Shown: in pieces, positions 1 through 64,000 of the stretch
Numbering within the stretch: position 1 is the stretch's first letter
How the letters are laid out: each line of letters opens with the position of its first letter
Virus record (IMG/VR): IMGVR_UViG_3300021256_000096
Reading direction: 5' to 3' (one strand)
DNA length: 64,000 bases
Source of the DNA: an uncultured virus (IMG/VR IMGVR_UViG_3300021256_000096)
Taxonomy: Duplodnaviria > Heunggongvirae > Uroviricota > Caudoviricetes
The notes under the pieces: generated by a model
What the model saw: only the letters and a program-made list of their open reading frames with translations
What the model was told of the DNA's origin: nothing
Database searches by the model: none
Program-made: the position numbers and the translations under genes

Positions 1-121
1 CTCTTCCGATCTGCAAGTACTGTAACTCAATTATGAGGGACGAAAGAGCAACATTTCTACGTCTTGCTAACAGTTATCAAAATCTGTACGACTATATGGA
101 CTCAAATCATATAGAAGCTGT

Positions 122-283
122 ATGAAGTATCGTATTGAACGTGTCAAATATCCGGACGGTTCTAAGTCACCCTGGTGGAGAATCGCTATCTACAAGAATG
201 GAATGCGCTGGGCCGAATCGTCTCAATACTCATCATTCTTCTACACGCTCAAACTCTGGATCAAAGCGACGCTACTCTACTAA
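122..283 (+). CDS. hypothetical protein (53 aa)
   Basis: ATG..TAA read by eye (MKYRIERVKYPDG...), overlapping the TGA of an upstream partial ORF. Confidence 0.55.
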   Translation: MKYRIERVKYPDGSKSPWWRIAIYKNGMRWAESSQYSSFFYTLKLWIKATLLY

Positions 284-294
284 ATATCTCTAAT

Positions 295-365
295 TTACAA
301 ACCGTCAGTTAGAACTTATATAAGAGCACACACTCACAATACAGTTCTAACTGACAGTTTTGTAA
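295..365. terminator. long inverted repeat between convergent genes (probable bidirectional terminator)
   Basis: ttacaaaccgtcagttagaact ... agttctaactgacagttttgtaa. Confidence 0.6.
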
Positions 366-390
366 TTATACTTCAGACGTTCATTCAGTT

Positions 391-555
391 TCACTTCAAT
401 TTTGTGAACACGACTCGTCCCTCGTTCATAGCACGTTTCAACTCATCAGTGTCATCAACCATGACAACACCATCAGCCGGACGTCCAAACTTTCCCATAA
501 TCTCTGAAAGTGTGAACGTCAGAACAGCACCCAAGATTCTCTTAAACTTTCTCAT
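391..555 (-). CDS. hypothetical protein
   Basis: ORF track; ATG at 555 (MRKFKR) overlaps the end of the upstream gene. Confidence 0.55.
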   Translation of the reverse strand: MRKFKRILGAVLTFTLSEIMGKFGRPADGVVMVDDTDELKRAMNEGRVVFTKLK

Positions 556-1069
556 CGTCTTTATTCTTCTCTTCGTAGTGCATATAATAAAACACTTTTC
601 CAGCAGCACTCTCAAGTTCCCACAACTTGTCTCTCATCTCATCCCCGCAACTGTACTCAACCAACATCTTTCCATCATGCGTACTCTCCCAGAGTTCTAT
701 GTGTCCCGTCTCGCCATTCCCTTTGATGCACATTCTCTTCTCAGCGTCCTTGAATTCGTCCTTACTGCTCACATAGCAGTACACACCGTAGTTCAGCAGC
801 CAGAATAAATCGTCATAACTTCCAATCTGCACACCCACTAACTCCCACTTCTCATTAGACTCTTCGGCAAGTTTCCTACACATCTTCTCACACGTCTCTA
901 TGAAAATCGGATATGTAGGATCCGAATTGTAGCACGAGATATTCTTCTTACCTAGCAACTGACAAGCGACACTCATATTACCGCGGTACGACGCAAAGAA
1001 GTACTGATTTGCTCTCCACAACTTCCAGCAAATCTTCAGTTTCTCCTTGAAAATCTCAAACTTTGTCAT
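542..1069 (-). CDS. hypothetical protein
   Basis: 175-aa ORF in a minus-strand operon. Confidence 0.75.
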   Translation of the reverse strand: MTKFEIFKEKLKICWKLWRANQYFFASYRGNMSVACQLLGKKNISCYNSDPTYPIFIETCEKMCRKLAEESNEKWELVGVQIGSYDDLFWLLNYGVYCYVSSKDEFKDAEKRMCIKGNGETGHIELWESTHDGKMLVEYSCGDEMRDKLWELESAAGKVFYYMHYEEKNKDDEKV

Positions 1070-1089
1070 ATTTCAAATTCATTATCATT

Positions 1090-1611
1090 TCATTTTTCAT
1101 CCAGAATCCCGTACGTCACGACGACCCTATCATCATAGTAGCAGACGTAAGCCTTCTTAAACTCATCATAAGAGAACCCGTTCTTGAGGAACTTCGGAAC
1201 GACAGCATCTACGTCCACATGATTCTTGTCGAAACGAATAATCTCGAACAAGATGTCCGGATGATATTCAGTTCCGTACTTAACCCCGCTTTCCCTGTCC
1301 ATATACGACACTTTCAGTCTGTACTCAGACGTGAATCGTACGTAAATGTCTTCTGAGATGTCCTTGATTCCCTTATCCGTACAATAGAGATGAGTCGCCA
1401 ACTTGATGACCTTTCCGCTGACTATTCCTTTTCTAAGGTCGTATTCACCATCTGGCATCTTGCTCTTCGCCTTCTCAAGAACGGCATAAATGACGTCGTC
1501 CTCACTCAGTCCGCGACCGTACTCGTCGTCTTCTAGGAACTTCCCGTCCCAAGGGAACTCAGACAACACAATGTCCTTCACTCCTTCGTAGAATCTTTCT
1601 TTGATGTCCAT
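1090..1611 (-). CDS. hypothetical protein
   Basis: 173-aa ORF with AT-rich leader. Confidence 0.75.
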   Translation of the reverse strand: MDIKERFYEGVKDIVLSEFPWDGKFLEDDEYGRGLSEDDVIYAVLEKAKSKMPDGEYDLRKGIVSGKVIKLATHLYCTDKGIKDISEDIYVRFTSEYRLKVSYMDRESGVKYGTEYHPDILFEIIRFDKNHVDVDAVVPKFLKNGFSYDEFKKAYVCYYDDRVVVTYGILDEK

Positions 1612-1712
1612 ATAATATCAATTACATATATCGTTTATATATTGTACAGAAGAATATAAGATTTGTATTTGTGTAGAGACAGTTAATCAATTTTCTATTT
1701 AACAAAAAATAA

Positions 1713-1744
1713 TTCAGGACATCTGTAATAGACGTCCTGAATTC
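1713..1744 (-). terminator. hairpin terminator downstream of the R-M gene
   Basis: ttcaggacatct-gtaat-agacgtcctgaa followed by a T-rich tract on the minus strand; a homologous copy lies near 20986-21012. Confidence 0.6.
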
Positions 1745-1778
1745 ATTTTACAATAATTAAATCTATCAGGAAATGTAT

Positions 1779-4469
1779 TTATTTCTTCAGGAATCCTAAC
1801 TCATATACCATAGGTCTCATCTTATTAGAGAGATTGTTGAACAGATCTCTGAACTAATCGAACTCATCTTTCATATAGAGATTCCAAAGTCCTTTCTGCT
1901 GATAGTATCCGCAGTCCCAGTTGTTGATCTGGTATTCCGGGCGTTCGATATTGTAGTCGTTCCTATACTTAAACGTCTCTCTGACGAGATTGTTCGCAGC
2001 ATCGAGAACTGCTTGTGCTTCTGGAGAAAGTGTTATGTTCTGAAGATATTCATAGACGAAGCGCTCTTTTGAGTTCACTGCATCTTCGTAGCATTCTTCA
2101 TTGTCGTTTTCATCGGCTAGATTCATAATCTCCTCACGAGACATCCAGAAGAATTCGTTCTTGATTTCCCAAGTTTTGTCTTTATATTCAACGTTACGAA
2201 GAGACGATTGGTTAGACTTAGACTCAAATAAAGAGTATATAACAGAATCGTTGACGAATTCTTCGTAATTTGGATTAGACTCATCTGGTGCGAGATATTC
2301 GTCTGTCCAGTTAGCCCAGTTTGCTTGGATAAGACGACGAGCAGAAAACAATGAAACCATTTTTTTGAAATTTTCTGGTAAAATCGAATTTGAAATAGAT
2401 GCTGAACCTTGTGTCTATATTGCAGATGCAATAGAAACTCCCTAAGTATTTAAATTAATATTATTTGAAAGAAAATATGCCGTCCCCAAACTTCCTTTAT
2501 ATATTGTTTGATTATCTTTTGGAGAAATTTTAATACCGCTAGACAAATGTGGAAATATTATTTTATCTTTTTTATCTTTTTTCTTTAATTCTTCTCTTAC
2601 CCATTCACTAGCAGGATAACAATTATCTGTATTATATAAACACTTTTTTTCTTTAATGTCAATTTCTCCAGTATAACTATTTTTGTTTACATCACAAATA
2701 TCTATTTCAAAGTTTTCTTTATCTTGAGATTTACCACTTTTCCATATTGTAAAACCAATACCCCAATTATCAGCAACATCAGCAAAATGACTTGCTTGAA
2801 ATTGAAATCCATTTATATATTCAAAATCATTTAAAAAATAATTTCTAAATTTATCATATGCCGGTCCTGTCATAAATAAAGTTGGACAGAATATACTTAT
2901 TACAAGATTATTTAGATGATATTGTTGTTTTAGTTTTTCTATTCTATATAAAAATTGAGCATATAGGTTTTGTGAACCTCTGCCAAATCCATCATTTTTC
3001 ATTTCTTCATATGTTTTTGAAAAACTTACTTCACTTTTACTAGCATTTCCGACGCCACCAGCAGCTGTCGCATACGGAGGATTAATCAGGAACAGAATCT
3101 TCTTGTTCTGCTTGAACGCCTCAAGAAGTCCTTCTGGAAGTTTAGAATCTCCACTAACCAATTCACCAGGCATCGGAATATAGTCATTCAGAAAGTCGAA
3201 CTGGAAATGAACAGCCTCCTTGTTGAACTTCATACCCATCTGTAATTCACTGTCAAACAAGGTTGAGATGTACAATTCCTTAAACTTGTAGTCACGAGTC
3301 AGATTACATGTTCCTGCACAATTATCCCACACAACGAATTCATCTCGCCAGTTCTCACCCAACGTCTCATCAAGCCTCTGGTGTGCGTAGTCAACCCACT
3401 TGGTCGGCGTCCAGAAGTCACCGCTCTTTCTCCTATCCGTGTCTTCCATCAGACGGTCAGCGATTCCGGCGAACACACGCTTCTCTGCCGGCGAGTAGTC
3501 CTCATTGAAATAGGAGAAGAACGACTCAAGAGCATCAGGCTTGACAAGGAACTCCTTGTTCATCTGCTGAGCGACAATCACGTTCTTCTTGCGAGGATGC
3601 AGATAGAAGTTGTTCTTGTCTGTCAGGACGCCGATGAACAGAGCAACAGAATCCTTCGTATTCAATTTATTTCCGTTTATGAGCACACGCTCGCAGAAGT
3701 ACTCGTAAATCGACTGGATATTGTGCTCAGTAATATGGATATGGCGCTGCACGTTCTCAGCCAGATCCTCAATCTTGGTGATGACGTCCTTTAAATTGAA
3801 GTTCTCGTCGATGACGAACACGAACGGATTGATTTCAGAATCGGACGCAATCTTAGCCATCAGCGAACTGTTTGTGAACTTCGCACCGCTCGGAGCAGAC
3901 GACCAGTCGCCAGCTTCATCGAGGTACTTGTTGAGAGGATCCGTATGCATCACGAAGCACTCGTCCTTGTCACCGACGAAACAGATGTTCGGAAGCGGCT
4001 GACCGGCATTTTCGAACCTCTTCAGATAATATACTACCTGGACGAGAACACTAGCAATTTCGGTCTTCCTTTTGAAGTCCAGATTATACTTGTACTCGAA
4101 GATGATTTTCAGCTTCTTCGCAGAAGCCGTCTCCGTATTGATGAGACCGTCACACTTGAACGGATGCGTAATCTGCGTCTTGAACGCTTTCTGGAGGTAC
4201 TTGTCGTATACATAGTCGACTTCCCGCTCTTCCCGACAAGCCTGCATCTCCTCATAGAACTTATTGCGACGAGAACCGCCGCCTCCACCGAAATATCTCA
4301 TACCATCTGGATCGAACGGAGACATAAGGCGCTGTTTTCTGTCGAAGAACAGGTCGTCTTCATTGATTTGATAGTCCTCATCAAGACTGTCTATTTCCTA
4401 TTTCACGACCTTGGCGACTTCATTCATAATCTCCGTATAAAGATTTCTCTTCCTATCTTGTGAATTCAT
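1779..4469 (-). CDS. Type IIG-like restriction endonuclease / N6-adenine methyltransferase fusion (896 aa) with N-terminal LYxxIMxEVAKVVK leader
   Basis: One frame when TAG=Gln (TAGs at 4398, 2442, 2415, 1854). PD-(D/E)xK-like CDGLI..IFEYK and QVVYY; MTase motifs DFWTP, VVWDNCAGT, INPPY. Joins ORFs 2442..4325 and 1854..2360. Confidence 0.85.
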
Positions 4470-4496
4470 CGATAAACTTCAATATAAACATTTATG

Positions 4497-4504
4497 TATT
4501 TATC
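4497..4504 (-). promoter_or_regulatory. late promoter GATAAATA (T4 TATAAATA-like)
   Basis: 28 nt upstream of ATG 4469; the same octamer precedes about 13 other genes. Confidence 0.65.
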
Positions 4505-4657
4505 TTTTACAGTTATAGTCTAAGATAGAGGTACACATCTCGATTATAGACACTTATTATTCTTTCTTTATATAGACGTTTATGCGGTTTTTGAGTACAA
4601 TCTAAAGACATAACGAAATGAATAAAAATAATAGTTTAGAGCATATAAATTAAATTT

Positions 4658-5104
4658 ATGGAAGACTTTAACAATAAAAGTTACGAAAAGAGAATTGAAG
4701 ATATTAAGAATAATCTTTATATAGGTGGAGGTACTGATCAAGCGGGTACTATACTTAATGTAATGATGAGTTCTTTTAGTAATAAAGAATTTACAGGAGC
4801 ATCAGACATATCTATTGATTTAGTTCTTTCAAATATTTCTCATGAAATTAAACAACTTAAAAGAATTGTTAGAGATGGTGGTATAGTACCTATTAAAATG
4901 TTTGAAAATCATTTCAAAGGAATGATACGACCACATGATTGTTATGCATGTCTTAATAAAGATTTGAAATTTTGTGTTAGACATTATGGGGAAGAAGATT
5001 GGAAAGATATTCTTTATGTATTACCATATATGAATTGTTTAACAGCTTATGATGTTAGTTTTAAATATGATAACATTCATTGCAGCGATATGAGCAACAT
5101 TTGA
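4658..5104 (+). CDS. hypothetical protein (AT-rich)
   Basis: 148-aa ORF with AT-rich codon usage. Confidence 0.7.
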   Translation: MEDFNNKSYEKRIEDIKNNLYIGGGTDQAGTILNVMMSSFSNKEFTGASDISIDLVLSNISHEIKQLKRIVRDGGIVPIKMFENHFKGMIRPHDCYACLNKDLKFCVRHYGEEDWKDILYVLPYMNCLTAYDVSFKYDNIHCSDMSNI

Positions 5105-5131
5105 TTTGAATAAATTTATAAATATTAAATT

Positions 5132-5452
5132 ATGAACACAAACAACCCACTATACTGTCTTCCGTCCAGATTCAAGGCAGAACTTACAGAGGATACTCAG
5201 AACATCTTCGAGACAATCAGAAACGCTTGGAACAAGAGAAGCGCTATTATACTCAAGTCCATACGTCACAAGAACCCGCTTGTCATACAATTCTCCGGAT
5301 TCTCAAAGACAGACGACAGACTTCTCTTCAAAGTCATAGACGGAACGCAACCGTTGTCCTTCTACTTCAAGAACAATTACAGTCTAGACTTCTCTGTCAC
5401 ATACAACCAAGAAACAGAAGCACAAATCACTCTTAGCAATCCGACACTATAA
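5132..5452 (+). CDS. hypothetical protein
   Basis: 106-aa ORF followed by a gggacg..cgtccc hairpin. Confidence 0.7.
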   Translation: MNTNNPLYCLPSRFKAELTEDTQNIFETIRNAWNKRSAIILKSIRHKNPLVIQFSGFSKTDDRLLFKVIDGTQPLSFYFKNNYSLDFSVTYNQETEAQITLSNPTL

Positions 5453-5487
5453 AGGGACGCTGAACTCCCAACGTCCCTCACAAATTA

Positions 5488-6378
5488 TCAGTATCTCATT
5501 GAGAAATAATTGTGAATGTTCTTTCCGTCCATCTCGTTTATCTTCTCCATACACATATCGAATCTTTTCTGGGTCAGTTTCGCTTTGTACGTCGCCCTAT
5601 GCTCAACGTGCCACCCGACACACTCACTCTCGCTCAGCGTTATCCCGTTTTGTCTGAACAGTATGAACGGAATCCTCGACATCAGGTTCATCGTCCCGCT
5701 CATCCACTCGCCTCTTGGGTCGTATTTCGGATTGAACTTCATAAAGAAACCGTCCGAAGGTGCATAGTCAGTCTCGACTAATCCAAAAGACACACACTGC
5801 TCCGGATACTCCCGAATCACCCTCTTGAACTCGTCCACGTACTCTTCTTCAGTCGCATAGCGCTCCATCCTCTTAATCTTCTCCCACTTCGGATGCTCAT
5901 TGTCGCTGACGTAATAACTCCAGTATATATTGTGGACTTCCGGATACATCTTCTTCAAGACTTCAATTGAACGCTCGAAGTTGTCATAACAAGAATCGTC
6001 AAGTATCAAAGCGCCCCGGTTAATCCCAAACTTGTCTGCAAGAATGTACATACACACTGCTTCGTTAATCTTATGATCTTCCCGCAAGTATGAGTCCCTA
6101 TACAACTTAAATATGTACTGCTTCTCCCTATACACTCTCTCAACTTCATCGAACGGAATCCCGTACTCTTCAGCAATCAGGTAGACGTCCCTCTGGATTT
6201 TCTTCACTCTCTCCCACTTCTTGAACTCAGGAAGCACCAGCATACGCGGACGCCACTCAGGAGACAAGTTCACATTGTTCGCCGTCACTTTCTCACACAA
6301 AGCGTCGAGAATCTGTCTCGTGTACTCAGGACCCAGACTCTCGCTCTTCAATTTCTGTAACCTTCTTGCTTTACCCAT
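5488..6378 (-). CDS. hypothetical protein
   Basis: About 296-aa ORF; start uncertain (ATG 6378 or TTG 6396). Confidence 0.75.
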   Translation of the reverse strand: MGKARRLQKLKSESLGPEYTRQILDALCEKVTANNVNLSPEWRPRMLVLPEFKKWERVKKIQRDVYLIAEEYGIPFDEVERVYREKQYIFKLYRDSYLREDHKINEAVCMYILADKFGINRGALILDDSCYDNFERSIEVLKKMYPEVHNIYWSYYVSDNEHPKWEKIKRMERYATEEEYVDEFKRVIREYPEQCVSFGLVETDYAPSDGFFMKFNPKYDPRGEWMSGTMNLMSRIPFILFRQNGITLSESECVGWHVEHRATYKAKLTQKRFDMCMEKINEMDGKNIHNYFSMRY

Positions 6379-6410
6379 AATCTTACTTAGTTTCAACGTC
6401 CCTCATCTTC

Positions 6411-6737
6411 TCATATCGCCGTCGGCATCCACTTAGGATCGATAGACTCCGCAACTCTCATCTCCCGACAATACCTCTCAGTCTCGACGCCCTCATTATA
6501 TCCACACTCAAACGCTTCACTTATATCAGCACATACTTTCTTGTAATGCTTCCAGGCATCAAGCAGTGCATCACGCTTCTGAGCATTCTCACTCTCTTCG
6601 GACTTACGCCCGCTCTCTGCCCCGATTCCACAGTCATACCCGTATCTGTAGGCATCATAGATAGCATCATAGACCTTAGAGAAATTCTTCCACTTCTCCA
6701 ACAAGTCTTTCCATTTCCTTACATTATCCGTATTCAT
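6411..6737 (-). CDS. hypothetical protein
   Basis: 108-aa ORF with an internal repeat (W..F.KV.DAI.DAY..GY..G / W..Y.KV.ADI.EAF..GY..G). Confidence 0.7.
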   Translation of the reverse strand: MNTDNVRKWKDLLEKWKNFSKVYDAIYDAYRYGYDCGIGAESGRKSEESENAQKRDALLDAWKHYKKVCADISEAFECGYNEGVETERYCREMRVAESIDPKWMPTAI

Positions 6738-6991
6738 TTTGAATTATCGATTTTATAACCAAGGCCTTTCAGTTCATCAAACAAATCCATATAAGTATAA
6801 TGCTCATGCGTCACTTCCTTATTCGTTTCCGATGACACGCCGACCAACTTCGTATACGTCCTCCGTTCCTTTGGATAACATATCTCACCGTCAATGATAC
6901 GCTCTGTCGTATTGAACCATTCATAATGACGCTCCTCTATCGTTATCTCGTCATTATACCTGTACTTGATTACGTGAAACAGTTCTGCCAT
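6734..6991 (-). CDS. hypothetical protein
   Basis: 85-aa ORF with ATGA overlap to the next gene. Confidence 0.7.
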   Translation of the reverse strand: MAELFHVIKYRYNDEITIEERHYEWFNTTERIIDGEICYPKERRTYTKLVGVSSETNKEVTHEHYTYMDLFDELKGLGYKIDNSK

Positions 6992-7009
6992 AACTTTCTC
7001 TTTATTGAT

Positions 7010-7483
7010 TCAGATGTCCTACAGATCAATCCTCATATCAAGCGTCTTCGCCTTCAGAAGTTTCGAAGCAGCATCGTCGTACTGTCTCTTCGCAACGTCG
7101 AAGTCCCTCTGATAGTTCTCCTTTATCGAGTCCGTCAAGTCCTTTATACGCATCCTCACGTGCTCGTCACAGAGCCAGTCCTTGTCTATGGAAAGCAAAC
7201 GTCCCGACGGCAGTATCTTCAGTATCACATTATACGACCCGGTGTCCACGGAATCTATCTCGATGTCCGTCATCCCATCACATATGTCATACACGCTGAA
7301 GAACGTATCGAACAGTCGCTTGTTGTAACTGTCTACTTCAAGACCGCAAGACTTTATCTCACCCACCGTCCTGGACATCAAATCCAGACATACTCTGAAC
7401 ACACCCTTAAAGACTCTCTCCTTCTCATCAGATGGAGCGTCCACGTAATCGCTTATCAGTTTGTCTAAATCTCTTCTGTTCAT
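7010..7483 (-). CDS. hypothetical protein, paralog of 7648..8115
   Basis: MNRRDLDKLISDY vs MNRNELERLISDY; TAG at 7019 reads through to TGA 7010. Confidence 0.8.
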
Positions 7484-7647
7484 AATTCCAATAGTTTTGA
7501 TCTCATACCGCAAATGTACGAATAATAATCGGAATACACAAACATCCCTATAATAATTTAGGAATGATTAACATTATGCGACTATAGTCGCAAAACGTCT
7601 GCACTATAATTCAAATATCCGGATATAGAGATAAAGAATAAATCAAC

Positions 7648-8115
7648 TCAGGACATCACACGCCCGCTGTCAAGTTCATCCGCCCTCGACACTTTCTCAG
7701 AGCATTCATCGAAACGTTTCTTCGCAGACTCGAAGTCTTTACGGCACTTCTCCTTCACTGACTCAAAGAGACCGTCAATCTTTCCCTTGACGAACTCATC
7801 GCAAAGATAGTTCTTGTCTATTGTAAATAAACTATCATTAAGCGTCACGACAACATTCGACCGATTATCTTCTATTGAGTCCAAGACTAACTCGACGTCC
7901 GTTCTCCCATTGCACTTATTATAGACCATAAACAACGTATCATAACGACGTTCAATGTTCTTACCCACTTCAAGACTGCGGGATTTTATCTCACGTATAG
8001 CACCAGTCATCATATTCAGGCACTTCCTGAAGACGTCCTTCAACATCTTCTCCCTCTCTTCAGTCGGGACGACCATATAATCACTTATTAATCTTTCTAA
8101 TTCGTTTCTGTTCAT
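7648..8115 (-). CDS. hypothetical protein, paralog of 7010..7483
   Basis: Clear protein similarity along the whole length. Confidence 0.8.
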   Translation of the reverse strand: MNRNELERLISDYMVVPTEEREKMLKDVFRKCLNMMTGAIREIKSRSLEVGKNIERRYDTLFMVYNKCNGRTDVELVLDSIEDNRSNVVVTLNDSLFTIDKNYLCDEFVKGKIDGLFESVKEKCRKDFESAKKRFDECSEKVSRADELDSGRVMS

Positions 8116-8177
8116 AACTGTATATCTGTTTTAGTTTTATATTTGATACATCAGGCTCTGACGTCCTTAAGTCAGAC

Positions 8178-8272
8178 GTCCGCCGTCAAGTTTATCCGTT
8201 TTCGATACTTTCTCAGAACATTCATCGAAACGCTTCTCCGCAAGGTCGAAGTCCATCTGATAGTCATCTTTT
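8178..8272 (-). pseudogene. 3' remnant of a third copy of the 7010/7648 family
   Basis: gtcaagtttatccg..tactttctcagaacattcatcgaaacgcttc matches 7669-7723; gtcgaagtccatctgatagt matches 7097-7116; no 5' part. Confidence 0.65.
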
Positions 8273-8514
8273 ATCTTGCTTGCCTCAATTGTTTCGTTAT
8301 TCGAAAATTAAATTATATATTATCAAACCGATAAAAACCAAAAATATAATTACTACGATAATTGGCCAGAATATACTGAATATAATATCGATTATAAACG
8401 GATTTGTGGAATTTCTCCGCAAATATATCAAGAACCCGATTAGACCTATAGAATAAAGAAAGTATAACATAATTATATTTACTCTGTCATTTTAAATTTT
8501 ATATGTTGACTATA

Positions 8515-8988
8515 TCATTTTGTTTTATAATACCAATCTGCTAACTCAAACGCTTCGTTCTCATCAAATGCAGACCATTCTGCTAGATCGTCACTTACGA
8601 AAGCGTTCCAATTACGCTCATATTCGCAATCAATGAATGTCTCTCCCGTTGATAGGTTTTTAATTGTAGACTCAATAACAAACTCACTATCCCATCTATC
8701 GCCGCAATACTCATCTTCAATATCATACTTGTTATGAGCATCATATTTAGACTTAAACCAATCTTCCGGCTTGATTTCAACTTTTTCTATAACATAGTCA
8801 GGATTATTTTTATTATGATTCGGCTCATCGTCATCCAATACTAATAGATAGAACTTCTTATCAATTAGTTCATACTGTGGTGTAGAAATATCTTTAGTGA
8901 AATTGAAAAAAGTAGAGCCAATCTCAACTTTTTCAAACGATTCGATGTTATTTAATCTAATCGTTCTGCCTGTATTAAACACTTTCAT
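8515..8988 (-). CDS. hypothetical protein (AT-rich)
   Basis: 157-aa ORF. Confidence 0.7.
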   Translation of the reverse strand: MKVFNTGRTIRLNNIESFEKVEIGSTFFNFTKDISTPQYELIDKKFYLLVLDDDEPNHNKNNPDYVIEKVEIKPEDWFKSKYDAHNKYDIEDEYCGDRWDSEFVIESTIKNLSTGETFIDCEYERNWNAFVSDDLAEWSAFDENEAFELADWYYKTK

Positions 8989-9042
8989 AATTACACTGCA
9001 ACTATTTTGTAGCCAACAAATATATTTTCACCGAAATCTCTC

Positions 9043-9912
9043 TTATTCAATAAATCTCTGCCGGTTTCTGTAGTCTTGCTTTACACTCTCGTTCTGCTCT
9101 TCGTATTCTCCGACAGAACGCCACAACTCATCAGCAATCATCAACTTCTCATTGCTGTACCCGTAGTCGCCCGACTCAGGCTTCCAGTCATTGATCATAA
9201 CGAAATGCACGTAGATGTCATCGACACCCAATATTCGGTTGGATATACAGTAGTGATCATAGGATGTAGCATAATACCAACTGTCCGGATGCGCAGCCGT
9301 CAGTCTCCCGACATTCGTATTGTTGTCCAGGATGTTGCTCTCTATATGTTTCAGGACACCGTCCTCATAGTTCTTGGAAATGATACGCATTATCTCGTGA
9401 TCCTTCATCACATAAAGAGCGACGTCTTTCAGGGGATGAAACTCCAGTTCATAGTTCTTCACATACCCAAGCCTCTCCGGGAACAAACTCCTGATTTTCC
9501 GCATCTCTTCAGACACATCGAAAGATAGACCCTCAAGACCCTCGTTTTGATGTCCCTCATTGACAAACGGACTTCCGAACTCCAGGCACTCTTCCCTGGT
9601 CGGAAAACACCCGCATCCGTAGGAGAAGTACAGATAAGGCTTGTACTCCAGTCTCTCACTGTTGAAGTATTTAACTATAGGCTCTATACCCTCAGCCAAC
9701 ACTTTGTATATCACACGCACCTTCGAGTCCTCTAGTGATATGTGTCTCTTCTTGATGCTCCACGGCGCAATACACGCTTCCTCAACGTCCAGCAGTCTCC
9801 AGACGTCCGGCTCACCTATACCGTACACATACACTTTCTTCACACTAAGAGCATCAGCAACTTTCTTATTGCTCAGAATTGTATCTAGTATTATTTGCTT
9901 GTCTATTTTCAT
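9043..9912 (-). CDS. hypothetical protein
   Basis: 289-aa ORF. Confidence 0.8.
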   Translation of the reverse strand: MKIDKQIILDTILSNKKVADALSVKKVYVYGIGEPDVWRLLDVEEACIAPWSIKKRHISLEDSKVRVIYKVLAEGIEPIVKYFNSERLEYKPYLYFSYGCGCFPTREECLEFGSPFVNEGHQNEGLEGLSFDVSEEMRKIRSLFPERLGYVKNYELEFHPLKDVALYVMKDHEIMRIISKNYEDGVLKHIESNILDNNTNVGRLTAAHPDSWYYATSYDHYCISNRILGVDDIYVHFVMINDWKPESGDYGYSNEKLMIADELWRSVGEYEEQNESVKQDYRNRQRFIE

Positions 9913-10014
9913 ATCGTTCTAATATTATAATAATGTTATTGTAATTCAATCTTTATAGAAGACGTCCCAAGATGCTTTTCAGGATGTTTAGTTATTCCAT
10001 CTAATCTGCAACTT

Positions 10015-10602
10015 TCACCAGTATTGGTTGATATACCAGCGTGCAGCAGATTCTGCTTCAGCACGTGTATTCCACTTTTGGTTTCCGTCTTTATCTACAA
10101 TATCCAGTTTTCCGATTTTTGCATAATAATGGACTCCGCCTTCCCATACGATGAAGCGGACATCTTTCATCTCCGGTTTGTCCTCATCCGGAAATGTCAG
10201 GACATTGCGTTCGGTCGTAGTCAAAATGTCTACAAATCTTGTATCTATAGTTACTACTTGAATGCTATGGGACAAGTAGATTTCACGTCCGCTTCTGAAC
10301 ATCCGCAGTCTGTTCTGAAACGCTTCGTTTTCAATCCGCACCATTGATACCATTAGACTGTCATTGGTAGAATTCATCCATACTTCTACTGCTTGTTCGA
10401 AATCATTAGTAAAATGACCTTTCGTTCCGCTGAATATCTTCTTCGTCAATTTCCGCGACCCGTCACTGATGACTGATTTCACATACTTATTCCAATGCTC
10501 CATCAACTGCTCTTCCGTCTGTGGACAAAAGAGCCAGTATCCCTTTGCTTCTGTATTATCAGGCAGTGTCTTTGACTGCACTTTGATGAACTTGTAATTC
10601 AT
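10015..10602 (-). CDS. hypothetical protein
   Basis: 195-aa ORF. Confidence 0.75.
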   Translation of the reverse strand: MNYKFIKVQSKTLPDNTEAKGYWLFCPQTEEQLMEHWNKYVKSVISDGSRKLTKKIFSGTKGHFTNDFEQAVEVWMNSTNDSLMVSMVRIENEAFQNRLRMFRSGREIYLSHSIQVVTIDTRFVDILTTTERNVLTFPDEDKPEMKDVRFIVWEGGVHYYAKIGKLDIVDKDGNQKWNTRAEAESAARWYINQYW

Positions 10603-10621
10603 AATGATGTCTGTTTATAAG

Positions 10622-10828
10622 TTACTCATCAAAGAAATAGGAACTGTAGAACTAGGTATCGTTCTCGATTTCCTCCCGTATACGCCTCTCGTCCCAATTC
10701 AGGCTTGCGCAGAACTGCCGTGTCCGACGCTTCATCTTCTGTAGTATCGGTTCCTTATATCCCGGTGGGATTATCTGCATAACCCGTGCGAGTATTTCCT
10801 GATGTTGCTTGTTACGTAATTTGTGCAT
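10622..10828 (-). CDS. small protein, paralog of 60768..60959
   Basis: MHKLRNKQHQEIL..IPPGYKEP..(TAG at 10652)..SYFFDE vs MHKIRNTKHQAIL..IAPGCSEP..IYFCDD; missing from the ORF track. Confidence 0.75.
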
Positions 10829-10904
10829 AATTGTATTTCGTTATCAATTCAGATGAATCTTGTCATTCAAATCGCAGAGCTGCATATAAACTGTCAACAT
10901 TGTC

Positions 10905-11324
10905 TTAGTCTTTCTCATTTATCGTATAGTTCTCCAGACTAAACGTCTTCGTTAATACGTCCAGCAATTCTCTCCAACTATCGTTAGCAAGTTTCTTGAG
11001 ATTCTTTTGTTCTCCGAAAGTGTACTTGGAGTTGACATTGGATGCCGTCAGTTCACGGACGATGAGCCGAATAGCCACAACCAGTTCCTCAACTTTTGAT
11101 GCGTATATAGTAGATGATACGTTCAGTTCCGATGCGAGTCTTTTGATTTCGAATCTGAGATTATCAGTGACGACTTCGACAGTCATACATCTGCAACGTT
11201 CCGAACGATTGATGTTGTCCCATAACATATTCATAAAATTACAAACTTGACATCTGTACTCTGGAAGAGTGTGCGAACCTATAGGAGCATTCGTCCAATC
11301 AATGTTTAATATTTGCATATTCAT
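10905..11324 (-). CDS. hypothetical protein
   Basis: ATG 11324 just downstream of an early promoter. Confidence 0.7.
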   Translation of the reverse strand: MNMQILNIDWTNAPIGSHTLPEYRCQVCNFMNMLWDNINRSERCRCMTVEVVTDNLRFEIKRLASELNVSSTIYASKVEELVVAIRLIVRELTASNVNSKYTFGEQKNLKKLANDSWRELLDVLTKTFSLENYTINEKD

Positions 11325-11339
11325 TGTTTTATATTTCGC

Positions 11340-11414
11340 TGCAAAGGTACGAAGAAAATTCAATATACACAAGCATTTTGATAGATTTCTGCCATATTTT
11401 ATACTTCTTTAACA
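11340..11414 (-). promoter_or_regulatory. Bacteroidota sigma-A-type early promoter module
   Basis: Reverse complement gttaaagaa..aatgcttgtg..tcgtacctttgca (-33 TTG / -7 TAnnTTTG). Confidence 0.7.
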
Positions 11415-11911
11415 ATTTCTTTGATTTTGTAGTGACTTTGAGTGATTATTAGAAATAATCACTCAAACCTTATATAATCAGAATATAGTAAATATGAAAA
11501 ATTCAATAGAAATAAAAATTACATTATATTTCAATTAATAAGTCTATGCTTTTGTTTTTCGTCGTCAAATCGCTCTGCGGACGTCTGCCCGTGCGTACTC
11601 AAGACGCAAAAATTAGGAAAATTTAAGAAACTTTAGCTTATGTTAAATTGTCCAAACATATCCTAAACTTTCCTAACGCTATACGGAACTGAAATGCGGA
11701 TTCGTTATGAAACCAGAGGACGTCAGCCCTCGACTGCTCAGCGTCCCATACAATTTGGTTTCGTAATCAATTCAAATTGCATTTCCATTTTATTCGTCTG
11801 GACGTCTCGAACTCACTGCTCTCCTCCGCACAGAACCCCGATGTTCCCCCGAACTCTCACCGTTCTCCCCGACGTCCGATTTTACGATTCACTATAGATA
11901 AATATCATACA

Positions 11912-13399
11912 ATGAATGACAACAATCAACAAGAGAAGTGGAGAGAGTTGCACGGCATCTCTGAGCACGAAAGAATCTGGGTCAGCAATCTCGGACGTAT
12001 AAAGCGTGTATCTGTAGAAGTTGAAGACCCGTCTACATTCCGCAAACTCACGTACATCGACGGACGTCCGGTGTATGTTGACTCTCTTGTGTTGTCTGTA
12101 TTCGGCTCGGACGAGGACGCTGAGACTCAGTCGGAGTTCAATACGAAGGACATCAACTACAAGGACGGAGACTTAACCAATCTCTCTGTTGACAACCTGG
12201 AGTGGAAGAAAACGTACAAGCGCAAGTTGTCCGGACGTCAGACGAAGAACGACAGCCAGGCAGAACGCCTGGCTTCAATGACTGTGACTCCTGAGATGAT
12301 TCATAACGAATCCTATCCTATACTCACTGCGCAGACTCAGGACGTCAGCACTATACTTCCGGCGTCCCCCGATACATCTGATAGCCCTGTTACTTTAGAA
12401 TCGCTGTAGTGGCAGTTGGATCAGATGCAGAATATGCTGAAGTATATGAATTCGAGATTGTTCGATAAGAACGCAGTATATGATCTTGCTGAAGAGTTTA
12501 CTGAGCGTATGCTTGACGGCGGGAATCTCAGTAATGAGTTGTCTAGGCACAGAGGTGCTGCTTGGGTTCAGTTCATCAACGTCCCGAAGGGTTACGTCAT
12601 TATTAAGACTATACGTCCGGACGGCGGGTTCCGTTATGCTATGGTTCGTGAGCGTGCTTATAACATAGCACAGGAAGTTATGGCTAGGATTAAAGCGGGA
12701 GATGAGAACTGGCGTGATACGTTGCATCCGAGTCCTATAATAGTCACGAATCCCGGTTACAATGCTGACGATTTCTTCAAGGACGTTGACAGAGAGATAG
12801 AGAATAAGATTGAAAGTGGAGAAATATCAGAAGATGATGTCCAAGTTAATGATGATTCTTTGACTATGACCGGCGAGTTCACAGATTATGAAAGACGTGA
12901 GAGTCTCAAGGATAAACACGATCGTGAACTTGCTGAAAGAGCGAATCTTCCTGTAACTGCTGATGAAATTATCAGTGAGATAAAGAAGATAAACGCTGAA
13001 GAGATGCGTGCATTGAAATATAAGCCTGGAGATATAGTGAATGTGAATCTACGTCACGGAAAACCGGTTCTGATTACTGATATGCGTAATATGAGGGAGA
13101 TGTATTGTCCTAGTATGGCTGCGGCAGCTGAATTGTTGGGTGTTACTTATAAGCAGATTGTAAGATGTGTATGGGGACGTAAGCGACAGATAGGTCCGTA
13201 TCAAGTGAGATACAAATATTGGGGTGATGCTATGCACGTTATGAGTGGGATGTATAAGGAGTATATGGAGTTGATACAGAAGCGTGCTGATGACATTGAC
13301 AATATGGAGGACAAGGAGTTTGAGAAGTTGAGTAGGGAACTTGAAGAGATGGAGAAGCAGTAGTAGAAGAGTGGTGAAGATGAGAACGAAGAAGATTGA
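11912..13399 (+). CDS. NUMOD4 / degenerate HNH / NUMOD1-like DNA-binding protein (495 aa)
   Basis: EKWREL..VSNLGRIKR (NUMOD4); INYKDGDLTNLSVDNLEW (HNH with His to Tyr); SMAAAAELLGV (NUMOD1-like). Joins ORFs 11777 and 12416 through TAG 12407 and reads through TAGTAG 13361 to TGA 13397; GATAAATA at 11897. Confidence 0.75.
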
Positions 13400-13614
13400 T
13401 ATTCAGGATTCGTTTTGAATCCTGATTTTTTATTTACAAATTGTGAGTATGAACATTTGATTTTGCTATAAGGGAGAAAATGAATTGAGAAATTTATAAG
13501 TCCTTGAAAATTAATTTGATAATGAAATTAGAAAAATTTTCTATCTGAAAAAATATTTTTTGAAAAAATTTTACAAATTATTTTGTAAGAATAATTTTCG
13601 ATAAATATTTTGTT

Positions 13615-14124
13615 ATGGATAAGCAGAGATTATACGAGAATATAATGCGTGACTTGAGGGACGTCTTCTCTTCTTTGATGAATGAAGATGTCCTGGACGA
13701 TTTGGACAGGATTGATAGCGGTAAGACGTCCGTAGATAAGATTCTCGATATGAGTCCTATTGTCATGCGTCAGGGCGGGAAGTACATAGAGATGCAGTTG
13801 TCTAATGATGAGAACAAGAATGAGATTATGAGGCTTGTTGCTGACCGTTTTCGCTATGGAACGTCTAATAACGATGTGATTAACATCGATGATTTCTTGT
13901 TTGAAGATAGAGAGGGTGAGTACAAGATGTGGTTGTTCGCAGAAAACTTGATGTCTAAACGTTGGTGTAAGGGGCGTATATTTGCTCACGCAGACTTTAG
14001 GACCCACAAACACGTCCGGTGGATTGTATTCGAGAAAGATGAGAGTGACGGAAAGTGGTATGCTACTTGCGGAGAAGATCTTCACGACAGAAGTTATCGG
14101 AGAATCCTAAGCATAAAACAGTGA
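13615..14124 (+). CDS. late protein with LYENIM leader
   Basis: MDKQRLYENIMRDLRDVFSSLMNE; GATAAATA at 13600. Confidence 0.8.
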   Translation: MDKQRLYENIMRDLRDVFSSLMNEDVLDDLDRIDSGKTSVDKILDMSPIVMRQGGKYIEMQLSNDENKNEIMRLVADRFRYGTSNNDVINIDDFLFEDREGEYKMWLFAENLMSKRWCKGRIFAHADFRTHKHVRWIVFEKDESDGKWYATCGEDLHDRSYRRILSIKQ

Positions 14125-14327
14125 AATTTGAATATGGAAATAAAATCAGGAATCATTACGAATCCTGATTTTTTGTTTTGTAGAGAGTTTGATGGGACGT
14201 CCGGGAGCAGCGTGCTGTGCATCCTGATATATACGGAAATATAAATTGAATTCGTAACGAATCCTTTATTTTCGTTTCTTAAGTAGACGACCGTACAACA
14301 AAGACTAATTATCATTTATTATGTACA

Positions 14328-14978
14328 ATGTGTATGATTAAAAACAAATATATTGTGACCGGTTTCAGAAGTGACGGTTGCGAATGTCCTCAGATTGTTT
14401 ATGCTGATTCTGAAGATATGGCTGTGCGTGCGTACAATCAGTACTTCGTGAATGATGAGATTTCCGGAGAGGTAGTATGTGAGTTACCATTTTGGAATAA
14501 AGACGATGAACCAATTATGATGAACGGACATAAGCCCAAAGAAGTCAATGATTACTTATCAAGAGTGACTGACTACGGCGGGGGTGGTATGTACGGAAAC
14601 ATTGACTCTACGTACGTGTTGAGTGATTTGGACGATATGGAAATCTGGCACAGTGTTGATGATGAGTATATGCCTGAGGACTTATGTATTAAGTTGATTC
14701 CGGCTCACGAGGGACGTCCTGGGTATACTCCTTGTGTGTTATGTAAGTTTAATGACGGGACGTTGAAGTTCTCAGCCAGGATGACTATCAATCCTAATAA
14801 TGATGATGAGAAGATTGAGTGGATTGAAGAATGGTCGAAGCGTCAATTGAAGAATGCGAAGTTTAAAGGGACGTCTTATATCCCTGCGTACAGATGGCAG
14901 ATGCCTAAGGAATGGGCTGACAGAGTTGTTGCATGGAGATTCTTCAAAGAGGGCGAGAAGACGAACCAGTATATGTGA
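14328..14978 (+). CDS. hypothetical protein
   Basis: 216-aa ORF followed by a hairpin and T-run at 15002-15037. Confidence 0.75.
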   Translation: MCMIKNKYIVTGFRSDGCECPQIVYADSEDMAVRAYNQYFVNDEISGEVVCELPFWNKDDEPIMMNGHKPKEVNDYLSRVTDYGGGGMYGNIDSTYVLSDLDDMEIWHSVDDEYMPEDLCIKLIPAHEGRPGYTPCVLCKFNDGTLKFSARMTINPNNDDEKIEWIEEWSKRQLKNAKFKGTSYIPAYRWQMPKEWADRVVAWRFFKEGEKTNQYM

Positions 14979-15098
14979 ATAATAGGGACGAAAGATAGTA
15001 AAGGACGTTAGAACTGATGATTCTGACGTCCTTTTTCATTTCTTAGGTCTCTGGTCTGTAGATACATATAATAAAGGAAAGTTTTTAATTTGACAATT

Positions 15099-15689
15099 AT
15101 GAAGTTTAAATTCAAGAAATGTATGTTGATTCCCATTTCGATGATTTTGACAGCATTGCTCGTCTTTGCTATCTGTTATGAGCAGACGCCTGTTGCATAG
15201 GACAAGAAAGTCTGGGACATCAATAAAGAAGCACTCACTGTTAAGAGTGACGATTGGTATGAGATATTATCTGTCATATGTCCGGCAGTGAATGAGAGAT
15301 TCCCTGAGTACAGTTTCTATGAGGCTAGGGGTCGTCTGAAGAAGATTAAAGACGATGATTTGTGGGGTGTGGATCACAACACATTCGTAGCAATCTTCGG
15401 GAATCCATTTATGGTTGCCGGTTGCATAGAGGCGTTCATAGTGAATGATACTGTGAAGTTCAAGTACCAGGACGGACCGTGGGTCGGAACGAGATATATG
15501 ACTCCTTTTGTATTGTGTGACCTGAGCAGGGCTGTTGAACTCGTCCAGAAGAAGGTGAATATATGTCCTGAGAATGATTGGGCTATATTGTGTTTCTCGT
15601 TAAATGACATTGAGCCGAAATGGAGTATTGAGTCCACTACTGAGACATATACGGTTGGTGCATACTCACTGGACGTCGACGCTGACTAA
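15099..15689 (+). CDS. secreted/membrane-anchored hypothetical protein
   Basis: N-terminal hydrophobic segment (MKFKFKKCMLIPISMILTALLVFAIC) in frame with ORF 15288 through TAG 15198. Confidence 0.75.
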
Positions 15690-15827
15690 ATGTTGATGGA
15701 CGTTTGACTGGAAATATAATCAGGATTCGCATTGAATCCTGATTTTTTGTTTCTATAAGAAAGGACGAGCAGCAGTGAGGAGAGGGATATGAGTGCTACT
15801 CGTCCGGGTTAAGGCTGGTTGAAGCGA

Positions 15828-16703
15828 TTATAACTACATCTTTATTGAACCTGGAAGGGATGGATGATGAGTGAGTTTAGCGTTTATTGCTTCGAAGTTC
15901 TCTTGTGTTGTTTCTTCGAGAGGGAAAATCTTGATGAATCTTGTGAAAGGCTCTTCGTAGTGCAGTACTTTTTCTCCTTTCTTATGTATAGAGAATTGCT
16001 TATAAGTCTGCGGAAGATTCTTTCTGATGACTCCCATCAGGATATAGAGTTCTGCGAGCATCTTCTTGAACGTTTTGCGTTCTTCTTCAGAGCCGGTGAA
16101 TGTTGATGTATCGAGTTCTGAGTGATCGTATGGACGGACGTCCTTGAGAATTGCGTAGTAGTGCCTCAGGTCCAGGTAGAGTTTGGAGACTTGCTCCCAA
16201 GGCTGATGGAATGTGTATAGTGTGCCGTCAGATGTCTGGACTGTATATGAAGTGAAGAACTCTGTACGTCCGTTTTCGTCTTCACGAGTGTGCATTTCCT
16301 CAGAGAGAATGCGTTCTCCGTTCTTATAAAGGATGCGGATTGATGCTTCTTTGCAATCGTAGAACTGCTGACGCTGTTTTGAGTTCGTATATTCCTTGCA
16401 TTTCACGTATTTGTTCCACTGCGAGAGGATGAAGATTAAGCGATCGAGCATTTCATCTGTGACAGTGATTTCTTCAGCGTCTTCTTTGTACCAGGGGAAG
16501 ACTGAAAGGATGTTTTCTGTAGAATAATCGTTGTCAAGTGCTGTATCGAGAGCGTCGATGACTTTCTCGTACGTCTTGATATTATTACGACGGTCAATAT
16601 TGTTCCCTTTTGTGAGTGAAAGGAGACCAACGTACTCTTTACTTCTGTCGACCATCATCTTGTGGACGATGTGCAGCTTGTTCATTTCTTCTTGTCTATT
16701 CAT
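15828..16703 (-). CDS. hypothetical protein
   Basis: ATG 16703 after the early promoter at 16729-16803; TAG 15834 reads through to TAA 15828. Confidence 0.8.
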
Positions 16704-16979
16704 AATTCTGATGTTTTTGATTTCTGAGTGCAAAGATAGAGACTTTATTTGAATTGTGCAAGAGAATTGGAGAAAAACTTTCAAAATTTTGCATTCTTTA
16801 ACATTTGGGGGACGTTTAGACTGCGATTTATCATTTTTAGTATAATGCGCACGTGCGTGTATGCGCGGACGTAGGAGAGTAGAGTGCTGACGTCTGGACG
16901 TTTATCCGTTGTATATCTGGATATTCAAATGAAATTCGTATTGAATCCTAATTATCTGTTTCTAGACGTCCTGGAAGCA

Positions 16980-17030
16980 ATATTTGAATATCGGGGGGAT
17001 ATTTAAATATCATATCCATATTTAGATATC
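16980..17030. repeat. ATATTTAAATAT-type palindrome array (3 units, 19-bp period)
   Basis: Units start at 16980, 16999, 17018. Confidence 0.7.
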
Positions 17031-17048
17031 TGGAAAATAAATATTTTG

Positions 17049-17744
17049 ATGATATTGGCAAGTAACATAGATCTTAAAGACATTTACTCTGGATGTCCAG
17101 AATCGCTCCATGACGTTTTCATTTCATTTAGGGAGTGTAATGGACGTCAGAGTGATAGATATTGCGTCCTGGGCGTTCTGAAGAGTCCCAGAGGACTTCA
17201 GATTAGAGATGAGATGCTCTCGTGGTTACTGAGAGAATACAATGTATACTGTGTAGAGCAAGAGATGCCTGGAAAGTTGTTCGAGTATCCCGCATTGAGG
17301 TTCGCTCAGTGGCTGTGTTGTGAGAATGGGTGCGATGATGTGCTCTACGTCCATACAAAAGGTGCCGGACGTCCGAGTGACGTATAGAAGAAGATTAGAA
17401 AGATGTGGGAGATGCAGTTCACTGGACAATGTGGAGAGAAATATCGTGAGATGTTGGGTGAATTCGACGTTATATGTCCTTTATCGGGAAGTTAGGGTGA
17501 GACTTGGTACAACGGAATGCTTATTAGTAAGCGAGCTTTCGAGAATATAGGGACGATACGTCCGGAGAAAGACAGATATGCGTATCAGAGACTGTTCCGC
17601 GGACAGAAAGTGAAAGGGATGTTACGAGAGAATATTGAAGCAAGCAAGTTAGAAGTGTATATGAAGACTCATTCGTTCAATAGAGACGGTGTAAAAGCGA
17701 TTCGTGACTATTCTATGGCATTAGAGTTCGTTAGAAAGAAGTGA
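17049..17744 (+). CDS. putative glycosyltransferase-like protein (YxHTKG motif)
   Basis: FEYPAL..VLYVHTKG; ORFs 17046 and 17517 joined through TAG 17385 and 17493; AATAAATA at 17036. Confidence 0.6.
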
Positions 17745-17813
17745 AGACGTCCGGTTCATTACGAACGAGACGTCTTCTAATGAAATACAAATTAAAAAAT
17801 ATAATAAACTAGA

Positions 17814-18236
17814 TTATTTCTTCTTAAATATGTTCTTCCAACTTATCAGATAGACTCCGTCTTCGCTAATCTTCTGACATTCTTCAGATAGATTGATGAT
17901 TTCGAAGCCGGATTCGCTGAACGGCTTGAATATATCATCTGCGTACTTGCGTATATCATCTTCTATATCAACAACGCAGTGATAAGAACTGTAGTTGACG
18001 ACGTTTTCCTGGGGAGATGGTGCGAATTTAGAGCGGATCATTCTCTTGATGTAGTCTTGCTTATCGAGAATACGTTTCTCTATTGGTTTATAAGTGTTTT
18101 CACCATAGGTTGATTCTATCCAGGCGAACTCTGCGGAGAACGCAGGTTCTTTCTTTGAGAATGGACTTGTGATTTTCTTGAGAAGTCCGTTACTTTCCTT
18201 CTCTTCCAGTTTTGATTTGTCTAAGACTTCACACAT
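17814..18236 (-). CDS. hypothetical protein
   Basis: 140-aa ORF. Confidence 0.75.
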   Translation of the reverse strand: MCEVLDKSKLEEKESNGLLKKITSPFSKKEPAFSAEFAWIESTYGENTYKPIEKRILDKQDYIKRMIRSKFAPSPQENVVNYSSYHCVVDIEDDIRKYADDIFKPFSESGFEIINLSEECQKISEDGVYLISWKNIFKKK

Positions 18237-18480
18237 TGTGTTTGATGATTTAATGATTTGCTGATTATATTGCGGAATTCTGATTTAGTTTTAGAATATC
18301 TAGGATATTTTAGATATTTTAGGATTATCGATTCTAGACTAGATATTGGATTCGTAACGAATCCTGAGTATTTGACCGGACGTAGAAAAACTAAATTGAA
18401 AAATATATGTAAAACGGACTACACTTTTAAAAATTTGTAGTACTTTTTACCTTAGACGTCCTCTGAATAAATACTATGTT

Positions 18481-19548
18481 ATGACGAACAAAGAGAAGAA
18501 CGCTCTATACGAGAGCATAATGAATGAAGTCGAGTCTTTATTGGAAGAGAAAATAAAGGGACGTCCGGTGAAGTGGACTCGTGATGCGGTTGAAGCATAT
18601 CTTGAAGAACGTCCGGACATCAGGACGCCGAGTGACTTGTACAGTGACAATCTGAGCATATATACGGCTGCGAAGAGACAAGGGTTTCTGGATGATATAT
18701 TTGTCAATAAACGCTCTAAGAAGAAAGGGGGACGTTACTGGACGAAGAAGACGATTCAGAACTATCTGAATAGACATCCTGAGATTACTACTCCATATAT
18801 GTTATAGCAAGCAGAGAAAGGTGCTTATATGGCTGCTTATGAAATGGACATTCTCGGAGAATTGTTTCCAGAGAACACTCGCAGGCGTCATCACGAATTT
18901 AAGCGCAGCAGTGATGAGTACGCCAGGAAGATTGCTATGAAAGATATTCAGGCAGAACTAAGGCAGAATCGCAAGAAAGGAATGGCTGATATAAATTATC
19001 AATCTGATACAGACAAGCAAATGGAGGATTTGTGGTGGCCGGATGATGAGACGTTAGAAGATATGTTCTTTTGGCGTTGCTTTGAAATAGACGCAAAGAG
19101 AAAATATGGGGTTTTATTCAAAAGACATCTGAATGTCGATGAAGATTTCGATAAAAACAGATTTCTTAAGAGAACGCTTGGAAAATATTTCTGTTCAAGT
19201 CGTTTAAATGCAGAGGACGAGTCTGACAAAAACGTATTCACCGATGAGACACTGAGCGATGAGAAGTTCCAAGCTTTGTATAGGAAGTTCTTGGTATACA
19301 ATAAACCCATTGATGAGAAGATTTGGACGCTGAAGCAGTTCTTACATATGTCCGTTATGAAGTTCTTGGGCAAGTTCGATATGCTCGGTCTTCCTCAGTA
19401 TGATGAAATTGAACCGGAGTTCCCAAATAAACTTCAGAAGACTAAGTTCTATAGGGATAAACGTGAAGAAGTTAGGGATTAGTTTCCAGACGACTTCGAC
19501 TTTGATAAAGCATTGTCACTGGACGTTGATGACGATGATGATTACTGA
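18481..19548 (+). CDS. late protein with ALYESIM leader (355 aa)
   Basis: MTNKEKNALYESIMNEVESLLEE; two WT..Y...P.I.TP..L repeats; TAG 18805 and 19480 read through; AATAAATA at 18466. Confidence 0.8.
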
Positions 19549-19684
19549 TGATAAATGTTTGTTATATATAACAGAAAACCAGGATTCGTAATGATTCCTG
19601 GTTATTTGTTTATAATACTGTATTTATTGCGACTGAACGTTCTTGAAATAAATACATTAAACAAGCATTTAGAACGATTTAACG

Positions 19685-20443
19685 ATGGTACCCGCAAAAT
19701 ACTTTATGAGTAGAATCTCCGACTATCTGGAGAGGAAATACAAGAATATGAAGGATGACAAGAACTCTCCGTTCGACGTCCGATGGAATAAAGAGCATAC
19801 GACTTTTTATGTCTACAACAGAAAGTCTGGACGTCCGATATGTTCAGCGACGCTGAGATTGTCTGACCATTCTCCGTATCTGCCGAACTATATGAACCCG
19901 TCAGCATCTGACTTCAATTATCCATCTGAGAAAGTGAAGCATAACGTGTCTATCGAATTCTACGATCCTAACCATCGGTTCGAGAGGACGACTAATATTC
20001 GGAATTCTTATGATTTCGACGTGGATAGGTATATGTACGCCACGAAGAACCTAGAGAAAGAAGACATCAATAAGATAATCATCAATGCTATGAGTTTCAT
20101 CGAGGATCCGTACAGCAAGTTTGAAGATCCGTTTAAGGACGACCCGAAGAAGAAAGCATATACGTGGCAGGCAAGGGCATATAAGGCGCAAGTCCCATTC
20201 CCGCTTCCGCGTAAGAGCGTATATGACGGCCCGATGAATTACTTCGAGGTTGTTCACGGCCCTTCCAGGAACCACGAATCAGAAAATAACATTCACGAGT
20301 ACATCTTCGTCTGCTATGATGACAACCTGGACGTCAAAGAAGAAGCAGAGAAGTTCATTAATTCGGAAATGAGGAAGCGTCAAATGTACGAGAGCGTGAT
20401 GCGGGAGATTTCTGTGATAGTCAAGAAATAGATATTCAAATAA
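19685..20443 (+). CDS. late protein with C-terminal MYESVM motif
   Basis: Ends RKRQMYESVMREISVIVKK(Q)IFK; TAG 20429 reads through to TAA 20441; AATAAATA at 19647. Confidence 0.75.
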
Positions 20444-20455
20444 TAAAGAGCAGCT

Positions 20456-20758
20456 TTACTTAGGCTGCTCTTCATCATTATCATCGTCGTTTAATAATCC
20501 GGATGCTTCGACTTCTTCTTGTAGTTTCTTGAGTTTAGCGTCCCTCTGTTCGAGTTCTTCGGCAGTCATATATCGGTCGTAGAATACGCACATATGACCT
20601 TGTTCGTCCTTAGCAACGTAGATGTCGTCCAGATTTGCTTCGGGATGTTCTCTCACAATCTTTATGACGAGTTCCTTCAGATACTCTGCGTACTTCATCG
20701 CTGGCATTCCGAGTCCACCGATGATTTCACTTGCTTCTTTCTTTCTTCTTGTTTCCAT
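20456..20758 (-). CDS. hypothetical protein
   Basis: ATG 20758 after an early promoter (tatctttgca on the minus strand at 20774-20783). Confidence 0.75.
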   Translation of the reverse strand: METRRKKEASEIIGGLGMPAMKYAEYLKELVIKIVREHPEANLDDIYVAKDEQGHMCVFYDRYMTAEELEQRDAKLKKLQEEVEASGLLNDDDNDEEQPK

Positions 20759-21044
20759 AACTCTGATATTTTCTGCAAAGATAAACATATTATTTGAGAT
20801 TGCAAAATAATTTAACAATGCTTAACAAAGATTGAAGTATTTTAATACTGTTAAAACTGGTTTTAGCAGACGTTTAAATTATATAAAATTAGGAATTTGG
20901 TTAATTTTGGTTTGGTGAACACGTCCTAAAAACTAGAATCCTACCTATCATAATGCAATTCTGTTGCAAATTAACCAAAATAAATTAGGACATCTACAGT
21001 AGACGTCCTAAAATCATTTTACAATAGTTAATTTCGTTAGGAAT

Positions 21045-21713
21045 TCATTTCTTGAACATCTTGAACCTGGCTGCGTACTTCTCCATCTGCGTCATATCTG
21101 ATTTGATATTGGAAACAATCGCAGGTCTTGCTGTATGAACAGTCTCTATGGGCGTTTCTTTCTCTACGAAGTATCTCTTGACTAACTTTTTCGCATCGAC
21201 TGGCTTCAGTAAATCAATATCATCATCTAATTCACGCTGCTTATAGAGTCTTACGTCCGTAGAATGCGAAATAAGACTATTCGTCGAGCAATTTTCCTCT
21301 CTCGCTTCTCTTGCGAGCAGATCTACGTCAGCATTTCTAAGATAATCCGGACGTTTGCTGTGAGTATGGGACTTGATGCACTCAAGATGCTCTATTAAAT
21401 GCATATTAACTATTTCATCAGCGATAGATCTGTACGGCTCTTTGTCCAAATGATTATGATTAATGTATCTGACAGCAGTATCTGAATCCGTAACCAATTT
21501 GATTTTCGTTTCTGGGTAGTTTTCGCTCACCCAAATGAGTGCTGTACGTATAGCGATGAGTTCCAGGACGCCGGAATTTCCACAATCGTAATCATTCAAG
21601 ACTGAAGTGAAACGTCCGAGACAATTCCCCCTATACCAGACAGAAAAAGCGACGGTTCCTTTAGAATCATCGCCACTCGCATCTGTATAAACGCTTAGCA
21701 ATTTGCTCTTCAT
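21045..21713 (-). CDS. rnhA: ribonuclease HI family protein
   Basis: YTDAS, LELIAI, LVTDS, IKSH, NADVDLLA catalytic motifs. Confidence 0.8.
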   Translation of the reverse strand: MKSKLLSVYTDASGDDSKGTVAFSVWYRGNCLGRFTSVLNDYDCGNSGVLELIAIRTALIWVSENYPETKIKLVTDSDTAVRYINHNHLDKEPYRSIADEIVNMHLIEHLECIKSHTHSKRPDYLRNADVDLLAREAREENCSTNSLISHSTDVRLYKQRELDDDIDLLKPVDAKKLVKRYFVEKETPIETVHTARPAIVSNIKSDMTQMEKYAARFKMFKK

Positions 21714-21752
21714 ACTAATTATACAGACAATCAATCACTTAGTCTGCGTGGA

Positions 21753-22340
21753 TCACCAGGGAGCGCTCTAATCGCATATCACTAGATACTTGCCGTAACT
21801 GAACTGATACATTCCGAACGTCACTGTATGTCCGTTTATCTCTTGAATCATCGCATTTGGAACATATGGAGAGTAGTTGTACGAACGTCCGGTCGCATGG
21901 GTAATGTCCCATAGCATCTACCATCGGAATTTCTCATCATTTTTGGGGTCGCCGGACACATTCTTCTTAGGAATCTTGACCAGAAGGTACGGATCGTCCC
22001 AAGACCACCACAACATATACTCGTGAAGAATCAATCTTGCGTAGTAATTGTCTGTACCCTCGTACAAAAGCACTTCCCATTCGAGTTTTGAGCCGACCGG
22101 CCATCCAGTCGGACCTACAGTAACGTCGAAACCAGTCTTTGTTTCATTGCAGATGCAACTGATGATAGTTTCATCGACGTAGATGTCGTGATTCAAGCCA
22201 GCACGGTCGCTGACAACAGTCTCTTCGTCTAGAGGAACGACTACTTGAGGTCCTCTGAAGTGCATAAATGCCGCATAAGCACCAAAAAGTGCTGCACAGA
22301 CAGCAATGACTGCGAGTGTTGTTTTAAGGAATTTCTTCAT
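21753..22340 (-). CDS. membrane-anchored hypothetical protein
   Basis: N-terminal TM helix; TAG 21918 and 21768 read through to TGA 21753; AATAAATA upstream (22369-22376). Confidence 0.7.
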
Positions 22341-22419
22341 AATGTGTGTTGAATATTTTGATTTTCCTTATTTATTTGAAAAGCAAGGGTGATAACAAAA
22401 TATTGGGATACATATCTTA

Positions 22420-22490
22420 ATATTTGAATATCCGGGCGATATTTAAATATCAGAAAGGCATATTTAAATATCGGAGTCATATTTAAATAT
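22420..22490. repeat. ATATTTAAATAT-type palindrome array (4 units)
   Basis: Units start at 22420, 22439, 22460, 22479. Confidence 0.75.
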
Positions 22491-23941
22491 TATCTGTATG
22501 TGGATATCTGGAATATTGCATTATTTCAGATATTCTATTGCATTTAAATAATCATATATGATATATTAGGATTATTTTTATATGATAAACTATCAGATAT
22601 GATAATTTAACTTTGGACGTCTAACCGATGACTGATGAGATGATGCTAATGTATATTATGGTATACATTTCTCTGAGGTTTTGTGTACTATATGATACAT
22701 TATGAGTAAGGAGTGTAGATATAAGGAGGACGTTGAACCTGGGATGAGCGGCGTATGCTTTGTTGTATTACTTAGAGACGATACTGAGGATGGGGTAGAC
22801 GTCCTGGTCTGCTGCTACGAAGCGAGAATGACTCTTTAATATCTTCTGTCTGAACACAAAAAAATTTATTATCCGACGTTATAACATTACTCCGGATGAT
22901 TGGATGTTTACGGATAAGATTTGTTCAGACGTCCCACCGGACGTTCAAAACACTTGTTGTTAGGTTTCTCTATTATTGATGATTTAAATGTTTGCTCTTA
23001 ATAATCTGAATTGTTGTTTACTCGTCTGATGTCTTAGTATACTCTGAACTAATCTTGAATTCTCTAATCTATATTATACGTCCGTAAATAATCTGAGATG
23101 CTCTTATATATGCTCGTATATTTCAGATGCTATGAATGATTTGTTCTCTATAAAGGATGAATTTTAATGATCTTGAACTTTTATCTTTTATAGACAATAA
23201 ACTTAAACTACTCTCTTATATGACTCGTGATACTTGTGATAGTCGTGATATGCTCTGTACTCTACTCTATATGTCCTTGAATAATCTTATGATGGTTCTA
23301 AATAACTCTTAATCTCTTGAAATGTCTCTAATACTTCTAATACTATAAATGATTCTCTTTATTTATCCAGGACGTCTGAAGCAGGAACTCAGATTCTCTT
23401 TACTACTTGACTTACTTGCCGGACGCAGCATATTCGTGAGTCTCAACTCATCTTCAGTTATCCAGACGCAGACGTCCACGGATGATATATCATACTTTCG
23501 AGAACAGATACATCTGCTGAAGAAATAATATATACTGAACAGACAGATACAAACAGTATTATACCCTACTTGCCAGTAATAGTTTCACAGACAGACATAT
23601 AGACAGTTTTATACGGACATCCAATCTAATTTCATAACGAAACCAGATTATTTGTTCCCCCTTCAGATGATCATACCGGCCTGGAGGATACATATGCGCC
23701 AGGACAAACGTCCAGACATTTATTCGGAAATAAAATTTAGATTCGTAACGAAACCTATTTTTCTGTTTCCATATAAATCGATTTTTATTGCCAGCTGGCA
23801 GCATTTTTTAAGCTTTTCGCTCCCAGATTGCAGATCCTTCAGTATGATCCGACGTCCTGGATAGTAATTTCATAACAGGATTCGTAACGAATCTCAATTT
23901 TGATAAATATCTAAACGACTTTTCGAATATTTCCGCTTAAA

Positions 23942-24922
23942 ATGACAAGACTATACGAAGACTTCTTCGATGACAACGCCGGCCAGTTACAGACATCTCT
24001 GAAAGGATTGACAGATGAGATAGATAATCCAACTGACGACTATGAATATGTAGTCGACTTCTATAATTCATCTCCGGATGATGCTGAGAAGATAAAAGAT
24101 AAACTGGAAACTATCTTAAGTGCTTGCGTAGCAGAGTTCAGCAATATTGAAGTTACCGAAGAAGGTCACGTCAGGTTCGGGTTCAACAATTCCATAACGA
24201 ATCTGAAACTATTCTGTAGATTCATCAATTCCTTAGACAAATTCAAGAGCGTCTATGAAATCTACGATAAAGATGGAGAACCCGTGCTCGAACAGGATAT
24301 GTTCGACGGTCCTACAGAGTGGACGCATAAGAAGATTCACTTCGCATATCAGTTCTTCCCTTTCAAGAAATACGGATTCAAGCCCTTTGATTTGTTCGTT
24401 ACAGAAAATGCATACGACCGGTTGTCCAACATCGCTAACGTCGAAGAAGTCTGCCGGGCCGAGAGATACGTCGGGACAGTGGATCTGAACTTTTTAAAGA
24501 ATGAACCGGGCAATGCAGATGAATATTATATCGTCGCATACGAATTCAACAGCATCTCAGTTCCGCCGAATCTTGAGTCAGATGTTCTGAGCGGTTCGAG
24601 TAAGTACGTTTTCAGAGACAAAGACTGGAAATTTACTAATCCGTACTATCAATTCGGATACGATATGTCCGGAGATTTCTACTTCTCATTCGATATGCTC
24701 ATAGGGCCAGTCTATATCGAAGCTATCGATAATGCAATCGAACTTGTCATCTCGTGTACAATGTATGAGGACGACGGGGGTGAGGATAGTTTCAAAGCCA
24801 CACTGCCAGACTTTATGGAGCATGTGAACAAGATATTCGGAGGACATATGCCGGAGAGTCTCCGTGAATGCATAGAGTCTGAAGTCAGAATGCGCGAAGC
24901 AAATCGTTTTGATGAAGATTGA
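23942..24922 (+). CDS. late acidic protein (LYEDFFDD N-terminus), tandem paralog A
   Basis: 326 aa; GATAAATA at 23902. Confidence 0.8.
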   Translation: MTRLYEDFFDDNAGQLQTSLKGLTDEIDNPTDDYEYVVDFYNSSPDDAEKIKDKLETILSACVAEFSNIEVTEEGHVRFGFNNSITNLKLFCRFINSLDKFKSVYEIYDKDGEPVLEQDMFDGPTEWTHKKIHFAYQFFPFKKYGFKPFDLFVTENAYDRLSNIANVEEVCRAERYVGTVDLNFLKNEPGNADEYYIVAYEFNSISVPPNLESDVLSGSSKYVFRDKDWKFTNPYYQFGYDMSGDFYFSFDMLIGPVYIEAIDNAIELVISCTMYEDDGGEDSFKATLPDFMEHVNKIFGGHMPESLRECIESEVRMREANRFDED

Positions 24923-24924
24923 TT

Positions 24925-25935
24925 ATGAAATTGAATATGAAAGCAAAATTATACGAAGACTTCTTCGATGACAACGCTGGTCAATTGCAGACATCCTTGA
25001 AAGGGTTGAGCAATGAACTCGACTCTCCGATGGACTATGACTACCGGATGATTATACGAGATGATAATGTAGACATTCGAAATGAGAAGTGGATTGAAAA
25101 GACGAAAGATAAGATTGACAGCATTGTTCAGTCAACTTTCATTGAATTCAGCAATGTGTACAGACGTGGTGAGATTGAAGATATAACCGGTCCGAATAAG
25201 AATTAGTTTATCTTCGGATTCAACAATACAATGAGAAGTCCGAAAGTTTTCCGCAGATTTATATCTCAACTATTCAAGATTCTCGATACTGTTTATCTAT
25301 ATCTGTACACACAAGACGGATTCCCGTTAATGAACTTGAGATATACCGACGATATGTACGTCTATGAATTAATCAACGCCGCGTACAGACTGTTCCCATA
25401 TGATAAGTTCGGATTCCAGCCGTTTGATTGCTTCATGGACATTGAACCGGAGCGTCGCTTGACTGACATAGCCGATGTTGAGGAAGTCTACTACACCGGC
25501 CAGTATGACGGAGTTGTCGACTTAAGCGGATTAGTGAACGATTCTAATGCGAAGCACAAATACACATTTAATCACCTGGACACTTCGAAGTTCCACATCC
25601 CTACCGGCGTGTGTGACACTGTAGAGAAGGAGACGTTCGACAACGTCGTCTTCAAAGCCAAGGATTTGAAGTTCAAGGATCCGTACTATTAGTTTGGATT
25701 CGATAGGAATTCTGGTGAGGTGTTCTATTCTCTGGACATTATGCTCGGTCCGTGTTATCTTGAACCAGTGAACATTGTTGTAGACTTAGTTCTCTCGTGT
25801 ATACTCTGGGATAGTAATGATAAATACCGTTTCACAAACGACTTGTCGAAGTTTATGCATAATGTTGATGAGTTATTTGGCGGGAGAATGCCGGATGTCC
25901 TCCGGGAATGCATCACATCCGAGACTTATTGGTGA
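24925..25935 (+). CDS. late acidic protein, tandem paralog B
   Basis: ORFs 24919, 25231 and 25720 share a frame through TAG 25204 and 25690; DPYY*FGFD aligns with NPYYQFGYD of paralog A. Confidence 0.85.
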
Positions 25936-26096
25936 TGAGAAATGCTGAAAATTGAGACGACGAGGATGACGTCCTACAGCAATACAGAGCGCTGTTCTGA
26001 GAATTTTCGGATATAGCGCTTTTTATTTCCGTATAATATATACTAAATGATAGTTCTTCAGTACAATTATAAACAGAAAATTTTCTTTTATATTTT

Positions 26097-27047
26097 ATGT
26101 CTGACAATTACAAAGAATTCGTAGATAACATACGAGAACTATTAACTGCAATTAAGGACGACGAACGCTGCTAGGAGTACATAGAGCAGAATAAAGAACT
26201 CAAGTCATTCATCGACGTCCTTACACTTCATCTCATCAGTCCCACTGAAGAACAGAAGGAAGAACCCAAGCAAATCCCTTGGGAAAACAACGTCGCTTCT
26301 GGAACGTATTTCCAGATTATCAACCCGATGGTGAAGACTTTCGGTGAAGTTAAGAAATTCATCAATCTGGACATTGAGGATGACGACATTTATCTCGTAT
26401 TCTCTGATGGATCCAGATGCAACTCAAAACTAATTCTTCCATATGATGTCCATTTTGATTCTACCATGGAACTGCGTGAATATTATATGGCTGAGCTTGC
26501 GTGCAAAGAAGAGAAGTGGATTACAGCTATACTGCCTGGAGCACAGAAAGTGGCTCCGATGAATTACTTATCATCTCCAGATACAATGTGGTGGCACTCC
26601 GGAAAAACTGAGATGGAGATTCCGACGCCGGAGAACAATACACGAGTCATCCTGATTCCGCCCCCAGACAGATGTAGCAGTTATGCCGGTCTATATGAAC
26701 GTCATAAGAACGGAGAATTCAATGACTTGCTTTACAAAGCTCAGCAATCTAATGTCATCATCTATCCGTCTATGGACTCTGAACAGTTCGAAAACATTCT
26801 CCGCGAGTATATGCAATGGCCGTACATCGTAGACTACGAGATCCCCGAAGAGATTGAAGAACCCCCTATATTCGGACGTCAAGAAGAGAAGAAGACTGAA
26901 GAGAAAGTCGAGGAAGAAACTCCAAAGACAGATGAGATAATTGAGCAGCAGCCGGATACTGAATCTACCACAGATGCTGGTTCAGAGGACTCAACGTCCT
27001 GGACGCAGAAAGTCACTGGATTCTTCAAGCAACTGTTCAAGAAATAA
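26097..27047 (+). CDS. hypothetical protein (316 aa)
   Basis: ATG 26097 in frame with ORF 26328 through TAG 26172. Confidence 0.75.
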
Positions 27048-27174
27048 CAGACACCATTGTTTTACTTAGATAGTGAAGGGACGCTACTCATCATCGGGTC
27101 AGCGTCCCTTTCATTTATATTAAACGGCAAATATAAATTCATAATGAAACTGAAGTATCGTTTAAATGCTTTAA

Positions 27175-27312
27175 CTGTTAAAGAATACAAAATTCTGAAA
27201 AGTTTTTGCTGAAATACTTGCAAGATTCAAATAATTGTCTTATCTTCGCGGTAGAAATCAAAGAGAATAACAAGAAATATTTGGTGGATTCAAAAATAGT
27301 GTGTATCTTTGC
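27175..27312 (+). promoter_or_regulatory. tandem early promoters
   Basis: gttaaagaatacaaaattctgaaaagtttttg..cttgca..tatcttcgc, then tttgg..tatctttgca. Confidence 0.7.
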
Positions 27313-27352
27313 ATCAGAATTAAAAACAAAGAACAAATTAAAATAGACTATT

Positions 27353-27862
27353 ATGATGAAAGTTACAGATTTAGCACAGGGTGTTGTATTCTACAACAGT
27401 TTTGTAAGAAACCCAAACGTTGATGACTTTGGTGTTCTTGAAATAGTAAAGTATGAATTTAAGAACGGCAAACGTTGCTTAAATCCAGAATGTGGTGGTA
27501 TGTTTGACAAAGTTCCATTAAAATATGAAAACGCAGTTGACTTGGTTATTACATACAAAAACAGCAAGGGCAAAACAATGAAAGCATCCTACTTTTTGGA
27601 TAGTTTTGAAAAGCATAACGATCTTGTTTTGCTTAATAAAAATAATGCTGAACATGATTTTTTACAAGAATTTATTTTGTCTGAGTTCAAAGATGCAATA
27701 AAAATTTTCCGTAACAAACTTTTGGACAAAGGATATTCTTTGACAAATGTTATTGATACGATGCGACTTACATCAAAGTTTTCAGAAAACAAAAATGCAA
27801 AGGATTTGGCAAATAAGATATTGAACGTTTACAATGAACTTATGACTAATATTATATTTTAA
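27353..27862 (+). CDS. hypothetical protein (AT-rich)
   Basis: 169-aa ORF after early promoters. Confidence 0.75.
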   Translation: MMKVTDLAQGVVFYNSFVRNPNVDDFGVLEIVKYEFKNGKRCLNPECGGMFDKVPLKYENAVDLVITYKNSKGKTMKASYFLDSFEKHNDLVLLNKNNAEHDFLQEFILSEFKDAIKIFRNKLLDKGYSLTNVIDTMRLTSKFSENKNAKDLANKILNVYNELMTNIIF

Positions 27863-28049
27863 TGTAATTCTTGTGTATCATTGGGCTCTTAATGTACTTT
27901 TTGTACGAACTCTCTGAAACAGAAACTGTACATAGCAGTTACACAGATCAATCACGATGTAATACGTCTAAGTAAAAGACATACGTCCGGCGTCCGACGA
28001 TGAGATTGCTATGTATTATCTTGGAATGACTAACAACAAATAAAATTAT

Positions 28050-28268
28050 ATGAAAACTACAAATAATAAAGAAGACCGTAAAACTTGGAACAGTAAGTTT
28101 AAATCAGTTGTAGAACTTACTGAATGGTTGCATGAGAATTTCGATAAATTGTCGAAAGAAGAAATTATGAATGAAATAGTATCCGTTCTTAAAAAGAATG
28201 GCTATGATGTAAGTAAAGCCGAAGAGATTTATAAATCTGAAAAAATCTACTTAAAGAATAAAAAATAA
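28050..28268 (+). CDS. hypothetical protein
   Basis: 72-aa ORF. Confidence 0.65.
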   Translation: MKTTNNKEDRKTWNSKFKSVVELTEWLHENFDKLSKEEIMNEIVSVLKKNGYDVSKAEEIYKSEKIYLKNKK

Positions 28269-28287
28269 CGTGACAGACTGAACGGTT

Positions 28288-28611
28288 ATGAAGACATTAG
28301 GACAACTACAAGTCGGAGATACATTTTACCTCATTAATTATGATGAGGGCGATCACATATATGACGTCTGCGAAAAAGTCGTCAGCATCATCACTGACAT
28401 TGCTGTCGGCAAAATCGTAAAGTATCTGGACGCTGCGGGAGACCTCCACGGAATAACCGTCGCCAAAGAGGAATTCGAGGACACTAATGCTCCGTCTCAT
28501 TACTTGCAGGCAATCTGTAGTGATAAAGAACGCTGTCTGGAACTCTTGAGAGAAGACAAGAAGTCTTTCTTAGATAATTACTTTAGAATAATGAATCAAT
28601 TAAATCTTTAA
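28288..28611 (+). CDS. hypothetical protein
   Basis: 107-aa ORF. Confidence 0.7.
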   Translation: MKTLGQLQVGDTFYLINYDEGDHIYDVCEKVVSIITDIAVGKIVKYLDAAGDLHGITVAKEEFEDTNAPSHYLQAICSDKERCLELLREDKKSFLDNYFRIMNQLNL

Positions 28612-28742
28612 GGTAGTCTGTTTTTAGGATAACGTGACCGGACGTCTTGAGTGATGATGCTCTCGACGTCCGGAATTTTTATGCTCATAAATTTTATGTT
28701 CGTAAAATTATTCTGGTTTCATAACAAATCCACATTATCGTT

Positions 28743-29435
28743 TCAAAGCAGCAGCAATAGCCCGCCTATGATTGCTATCGCAAAGGAGAACAGTGTTCCC
28801 AGGAGGACATATTCTGTTAGACGGAAGTCAGATGAGTTCTTGATGTCTGAAAATCTGAAGACAGACTTCGCTGTTATCAAGAATCCTACTGCCGAGAAGT
28901 TGTGTGTCGTTATAAAAGTCACGATTAGTATCCTTTCAATGTATCCGATCCACTTGCCTGCGTTCGGAAGACCCGTGTAATCTGGAACGTTTGCACTCCA
29001 CTGTCTGAATATCCTTTCAATAAGCAAGGACGTAGGCATAGTCATCGCTGAGTAGACTATAAGATACTTCCAGACAGATGCTGAAGCCAAGAAAGATTCT
29101 ACAGATGACCATAGTTGAGTCACATCTCCGGTGATTAACGTCCATATTGCTTCCAGGACGCATAAGTGAGCAGCCTGGTCTGCGAGAAACCACTTCGCAT
29201 TGTCAGACGTCCAATGCGACTTCACATAATCAATAAGGAAATGAGTGACAAATACTGCCGGAACAATCCACCATAGACTAAACATTCCCAATATAATGTA
29301 CACTGACAGTGCGTTGATGAGAGCGTGAACGCTGAGTGCGATGAGAGAACGCTATTTTGATTTCGCAATGAAATCACTTTGTAAGAAGAAGTCGCCGATG
29401 ATGTGGCCGGCAATCAATTTGAGCATTGTTATCAT
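28743..29435 (-). CDS. DUF3307 family multi-pass membrane protein
   Basis: GHIIGDFFLQ, THFLID, ADQAAH, GKWIGYIER motifs; needs TAG 29352 read-through; ATGA overlap with the SatD stop. Confidence 0.8.
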
Positions 29436-30079
29436 ATCTTTTGTTCGTCAGTGTACATTTTAATCCGGTCTTCTGACCATTCTATAATCTTCTGCATCTC
29501 CGAGTAATTGGATCCACTCAATGATGTAGACAGTGTCGTCGTAAGAAACTTGAACTTCTTACATATATCTTCTCTGGATTCGCCGAGCATCATAGCCAAC
29601 GCAATCTTCGCACGCCTTAACGTCCACTGAGAGATGATGACAGATAATGCTGTCGTCGAGATGAACATATCTGAATTCAACTGTTCATCTCCTGACTTGA
29701 AGACGAGTCTCTCCTTAATCTTGATTTTATCCAGGCCGTGTCCTGAGAATATAAATGCCTGACCGTTGGACAATGTGACTTTACTGTCCAGTTTATCTGC
29801 TGTTCCAAGTCCGATGGAGATACGAACGTCGTAACGTTGAGTGGGAGTAGGGCTGGATGAGATGACAAATGCTCGGATTAATATCGCCAGCTTGATTACG
29901 AGTTCAGGTTGAAAGAGTACGATCTGGAACGCATCTCCCCTGTAAATCTCGAATTTAATGTCCGGATAATTTTTCTTCTGTTGGTTCAGGAATTTATTGA
30001 GAGACTTCATCAGACTTACGCCTGCGTCTGGAATCTTGGATGAGTTCACTATATCTCCGGTTAATACAGATACTATCAT
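29432..30079 (-). CDS. SatD family protein
   Basis: MIVSVLTGDIVNS..YRGDAFQ..RISIGLG..GQAF; GATAAATA at 30112-30119 (-). Confidence 0.8.
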   Translation of the reverse strand: MIVSVLTGDIVNSSKIPDAGVSLMKSLNKFLNQQKKNYPDIKFEIYRGDAFQIVLFQPELVIKLAILIRAFVISSSPTPTQRYDVRISIGLGTADKLDSKVTLSNGQAFIFSGHGLDKIKIKERLVFKSGDEQLNSDMFISTTALSVIISQWTLRRAKIALAMMLGESREDICKKFKFLTTTLSTSLSGSNYSEMQKIIEWSEDRIKMYTDEQKI

Positions 30080-30280
30080 ATATATTATGTCACACGAGTG
30101 AGTATTTTCTCTATTTATCTGTGCTGAAGTCAAGATTCGACGCTGAAGTCGAATTTCAAGAATTCGATTCTGAAGTAGAATTCGTCATCAATTAGGATGA
30201 TTTATACATCCGAATAAATTTTTTTTGAAAAAAGTTCTCCAAATTGGAAACTAAATTGAAAACACTGCGTACTATATACA

Positions 30281-30835
30281 GAGGCGGATGTCTGGGACGC
30301 CGCTTCAAGGCTCAAGTTTGATATGAGTTGCTACAGTGGTAGCGAGAGATGTTCTCTCATAGATTCCCCCCGAAAAGGAGAGTTGAAAACTCGGTCTCCG
30401 CGAAAACCAAGTAGAGAAGTTCCGGCTTGAGTAACATGTTTGGGATAGGGAAACAAATCAGACGTTTCGAAAAGACCCTTCCGTGGGGCCGACTCCTGAT
30501 AATCGATGGAGAATTACAATAAGAACGTCTTAATCCGGCCCACTATAAGCCCGCCTCATCTGGACGACCGGTGACGCAAACTACGAGACGTTCTCAAGTT
30601 CTGCTCGCTGCTCGGCTGGCTAGAAGACGAAGGCTCCGATTCGCCGGAATTCTTCACTTTAGTGCTCTCCCCTGGGTAACCGACTTGATTGTGAGGCTGT
30701 GCGTGGACGCACGCAACAAGAAGCATTGGGCAATACAAGCAACGGTTTGTTAACAAGAGCCAAATTTTACCGCGAGTTTCCACTCAAACATCATACTAGT
30801 TCCAGGAGTCCCTCAGTGATGAGGGACTTTTTTAT
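30281..30835 (+). ncRNA. large, highly structured non-coding RNA (~550 nt), family unassigned
   Basis: GC-richer island with no credible ORF, many nested helices (see findings), AT-rich promoter-like region upstream and an intrinsic terminator. Confidence 0.7.
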
Positions 30836-30838
30836 TTT
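30807..30838 (+). terminator. intrinsic terminator
   Basis: agtccctc-agtgat-gagggact-tttttatttt. Confidence 0.8.
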
Positions 30839-30950
30839 GTAAATATCCGAGCGATATTTAAATATTTGGGTTCATAATCAACCCAGATAATCAAATATAG
30901 GTCCGATATTTAAATATCCGGACGTCGATATTCAGATATCTGAGATATCG
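30835..30950. repeat. ATATTTAAATAT-type palindrome cluster
   Basis: Perfect units at 30854 and 30906; degenerate units at 30835 and 30928. Confidence 0.65.
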
Positions 30951-31112
30951 TAATACATCTAATAATGCAATATCTTTCGGATATATAACGAATCTTGATT
31001 ATGAGATATAAGAATGATATTTCAGCGTCAGATATGAATTTCTCATCGATTCTTTTTGTGGATCCAAAATAATTTCGTATCTTTGCACAGCAAATCAAAA
31101 TTCAAGAATAAT

Positions 31113-31796
31113 ATGGACGTCAACAGCGTGATGACTCATCTCATAGCACTGCTCATAGGAGCATTAGCAGGCATTGGTCTCGGCCAATGTATGTATTTAA
31201 TCCACAATCTCATCAAGAAGTATTGGCCGTATAATTGCTTGTCGTCTGAGCAAGATATGGCTATCCACGAAGCAGGTCATATTCTTGCTTGGCTGAAGTA
31301 CTGTCCATGGTGGAACAACGAGTATGCGTACGGGCAGCACGCCGAGCATATGAATTACGTCTGCATCAACCCTCGAACCAAGAATGGTCATCTCAATATG
31401 GACGGAGTCAACGTTGATTCTAACAAGGATGTTCACAAGTATCTTCTGTTAGGAGGAATCGCAAGTACGATGCTTTACGATGGTAAACGACCCACACTGC
31501 TAAACCTTCTCTTATATAAATACTTTCACGGATGCGTTTCGGATTTGAATCGTATCCGCGCAATAGGAATGTCGAACAGAGAAGCGTGTGCCTGGATTCA
31601 AGAACAGATGGCTGACATTGATGAGTACGACAGAGAATTCCTGGCCGGCGTTGCGAAGCATCTCGTCAAGTACAGTACCGAAGATGATAACGGGACGAAG
31701 ATTATCTCGAAGTCCTGGCTGAAGAACTATGCGAAGGCATATAGAGCCGGTGACGCAATAGTATAGGACGAACGTCCGTATAAAACTAAACAATGA
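31113..31796 (+). CDS. membrane-anchored zinc peptidase-like protein (M41/M50-like HEAGH)
   Basis: N-terminal TM; AIHEAGH..LLGGIA..SDL; TAG 31764 reads through to TGA 31794; early promoter tatctttgca at 31078. Confidence 0.65.
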
Positions 31797-32395
31797 CCGC
31801 CGAGTATAATTTATAGTTCAATACAACATCAAAAAACTATCATAGTTAAGATTTGGACTGTCCCACTCGTGAGAGCCGGACAGTTTTCTTTATATAGACG
31901 TCCGTAGAAAACTAAACATTCGCTGCTGAGTACAATATATAACAACCTGAAAAGTTTTTTTACTTCATCTATTACAGTCTGCCCTGCTCGTGAGAGTCGG
32001 GCAGATTTATTTTCCAGACATCTCAACTTCTTCCCCCTTCAGCAATTTTTGTTTCCTGCATTGAGAAAGCGATCGCCTGCGCTCGAAGTTTTATGATCCA
32101 GATGACTGCTTTTCTCGCTTTTATGCGGAACGATAATCAGGATTCGTAACGAAACCAATTATTATATGGATATTTCGGGCTCGAATTCTGCAACATGCTT
32201 CAGTTTTTATTGAAAGCTGGCAAGCTTTTTTTGCGATCGCACAGAGAAATTTGTCTTCATGTTGATAAATTTTCTTTCCTGGATGAACAATTAATTATTT
32301 GGTTTCGTAACGAATCCAATATATCGTCTCATTTTAACCGGACGTCTGCGCTATACTCTCTATTATCCAGGTGATAAATAAAGAAAATTAATTCT

Positions 32396-32752
32396 ATGCT
32401 AACAACAATGACTGTAGAACAGAAGAAGGCTCTATACGAGAGCATTATGATGGACGTCGCGAAGATTGTGAAGCGTCGGCTCCTGGAAGCAGACTCTGAT
32501 AAGCAAGTAGTTGTCTTCACCGGCAAGTCCAAGTACTTCGAAGGAGATGCTGTTGAGAAGTTTATTGAGAAAAATACGGACTTCAAGACAACGCACGCAC
32601 TGAGCGATAAGACTTGCCTGCTTATCACCGGTACCAAGCCCGGACCAAATAAACTGGCAGATGCTGAGAAGCGCGGAATCACCGTAATGGGTGAAGATGC
32701 ATTCTGGAAGAAGTACGGATTGACAGACAAACTGCCCGAACCCAAAGAGTAA
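32396..32752 (+). CDS. BRCT-domain protein with ALYESIM leader
   Basis: VVFTG..LSDKTCLLITG..PGPNKLADAEKRGITVMGEDAF (DNA ligase/RFC-type BRCT); GATAAATA at 32373. Confidence 0.85.
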   Translation: MLTTMTVEQKKALYESIMMDVAKIVKRRLLEADSDKQVVVFTGKSKYFEGDAVEKFIEKNTDFKTTHALSDKTCLLITGTKPGPNKLADAEKRGITVMGEDAFWKKYGLTDKLPEPKE

Positions 32753-32921
32753 GAGGGATTATACATCATCTGAAATAAGGACGTCTGAAGCACGATGCTT
32801 GAGATGTCCTTTTTTGTTAATGACTATTAAATAACTCACTTTATAGTTAAAGAGTGTTTAAAAACTTGCATAATCAAAAACTAATTCGTACCTTTGCAGT
32901 ACAAACAAAATTTCAAAGGAT

Positions 32922-33392
32922 ATGAAGCGGTTAACAAAAGAACATTTCAAGGTAATGATGAAAGTCTGGTTGAGTGCTGGACATAAAACTTATTCACAGT
33001 TATTAAACGACTGCGAGATAAAGTTTTTCAACGACCTCCTTACAGAAGGTTATATAGAGATTGTCAATAGATTCTATCCAACTATTCCGTACAAAACTGG
33101 ATTCAGCAAAGTGATGGACAATTTCGTAGAGAATCTCGAAATTATGAACGCTCCGCTGAGCAGCGACGAAGAAAAGAAGAAGCCGAGCGCTGCGCTTGAC
33201 ATCAAGATAGAAGACTTGGAGTTGTCCGCTCGTGCATACAATTGTATGGAGATGAACGGCATCAAGACTCTCGGTGAGTTGATAAAGTGGAACAAGAAAG
33301 ATTTACTGGGTCTGAAAAATCTCGGACGCGGAACTCTCAATGAACTGGACCAAATCGTAGATTACTACGGATTATCGTTCGGAAGAAAATAA
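32922..33392 (+). CDS. protein with a C-terminal RNA polymerase alpha-CTD-like domain
   Basis: IEDLELSARAYNCMEMNGIKTLGELI..DLLGLKNLGRGTLNEL; early promoter tacctttgca at 32889. Confidence 0.85.
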   Translation: MKRLTKEHFKVMMKVWLSAGHKTYSQLLNDCEIKFFNDLLTEGYIEIVNRFYPTIPYKTGFSKVMDNFVENLEIMNAPLSSDEEKKKPSAALDIKIEDLELSARAYNCMEMNGIKTLGELIKWNKKDLLGLKNLGRGTLNELDQIVDYYGLSFGRK

Positions 33393-33414
33393 TAACAATT
33401 AAAAGTTCAAAACT

Positions 33415-33576
33415 ATGAATAAGGAAGAAATTGAAATGCTGAAGCGAGCAATAGACTCACACGTGCATCTGCTGTGCTGCGACATCGAGGCATATAAGAG
33501 GACTGGAAACACCGAAGCAATCCAAGATTGTCATTCGGAAATTCGAAAGTACAAAACACTTAAAGAAAAACTATAA
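33415..33576 (+). CDS. hypothetical protein (53 aa)
   Basis: MNKEEIEMLKRAID..; fills the operon gap. Confidence 0.6.
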   Translation: MNKEEIEMLKRAIDSHVHLLCCDIEAYKRTGNTEAIQDCHSEIRKYKTLKEKL

Positions 33577-33580
33577 AGTT

Positions 33581-33919
33581 ATGGGCGCTTATATTGCAAA
33601 ACAACCAAACGGATTATACTGTCGCTTCTCAAGTGTCGTTGATTCAGTAACGCACTGGAACATGACAGAAGAGGATTATATCAACTTTCATAAAGAGCGT
33701 TATGGTGCGTTCTCAGGAGAGACTGCTCGTGACACTCTGAAAAATCATCTCAAACCTTTCGAGAGGATTAAAGATGATTTCATTCCAGCAAATGATTCTG
33801 TTGAAGAATTTCAAGAGATGCTCAAGAGTATGGGTGATGAAAAGGGATTAAGCGAAGAGAATCTGAAACGTATCCGCGAATGGCAAGAAGAAGTCGACCG
33901 CGGATGTAATAATGCATAA
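33581..33919 (+). CDS. conserved phage protein
   Basis: MGAYIAKQPNGLYCRFSSVVD.. resembles a common small phage family. Confidence 0.75.
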   Translation: MGAYIAKQPNGLYCRFSSVVDSVTHWNMTEEDYINFHKERYGAFSGETARDTLKNHLKPFERIKDDFIPANDSVEEFQEMLKSMGDEKGLSEENLKRIREWQEEVDRGCNNA

Positions 33920-33939
33920 ACGGTAAATAACATCAGATT

Positions 33940-34281
33940 ATGGCTAAGAAACTGAATAAAGGAGACAATATCTTCTACGAGAAAGACGGTGTATTTTACA
34001 GAGACCGAGTGAAAGAAGTTCTTGAAACTGAGGATGGAAATCTCTATACTCCGGAAGACTATGACTGGTGGGCCGTATCTGAGGATGAATTAGTTCCGGA
34101 TACTGATGAGCGAGTCCGCAATATAACTTGTCTCATTGAAGATAAGATGGTGAATCTCTCAGAAATTCGTCACTGGCTTTCATTCCATGCAAGTGATTAT
34201 TACGAATCAGATTCATGGTCGTCATTTGACAGCGAACAGATGATTATAGATTTATGCAAGCATATGCTATATAAGAAATAA
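33940..34281 (+). CDS. hypothetical protein
   Basis: 113-aa ORF. Confidence 0.75.
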   Translation: MAKKLNKGDNIFYEKDGVFYRDRVKEVLETEDGNLYTPEDYDWWAVSEDELVPDTDERVRNITCLIEDKMVNLSEIRHWLSFHASDYYESDSWSSFDSEQMIIDLCKHMLYKK

Positions 34282-34521
34282 CATATATAAGCAGAACTTC
34301 AACTCAGAGTTCTGCTTGCCATAATAATATCGTATATTTAAATTGATAGATCTGAAGACGTCCTGCTCGTGATGAGTCGGACGCCTTTTCTATGTTCCGT
34401 AACTCCCTCAGTTTCAGTACGAAACCAAACTTTCAGATTTTCAAAGATAAATATATAACACGACTCAAGATAAGGGTTGTAAGCAAGAAGTTGCTTTCTA
34501 AAACTAATCTAAAAACCGAAT

Positions 34522-35376
34522 ATGCTAATTAGAAAACTGAAGAAAACAATGGTCGGCTCACTACTGATGCTAGTGTCGACTGCCGCATCCGCGCAGGATT
34601 TGCTGGCGAACAATGCTCCCGTTGACAGGAAGATGAAAAACGTGGATTCTCTCCTTATACACAAGTTCATTTATAATACAGACGTCAACACTTTGAACTT
34701 CGCAGAAGAACTGTACGACGAATGGAGCAACGATTTAACACATTACAGGAACAGCACTTTGCTGCCTGATGAATTCAAGATTGACTTGAGAAACTTCACG
34801 ATGCCCACAGACAGTAAGCAGGTGACTTCTGTCTACGGACAAAGATGGGGCCGCCTCCACGCCGGCCTGGACATTAAAGTCTATATTGGCGACACGATAC
34901 GTGCCGCTTTCGACGGAAAAGTCCGCATAGTGAAGTATGATGCCAGGGGCTATGGCAAGTTTGTAGTCATCAGACATCCGAATGGATTGGAGACGTACTA
35001 TGGACATTTGTCCAAGCAACTGGTCAAAGAGAACCAGGACGTGAAGTCCGGAGAACCAATCGGTCTGGGAGGAAACACGGGTCGTAGCACGGGTTCTCAT
35101 CTGCACTTCGAGACCAGACTCTGTGGAATATCAATTAATCCCGCAGAACTGTTTGACTTCAAGAATCAGGACGTTACTGACGACTACTACGTCTTCACCA
35201 AGAAAACTCATCCTCAGAAGACAACTACGGGGATGTACGTCCACAAAGTCAGAAAGGGCGAATCACTGTCGAGCATCGCTCGTAAACACGGGACGACAGT
35301 TGCTGCCCTATGTCAGTTGAACCACGTCAGCAGGAACACACGTATAGTGTCTGGACAAATCTTGAAGTACAAGTAA
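34522..35376 (+). CDS. M23 family peptidoglycan peptidase with C-terminal LysM and signal peptide
   Basis: HAGLD, YGHL, GNTGRSTGSHLHFE; LysM HKVRKGESLSSIARKHG; GATAAATA at 34446. Confidence 0.9.
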   Translation: MLIRKLKKTMVGSLLMLVSTAASAQDLLANNAPVDRKMKNVDSLLIHKFIYNTDVNTLNFAEELYDEWSNDLTHYRNSTLLPDEFKIDLRNFTMPTDSKQVTSVYGQRWGRLHAGLDIKVYIGDTIRAAFDGKVRIVKYDARGYGKFVVIRHPNGLETYYGHLSKQLVKENQDVKSGEPIGLGGNTGRSTGSHLHFETRLCGISINPAELFDFKNQDVTDDYYVFTKKTHPQKTTTGMYVHKVRKGESLSSIARKHGTTVAALCQLNHVSRNTRIVSGQILKYK

Positions 35377-35462
35377 AGCGTAATGGCAAGGAAGTACCCA
35401 AGAAAGTACCCAAGAAACTGCCTGAAATGATTTGAAAACTATTAAATAGTGATAAGAACTAT

Positions 35463-36923
35463 TCACTTATTTAACAGCCTCTTTCTGGCTTTGAGTTCGC
35501 TGATGCGAACTCTGACCGGGGGAATCACCGCTCCCATACACTCTCTCGATATTTCTGCATCGATTGAGTTTACTTTTAGATACTTCCTGAGAATGTTGTA
35601 CGCTCCGTTCACGTCAGCGTTGATGAGAGTTCCGTCTGAAGCGCAGTAAAGCCCGCGCTTGATTCTCTTTCCGGAGAATCTGTACACTGTATCATCTCCC
35701 TTTACATAAGTGGGTATTTCATCTCTGTCAAGGAATGATGCCTTTGACGTGTAACTCTCTTCCTGTCTGACTACAGTGATGCCGTATGCGGCAGCCTTGT
35801 ATTCGAGTTTCTCTATGAGAGAAGTATAAGGAATGAATGCAAAGTTCTGTTTTGTGACTTTGTGGAAAGGCAGATTGTCTTTCCATCTGTCATTATGACC
35901 GATGATGATTGTATTTGCACGGATTATCCGTGCAATCTCGATGAGTTTCGCACTTATGAGATGCATGATGTCATCGAGAATATTCTTGCGGTCGGCCCAC
36001 ATCTTCCTTGTGTACTCGTCAGATGCGAAAGATGAGTCTTTCGCTTTCATCTTCTCAGTGTAGGTTGAGATTTTGTAATTGTAATACCGGTTGATTGACT
36101 TGATTTCTCTGCCGTCTATGATGAAGGATTTGAAGGATTCAAGATTCGAGACAACCGTACATAGGTTGTCCAGTCCTGAATCTATCGCAAGATAAATTCC
36201 ATTATCTTGCTTTGCTGGTATTCTCTTCCTGTTCTCATACACGACATTGACCAGGCACTGACCGGGGGAATACGATACGTTCACCGAACGTATGAGTTCC
36301 GGGTCTACCAGAGTCTTGAAATGTATGCCAGTCTTGGGTATGTCAATCATTCTCTCAGCAAGCGACTTCTTGCTGAGCGTCGCTTTGAAATATTTCGCTA
36401 CATATGTAGCGTTGTTATCGGTTTTTGAATATTTGGGTATCCCGACATATCCGTCATATTCGCCTATTGCTTTCTTGCGTTTGAGTTCTTTGTATATAGT
36501 CCACTCTGTAATCACAGAGCGTAAGACTGCCTGCGCTACATTCGCAGGCATTATCCTGAAGTCTGGCTGTTCGATGCTTTTGAGATATTTTTCAATTTTC
36601 TGATATGACAGATACTTTCCTCTCACATCATCGAACATATCACAAGTGTAGTTCTTTCCAGTGACGTTGAAGAAGTGTTGTCTTGTGATGAAGACAACTA
36701 CGTTTCTGAGTTTTGCTGCCTGTAGAAGAATAGGATACAATTCGCTGAACTCGCTGCTTCCCTCACGGAAGCAGTGTTTCTCAACGAGATAGTTTTCATC
36801 GTCGTCTTCAGTATTGCTGACAAAGTTCTCACACGACAAGTCTTTGTCGTGCTCTTTCAGCAATTTGACGACTTCCTGACCGTCAATCACATTGTTCTTA
36901 TAATATGACAGCAAATTTATCAT
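35463..36923 (-). CDS. tnpB: TnpB (IS200/IS605 family RNA-guided nuclease), no adjacent TnpA
   Basis: YLAIDSGLDN (RuvC-I), IIIGHN, QEESYTSKAS, INADVNGAYNILRK (RuvC-III). Confidence 0.9.
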   Translation of the reverse strand: MINLLSYYKNNVIDGQEVVKLLKEHDKDLSCENFVSNTEDDDENYLVEKHCFREGSSEFSELYPILLQAAKLRNVVVFITRQHFFNVTGKNYTCDMFDDVRGKYLSYQKIEKYLKSIEQPDFRIMPANVAQAVLRSVITEWTIYKELKRKKAIGEYDGYVGIPKYSKTDNNATYVAKYFKATLSKKSLAERMIDIPKTGIHFKTLVDPELIRSVNVSYSPGQCLVNVVYENRKRIPAKQDNGIYLAIDSGLDNLCTVVSNLESFKSFIIDGREIKSINRYYNYKISTYTEKMKAKDSSFASDEYTRKMWADRKNILDDIMHLISAKLIEIARIIRANTIIIGHNDRWKDNLPFHKVTKQNFAFIPYTSLIEKLEYKAAAYGITVVRQEESYTSKASFLDRDEIPTYVKGDDTVYRFSGKRIKRGLYCASDGTLINADVNGAYNILRKYLKVNSIDAEISRECMGAVIPPVRVRISELKARKRLLNK

Positions 36924-36985
36924 CAGTATTCTTCGTTTGTGTTTTCGTCGACCTGAGCTTAATGTTGTTTCGTTATGAAACTCAA

Positions 36986-38077
36986 TTAGTTACGGTTCGT
37001 AATCCACTTCTCAGAACAGTAAGGGCTCTCAACGAACCTAGCATCAACTGTATATCCTGTCAACCACTTGATGAGTCGAACATCAGTCGTCGTGAGTTCC
37101 TCATCAATCTTGATGAGTTTACCACTGATGTTCCGACAGTCAGCACTTGGAAATTTGCACACGCCGAGCTTGAACAACCCACATTCGTGATTCGTCTTTT
37201 CTTCGATTTCATAATCAAACGGAATGTTTATTGGTAACTGCTCTGCGCTGAGACTTTTCTTGAACTGCGAGCATCTCTCCTTCAGAGGACATTCTCCGCA
37301 GCCCACTTCATTCGGACGATAGTAGTGTGCGTTCGGATCGCGGTCGAGATTATGTTTCCATGCAATAAGACACGACGTTTTCTTGAAAACCGGCACGCCG
37401 AGACTATGACATATTGTGCGGAACTCTTTATCGACGTCACGACCAACGTACTTCTTAAGTCCGAATTTATGACCATCATACGGCTTGAATTCAATATGGT
37501 CGTCAGCCAAGCGCTGCTTCAGATTATCACTCATCTGTAGCCCGCAGTATCCGATGCCGGTCTTATGCTTCGCAGCAATCTCTGCAACTCTGCGGAATAT
37601 ATCTTCCGAATCGTTGATTCCGTTGATGATTGGCCGGAATTCTACCGAGTAATGATAACCGAGCTGCGATGCAACGTCCATATTATCTTCGAATCTTTTC
37701 ATCGTGCTGCCGTCATAAGGTGAGTCACATCCGAATGTAGATAATCCGAAGTGCAAGTCGAGATTAAACTTACGGTCTGTCGGAAATTTCCGTAAATCAC
37801 CCTTGGTAATGATGATGACCGGACCGGTATGATTGTTGGCTTCAAGCTTTTCGAGAATCTCGACAGTGTTGTCTATCTGGAGCATAGGGTCTCCGTAGAA
37901 TATATTGACTGCTACTGGGATGTTCTTGAACGCTGGGTTCATCTCGCCAGGAAGAATTGAATAACTCTTCCGTATAGAATCATTGGCGCGGCAATAAGAA
38001 CAGTTGTAGCATTTAGGCAGTGTGCTACCTATCATCATAAAGGACTTGCCGAAGTAAGCATCTTTATATTCAGTCAT
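36986..38077 (-). CDS. radical SAM-like protein
   Basis: CYNCSYC, YGDP, IITKG, EFRPIINGIND; Cys-rich C-terminus. Confidence 0.7.
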   Translation of the reverse strand: MTEYKDAYFGKSFMMIGSTLPKCYNCSYCRANDSIRKSYSILPGEMNPAFKNIPVAVNIFYGDPMLQIDNTVEILEKLEANNHTGPVIIITKGDLRKFPTDRKFNLDLHFGLSTFGCDSPYDGSTMKRFEDNMDVASQLGYHYSVEFRPIINGINDSEDIFRRVAEIAAKHKTGIGYCGLQMSDNLKQRLADDHIEFKPYDGHKFGLKKYVGRDVDKEFRTICHSLGVPVFKKTSCLIAWKHNLDRDPNAHYYRPNEVGCGECPLKERCSQFKKSLSAEQLPINIPFDYEIEEKTNHECGLFKLGVCKFPSADCRNISGKLIKIDEELTTTDVRLIKWLTGYTVDARFVESPYCSEKWITNRN

Positions 38078-38101
38078 AATAGTTTCATTATCAATTTTGA
38101 T

Positions 38102-38407
38102 TTAGAGCCAGTCGCACGAGAAGTGCCAACTGATTAAATCTTTCTCTTTCTGGGAGAGTTGCTCGTAATGTTCCTTGCAATATGTCTCGACACTAGGACG
38201 ACAGATATTTCCGCATAATTCGTCCCTCTCTTTCAGTTCTTTACCGCAGACACAGCATGTGGGCCAGTGACGCTCCTTCGCTTTCTCGGCTCTTGATATA
38301 AAGTCCGGACAATTGGGATACAAACAAGGCTTCTGCTGTTCGACGCACCAATGGTACTTGCGGTCTGCGCTATGGTGATAGCAATCGTAAGGTTCTTGTT
38401 GTTTCAT
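38102..38407 (-). CDS. Cys-rich (zinc-finger-like) protein
   Basis: Multiple Cys/His pairs. Confidence 0.65.
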   Translation of the reverse strand: MKQQEPYDCYHHSADRKYHWCVEQQKPCLYPNCPDFISRAEKAKERHWPTCCVCGKELKERDELCGNICRPSVETYCKEHYEQLSQKEKDLISWHFSCDWL

Positions 38408-38419
38408 TATGAATTTCAA

Positions 38420-38869
38420 TTAGTTAATTTCTTCAACTTTTAATCGGACGGACATTCCTCGCCTATCACCGGCGTGCCATCTATAGTTCCCGTGTATATC
38501 GACTCCAGAGTCTTCAGAGTAGAAGCGAACTTTATCTGGTGTATAGGGGAAGCACATAAAGTAGAGTTTGATGTTTCCGTATATCATCCGGATGTCGAGG
38601 GTGCCGTCTTCCTGGAACTGGATCCATCCAAAGTAATCCACTTTGTTAGTGTCATAACTTGAACCATGCTTCATCAATTCATTGACAAGGATGTCTTCTT
38701 CGATGATCGTGCATCTGACTTTCCGGATTTCTTCAGGTTTACGTGCTCGCATCCGGCAGTGCTCGACATCAATTCCGAAACTGTCGTAGAACGGACGTCC
38801 CTCCTTGACGTGCCGAGTAGCGCACGTCGTCTCGAATGTAGTTCCGACTTTATAATCAGTTATTACCAT
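38420..38869 (-). CDS. hypothetical protein
   Basis: 149-aa ORF. Confidence 0.7.
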   Translation of the reverse strand: MVITDYKVGTTFETTCATRHVKEGRPFYDSFGIDVEHCRMRARKPEEIRKVRCTIIEEDILVNELMKHGSSYDTNKVDYFGWIQFQEDGTLDIRMIYGNIKLYFMCFPYTPDKVRFYSEDSGVDIHGNYRWHAGDRRGMSVRLKVEEIN

Positions 38870-39096
38870 ACCTTACGAATTAGTCCGTCTAATAATTCAA
38901 TCTTCTGTTCGAGGGCGTAGCCGTATTTTTCGCCCCAATCATCTGTTCGAGATTTATTCATCTCTAGCATAGAGTTGAGCGACTCACGTTCTTCTTTCAA
39001 CGCCAGGACGATGTCATTCACGTGGATGAATTCACCATCCTTGGATATTGTTGCTCCCGCAGGCTCTAGTTTGAATTTCCGTATTTTTGTAATCAT
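38863..39096 (-). CDS. hypothetical protein
   Basis: 77-aa ORF in the operon. Confidence 0.65.
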   Translation of the reverse strand: MITKIRKFKLEPAGATISKDGEFIHVNDIVLALKEERESLNSMLEMNKSRTDDWGEKYGYALEQKIELLDGLIRKVW

Positions 39097-39099
39097 TGC

Positions 39100-40581
39100 T
39101 TATATATTTGAAATCAGTTTTGTGAACTCAGTTATGTCACCATCAATACTCGCTTTTTCAAGCGCAGCCATATACTGCTTGCGTACAGTAACGGGGACAA
39201 CCGTCCACGAATATCCACCAGTCGTCAGCATTGCATTCATAACGAAACGAGCCATACGTCCGTTGCCGTCAGTAAAAGGATGTATCCAGGTCAAGAAGAA
39301 ATGACCAAGAATAGCACGCACTGCCGCGGATTCTTCGTTCTTCAGACACGTGAAGTATTCGTCCATATAGTCAAGGACTTTATGTGCAGCTGGCGGAACA
39401 TGTCTCGAATCTCTAATATAAACGGGCTGATTCCTATATCCGACTATATCAGATTTCTTAAGTATTCCAGCAACAACGAATGGTTGCCACATCTCGACGT
39501 ACCAGTTCATAAAATCTGATTCAATGCATTCACCAGGATTAGCACTCTCATTCTTTATCCGGTTAATAGTTTCCTTCACCTTTTGAAAAGCTTGATAATA
39601 ACCCCTGGCTGCTAATGCGTTCTTTTGCTGTTCGTCGTCCTTGTTTCCTTTCGGATTCCATTTACCAGATGATACTCTGTCAATGAGTTCTTGTGTAACA
39701 ACGTAACCCTCAATTGACAATGAGTTGTATGCGTCTTCTTTATACTTCTCATCGATGTCTTCTATGGATGTTTCTGACTGTTGCTTGTTGAACGAATTGA
39801 TGACTTGTGGTCTCATCTTCTTCCACATAGACGCAATCTTTCCAGCCCTAAGTTCTTTCTCAGAACCTTCAAATGGAACACTAGAATATTCAATACGGAA
39901 GTTGAAGCGCTTTAAAGTGCGCTCCATATTATCAGCTTCAACTTTACGACCCAGCAGTCTCAGTGCTTCTATAATCTTACCAGCTTTAGCATGACCTCCG
40001 TTGTCGAGTAAAGCAGAAGTAATCAAAGACGTATTCTTGATGTTATTCAAACAGATTCGCAATGAATCTGGATCTTTGTCCCAATACGTCAGCGATACAT
40101 TTGCGATAGCACTTTCAATTGGCCATATGTTTACGCCGCTTTCTTTTATTGAAACAATACCATCTGGAAGAGAAGTTTTTCGAATTTCGAATATAGATGT
40201 ATTGTGCAGAAGATTTATGACTCTGTTGCCTCCCTTAGTTACATAAATTGTTATCTGATTCGGTATAGTCGTATTGCCGGCACATAAATCGATTGTCTGT
40301 TCGGGACTCAGACACCAATCTTCTCCATTTGAATAACGTTCATATATAGAAATGAACTTCCAGTAATTAGAGAACCACGTGATTGTTGTGTTCTCTGCGT
40401 TAGCGGGATTGTCAATGATATACCATCCGCGAAGTACTTCTTTCAAGAAACCTGCACCAATAAGACGTTCTAGGTGAGTTCTGGACAACTCATCTGTTCC
40501 GTGGAATACAACGTGCCCGTCATCTTGCAAGCGTTTTAATACTTGAAGAGAAGTTGCTAAATTCTTATTATAACTACTCAT
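39100..40581 (-). CDS. Fic family protein with long N-terminal extension
   Basis: Canonical HPFTDGNGRMAR; YNSLSIEG; early promoter upstream (taccttcgc on the minus strand at 40622-40630). Confidence 0.9.
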   Translation of the reverse strand: MSSYNKNLATSLQVLKRLQDDGHVVFHGTDELSRTHLERLIGAGFLKEVLRGWYIIDNPANAENTTITWFSNYWKFISIYERYSNGEDWCLSPEQTIDLCAGNTTIPNQITIYVTKGGNRVINLLHNTSIFEIRKTSLPDGIVSIKESGVNIWPIESAIANVSLTYWDKDPDSLRICLNNIKNTSLITSALLDNGGHAKAGKIIEALRLLGRKVEADNMERTLKRFNFRIEYSSVPFEGSEKELRAGKIASMWKKMRPQVINSFNKQQSETSIEDIDEKYKEDAYNSLSIEGYVVTQELIDRVSSGKWNPKGNKDDEQQKNALAARGYYQAFQKVKETINRIKNESANPGECIESDFMNWYVEMWQPFVVAGILKKSDIVGYRNQPVYIRDSRHVPPAAHKVLDYMDEYFTCLKNEESAAVRAILGHFFLTWIHPFTDGNGRMARFVMNAMLTTGGYSWTVVPVTVRKQYMAALEKASIDGDITEFTKLISNI

Positions 40582-40730
40582 TTGCTTTAGAATTTAATGT
40601 TGTTTATATATTTATTTATCCGCGAAGGTAAGCATTATTTTTCGATTACGCAAGCATTTGCTCGAAATTTAACAAAAATAAACTCCTTAGAATATAATGT
40701 TGCTCTTTCTTTAGAATTTAATGTTGTGAT

Positions 40731-41066
40731 TTATTTCCGATAATCGACCATCCCGCACTTCTTACAGACATATATATCATAATTGCCGCCATATGATTCG
40801 TCTTCAAATATGAATTCGTGCTCGCAGATATTCCATATATCGCTTCGTTCTTTATAAAGTTTCCGCAATTGTTTCTCAGTTTCTTTAATTCGATTCTTTG
40901 TCCAATTGCGAATCTCAATCGTACGATTGTATACAGGATTATCTACACCCATCTTGCTCAGATTGTTTATCACAGTATCCAAACAATCTTGATTCTCTTG
41001 GAATAGTGTCTTACATTTAATTAAAGAGTCTATGTTCTGACTCAGTTCTTTTGCTCGTCCTTCCAT
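40731..41066 (-). CDS. hypothetical protein (coiled coil with C-terminal CxH..CxxC)
   Basis: 111-aa ORF. Confidence 0.7.
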   Translation of the reverse strand: MEGRAKELSQNIDSLIKCKTLFQENQDCLDTVINNLSKMGVDNPVYNRTIEIRNWTKNRIKETEKQLRKLYKERSDIWNICEHEFIFEDESYGGNYDIYVCKKCGMVDYRK

Positions 41067-41311
41067 ATGTCTTCTATCTTTATTTTGCTTTCTTTTATTT
41101 CACCGGTCTCTGCGTCCACGTACGTCAAGTAGTCACTCGTAGAAGCCCACGATTCAGTTACTGAGACATCTCGTGGCTCTTTATGAGGACACGTGTCACA
41201 CTGAGTGACATCTCCCTCGAAACATGAGGTGATGCCTTGGTTCACCAAGTGTTGCTTGTGAATGCAGTCGATGTGCTGGACGTATGTTTTCGTGCCTGTT
41301 TTCATAATCAA
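41042..41311 (-). CDS. hypothetical protein
   Basis: 89-aa ORF. Confidence 0.65.
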   Translation of the reverse strand: MIMKTGTKTYVQHIDCIHKQHLVNQGITSCFEGDVTQCDTCPHKEPRDVSVTESWASTSDYLTYVDAETGEIKESKIKIEDIWKDEQKN

Positions 41312-41374
41312 TTCAATTTCTTATTTGTGTATTTTGCTACGGAGATTGTCAACGATTACCGTAGATTATTACAT

Positions 41375-41728
41375 TTAATCACCATCAGCGCTCGGCTTCT
41401 TCCTGAACACATAGTGCCAACACGTCCTAGTGAACTTCGGAGCATCGGGATAACATCCAGCGTAATCCGTATATGTCTCCGTATTAGAAGTTACGAATTC
41501 CCAACCAGCGTTGAAGAGTAACTCCCATTCTTCCGCTTTCAGTTCACTGTCCGTTTTGAATGTATACACAGAAGAGTCTGATGGTGGTGACACACGAGGT
41601 TTTGGTGCAGTTTGGACGTCAGCATCAGCGTCCGAAGAAGAACTGCGAACGCATCTGTTGAACAGTGCGAACCCAAAGACTACTGCACAGACTACGACTA
41701 TTATGACTATTGCAATAACTAATTCCAT
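41375..41728 (-). CDS. membrane-anchored protein
   Basis: N-terminal TM; GWEFV..YVFRK motif. Confidence 0.7.
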   Translation of the reverse strand: MELVIAIVIIVVVCAVVFGFALFNRCVRSSSSDADADVQTAPKPRVSPPSDSSVYTFKTDSELKAEEWELLFNAGWEFVTSNTETYTDYAGCYPDAPKFTRTCWHYVFRKKPSADGD

Positions 41729-41747
41729 AATGAATCTTGTTTAATTA

Positions 41748-42299
41748 TTAATCAAAAACTTCAGCGTCCTTCAGATACGGATGATGCATATCCTTCTCAC
41801 TGAACTTCGCATTCGCTATTGTTCTCGCCGGCCATTGAATGTTGATAGTTGGGTCGTCCCAACGAATACCGGCATCTGCCTGCGGCGCATAAACATTGTC
41901 CACTTTATAGCAGAAGACTGCCGTTTCACTCAACACCAAGAACCCGTGTGCGAACCCCCGTGGTATGAACAGTTGCCTATGGTTGTACTCAGACAACTCA
42001 ACTGCTACGTACTTTCCGAATGTCGGGCTGGATTTCCGGATGTCCACTGCGACGTCAAGCACACTGCCTTGGACGACTCGTACGAGTTTCGCCTGCGCAG
42101 CATCACCCTTCTGATAGTGAAGTCCGCGCAGAACGCCGTATGACGACTTGGATTGATTCTCCTGGACGAAGTGGACGTCTCCCACACATCCGCGGAATTC
42201 TTCTTCCTTGAATGACTCGAAGAAATATCCGCGGTCGTCTTTGAAGACATTCGGCGTAATAGTATACACGCCGTCGATAGATGTCTTTTCGTACTTCAT
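41748..42299 (-). CDS. rfbC: dTDP-4-dehydrorhamnose 3,5-epimerase
   Basis: DDRGYFFE, VLRGLHYQ, QAKLVRV, GFAHGF, YKVDN. Confidence 0.95.
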   Translation of the reverse strand: MKYEKTSIDGVYTITPNVFKDDRGYFFESFKEEEFRGCVGDVHFVQENQSKSSYGVLRGLHYQKGDAAQAKLVRVVQGSVLDVAVDIRKSSPTFGKYVAVELSEYNHRQLFIPRGFAHGFLVLSETAVFCYKVDNVYAPQADAGIRWDDPTINIQWPARTIANAKFSEKDMHHPYLKDAEVFD

Positions 42300-42312
42300 A
42301 ATGAATCCTGAT

Positions 42313-42747
42313 TTATTTTACACCCGTGTGACCGTAGCCGCATTCACCACGTTCAGTCTCGTCGAGTTCCTCGACAACGTCCCACTCAGCCCTTTCAAAC
42401 TTAGAGATAATCATCTGAGCGATACGCTCGCCATCATTGACGATGAAGTTCTCTTGACCGTGATTTATAAGGACGACTCCAATCTGCCCTGAATAATCTG
42501 GATCTATCGTGCCTGGTGTATTACATACACTTATTCCGTGTTTCAAAGCAAGCCCGCTACGAGGACGTACTTGTGCTTCGTATCCATCTGGTAAACCAAT
42601 ATAGATTCCAGTTGGAATCAACTTACGCTCACCAGGAGCCAATGTAATTGGAGCGTCAATGTTAGCTCTTAAATCTACGCCAGCAGCGCCTGCTGTAGCA
42701 TACTCAGGCAGCGGATGCTTCGACTTGTTTACAATCTTGATTTTCAT
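42313..42747 (-). CDS. dut: trimeric dUTPase
   Basis: [34 protein letters not shown]. Confidence 0.95.
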
Positions 42748-42754
42748 TTCGTTA

Positions 42755-42991
42755 TCAATTCGATTTTAATTTTACGTACAAATATCCAAATAATGAGAAC
42801 AGTCCGTTGAAGATGAAATACGACTTCCACGTGTACTCCATCTGCCATAACGCAAATAGACCGAAGTACACTGGTGTGCCGATGATGAACAGCAGTAAGA
42901 ATAGAATCACGAATTCCATTATCCACTCAACGACGTCCTGTGAATCATGTATCTCAATCCACGAGTCTCCCATTTTCTGTAAGTAACCCAT
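42755..42991 (-). CDS. small two-TM membrane protein
   Basis: Two hydrophobic helices. Confidence 0.6.
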
Positions 42992-43004
42992 ATAATCCTC
43001 CTAA

Positions 43005-43208
43005 TTAGTTTTGGTCTTCAGATGGCATACAAAACCACAGAATCAAATAAATGAGTCCGGCCGGAAAATACGGGCACAAGAACAGGACGACTGTGATTAT
43101 CCTCAGAATATCTGAATCAATCCCGAACTTTTCTCCCAGACCACCACAGACTCCTGAGATCCAACTGTCTTTCTTGCTCAGATGAAGTTTTCTGTTTCTA
43201 CTGTCCAT
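43005..43208 (-). CDS. PspC domain protein
   Basis: ISGVCGGLGEKFGID..LRI..YLILW. Confidence 0.85.
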   Translation of the reverse strand: MDSRNRKLHLSKKDSWISGVCGGLGEKFGIDSDILRIITVVLFLCPYFPAGLIYLILWFCMPSEDQN

Positions 43209-43209
43209 A

Positions 43210-43575
43210 TTACTCGCTCTCCTTATCCTTTTTAATTTGTTCAGTGTCGATACCGTGAGCTTTCATCTCAGCGTTCATCAGCCGGTCAATCTCCGCAGCA
43301 ATCAATGCGCCGGCTTTGGCAAGTTCCTTGATTCTGTTACCAGGACACGGTTTCCACCATTTAGCATCCCAAGGCCAGCCTCTCGGATACGAAACTTCCT
43401 TCGGATAACCATCGTAATGTCTGACGATATGTCTGCAATAATCCGGCAGTGCATATGCTGAGGCTGCTATAGCCATCTCATCATTCACGTGCTCTGCATC
43501 GTGTTCAGGCGTCCAGCCTTCTTGTTCAATCTGACGCTGTCTTTCGGCAGCAATAATTTCTATACCTGTTTTCAT
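43210..43575 (-). CDS. conserved phage protein (AERQRQ..EGWTPEHD family)
   Basis: AERQRQIEQEGWTPEHD..WPW..WWKP..KAGALIAAEIDRL. Confidence 0.8.
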   Translation of the reverse strand: MKTGIEIIAAERQRQIEQEGWTPEHDAEHVNDEMAIAASAYALPDYCRHIVRHYDGYPKEVSYPRGWPWDAKWWKPCPGNRIKELAKAGALIAAEIDRLMNAEMKAHGIDTEQIKKDKESE

Positions 43576-43611
43576 ATCTCTATTAGTTTTATTATGATTT
43601 TTGTTTCTTGT

Positions 43612-43911
43612 TCATTGAATTGTGCTAAATAAGTTTCTTGCTTGTTGAATATCTTCTGCAAAGTTCGGATGCCTCTTCTCGAAGTTGTCGATGTGTTCTG
43701 TCTTACCGAACTCATTTACTAAGAGATATGGGAAAGTAACCCAATCCATTTCGTAGCCTTGTGCTAAGTCCATGCACATACGCTTGTAAGGGTCTTTCTC
43801 CTTCGGCTCAACCATAACATTCTTTGAATGCTTGTCTAATTCGAGGAAATACGCCATGAACATTTGGTACTTCCGTACTTTCTCTGCATCTACTGCTATG
43901 ATGTCATTCAT
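43612..43911 (-). CDS. hypothetical protein
   Basis: 99-aa ORF. Confidence 0.7.
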   Translation of the reverse strand: MNDIIAVDAEKVRKYQMFMAYFLELDKHSKNVMVEPKEKDPYKRMCMDLAQGYEMDWVTFPYLLVNEFGKTEHIDNFEKRHPNFAEDIQQARNLFSTIQ

Positions 43912-44480
43912 ACTTCTCTATTGGTTTGATTACGAATTTTCTTTTTGTGTTTGACTATATCATCGCATATCTGGTCGATTAACACATCAACATCAGTGTT
44001 GTGGTCGATGACCGTGTGTGGAATCGTCTTCAGAAGATTCTCAATTTTGCGATCCACTTCGAGCGCTTGCTCTTCGTTTTCGTTACGTCCGTTCTGAACA
44101 TATTTCAATCCTCTGCGGACGTAGAAATTCAAGTTGTTGAACTTCGAGAACTCCTTATCAATGACTGCTTTAAGCTCAGGATACTCTTCCTTGAGATAGA
44201 TGTAAGAGTTCTGAAGCGGAGAGTCGCTGATGCAGACATCTACCTTGCCGTTCACTCTATTGATTCGGTGGAGTTGCTTGGCGAAGATGTATATCTGCTC
44301 ATCGAAGTACTGAAAGCGTTCTTCCCATACCAAATCCTTTGCGAATTCAGGAGCCATCTCCACTTCAACGCCACGGCACTTGAGATGATAGAACAGATTC
44401 GCCATAAACGTAGACTTTCCCGAACCCGGACCTCCGAAGAGGTTCACTACAATTGTATTTTTCTAATTAGTATTCGTCAT
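43908..44480 (-). CDS. P-loop nucleoside/nucleotide kinase (NadR/AAA_28-like)
   Basis: VNLFGGPGSGKST, EFAKDLVW, SDSP; ATG 44480 in frame through TAG 44463. Confidence 0.8.
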
Positions 44481-45183
44481 AAAACTTATTGTATCTGATT
44501 TTCTCTGGTATAAATATCTCTCCCAATTTATATGGACGTATGATGGCACACATATTTGCAGCTTGCGCACCGTAATCTATAGTGCCGGTTATTTCTTCTC
44601 TATCGTGCTTTATCAATTCATTGTTTTCAACAAAATCGATTAACGAATCAATTGACTTAGTGAAAACATTCATCCAGCGTTCTGTGATATTGTACATATA
44701 GCAATCTTCGATTGTTCTTGTGATATGTAATACAATAGCCACATCATCATAAATGTGATAAGGCAATTCATCAGACAGATATTGTAAATCCGGCTTATAT
44801 GCATTAGCGATATTCTCTATGTAATCGTCTATATAACTATTTTCTTTTTTGATGCAATCGTCCAGAATATCTGGATTAGAGAACCCGAATATGCTTTTGC
44901 AATCTTTGTATGGTTCTCCATCTCCACCATCAAGCGGTCGAGAATAATGCGGCTTATCATTTGAATAATTGACAGTGCCTATAGTTTTTGAATCCAAGAA
45001 GTACGGCAAGTAAGAATTCGGAATTATGACCCAACCATCTTTATAATGATGCTTTAAATATACGTCGAGAAGACCTGGGCATTCACACCACACGAACTGG
45101 TTCACAAGAGACTCTGTCTTCTCAAGTTCACAGTCTCTGAACAATTCATCGATGTTTATGTTATTCTTCTTCAGTTCGGTCAT
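44467..45183 (-). CDS. hypothetical protein
   Basis: 238-aa ORF. Confidence 0.75.
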   Translation of the reverse strand: MTELKKNNINIDELFRDCELEKTESLVNQFVWCECPGLLDVYLKHHYKDGWVIIPNSYLPYFLDSKTIGTVNYSNDKPHYSRPLDGGDGEPYKDCKSIFGFSNPDILDDCIKKENSYIDDYIENIANAYKPDLQYLSDELPYHIYDDVAIVLHITRTIEDCYMYNITERWMNVFTKSIDSLIDFVENNELIKHDREEITGTIDYGAQAANMCAIIRPYKLGEIFIPEKIRYNKFYDEY

Positions 45184-45186
45184 ATC

Positions 45187-45723
45187 TTATTTCTCTGTTT
45201 CGTTATCAATTCTGATATTCAGTTCATTAAGTTCATCCGGTGTAAATGAATCGTAGATGTACTGCATCATCTTCGACTCGTAGTCGAGCGCTGCCTGAAT
45301 CTTCTTCAGACGGCCGGCGTTCCTCTTCATCCTATTCTTCAGATGACGTTGACAAGAATGGAATGCGACTTTCTTGTCCGAGAAAACTTTATATCCGCAC
45401 CACTCTTCCATCCAGGAACCGGCATCGTATCCGTATATTTCCAGGCCGATAGTGCTCGGACGTCCATCAAACGTCACGACTCTGAACATCCACGGGTACG
45501 TAGCGTACACAGACTCAACTTCTCTGATGGAGAACTTCTTCCAGTGTCTGTCGGGATACTTCAGGTCGATGTCCTTCTCAGACACAATCTCATAAGCTCG
45601 CAATGTGGGGAAGTCACGACCGGTGTCGACGAAGTAAATTACATCTCCGACGGCACAGTCCTTGAACTTCTTCGGACTATACTTCCAGTTATTGCTTTTA
45701 TTGTATCCCATAGTTATATACAC
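45187..45723 (-). CDS. hypothetical protein
   Basis: 178-aa ORF; start may be ATG 45711. Confidence 0.75.
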   Translation of the reverse strand: MYITMGYNKSNNWKYSPKKFKDCAVGDVIYFVDTGRDFPTLRAYEIVSEKDIDLKYPDRHWKKFSIREVESVYATYPWMFRVVTFDGRPSTIGLEIYGYDAGSWMEEWCGYKVFSDKKVAFHSCQRHLKNRMKRNAGRLKKIQAALDYESKMMQYIYDSFTPDELNELNIRIDNETEK

Positions 45724-46016
45724 ATCCTGACCTCTCTGTCTGCTTTCGAATTCTTGAGCATATAAAGTTCCTCAGCGATATGCTTGATTACCTCTGCCAA
45801 CTCACGTGGATTATCTGGATCAATAAAGGACTTGATGTAATCCTGCTTCGCTTTCTCTTCTGCTTCGAACTCCTGCTGTCGCTTCGCTTTCATCCAATCA
45901 TCAATCTCTTTACCGGACGGCAGATGAGCAATGCTTACTGCGCCACCTTCTTCTTTCGCCAGATCCTCGAAACTCTTAGTCTCGTCAATTACAGTTATAT
46001 CTTCCATAATTTGCAT
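45714..46016 (-). CDS. hypothetical protein
   Basis: 100-aa ORF heading the long minus-strand block. Confidence 0.7.
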   Translation of the reverse strand: MQIMEDITVIDETKSFEDLAKEEGGAVSIAHLPSGKEIDDWMKAKRQQEFEAEEKAKQDYIKSFIDPDNPRELAEVIKHIAEELYMLKNSKADREVRMCI

Positions 46017-46288
46017 TAAAGCAAAAATTTTTATGTATGTACACTACTCTATATTTTCACCGTGTACTATTTTCAGATTATACTGCACGAGCAAGAAATT
46101 AGTTCTTACGCGGACGTCAGAACCCACGAAACAAAAAATTTCTCCGAAAATCAAAAATTTTTGCCAATTTTGCAAACTTCCCAAAATTTTCGCGATATAT
46201 ATTAATAGAGGGGGTAGGGGGAGAGGTTGTCTTTAAAAGGAAAAATTGGATCATCTTTATTTTAATCTCTAATTTCATTTAAGTTCTT

Positions 46289-46359
46289 CACGTACGTGTA
46301 CATATGTGTATGCGTGTATATGTGCATGTATGCGTATGTGTGTGTACGTATACGCATAT
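46289..46359. repeat. 71-nt perfectly alternating pyrimidine/purine tract
   Basis: cacgtacgtgtacatatgtgtatgcgtg...gtacgtatacgcatat. Confidence 0.85.
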
Positions 46360-46633
46360 TGGGATTCATAATGAAACTGAAATATCTTTTTCAAAAAGAG
46401 AATAAACGTCCACAGAGACGTTTGTATCCGTCCGGCACCCACTTTATCACCCAGACAGCAGAAATACTCACCAGGGGCTTTATTTGAAGTCAAGTGACGT
46501 TTTCCCGTGCGTTCTGCGTGCAGCGCCTGCGCTCGATATTTAAATATTGACCGGACATTTGAATATTCTCTATCTTCAAATATCATCAAGATTAGTATAC
46601 GTCCGGACGTCAAGATACAAATCTGAGATTCAG

Positions 46634-47485
46634 ATGTACAATATAAAGAAATATATTAAAGCTTGCAAATATATGGGCAGAGTTATTCCACCGGACATTA
46701 AACGTCCCAAGAAGTACGGAGAGATAATCAATGACTTGGTCGAGCAGTACTATAACACTGCTCCGCAGGCAAATGCTGTACAGACACTTCAAGCTCCGGT
46801 CATTCTCAATCCTCTGGATCCTCGACCGGCAATCGATACAATCCAGCCTATCCCCATATTTCAGTCAGACGGAACAGTCAAGTACGTTCTCCCTACACAA
46901 CAGCCCACACCTATTGCTGAAGCCGACGGTACGTCGAGATTTGTTCTTGGATGGGGAACTGATATATACGGACGACAGCAGTCAAATCTTAAGACGATCA
47001 TCGAGATGTTCCCGTCTGGATCCATATGCAAGATTCATCTGGATGACACAGATGCGTTCCAGGCAGTTATTCATGAAATAAAGTTCAGCACTGCTAATAT
47101 CGACCCTGCCCTCCACATAGAGTTCTTCAAGCTTGAAGACGTTCTTGCGATGCCGGCCGAGACATCACCGGATACATTATCCCAATATCCGGCCATACAG
47201 AGTTGCATCATTTATAATCCAGGACAAATAGAAAGCATCGATTCATCAGACGCTGCTGAGATGTCCAGGGAACTCATCAAGAACGAGATGCTCGCCATCA
47301 AGAAACAGATAGCAGCACTGAAAGACAACTTACGCCAGCTCAGCAGACTCAAGAATTCTGAGGGTTCGACGTCTAGACTTGTTAATGAAATTAACCGGAA
47401 GTATCACGCATTTGCCCGGAGTTTAGAACGAGAGAGATTTATGAAGCGACCCCAACTGGGAAGTATGTTGGGAACTATATTTTAA
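46634..47485 (+). CDS. hypothetical protein with C-terminal coiled coil
   Basis: ATG 46634 (MYNIKKY); hairpin at 47514-47539. Confidence 0.75.
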   Translation: MYNIKKYIKACKYMGRVIPPDIKRPKKYGEIINDLVEQYYNTAPQANAVQTLQAPVILNPLDPRPAIDTIQPIPIFQSDGTVKYVLPTQQPTPIAEADGTSRFVLGWGTDIYGRQQSNLKTIIEMFPSGSICKIHLDDTDAFQAVIHEIKFSTANIDPALHIEFFKLEDVLAMPAETSPDTLSQYPAIQSCIIYNPGQIESIDSSDAAEMSRELIKNEMLAIKKQIAALKDNLRQLSRLKNSEGSTSRLVNEINRKYHAFARSLERERFMKRPQLGSMLGTIF

Positions 47486-48176
47486 TCCGAACCATTACAT
47501 ATGGACAATGAGAAAGCCCTCGTCAATTGACGGGGGCTTGATTCTATTGACAATTTAAATGATGAGTGAACCAAAACTTAAAATTTCTCTGTGAATGATA
47601 GATTTGTGTATAAATGTTAAATGGTTGAAAAACTTGGAATAGAAAAACTTTAACTCTTAATGTCAATGAATCGTAATCCGTATACCTAAACTCTATGAAA
47701 TCACTTAAACTCTAACTTACCCTAATACTAAAATAAACCCAAAATCTAACTTGTACTCTATTTATCTTGAGTCGTCTATAGAATAACTCTAAACGCTCAA
47801 AATATTTTAAATTCATAATGAAACCAATTTATTTTTTCGAGATCTTCTCTTCAGAGTCACATCCGGATCCGCAATTGTCCGGACGTCCGTCAATCCTCTC
47901 TAAATTTCCGCATAACAACGTTCGCAGACATCTCAGCTCCTGGATGTTTTGAAGCTTTTGCAGCATGTTTTGACCGGTCGTAACTTTCACTTCCGCAAGA
48001 CCTCCGCGAATATTCGGTCATTTCCTGGAGCATTTTAACCGGACGTCAGTTCCAGACCACTCATCCTGGCACAAAAATAACCGTTTCGAACATCGCTGAA
48101 GATACGAAACGGCTGTTTCTGAACTGACGGTTTCGATACTTTTTATAGCAGATTCATTATGAAACCCGAATATTGT

Positions 48177-48569
48177 TTAGAATGCTGGAATCTCACATTG
48201 GTCGTACGACGGCAGTGAAATCTCAGCTGCCAAGAATCCTGATGGCAACATCTCGACGCTCACCTGCAACTTGCTTCCGAACCGGTCTGACGCCGGACGT
48301 AGAGCCGATGTCAATATTGAACGGATTTTCTTTTCCTCAGAGTAGTCGTCCACACTGACTCTGAAGAAAATGTCATTGTCCGAATATCTGTCCCAAGGTT
48401 TGTATCCGTGCTTCTTGAGGACTTCGACTGCATATGCCTTCACCTTGGCCTACTTCCGTCTGTCTTCCATCATCTCTTCTTGGGAGTACTCATTGATGTG
48501 ACGTTTCACAATCCTGGAGACGTCCATCATTATGCTCTCGTATAGAGCACGCTTCTGTTCTTTATTCAT
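48177..48569 (-). CDS. late protein with ALYESIM leader (130 aa)
   Basis: MNKEQKRALYESIMMDVSRIVKRHINE, in frame with ORF 48177..48443 through TAG 48450; GATAAATA at 48599-48606 (-). Confidence 0.8.
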
Positions 48570-48805
48570 TTGTCTTGTATATTTTAAATCGATTTTTATA
48601 TTTATCCTGTCGAGATTCATAACGAACTTAGAATAGGACGGCTCAATTCATCAATTGTTAAATATTAATAATTTTAGAAAGTTTTTGCAAAAATGCTTGT
48701 ATGGTTTAAAAGAAATGTCTACCTTTGCACTGTCATCTCCTTTAAAGGTGACACGAGATTATTATATATTTTTAATTATTAATTTAAAAAAAAAAGAAAT
48801 GCATT

Positions 48806-49504
48806 ATGAGTACTAACAGCACTAGCATCAACATCAAGTCTACTGCCGCAGAAAAAGTAGCAACATCCGAGAAGATTATGATGGTCATCGCTGACCGTGT
48901 CAAGGAACTGATTCGTCAGAAGAATCTGACGAACAAACGCACGGACGGACGTCCATACTACTTCACTACTAACATCGACACTGTCGTCTACGGCAGATGG
49001 ATTACCATCATCGCCATTTACAATGATGAAGAGAATCCTGAGATTCGCCGGTTCCACGTCGACGCATTCCAGTCATTCACATCTGAAGATGATCGCTCTC
49101 AGCGAGGGATGTTCCAGATTAGCTCGAACAATCCAGGCGATGTTTCAATCTCTGAATTCTCCCCGTACTTTATCCAGAAAGTTTCAGAACGTTTGCCATC
49201 TGAAGACAACCTGGAACAGATGACTGACGAGGAACTCGCAAGATTCCTCTCGAAGTTCACTGCCAGCGGAGTGATCAATGTCGGAGAGACAATACGGAAA
49301 TACGGAGCATCTGTTACTCAGTGTGCAACCTTTATCCCAGAGGGTGAGTTGCTCGGACATATCGCCATCGACCAGAGGTACATTTCACAGAGAACGTTCG
49401 TGTCCCGTGAGATGATGCGTACTTCAGATAAGAAGTTGGCGTACGAGTTAGTAGGAAAGAAACTAGAGAATAAAGAAGATAAACCACACAGGTATCGCAT
49501 TTAA
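48806..49504 (+). CDS. hypothetical early protein, paralog of 50237..51103
   Basis: YGRW..FQSF..GMFQI..EFSPYFIQKVSER..TFVS vs YGKW..YQSY..GLFHV..EYPPHLIHRIAER..TFIS. Confidence 0.8.
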   Translation: MSTNSTSINIKSTAAEKVATSEKIMMVIADRVKELIRQKNLTNKRTDGRPYYFTTNIDTVVYGRWITIIAIYNDEENPEIRRFHVDAFQSFTSEDDRSQRGMFQISSNNPGDVSISEFSPYFIQKVSERLPSEDNLEQMTDEELARFLSKFTASGVINVGETIRKYGASVTQCATFIPEGELLGHIAIDQRYISQRTFVSREMMRTSDKKLAYELVGKKLENKEDKPHRYRI

Positions 49505-49578
49505 GAAAAGTTACCGCATTTTTGCAAAATCCTTTATTTTGCGGACGTCGGGCTCGTGAGAGTCTGGCGTCTTTGTTT

Positions 49579-49950
49579 TTAGCAGCGCTGAGTAAAAATA
49601 CGGAAAAGTCTTCTGAAGAAATTGATGAAGGGGGAAGAAGTTTCACCGGTGATTGCGCTGACTGCTGATGCGTCGATGCCCGTTATCTCAGTGCGCATTC
49701 CATCAGGATTGAATATCAATTCAACTTTATCGTCACTGTTCAACATCCAGAGCTTTGCAATAACGACGCTACGATGATAGTCGTAGCGTGCGTATCCCTT
49801 ATCGTACTCAAGACGTCCGAGGAATTCATAGACCAGACGTCTGAACTCATGACGACAGACTTCACTGACATCTCCGTCAGTGAGACTCTCCTCAAAAGAG
49901 ATGAATAAATTCGCAGACCTGGCAAAGTCCGGTGACTTCAAGATATTCAT
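49579..49950 (-). CDS. hypothetical protein
   Basis: 123-aa ORF. Confidence 0.6.
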   Translation of the reverse strand: MNILKSPDFARSANLFISFEESLTDGDVSEVCRHEFRRLVYEFLGRLEYDKGYARYDYHRSVVIAKLWMLNSDDKVELIFNPDGMRTEITGIDASAVSAITGETSSPFINFFRRLFRIFTQRC

Positions 49951-50113
49951 TTTACGCCTGGATACAAATTCTTTCTTTTCTGCAATATTTATATAGACGT
50001 CTGAAGTTTGTATCTGGGAGATGATGAGAATCTTTAGCGATGACTCAATTTCTTAAACTAAATCAATATTGAGATTGATAACGAACTCAGATAGGATGGT
50101 TCTGACGTCCGAC

Positions 50114-50188
50114 TGTTAAACAATGCAAAATTCTGAAAAGTTTTTGCTCAAATGCTTGCAAGATTCAAAAAGATTTCGTACCTTCGCA
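50114..50188 (+). promoter_or_regulatory. conserved ~75-bp early promoter module
   Basis: tgttaaacaatgcaaaattctgaaaagtttttgctcaaatgcttgcaagattcaaaaagatttcgtaccttcgca; near-identical copies at 27176, 51230 and 61537, related copies at 48656 and elsewhere. Confidence 0.8.
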
Positions 50189-50236
50189 GCAGATAAAGAT
50201 AAAACTCGAATTCAAATCTTTTAATTAAAAAGTAAT

Positions 50237-51103
50237 ATGATACAGAATATGAATACTGTCAGCAATCAGACAACTCAACTGGACTATAGAATGCGTCCTG
50301 CTGAGAAACTCGAAATCGCAGAGAACTTAGTCAAGCACATTCTTGCGAAGGTAGAGTATTTCGTGGACGAATGTGAGCACACAGCAAAGCGTGCTAAAAG
50401 ATTTCCGTTCTTTATGAAGAGAGAATACAGCACTCCTTACGGCAAGTGGCTCTGCGTTCTGACATTCTTCGAGAAGTGGACGAATAAGAACGGATGTCCG
50501 ATAGGTCTCGACCTGTACCAGTCTTATGAGATTACGACTGCTCGTAACCAATTTAATAACGGAATCGGATTGTTCCACGTGACATCATATAAAGAGCATA
50601 CGGGAATTCGTGTGGACGAATATCCTCCCCATCTTATTCACCGCATTGCTGAGCGATATGACGAGTCTGTCGACGAGATGTCCCCGTACGAACTGGCGAT
50701 GTTCTTCAAGAAAAAGACAATGCGTTCCGTTGCATGTCCGAAGAACGTAACTGTTGAGAAATTCGAAGAAGAGTACGAGGAAATCGTATTGAACCTCGAC
50801 TGTGGTCAGATTCTCGGATTAATGTCTGTGACAGAACCAAGATACTTGATGCATAATACGTTCATCTCCAAAAACGAGATGAAAGATTCGCAAGTCGCTC
50901 AGAACATCATTCATAAGGATTTGTACGAAATGTTCGGAGGGTTCCGTGAAGACAGAATACCTGGATGGGTAAGTTTGTCGGGCATCATCGAGAAATACGG
51001 ACAAGAAACTGCGAACGATGTTGCGAAACTGCTCGACGGCCGTGACAAAAGCGTCCGCAACTCAAATAACTTGAAACGAATATCCACTACCTCTATACTG
51101 TAA
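50237..51103 (+). CDS. hypothetical early protein, paralog of 48806..49504
   Basis: 288-aa ORF; similarity as above. Confidence 0.8.
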   Translation: MIQNMNTVSNQTTQLDYRMRPAEKLEIAENLVKHILAKVEYFVDECEHTAKRAKRFPFFMKREYSTPYGKWLCVLTFFEKWTNKNGCPIGLDLYQSYEITTARNQFNNGIGLFHVTSYKEHTGIRVDEYPPHLIHRIAERYDESVDEMSPYELAMFFKKKTMRSVACPKNVTVEKFEEEYEEIVLNLDCGQILGLMSVTEPRYLMHNTFISKNEMKDSQVAQNIIHKDLYEMFGGFREDRIPGWVSLSGIIEKYGQETANDVAKLLDGRDKSVRNSNNLKRISTTSIL

Positions 51104-51355
51104 TAGATTGTTTGTTTTTTCCATGCTATCCATGTAGACGTCTCACTCGTGATGAGTCAGACGTCTTTCTTTTGTAGAACGCAATATTGGATTCGTAACG
51201 AAACTGAATTATCGTTTCAATGTCTCAAATGTTAAAGAATGCAAAATTCTGAAAAGTTTTTGTTCAAATGCTTGTGCGGTTCAATCTTTTTTCGTACCTT
51301 TGTCACAGAAATCAGAAACAATAAGAATAATAATTATTTAACACATTTCAAAATT

Positions 51356-51616
51356 ATGAATAAGAATATCACAAAATCGTCAGAGAGTTACGAACTGAAC
51401 GAACTGTTCGAAGAGTACGAAACAAACACCATTCGAGTAAGTGATTTCGGTTTAACTCACAGAGGCGTCCTCATTGATTACATCCACCGAGATGACAATG
51501 GAAAAATCTCCATCTGGGCTGGAAATCCTGATACTGACAAGTACGCAGAAGAACTGCTGCCGGACAGGAACGAACGCAAAGAGATACTCGAAATGATTTG
51601 GGAGAACTTATGTTAA
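51356..51616 (+). CDS. hypothetical protein
   Basis: ATG 51356 after a promoter module. Confidence 0.7.
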   Translation: MNKNITKSSESYELNELFEEYETNTIRVSDFGLTHRGVLIDYIHRDDNGKISIWAGNPDTDKYAEELLPDRNERKEILEMIWENLC

Positions 51617-51662
51617 CTCCCATTATAAGAATCAAGTTTAATAATCAAATCAAATTACGTAT

Positions 51663-52238
51663 ATGAATATCAAGTTAAATCTCAAGGAAGGACAGAAAGG
51701 CAACTGGAAACTCAGCCAGTTCACAGTGACAGAAGACGAAGCAGCAATGCATCGTGTGCGCTGCATAGTCAACAACTATCCCGAAAGGGCAATCACTGCT
51801 GGAACGTACTGGAGGCTCACAGAATCCGGTTATCTCTATATGACAAATACACCGGCTGAGATACGTGACCACACTCAGTTCATCAATAAGGCTTGCGGAA
51901 ACGTCCTCATAGCAGGACTTGGACTTGGGATGGTCGTTCAGGCGTTGCTTGACAAGGGAACTTGCGAACACATCACTGTAGTTGAGTTGTCCCAGGACGT
52001 CATCGACTTAGTCGGTCCCTCTTACAACGACCCAAGAGTGGAGATCGTGTGCTGCGACATCTTCAAGTTCAAGCCGCAGATGCACTACGACTATGCCTGG
52101 TTCGACATCTGGCCTGATATATGCGGAGACAACTTCCCCCAGATGAAGAAACTTCACCGGAAGTTCGCAACCCACGTGAGCAATAGAGACTCATGGTGCT
52201 ACAAGGAGTGCCGTAAGAGACACAAAGAAGATATATAA
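51663..52238 (+). CDS. class I SAM-dependent methyltransferase-like (spermidine synthase-like) protein
   Basis: NVLIAGLGLG, ITVVE, CDIF, YDYAWFDIW. Confidence 0.8.
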   Translation: MNIKLNLKEGQKGNWKLSQFTVTEDEAAMHRVRCIVNNYPERAITAGTYWRLTESGYLYMTNTPAEIRDHTQFINKACGNVLIAGLGLGMVVQALLDKGTCEHITVVELSQDVIDLVGPSYNDPRVEIVCCDIFKFKPQMHYDYAWFDIWPDICGDNFPQMKKLHRKFATHVSNRDSWCYKECRKRHKEDI

Positions 52239-52281
52239 CGAAATCAAACAGCAGATATGTATAATTCAAAGAAATATAGTT

Positions 52282-52719
52282 ATGAGTAAACAAGATAGCA
52301 ATATTAATAAGTTCGAATTGAATTACGCTAATACGGAATTCTACGAACGCCATAAAGAAAATGACGAAGCGCTCACAAACAAACCAAGACAGGCGCCACT
52401 TGAATGGCATCACTGGAACGACTTGTATGAGTTCTTCCGTGGTTACTTCAACTATTTCGGAGATGATATTTCTGCTTTAGATAAAGATACATTCGAAAGA
52501 ATAGTAAAGACTATTTGGAGAATATCTCGCACCTGTGCTGTATTCGACACTAGAAAAGAGTGCAAGGAAAATCAACTCACGTTCTCTAAACAATTGGCTG
52601 AATGGGCAAATTCTATCAGAATGCATAATGAAGGAGTTGCAGACGAAACTGACAAAACAGATATGATTGGCCCGTTTGAACTATGGGAGATGGTAATGCA
52701 TCAATCAACATCAAAATAA
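52282..52719 (+). CDS. hypothetical protein
   Basis: 145-aa ORF. Confidence 0.7.
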   Translation: MSKQDSNINKFELNYANTEFYERHKENDEALTNKPRQAPLEWHHWNDLYEFFRGYFNYFGDDISALDKDTFERIVKTIWRISRTCAVFDTRKECKENQLTFSKQLAEWANSIRMHNEGVADETDKTDMIGPFELWEMVMHQSTSK

Positions 52720-52742
52720 ATTCATAATTAAACTCAAATAAT

Positions 52743-53174
52743 ATGCAAACGAATAACAGTTCAAAAGAAGACAGTTCATTCTGGGGGATGGGAGTTCTAG
52801 TCGGAGGAATATTAGTATTTCTTCTTGGATTGCTTGCTACGCCAAATAAGGACAATGCAGAAAACAAGGCCGACGAGAACAAGAAGTACATCTACTACGA
52901 CGTCCCTACATATACAACAGTATATGAGATCGTCTATCCGGACACTACATACCGCTACACGGCAGTTCACCACTCACCATCCCGACTGAGTTCTCACAGA
53001 GGAAGCAACTTCCTTTATTCAGAACAACATTACGGAACATTTGGAGACCACGATCGTCCAGACTATTGGATTGATGAATGGAACAGTTCAGAATTAAACG
53101 TCGAGACGACTGCTCCGATTCGCATCGTCAGCGAGACAGTGACTCATAAGAAAGTCAAATACGTGATAAAGTAA
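52743..53174 (+). CDS. membrane-anchored hypothetical protein
   Basis: N-terminal TM helix. Confidence 0.7.
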   Translation: MQTNNSSKEDSSFWGMGVLVGGILVFLLGLLATPNKDNAENKADENKKYIYYDVPTYTTVYEIVYPDTTYRYTAVHHSPSRLSSHRGSNFLYSEQHYGTFGDHDRPDYWIDEWNSSELNVETTAPIRIVSETVTHKKVKYVIK

Positions 53175-53205
53175 ATTCATAACAGAACTAAAGCAGTATA
53201 CGAAT

Positions 53206-53502
53206 ATGAAGAATTATACATCAACAGTTTCTGCTGTAATCGCAGCCGCACTGAAAGAACGAGGCATAAAAATCAGTTCAAAGACTCCGACTTATGCGGA
53301 CGTATTCGACTGGTTTATGAAGAATGGTCTCTATGTTCATATCGAAGTTTTGCATGAGAATTATTTGGGAGAAATACATCGCTTAGATAAAATGGGAACA
53401 TATGTCGATGGTTATTTCGGTGCAAATGTCATTAAGACTTGGAAGCAAGTTGCTGACGAGACAATCATCAAGGCTCTGAAGCACATCAAAGTAAATTCAT
53501 AA
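53206..53502 (+). CDS. hypothetical protein
   Basis: 98-aa ORF (PTYADVFDWF motif). Confidence 0.7.
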   Translation: MKNYTSTVSAVIAAALKERGIKISSKTPTYADVFDWFMKNGLYVHIEVLHENYLGEIHRLDKMGTYVDGYFGANVIKTWKQVADETIIKALKHIKVNS

Positions 53503-53519
53503 CAGAATCAAACAAATTT

Positions 53520-53846
53520 ATGATATTCAAGAAAGGAACATATATAATCACGGAAAGACAGTACGACAGTGCGAAGTGTGTCTGGCTCAGTGAGGACTTC
53601 GACCCACACAAGGACAAGTGGATTCCTTACAAGAACTGGTACGACGTGTACTACAAACCGCGCACAAAGAATGTCGTGACGGACGTCTATCCTGTATACG
53701 ATGATGAAAATGGAGGAACTCTCTCATTCGACCTCTCAGACAACTGGCATTACGCCGGCAAGAATGTCATCGGACATATCACGGGCGAATATCCGGAAAA
53801 TAAGAAGACGAGACGTCATACGACTCTCATCAGAATCGATTTATAA
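53520..53846 (+). CDS. hypothetical protein
   Basis: 108-aa ORF. Confidence 0.7.
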   Translation: MIFKKGTYIITERQYDSAKCVWLSEDFDPHKDKWIPYKNWYDVYYKPRTKNVVTDVYPVYDDENGGTLSFDLSDNWHYAGKNVIGHITGEYPENKKTRRHTTLIRIDL

Positions 53847-53883
53847 GTAGAACAAAATTTATAACAGAAGCAAACATACGAAT

Positions 53884-54387
53884 ATGAAAAGGTTAATGCT
53901 CAACAATGATAGTGAGTTCAATGCTTGGAAGTCTAACATTGACAAGCAGTATCCATCCGGACTCGACCACTTCAACCCAAGAGTTCCGAAAGCATATCCA
54001 GTGCTCGTGCTCTACTATATGTACGAGATTGAAATTGACGCACATTTTGCTCCAATTAAGCAATGCGGATTCGACTATGTTTATCCGGCTGAGTTCGACA
54101 CGAGCATCACTTCTGTCCAGGAACATCCAGAACTTATTATAGAGGGACGTCTGTGTAATGTCCGGATTCCTGAGCGACTGTGCGACAAGTACAATGTATT
54201 CGGAAATGAATGGTTGCCGGCCAAGATTGTTGCCGTAATAAACGAAGCCGGCAGCAATTATCCAACAGTCGTGGTAGACGTCCGGAAATCTAAGAAGTAT
54301 GCGACCGATGCTATTCACGAGCTTCGCTTGAAACCATCTGAAGTCGAGACTCATCTGATGTACAGAGACATTAAACAAAATTCATAA
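53884..54387 (+). CDS. hypothetical protein
   Basis: 167-aa ORF. Confidence 0.7.
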   Translation: MKRLMLNNDSEFNAWKSNIDKQYPSGLDHFNPRVPKAYPVLVLYYMYEIEIDAHFAPIKQCGFDYVYPAEFDTSITSVQEHPELIIEGRLCNVRIPERLCDKYNVFGNEWLPAKIVAVINEAGSNYPTVVVDVRKSKKYATDAIHELRLKPSEVETHLMYRDIKQNS

Positions 54388-54412
54388 TAGAACCAATTAA
54401 ACATAAAACAAT

Positions 54413-54745
54413 ATGAGATTCAATGTATCAATAAAGCCAACCGTCTATACCGGTCATGGAACATACAGAAGCGCAATGGACAGGTTCCATTCTGTAATAC
54501 CAGCAGTGACTTGCTTTACTGTTAGTGGATACGGAAACTACTATGGCTCCATCAGGAGAAGAGGTGACAACGGCCCCGACTATGCGTACTGCTTCAACGT
54601 GGACGTATTCAAGAGAGGAAAGCATCGCAAGAATAAGCATTACACTCTCTACGTCTACAAAATTGACCTGAGACTGCTCGACATCCTGGGTATGAAGATT
54701 GACCAGCATCAGAGATACTTCAGAATTGTCCCTAAGAAGAAGTAA
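54413..54745 (+). CDS. hypothetical protein
   Basis: 110-aa ORF. Confidence 0.7.
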   Translation: MRFNVSIKPTVYTGHGTYRSAMDRFHSVIPAVTCFTVSGYGNYYGSIRRRGDNGPDYAYCFNVDVFKRGKHRKNKHYTLYVYKIDLRLLDILGMKIDQHQRYFRIVPKKK

Positions 54746-54779
54746 GTGATTCGATAATGAAATCAAAACAGAAATAATT

Positions 54780-55157
54780 ATGGGATACTTAACAAGACAC
54801 GTCATCACAATCATTCCTGAGTCCAAAGCGACTCAGGAAAACTACGTCCGTGTACGAAGAGCAATTGCTGAAGCTCTTGAAGAAGACGTCTACAATCATC
54901 TGACGATTTATTCAAACCGGATGGATGACTTCGGTTTCAACTACGGGTTCGGTTCAAAGTGGTACCATAATGATTGTGCGAAGCGGGCATCAAAAGCAGT
55001 TCCAGACTTAACTATCCGGTTCAGATGCTTCGGTGAATCTAAAGATGGAGACGCTCTCCGAGATGAAACGTACGAGAACGGCGTCCTGGTTGAAAAGAAA
55101 GAACTGAATGTTGAAGAGTTCTGGAATTCATACGGCTATCACGGAACGTACACATAA
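54780..55157 (+). CDS. hypothetical protein
   Basis: 125-aa ORF. Confidence 0.7.
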   Translation: MGYLTRHVITIIPESKATQENYVRVRRAIAEALEEDVYNHLTIYSNRMDDFGFNYGFGSKWYHNDCAKRASKAVPDLTIRFRCFGESKDGDALRDETYENGVLVEKKELNVEEFWNSYGYHGTYT

Positions 55158-55174
55158 TCAAAAACAATTGCGTA

Positions 55175-55507
55175 ATGAAATCAAAATTCCCCAACATCTA
55201 CGAGTTCCTCAACAGACTGTACGCCTATCATCAGATTGACGACGTAGTCTACGATACTGCGCAGAAACTGCTTGATTATTTCCGGGACAACAAGACGTTC
55301 CAGATTTATAATCACGCAATGAACTCTGACCAGGACGTCCGGATTATGTTCGACGAACTCGTGGATTGGTGGATCGATGAACATTACCTCGACATCTCCA
55401 GTGAGCACGACACGTTATACGAGTACAACGTCCTTACAGACAGAGAAACGAATAAAGTCATCAAGGACGAGGTTTTCCGTATTGTCAGGTCGTCTTCAAA
55501 TGGATAA
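55175..55507 (+). CDS. hypothetical protein
   Basis: 110-aa ORF. Confidence 0.7.
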   Translation: MKSKFPNIYEFLNRLYAYHQIDDVVYDTAQKLLDYFRDNKTFQIYNHAMNSDQDVRIMFDELVDWWIDEHYLDISSEHDTLYEYNVLTDRETNKVIKDEVFRIVRSSSNG

Positions 55508-55583
55508 TCGGTTGCTCCATCAAATCAATTAATGTGTTGGTTTTCTATAGATAAATACAGAAAATTCAACACATTTATTTTAT

Positions 55584-56297
55584 ATGAACAAAGAACGGAA
55601 GAAAGCTCTCTACGAGAGTATAATGATGGATGTTGCAAAGATTGTAAAGCGTCGTATCATGGAGGCTGATAATGAGAGCAGCGTCGATAATGACCGGATG
55701 TACGTCAGCCTGGATAAAGACGGCAAGATCCGTTTAATATCCGAAGATGAAGTTTCGAATCTTATGAAGGGAGGCACTATTCGTGCTTACAACCCGAACG
55801 TGAAGGCCGGTCCGAATGAGAAAGACTGGACGATGTACGCAGTGCGCGTCTCTGACATCAAGTGTGCCAAGTGCTCGTTCCTCGGAAAGAACGAGGGCTG
55901 GCCGGATTACTGGACGTCTTCGATGACACTGTGGGGCAAGGTCTCTTTCATTAAGGGAGGACACGGACAGTCGTGGGAACCGGAATTTCCGGGCAAGCTT
56001 GTCATCGAGTGTGATCAGAAGAAGAATTGCTACACGTTCACTCCGTATCAGTTCGACGGCAAGTACGATCAGATGAGCGCATACGGGGACAACGGCAACT
56101 ATTCCCACTTCGTCCACCGTGCAGTCAGCGTTCCGTACAACAGCGAGGAACGTGAAATCGAGGGTGACAAGAAGATCAAGTACTGGGTGAAGCATCTCAG
56201 CAGAGGCTTCCGCTCATACAACGCAGTCAAGACTCTCATCAAGAAAGGATATCTTGAAGTCAGGGACGGGGAACTCGTTCCGCAGGAGAAGAAATAA
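55584..56297 (+). CDS. late protein with ALYESIM leader
   Basis: MNKERKKALYESIMMDVAKIVKRRIMEA; GATAAATA at 55550. Confidence 0.85.
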   Translation: MNKERKKALYESIMMDVAKIVKRRIMEADNESSVDNDRMYVSLDKDGKIRLISEDEVSNLMKGGTIRAYNPNVKAGPNEKDWTMYAVRVSDIKCAKCSFLGKNEGWPDYWTSSMTLWGKVSFIKGGHGQSWEPEFPGKLVIECDQKKNCYTFTPYQFDGKYDQMSAYGDNGNYSHFVHRAVSVPYNSEEREIEGDKKIKYWVKHLSRGFRSYNAVKTLIKKGYLEVRDGELVPQEKK

Positions 56298-56390
56298 TAT
56301 ATAGTTTCTGTAAGTATAGAGAAGACGTCCTGCTCTACCATCAAATAGAACAGGACGTCTTCTTTCTTGTCTTGTGTTTGTCTGATTCCA

Positions 56391-56666
56391 TTACGAATCG
56401 TAACGGACATTGAACTTAACCTGGAGTTGACTGCGCTTGACGTTGATGACATACTCATTTGCTTCGAGTCTGTTCTTCCAGTCATTCAGGACAGCGTCCG
56501 TATATCCGTACTTTGTGTTCAGAGTGATGATGACTGCGAAGCCAGTGTCCTGACAAGTCTCCATATTGCACAATGTCGGCATATGATAATCCTTAATGAC
56601 GTCTTCGTTCACTTCCGACTTAATTTGCTTCAGAACTTCTGCTGCATGTTCAATTGTCTTTGCCAT
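56391..56666 (-). CDS. hypothetical protein
   Basis: 91-aa ORF. Confidence 0.7.
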   Translation of the reverse strand: MAKTIEHAAEVLKQIKSEVNEDVIKDYHMPTLCNMETCQDTGFAVIITLNTKYGYTDAVLNDWKNRLEANEYVINVKRSQLQVKFNVRYDS

Positions 56667-56684
56667 AATTGTTCTTTAGTTTGA

Positions 56685-56978
56685 TTATAGATTTGTAATA
56701 TTGCCTTCCTCGTATACGAGCACAATCCTTATCCGCTTCATCTGTTTGTTCGGATACGGAGTAGAATGCTCGATGATGAGATACTGATCCGTAAGATCAG
56801 TTGTATGGATACCTGTCCTCTCGTAATACTCTTCCTTATTCTTTATGTTAGCCAGGAGAACTTCCTTAGCTTCATCAAGAGTATCCAACTTCATAGAAGA
56901 CGGAAAATCTTTTCCGGTCGACTTCCAGGTCTTAATTTCACCCTGACAGAAATGGGATATAGTATAATACGTTTGCAT
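56685..56978 (-). CDS. hypothetical protein
   Basis: 97-aa ORF. Confidence 0.65.
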   Translation of the reverse strand: MQTYYTISHFCQGEIKTWKSTGKDFPSSMKLDTLDEAKEVLLANIKNKEEYYERTGIHTTDLTDQYLIIEHSTPYPNKQMKRIRIVLVYEEGNITNL

Positions 56979-57175
56979 AGCTTTATATATTTTAAAGACA
57001 CTTTCCGTAGTACTTCAAAAATATCCGGTGAGCAAGTTCTTCAGCCGCTGTTCCAACCAAGTTGGTGTTGCGCCGAACCCAGTTCAATAAGATATTGTGT
57101 CTGGACGTTACATACGATTCACTCAGCATACTCTTAGTCCTCCTTGATGTTAATGATTCGCGCACTTAAATTTTA

Positions 57176-57628
57176 TTATAAATGTTCTCCGAAATATCTG
57201 ATAGACACTTCGATTCCTGTCTGCTTCTCGCACAGTTCGTCTGCAAATACGGGTGCTCCTGAGACAATACAGTCGCGCTGAGAGTAGCGGAGATTCGTCA
57301 CTAGGCGTGCGGCGATGCTCACTTTCTCTGGAGAACCCTCACAATCCATAACGAAACTCGTCAGATGCTTCTTCTTTGCGTCCATAAACTGATTGAAGAA
57401 TTCTTCCTCTTGCTCACGCATCTCCTGCTCATAGTCAGTCTCCAATGACTCGTACTCAGCGATTATTGACTGGAAACCACCATCATCGCGCAGGCTCAGC
57501 CAGACGTCCGAACTTTTCACTTCAGCCGGTATCTGCTTCCTGGCGTACTCTATCGCAAGGTTCAACTGCTCAAGCGTCATATCCAGAGAACACACGACGT
57601 TTAATGTCCTTTTGACTTTCTGTTTCAT
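57176..57628 (-). CDS. hypothetical protein
   Basis: 150-aa ORF. Confidence 0.7.
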   Translation of the reverse strand: MKQKVKRTLNVVCSLDMTLEQLNLAIEYARKQIPAEVKSSDVWLSLRDDGGFQSIIAEYESLETDYEQEMREQEEEFFNQFMDAKKKHLTSFVMDCEGSPEKVSIAARLVTNLRYSQRDCIVSGAPVFADELCEKQTGIEVSIRYFGEHL

Positions 57629-57774
57629 TGCGAATCCCTTTCTATTTTATACGATTCAATCTTCACGCCGTCTTTACCCGGCCAGTTCTCGAACATGTCT
57701 TCAATGACTAACTCATCGCAGACGTCCGAGTAATTCTTCCAATCCACATTGAATTCAACTGTCACTTTCATATC

Positions 57775-58320
57775 TTACCAGACTTTCTTAAGCTTTATGC
57801 CATTCTTGTTGTTCAGTTCCGCATAATGCTCCTTATAATAAGGGAACAGTTCGTAGAATCTCTTCCAGGTCGCATCAGAACGCTTTATCGACGGGATGCG
57901 AACCCGATGATGATTATCACCTCCGCCACTGCTGTTGTATACAAACTTCTGGTTGTCCTTATTCACAGTGCGACGGACGTACTTATATGACTGCTTCTCC
58001 TTGTATCTCTCACGATTGCGTTCGAGTTCAGCAAGGACGTCTTCAAGGGGAATGAGATTGCATTCATCATCAAACCTGACCTCCCATAGCATCCAATCGC
58101 TACAGTAGTCACGCAGTGCCTTGCCGGTCAGAGTCGTCTTCGTAGCAATCCTTGCATATGACTTCTTCGCATTAGCAATGCGAGCATCGAACCTTTTGTC
58201 AATATCAGCAAGGTATTGTTCGAGAGATTTGTTTTCCCCCAATGCGTAACTGTTAGCCGGACGTCGAGTCTTGTAACTATAGTGGCGCAAGTCCTTCTGA
58301 TAACCTTTATCTTTTCTCAT
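57775..58320 (-). CDS. basic hypothetical protein
   Basis: 181-aa ORF. Confidence 0.75.
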   Translation of the reverse strand: MRKDKGYQKDLRHYSYKTRRPANSYALGENKSLEQYLADIDKRFDARIANAKKSYARIATKTTLTGKALRDYCSDWMLWEVRFDDECNLIPLEDVLAELERNRERYKEKQSYKYVRRTVNKDNQKFVYNSSGGGDNHHRVRIPSIKRSDATWKRFYELFPYYKEHYAELNNKNGIKLKKVW

Positions 58321-59027
58321 TATTCTTCGAATTTATATTTTGTATTCTTCTCTATAAACTTCTTGAACGCATCTGTCTTATCGAATTTGTTGTATCCGAT
58401 GCACATCTCAAGTCCGTCATTGTAATCCCATTTCTCAGGAATCGCTATGAAACTCTCTGACTCTTTCTCGAATTCGTCTACAGTCATCTCCATACAGAAC
58501 ACTCGGTAGTTGTCCAGGTTGGCATATGCTCTCCGGTCGTCTGTAAGTTCTTCGATGAATGAGAACGGGTCCATCAAGATTCCCATCATACGGTCGCCCA
58601 ACATCGTCTTCTTTTCTCTTAATAGATGTTCTTCAGTGTTCACTGTCGGAACCATTCTGGGCTGATACGGCATTTCCTTATTCTCGTAGAGCTTGTGAAA
58701 CAGCCATCTGAACGAACATCCGGCGAGTCCCTTTGCGTCCTGAGAATCGTGGATTATCTCCACACATCTCTCTTCTGTGCATCTCTGATTGATTAGCGGC
58801 TCGTGCTTCCACCACAATCTTGCGATTTCGTCCAGAGTCTTGTGCTTCGTCCAGAACAGATAACCGCCAGTCGTTGAGAAACACTTCACGACAGTGTTCT
58901 CGTTTCCGGACGTTGTGTAGTACTCTTTCATCTTCTCGAAGAACTCATCTACAGTGAGTATGAGGACTTCTTTGTTGTTCAGTGTATCGCGTTCCATAAT
59001 GAAATCATTGTTTCGTTTGATTATCAA
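58320..59027 (-). CDS. hypothetical protein
   Basis: 235-aa ORF; start uncertain. Confidence 0.75.
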   Translation of the reverse strand: MIIKRNNDFIMERDTLNNKEVLILTVDEFFEKMKEYYTTSGNENTVVKCFSTTGGYLFWTKHKTLDEIARLWWKHEPLINQRCTEERCVEIIHDSQDAKGLAGCSFRWLFHKLYENKEMPYQPRMVPTVNTEEHLLREKKTMLGDRMMGILMDPFSFIEELTDDRRAYANLDNYRVFCMEMTVDEFEKESESFIAIPEKWDYNDGLEMCIGYNKFDKTDAFKKFIEKNTKYKFEE

Positions 59028-59034
59028 TTCTAAG

Positions 59035-59682
59035 TTATACGTTTCTCTTCAGTTGTTGCTTCGTGAATCGAGGACCGAGTTTAGCGATCCATCTCATATA
59101 TCTCATAAACCCGTCGTAGTCTTCACCGAAAATCTTCATATACGGATTATTGACAAAATAATTGTCGATGTCTTCCTGAGATTCCGACCATACAGAAGCA
59201 TAGACGTTGCCTGCATAGGAATGTCCGATTCCGATGGATATCCACTCTTTGTCCAGAATCTTCGTATTCGGCTTGTCATTGAAAAGGAAGCGGACAGCAT
59301 CGTCCGTGCTCAGCCATTCGATAATGTCAGGCGTTGCCTTGATGACCGGACTCTTCGGGATCACATAACCTTTGCAGTCTTTATAGCAGTTATACGGAAA
59401 TTTCTTATTCTTCCCGGATTGGGACTTCGGCTTCAGATGATACTTGGCGTCCACTTGTTCGGTCAACCATCCGATTTTGTCTCCAGTGCCTTTAAGCACG
59501 TAGCAAAGTCCGAGACACGTCCGGTTGAAACCAAGAACATTGAATACGGATTGTTCGTTCACGATGACGTCTCCGACGCTGAACTTCGGATGTTCATCGG
59601 GACGTATGATTGATGCATCAGATATACTGATGTCTTCTTTATATGGATTAATCATCATAGTTCTTTCCTGTTTGATTGTCAA
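59035..59682 (-). CDS. hypothetical protein
   Basis: About 210-aa ORF; start probably ATG 59658. Confidence 0.75.
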   Translation of the reverse strand: MTIKQERTMMINPYKEDISISDASIIRPDEHPKFSVGDVIVNEQSVFNVLGFNRTCLGLCYVLKGTGDKIGWLTEQVDAKYHLKPKSQSGKNKKFPYNCYKDCKGYVIPKSPVIKATPDIIEWLSTDDAVRFLFNDKPNTKILDKEWISIGIGHSYAGNVYASVWSESQEDIDNYFVNNPYMKIFGEDYDGFMRYMRWIAKLGPRFTKQQLKRNV

Positions 59683-59683
59683 T

Positions 59684-60142
59684 TTAAATACATACGTTGT
59701 TGAAGCACCATACGATGATGTCGAGGTCCTCTGCCATCAGATACTCAACGAATTCCAGACGCTTCCTGAACATCTTCAGTTTGTTCTCATCTGTGTATTT
59801 ACCATTAGAATAGAGATGCTGGTCATCCAGTTCATTGAGAGACATAAACTTCCTAAAATTACCGTTGACGGTTCTCATAAAGTGACTGTACGGAGCGTTT
59901 GAGATACTGTAGTACTCATCTCCGGTCACATAGCAGTAGAGGAATGTCTCAGGACGCTGCTTCGACCATTTGTACCTGATTACATCCGTCAGGAGACACT
60001 CGAATGTCTGGACGTCGAGTTTAACGTCTTTCAGATTCCCTTTCTCTATCGCAGCACGCAGAGTCTGAATTTTAGCGTCCAGTTTCTCTTTGAACTCTTT
60101 GTTAGAGTTAATGATGAACTCAAATGCTTCTGTCTTTGTCAT
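59684..60142 (-). CDS. hypothetical protein
   Basis: 152-aa ORF after an early promoter at 60165-60217 (-). Confidence 0.75.
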   Translation of the reverse strand: MTKTEAFEFIINSNKEFKEKLDAKIQTLRAAIEKGNLKDVKLDVQTFECLLTDVIRYKWSKQRPETFLYCYVTGDEYYSISNAPYSHFMRTVNGNFRKFMSLNELDDQHLYSNGKYTDENKLKMFRKRLEFVEYLMAEDLDIIVWCFNNVCI

Positions 60143-60378
60143 AATTATTATCTTTGATTTCTACCGCGAATATACGACAATTATTTCAACTGTGCAAATT
60201 ATTTTGCATTCTTTAACTATATTTTAATGAAAATTAAGAAACGATACTCAGGATTCGTAACGAAACCAATTATTCGTTTCCTAAAGATTCCAAAATTCTG
60301 AAACTTTTCTCTCTCAACGCTTGTATAATTTAAAGAGATTTTGTATCTTTGCACAAAGAAATAAAAACAATAAGTAAT

Positions 60379-60750
60379 ATGACAACAGAAGAATTCAAAA
60401 CAGCATTTCCCGTCGGGTCATTAATCTCTTATGTTCCTGGAATACAATTTCTGAAAGCCGGAGTAAGGGACTTCTTCAAGATAGAAGGTTACACAGTGAA
60501 TCCGAAGGGACATCTTCATATAAAGGGTGTGTGGTGCGGCTTTGACTTCCAGACAACTCGCTATAAGAAAGAGTACACTACTGACGACCCGTCTAAGTGG
60601 CATTGTATCGACTGTATCGAAGATGTTATGCAAACGTCCGTCGGAACTCTCTGTCACAACTTCAATGACGTGAGACTTGCAGATGAGAAAGAGACTTCGA
60701 TTTTCAATTTCTGTCTTGAAAAGATGCAACAAGAATATTCAAATCAATAA
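60379..60750 (+). CDS. hypothetical protein
   Basis: ATG 60379 after early promoter tatctttgca at 60344. Confidence 0.75.
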   Translation: MTTEEFKTAFPVGSLISYVPGIQFLKAGVRDFFKIEGYTVNPKGHLHIKGVWCGFDFQTTRYKKEYTTDDPSKWHCIDCIEDVMQTSVGTLCHNFNDVRLADEKETSIFNFCLEKMQQEYSNQ

Positions 60751-60767
60751 CGAAATCAAATCAATAT

Positions 60768-60959
60768 ATGCACAAGATACGTAACACCAAACATCAAGCG
60801 ATTCTCGACTCTCTGGTCGGGACGATTGCTCCTGGATGTTCAGAACCGTTGTCCAAGCGGACGTTGAAGAAACTCTGCATCATCAAGAAGTGGGACAAAA
60901 AAGCGGTGCTGAAGGACATCAAAGAAGACAATTGGTGGATTTACTTTTGCGACGATTAA
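60768..60959 (+). CDS. small protein, paralog of 10622..10828
   Basis: See the paralog entry. Confidence 0.75.
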   Translation: MHKIRNTKHQAILDSLVGTIAPGCSEPLSKRTLKKLCIIKKWDKKAVLKDIKEDNWWIYFCDD

Positions 60960-60994
60960 ATTCAAATCGATAACGAAATCAAATAAACGTCAAT

Positions 60995-61519
60995 ATGTTC
61001 AACGAACAAGCATTACACGAGTGGATACAGCATATGGCTGAACGTCCGGATGAATTTCCGGCGTACGTGTCATTCTTCCACGGCATAACTCACTGGAGAA
61101 ATGTTGAGGCTTTCGGACTTATGCTCGCAGATGAGTATCCGTCAGCAGACACTGACGTCATCAGATGGTTCGCATATCTCCACGACTGTCGCAGGGGAAC
61201 TGAACGTCCCTTTGAAGAGCATGGACGTCTGGCAGCTGCGTTTATATCCAGAATTCGCAAGACATTCTTGAAGGACTTGACTGATGCTCAGATAAAGACT
61301 CTAAAACTTGCCTGCAAGCATCACACAACAAAACGTCGCACCAAGGACTTGACAGCAGACATCTGTCTGGACGCTGACAGGCTTGACTTGAACAGAGTCA
61401 CTATTAAACCCGACCCTAAGAGAATGGCTACGGAAGCAGGCGCACGTTTCGCTCAGATGAGTGAAGCGGAACTGGAATCTCGCAAGGACATTTACCTTCA
61501 AAGTTTAAACAACAGCTAA
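60995..61519 (+). CDS. HD-domain phosphohydrolase
   Basis: HGITHW..AYLHD..EHG..HHT..CLDADRLDL. Confidence 0.85.
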   Translation: MFNEQALHEWIQHMAERPDEFPAYVSFFHGITHWRNVEAFGLMLADEYPSADTDVIRWFAYLHDCRRGTERPFEEHGRLAAAFISRIRKTFLKDLTDAQIKTLKLACKHHTTKRRTKDLTADICLDADRLDLNRVTIKPDPKRMATEAGARFAQMSEAELESRKDIYLQSLNNS

Positions 61520-61672
61520 AACAGATATACATTCACCTAAAGAATGCAAAATTCTGAAAAGTTTTTGTCTAAATGCTTGCAAGATTCAAAACTAATTCGT
61601 ATCTTTGCATCGTGATTCAGAAATGAACACAAGACAGTTAACATTATTAATTACTTTAAAAGCAACAGAGTT

Positions 61673-62533
61673 ATGAAACAGAATTCAGAACAGAAGACAA
61701 GAGTCGAAATGATTACCCTCAAGGAAGTTAAGAACCTTGGTTTGCATTGTCATTCTCAGAACAGAGTAGTCAGTCAGGCTCACGTGAACCACATTAAGGA
61801 GTTTATCACTGATAACGACAAGGGAACTGCCCTCAGTCATATGGGAACTGTTATTGTTTCTATAAAGACTCGCAATCTTCTTGATGGGCAGCATCGAGTT
61901 CAGGCTTGTCTAGAACTCCTTGAAGAAAAAGTTCTCTCACCAACAGATACTCTTCCATTCCAGTGGATTTGGTGTGCTGATGAATCCGAAGAGTACGAAG
62001 AGATTAAGAGGTTCAACAACACCGGCAAGCGCTGGACGTCCTGGGACTACTTCCGCGGAAATAAGATGGTGAATGAGAATTATCGCCGTCTGGAGTCGTT
62101 CATCAAGGAATGCCCGAAACTCCGCGGAAAAAACTCTACACGTCCCGCTTATGCTCTTCTGTTCGGTAAGTCATATAACCGTGCGGACTTCAACGCAGGC
62201 AAGTTCACGATGACTGAGGAAGACCGCCAGCGCGGACTCCAGATGTACAATGAGATTGAGCGTCTGACCACATATCTGAAGGCTCCTGAGAAAATCAGCA
62301 CATACGGAATGGCTCCGAAACTCAACTTCGAGGAACTTGCTTGTGCTTGGTGGATTTATCGCTCGACGGCCGGTGCTCAGACCAATATGGACGAGTTCAT
62401 CGACGAGTTCCGTACTCACACCAAGATGTACAATAAGATGGAGAAGTCGAACCGCACCTCTCTGGTCAAGATGTTCGACAGAGTCCACAAGAATATGATT
62501 GCCCGTAAGACCGGCAAGCGTATCCGAATCTAA
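61673..62533 (+). CDS. ParB/Srx-like (DGQHR) N-terminal domain protein
   Basis: QNRVVSQAHV..LLDGQHRVQA..FNNTGKRW. Confidence 0.75.
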   Translation: MKQNSEQKTRVEMITLKEVKNLGLHCHSQNRVVSQAHVNHIKEFITDNDKGTALSHMGTVIVSIKTRNLLDGQHRVQACLELLEEKVLSPTDTLPFQWIWCADESEEYEEIKRFNNTGKRWTSWDYFRGNKMVNENYRRLESFIKECPKLRGKNSTRPAYALLFGKSYNRADFNAGKFTMTEEDRQRGLQMYNEIERLTTYLKAPEKISTYGMAPKLNFEELACAWWIYRSTAGAQTNMDEFIDEFRTHTKMYNKMEKSNRTSLVKMFDRVHKNMIARKTGKRIRI

Positions 62534-62640
62534 GAACGCTTTTAAAAGAATTATAATGTTCGGGCGTCTGGGTGGTCTGAATAAGACATCCGGACGCTTT
62601 TTCTTAAAGCAAAACAAATACAGATTCATAATGAAACTCA

Positions 62641-63009
62641 ATGAAAAGACTACTCTACATATTCGTCACTCTCTTCAGTACGCTGCTTCTGACGTCCTGT
62701 TACTGGAGTGATGATTTGAATGAATATACGGACGACTCGCATTCAAACAGACCCGACGCTTACCACTACTTCTGGTACTACAATCCGGATTTGTTCAAGG
62801 ACGTCGAGTACTGTCAAGTAATCGGGTGCTACGAATTATCCGTTCCTTCATCTGATGATGACTACGGATACTACACAAATCAGAGATGCTATGTCTACGA
62901 TGATACAATCTTTCTGAAGAAAAGGACTCTCTTCCCAGACCATATATACTTCAACGGTTATATCATCATCGACGATAATGAGTTTCAATACAGATTCAAA
63001 TTAAACTAA
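62641..63009 (+). CDS. putative lipoprotein
   Basis: Signal peptide with lipobox LLLTSC. Confidence 0.7.
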   Translation: MKRLLYIFVTLFSTLLLTSCYWSDDLNEYTDDSHSNRPDAYHYFWYYNPDLFKDVEYCQVIGCYELSVPSSDDDYGYYTNQRCYVYDDTIFLKKRTLFPDHIYFNGYIIIDDNEFQYRFKLN

Positions 63010-63018
63010 CTTCCATAT

Positions 63019-63789
63019 ATGACAAACGAAGATTTGCAAATATACTTCAGTGAGCACTGTACAGTGACAGACAACGTCATCAGACTCGGCTCTGCACAAT
63101 TGTCCCGTGAAGATTATCTCCAGGTGAAGAAATTATTAGAGTCTCGCGGTGGCAAGTGGAAAGGCGGTAAGACATCTGGTTTCATCTTCGATTCAGACGC
63201 TACTCCAGTTTATACGTCCATCTGTGACGGTGACTTGGAGAACAAGAAGAATGTCTATCAGTTCTTCCCTACTCCGGACAATATAGCAGACCTGATGGTC
63301 GAGAGACTCGATGTCGATAAATTCATTGATGTGTGGGGAATGGACGGACCCGTCGTCCTGGAACCATCAGCAGGTCGTGGTTCACTCATCAAAGCGTTCC
63401 ACCGTAAATATCCCTTTATCCCTATAGAAGCCTGGGAAATCAACCCAGACTGCTGGTACGCCCTTGAACAATTGGAAGATGTAGTGCTTGTGAAAGATGA
63501 CTTCTTGAACTACGATAGTAAGTACGGATTCGACTACATCATCGCCAATCCCCCTTTCGCAAAGAACGCAGACATCATCCATTTCCGGAAGATGTACTCA
63601 GTGCTCAAACCCAAAGGGCATATGTGCTGCATCATCTCATCGCACGCCCTTGAATCAAAGGGACGTACAGAATCCGAATTCAAGGAGTGGCTGTATTCTC
63701 TACATCCGATGGTAGAAGAACTCCTCGCAGGCACATTCAAGGACGCCGGAACTGACGTGCGTACATATATGATTTCTCTCATCAAGTAA
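63019..63789 (+). CDS. N6-adenine DNA methyltransferase (solitary)
   Basis: QFFPTP, VLEPSAGRG, DDFL, IIANPPF. Confidence 0.85.
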   Translation: MTNEDLQIYFSEHCTVTDNVIRLGSAQLSREDYLQVKKLLESRGGKWKGGKTSGFIFDSDATPVYTSICDGDLENKKNVYQFFPTPDNIADLMVERLDVDKFIDVWGMDGPVVLEPSAGRGSLIKAFHRKYPFIPIEAWEINPDCWYALEQLEDVVLVKDDFLNYDSKYGFDYIIANPPFAKNADIIHFRKMYSVLKPKGHMCCIISSHALESKGRTESEFKEWLYSLHPMVEELLAGTFKDAGTDVRTYMISLIK

Positions 63790-63936
63790 TCTCTATTGTT
63801 TCCATATTTTGAGGGGACGTTCGGACATCCACGATTCGTGGGTTCTGACGTCCCTATTTTGGTTTCATAGCGAACCCATCAGAAATAAAAAATAAACTTT
63901 TTCTTGCCGTTTGCGTATAATCTTTGAAAAACAGTA

Positions 63937-63944
63937 GATAAATA
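63937..63944 (+). promoter_or_regulatory. late promoter GATAAATA before a gene starting at 63980 (runs off the window)
   Basis: gataaata..atggaaattaatcag. Confidence 0.55.
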
Positions 63945-64000
63945 AAAAAGAAAAATAAATCAAGAGAAGAATACTTAATATGGAAATTAATCAGAATTTA

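Follow-up and report, generated by a model that had tools for sequence, protein, structure and literature searches.

What is encoded in the GC-rich, gene-free gap at positions 30281-30838 of this 64,000-nucleotide stretch of viral DNA, here called the window? A sequence-only reading had proposed a large, ornate, structured non-coding RNA of unassigned family, either ROOL/GOLLD-like or new. Few large RNAs are found in bacteria and phages, and most of those with a known function are catalysts or belong to the core machinery. The analysis described below brings in a further family, uncatalogued and about 525 nt long, for which four studies give independent evidence of expression and whose ends are defined.

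The RNA gene and its boundaries

The locus is a free-standing non-coding RNA gene, 30281-30838 on the plus strand, and this part of the explanation is held with very high confidence. As had been proposed, the gene interrupts no other and sits in the gap between a DUF3307 gene pair and a 217-aa gene. The GC-richer island reported earlier was recovered (0.50-0.51 over 30350-30799 versus 0.32-0.38 immediately outside), with the caveat that some nearby genes also reach 0.45-0.49.

A bipartite promoter-like motif, AAACT-N17-TACTAT, is located at 30248-30275 on the plus strand, and the upstream tactatataca that had been singled out before is its -10 half. The motif belongs to a class that is enriched in the 71.7-kb contig from which the window comes, where it was counted seven times with a spacer of 17 and no more than once with any of 10 other spacers; in 30 shuffles the mean was 0.2 and the maximum 2. 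The promoter region, 30230-30280, shows 2-4% divergence among relatives. Because of the spacing of this motif, transcription is predicted to start at about 30281-30282. Members of the broader AAACT-N17-TAYWAT class occur in the contig at 30248, 31783, 31909 and 64567 on the plus strand and at 23585, 18291 and 391 on the minus strand, and a complete 673-kb relative, G002, shows the class more weakly (9 at spacer 17, 2-7 at other spacers). A similar motif with a spacer of 16 is found upstream of the tmRNA genes in two of the three Lak-like records examined.

At the other end, the clean terminator of the earlier reading is an intrinsic terminator with a 12-pair stem and a U-run at 30804-30838 on the plus strand (z = -4.08), and in the relative L037 it carries two adjacent double-sided, compensatory changes. 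The body of the RNA, about 525 nt at 30281-30806 on the plus strand, is defined by RNA contigs, the lack of a conserved ORF and the lack of an Rfam match; the primary transcript would extend through the terminator to about 30835. The plus strand was assigned from the promoter, the terminator and G-U-type changes, not from stranded reads. Folding energies differ by a modest gap only, -149.1 kcal/mol for the plus strand versus -139.2 kcal/mol for the minus strand.

Presence in gut RNA libraries

Is the gene transcribed? Sequencing runs were searched with the full 2.4 kb of 29400-31800, so that the flanks were part of the query along with the RNA. The search listed 20 runs, six of which were RNA runs from four studies with word shares of 0.11-0.16. 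RNA contigs were aligned for four of the six (X15, X17, X18 and X20), one per study. In all four metatranscriptomes the contigs pile up within 30292-30806 and leave the flanking genes all but bare. X15 gave one contig, 30386-30806, with zero differences and nothing outside the RNA, and the pieces from X18 span 30336-30771, again with nothing outside. In X17 the pieces span 30298-30783, and bin depths of 77-222 inside the RNA drop to 4 or less on the genes at either side. The X20 pieces begin at 30292 and reach bin depths of 136-855 inside and 0 on the genes; the only X20 cover outside the RNA is one promoter-like repeat bin. One X20 contig matches 30292-30360 only and then diverges, and it may come from another element. 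In four control runs, of which two are DNA by guess and two have no recorded kind, every one of the 30 bins across the 2.4 kb is covered.

Neither strand nor ends nor level can be read from assembled contigs, and the depths sum several alleles; the cover is therefore read as confined, repeated presence and not as a measured level. Read in this way, as contig depths, the RNA greatly exceeds its neighbouring genes in gut metatranscriptomes. The earlier idea of a transcribed large phage RNA is thus supported by RNA contigs that are confined to the element in four studies, and a very large gut phage lineage is transcriptionally active in animals.

Coding potential and sequence constraint

The claim that the element has no credible ORF stands, as the longest frames inside it have 41-75 aa and are frameshifted or stopped in relatives. 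Three relatives at the same locus, L036, L037 and L038, were obtained from one metagenome scan; indels shift every internal frame, and none of the three keeps an ORF. With the window allele they make a comparison set of four full alleles that are 88-98% alike. Over 30281-30651 the divergence is 0-3.9% in eight of nine region-by-allele cells, and the ninth, at 8.5%, is from L038 beside its insert. For reference, flanking intergenic DNA differs by 6-13% and nearby third codon positions by 11-26%. The most conserved block, 30531-30651 on the plus strand, changes by 0-3.3% in the allele comparison and contains a predicted long irregular hairpin at 30548-30635; for 30493-30651 no substitution was listed in the four RNA runs. 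The comparison indicates that the first 370 nt or so are under strong sequence constraint, well above that of neutral sites. The 3' part of the RNA is more variable (1.9%, 10.4% and 29.6% across the relatives).

Insertions have also occurred at the locus. L038 has a 224-nt insert inside the RNA (L038:4146-4369) with 74% likeness to a tnpB 3' end, and L036 has a full TnpB element (L036:4190-5930) in place of the upstream gene, with the RNA intact. The L038 insert and the L036 TnpB junction both come after AGAA, which suggests an IS605-type target motif without duplication. Natural alleles such as these, with a diverged arm or a 224-nt insert, mark dispensable parts of the RNA.

Predicted fold and covariation

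The description of the RNA as ornate was not borne out: single-sequence helices do not exceed chance, and double-sided changes are found only in the 3' arm and the terminator. Folding of the whole gave z = -1.38 with the terminator included, and 11 of 100 shuffles fold as well; without the terminator z = -0.24, and the sub-domains gave -1.79, -0.29 and -0.77. Because folding energy gives no signal, the case for the RNA is built on expression and comparison.

The complementary stretches listed in the sequence-only reading are all present, with caagt at exactly 30408-30412, and as helices they fared differently. The caagt/acttg helix is refuted, since it is broken in two of three homologues and its acttg strand belongs to a local covarying helix. 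For the helix 30380/30785, the outer 4 bp are broken in two of three homologues and the inner 7 bp are invariant; these inner pairs compete with 30436-54/30776-91. The helix 30418/30651 loses one pair in one of three homologues but extends to about 16 bp, 30409-26/30643-59, and is a live alternative. In this extended form (30409-30659, plus strand) it is an alternative or pseudoknot helix that is present in the MFE fold of the window allele alone, with duplex energies of -18.4 to -19.4 kcal/mol in three of four alleles and -12.4 in L037, and it competes with 30534-39/30643-48; towards the consensus fold it is either a rival or the partner in a pseudoknot. The cttgag/ctcaag and agacgtt/aacgtct helices and the small hairpins are invariant or have one-sided changes, which fits paired and unpaired states alike.

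The predicted consensus fold begins with a 5' hairpin at 30281-30306 on the plus strand. The same bases could instead pair with 30551-30557, or 30291-30298 could pair with 30799-30806 and close both ends of the RNA; all three pairings are possible in all four alleles and no variation discriminates between them. Predicted domain I (30310-30432, plus strand) has a 9-bp closing helix, 30310-18/30424-32, round a multiway junction with hairpins at 30330-43 and 30344-58 and a GAAA-loop hairpin near 30369-78. Three pairs in domain I change on one side yet stay paired, none in the counted helices is double-sided, and z = -1.79. Predicted domain II is closed by a long-range helix, 30436-30454/30776-30791 on the plus strand, which has 15 bp, a pair probability of 0.97-0.98 in the consensus ensemble, two one-sided changes that keep pairing, and energies of -12.9 to -14.2 kcal/mol in all four alleles. 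It encloses two sub-domains and the 3' arm. The sub-domain at 30460-30530 (plus strand) is predicted to form two hairpins, and its 3' linker takes the 224-nt insert in L038. For 30456-30660 z = -0.29, so the fold of the conserved block is weakly supported.

The 3' arm, 30664-30760 on the plus strand, is a set of stacked helices (30664-69/30755-60, 30678-82/30743-47, 30684-92/30730-39 and 30700-05/30710-15) whose pairs are found in the MFE fold of the window allele alone. Five of its 24 pairs change on both sides and 96.9% of cells are paired, a result reached by none of 500 shuffles, and slid controls gave 0-1. L038 folds the same arm by itself. As L038 is the only source of four of the five double changes, one of which is alignment-dependent, the arm counts as one strong divergent witness and not as many events. 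Covariation among homologues, which had been named as a check on the RNA, is thus present in the 3' arm and the terminator, and no double-sided change occurs elsewhere in the four close alleles. A model of 135 pairs, partly fitted to these alleles, has 99.1% of its cells paired, and all seven double-sided pairs are in the arm and the terminator. Among 23 allele differences from the RNA and control runs, 13 fall at unpaired positions, 9 leave their pair intact and 1 disrupts one; many of these are the same alleles as L036-L038. Both tallies lean to the consensus helices, since these helices were themselves derived from the same alleles. In these models the core has two competing predicted folds, the consensus and the nested core of the earlier reading, which the present data do not separate. 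Palindromes able to form kissing loops are not enriched (three 8-mers versus about 2 expected by simple arithmetic).

Could this be a stable but functionless transcript, or RNA signal from something else? The lack of a folding signal, the narrow distribution and the transposon remnant in one allele would suit such a transcript; against it are a constraint above that of neutral sites, the compensatory changes in the arm and the terminator, and the same confined RNA cover in four studies, and we regard it as very unlikely.

Comparison with known RNA families

The statement that the RNA belongs to no assigned family agrees with an Rfam search of the window, which gave no match at gathering thresholds. 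When three alleles were searched at E ≤ 10 there were sub-threshold matches only, almost all on the flanks and the terminator. Of the two possibilities offered in the sequence-only reading, a large RNA of no catalogued family held up and membership of ROOL or GOLLD did not. The ROOL model (RF03087, gathering 99.1 bits) had no match at E ≤ 10 in a single-family search in which no positive control matched, and the same holds for OLE (RF01071), with no match and no positive control matched. For GOLLD (RF02032) there were 0 matches at E ≤ 10 with 10 candidates scored, and the controls gave weak matches.

ROOL averages 581 nt in the available text of its description (PMC5737381). Like it, the present RNA is of similar length, of ruminant-gut origin, in a phage context, free of ORFs and apparently very abundant, and it has a linker that tolerates variation. 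It differs in having no covariance-model score and no tRNA neighbour, and while ROOL is widespread with low conservation, this RNA is narrow in range with high sequence conservation. GOLLD, too, is a large phage orphan transcribed as a unit of its own and has a multi-domain predicted fold; the present RNA differs from it in having no model score and no tRNA cluster, and here the variable part is 3'. ROOL and GOLLD are usually near tRNA genes, and neither the 64-kb window nor L036-L038 has one. A highly diverged ROOL or GOLLD that the Rfam models missed would explain the size, gut origin, phage context and apparent abundance; neither the window nor two other alleles scored at E ≤ 10, in a search where no ROOL positive control matched, and the 64-kb window has no tRNA, so that this is among the least likely of the readings.

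Two precedents come from large phages. According to the available text of PMC6784885, Lak megaphages have large, highly expressed intergenic regions, and that of PMC9241854 describes the lncRNAs lnc001 and lnc002 of phage K. As far as these texts go, the present RNA is like both in being an apparently abundant non-coding transcript of a large lytic-type phage with no assigned function. The Lak records have no sequence match within the RNA, only at the upstream promoter region, and the phage K RNAs, as given in the available text (PMC9241854), are beside tRNA genes, unlike this RNA.

The absence of tmRNA and RNase P hallmarks, noted before, was upheld: no model scores and no defining motif was found. 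Both tmRNA (RF00023) and RNase P RNA (RF00010) are, like this RNA, stable and several hundred nt long, and here too a helix closing the ends is possible. The RNase P model had no match with eight controls over the cut-off, and a P4 motif scan and the other RNase P models were negative. The tmRNA model did not match the element and did match its controls and three phage records, and ARAGORN found no tRNA or tmRNA gene in the 64-kb window nor in L036-L038. A highly diverged tmRNA, 6S RNA or other mimic of translation or transcription housekeeping RNAs would nonetheless be conceivable. Three Lak-like records carry a tmRNA and neither G002 nor this contig has one. In addition, two features are loosely like what we take to be the tmRNA pattern: GGGGCCGA at 30485, and a frame of 15 codons that opens with Ala-Asn at 30576, in which three L037 changes are silent. 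Against this, the tmRNA model and ARAGORN are negative, and local alignment to three phage tmRNAs scored below the shuffled mean, with no T-arm or acceptor end. The tag frame is not conserved: the candidate at 30576-30623 ends in SAG and a stop, two L038 changes alter it by changing two residues, and the X17 allele breaks the GGGGCC stretch. The single 6S-Bacteroidales match has E = 7 over 48 nt. Such a mimic is very improbable.

Introns and guide RNAs were considered as well. The group I model (RF00028) matched only elsewhere in the contig, below its cut-off, and a group I intron was rejected as there is no core score over the RNA and the element has its own promoter and terminator. No group II model, HYER included in the question, matched at E ≤ 10 in three alleles, and the domain V triad, in the form we assume for it, is absent from the window allele. 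A HEARO or OMEGA guide RNA was rejected too: TnpB adjoins one of four loci as a later insertion, there is no sequence link to TnpB ends, and HEARO gave no match. On the tests that were run, the element is an uncatalogued large phage RNA family and a member of no known one.

Distribution

How widely is the family distributed? No homologue was found by BLAST, profile search or two covariance models in 26 more distant phage records, mostly fragments and including the complete G002. BLAST of 21 motif-sharing records and 5 more gave matches of 14-24 nt only. The first covariance model, R1, found nothing in G002 or in five further records; its one match at 16 bits (1 of 16 records) was rejected because it lies inside a 379-aa ORF. 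The second, R2, matched only the window among 22 records, and two R2 matches of 14-16 bits in G002 were rejected, as was a weak tmRNA-model match in G002 that falls in coding DNA. The GC-rich gaps of G002 bear no likeness to the RNA by profile search. Two GTDB scans and the IMG/VR pattern scans gave 0 matches; an IMG/VR 17-mer (35 matches) and a gapped pattern (17) turned out on alignment to be chance throughout, and protein-anchored IMG/VR scans with two neighbour genes found none. No description of this RNA was found in a literature search. Two short stretches of it, in five spellings, are absent from six supplementary files of PMC10690425; files 1, 2 and 4, which were outside the search, could list the RNA.

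Possible function

What does the RNA do? The reading that we prefer, with a probability of roughly 0.4, is that of a trans-acting scaffold or decoy, by analogy with what has been proposed for ROOL and GOLLD; once the RNA gene is granted, the mechanism comes somewhat nearer to an even chance. ROOL and GOLLD form RNA-only homo-oligomeric cages according to the available text of 10.1101/2024.12.08.627333, which leaves open how general such cages are among large phage RNAs. The present RNA can be used to test whether cage formation is general in this group. In the proposed mechanism, a phage-type promoter would drive the free-standing gene, and the RNA, stably folded, would serve in trans as a scaffold or decoy within an infected bacterium, presumably a member of the Bacteroidales. 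The conserved 5' and central domains may make up a compact core in contact with a protein or with further RNA copies, with the variable 3' arm and the insert-tolerant linker on the outside. This picture is drawn from a core that hardly varies and folds weakly by itself, together with a variable arm and a linker that accepts an insert, which would fit a core held by contacts with protein or RNA copies. What speaks against a scaffold or decoy is the lack of a thermodynamic signal, a narrow family unlike the widespread ROOL, and the small number of alleles.

A role as cis-regulator is argued against by the RNA's own promoter and terminator and by its independence from the upstream genes in L036. 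There is no fixed partner gene either: L036 lacks the upstream genes, and the RNA ends in a terminator of its own. An RNA antitoxin, or a regulator or guide that base-pairs with nucleic acid of the host or the phage, would account for a core that is strongly conserved in primary sequence and shows little covariation, and for the several segments that have two possible partners, as in switching RNAs. We consider it distinctly unlikely: there is no significant complement in the 71.7-kb contig, G002, phages, plasmids or E. coli genomes, the RNA has no internal tandem repeats, no toxin or nuclease is fixed alongside, and the nearby TnpB genes are mobile insertions with unrelated ends.

Less improbable, though still unlikely, is a catalytic role, either as the RNA part of a specific ribonucleoprotein enzyme or as a new class of ribozyme, with a phage protein partner elsewhere in the unseen 90% of the genome. 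The near-invariant central block and the weak stand-alone folding fit an RNA that requires protein, a pseudoknot-like long helix is possible, and a length of about 525 nt is within the size range of known catalytic RNAs. On the other side, RNase P, group I, group II and other Rfam ribozymes do not match at E ≤ 10 and there is no exon context. Its absence from the complete related megaphage G002 further argues that the RNA is not a core enzyme of the group. In the boldest reading, which we hold to be doubtful, this would be a new large catalytic or self-assembling RNA class, unrelated to ROOL, GOLLD and OLE and made in bulk by a rumen megaphage of about 750 kb, and its switchable pseudoknotted core would remodel host translation or block host defence in a long-lived infection.

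Carrier genome and neighbouring genes

The carrier (G000) is a linear virus record, a 71.7-kb contig with the standard genetic code, in which no Gp23 capsid match was found. The contig is probably part of a Bacteroidales megaphage of about 700-750 kb from the ruminant gut, to judge from megaphage homologues, a Lak motif, sharing with G002 and Bacteroidetes-type promoters. The gene downstream of the RNA has a 92%-identical homologue on a 751,291-base contig, and another gene of the contig has a 62% homologue on one of 714,857 bases. A repeated N-terminal protein motif is common to the carrier, Lak phages and 38 IMG/VR loci. About ten genes and a palindromic DNA repeat of the carrier are also present in G002, whose complete 673-kb record includes a Gp23-type capsid gene. 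A promoter motif with what we take to be the Bacteroidetes-type consensus is found 14 times in the contig, against a shuffled mean of 5.8 and maximum of 10. Lak phages differ from the carrier in genetic code.

The downstream neighbour, a 217-aa gene at 31113-31766 on the plus strand with an HEAGH metallopeptidase-like motif, adjoins the RNA in all four loci. It has its own Bacteroidetes-type promoter motif near 31079 and almost no RNA cover. Its 23 homologues are all 82-95% identical; there are weak M41/M50B-like leads, under 0.9, and no firm name from the ESM Atlas or Pfam/NCBIfam/PHROGs. Upstream, on the minus strand, is the divergent gene pair at 28743-30079, of which one is a DUF3307 (Pfam) gene and the other, which has no library match, is presumably SatD-like. 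A TnpB/IS605 OrfB gene of 486 aa at 35463-36923 on the minus strand has no link to the RNA.

Several other features of these genomes were noted. The palindromic repeat GATATTTAAATAT, with 11 copies in the contig and 9 in G002, clusters in intergenic DNA at 16998, 22438, 30853-30940 and 46535, and the copies are possibly binding sites of a phage protein; the cluster just past the terminator folds strongly (z about -7, terminator included). G002 has only five tRNA genes and no tmRNA, unlike the three Lak-like records, and at G002:C1 about 268500-270300 and 280300-282100 (L104 and L105) it has long ORF-free stretches with direct repeats. Host-like accessory genes of the carrier and its relatives (32922-33392, 34522-35376, 41748-42747, L037:6137-6631 and L038:105-983) comprise an RNA polymerase alpha C-terminal domain, an M23/LysM peptidase, a dTDP-rhamnose epimerase and a dUTPase, with luxS and an RNase Z-like gene in the relatives. 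LYEDFFDD is common to two proteins (23942 and 24919). An ALYESIM-type N-terminal leader is common to unrelated proteins at 13615, 18481, 32396, 48545 (minus strand) and 55584; it is repeated 5-8 times in Lak genomes and may be a targeting signal.
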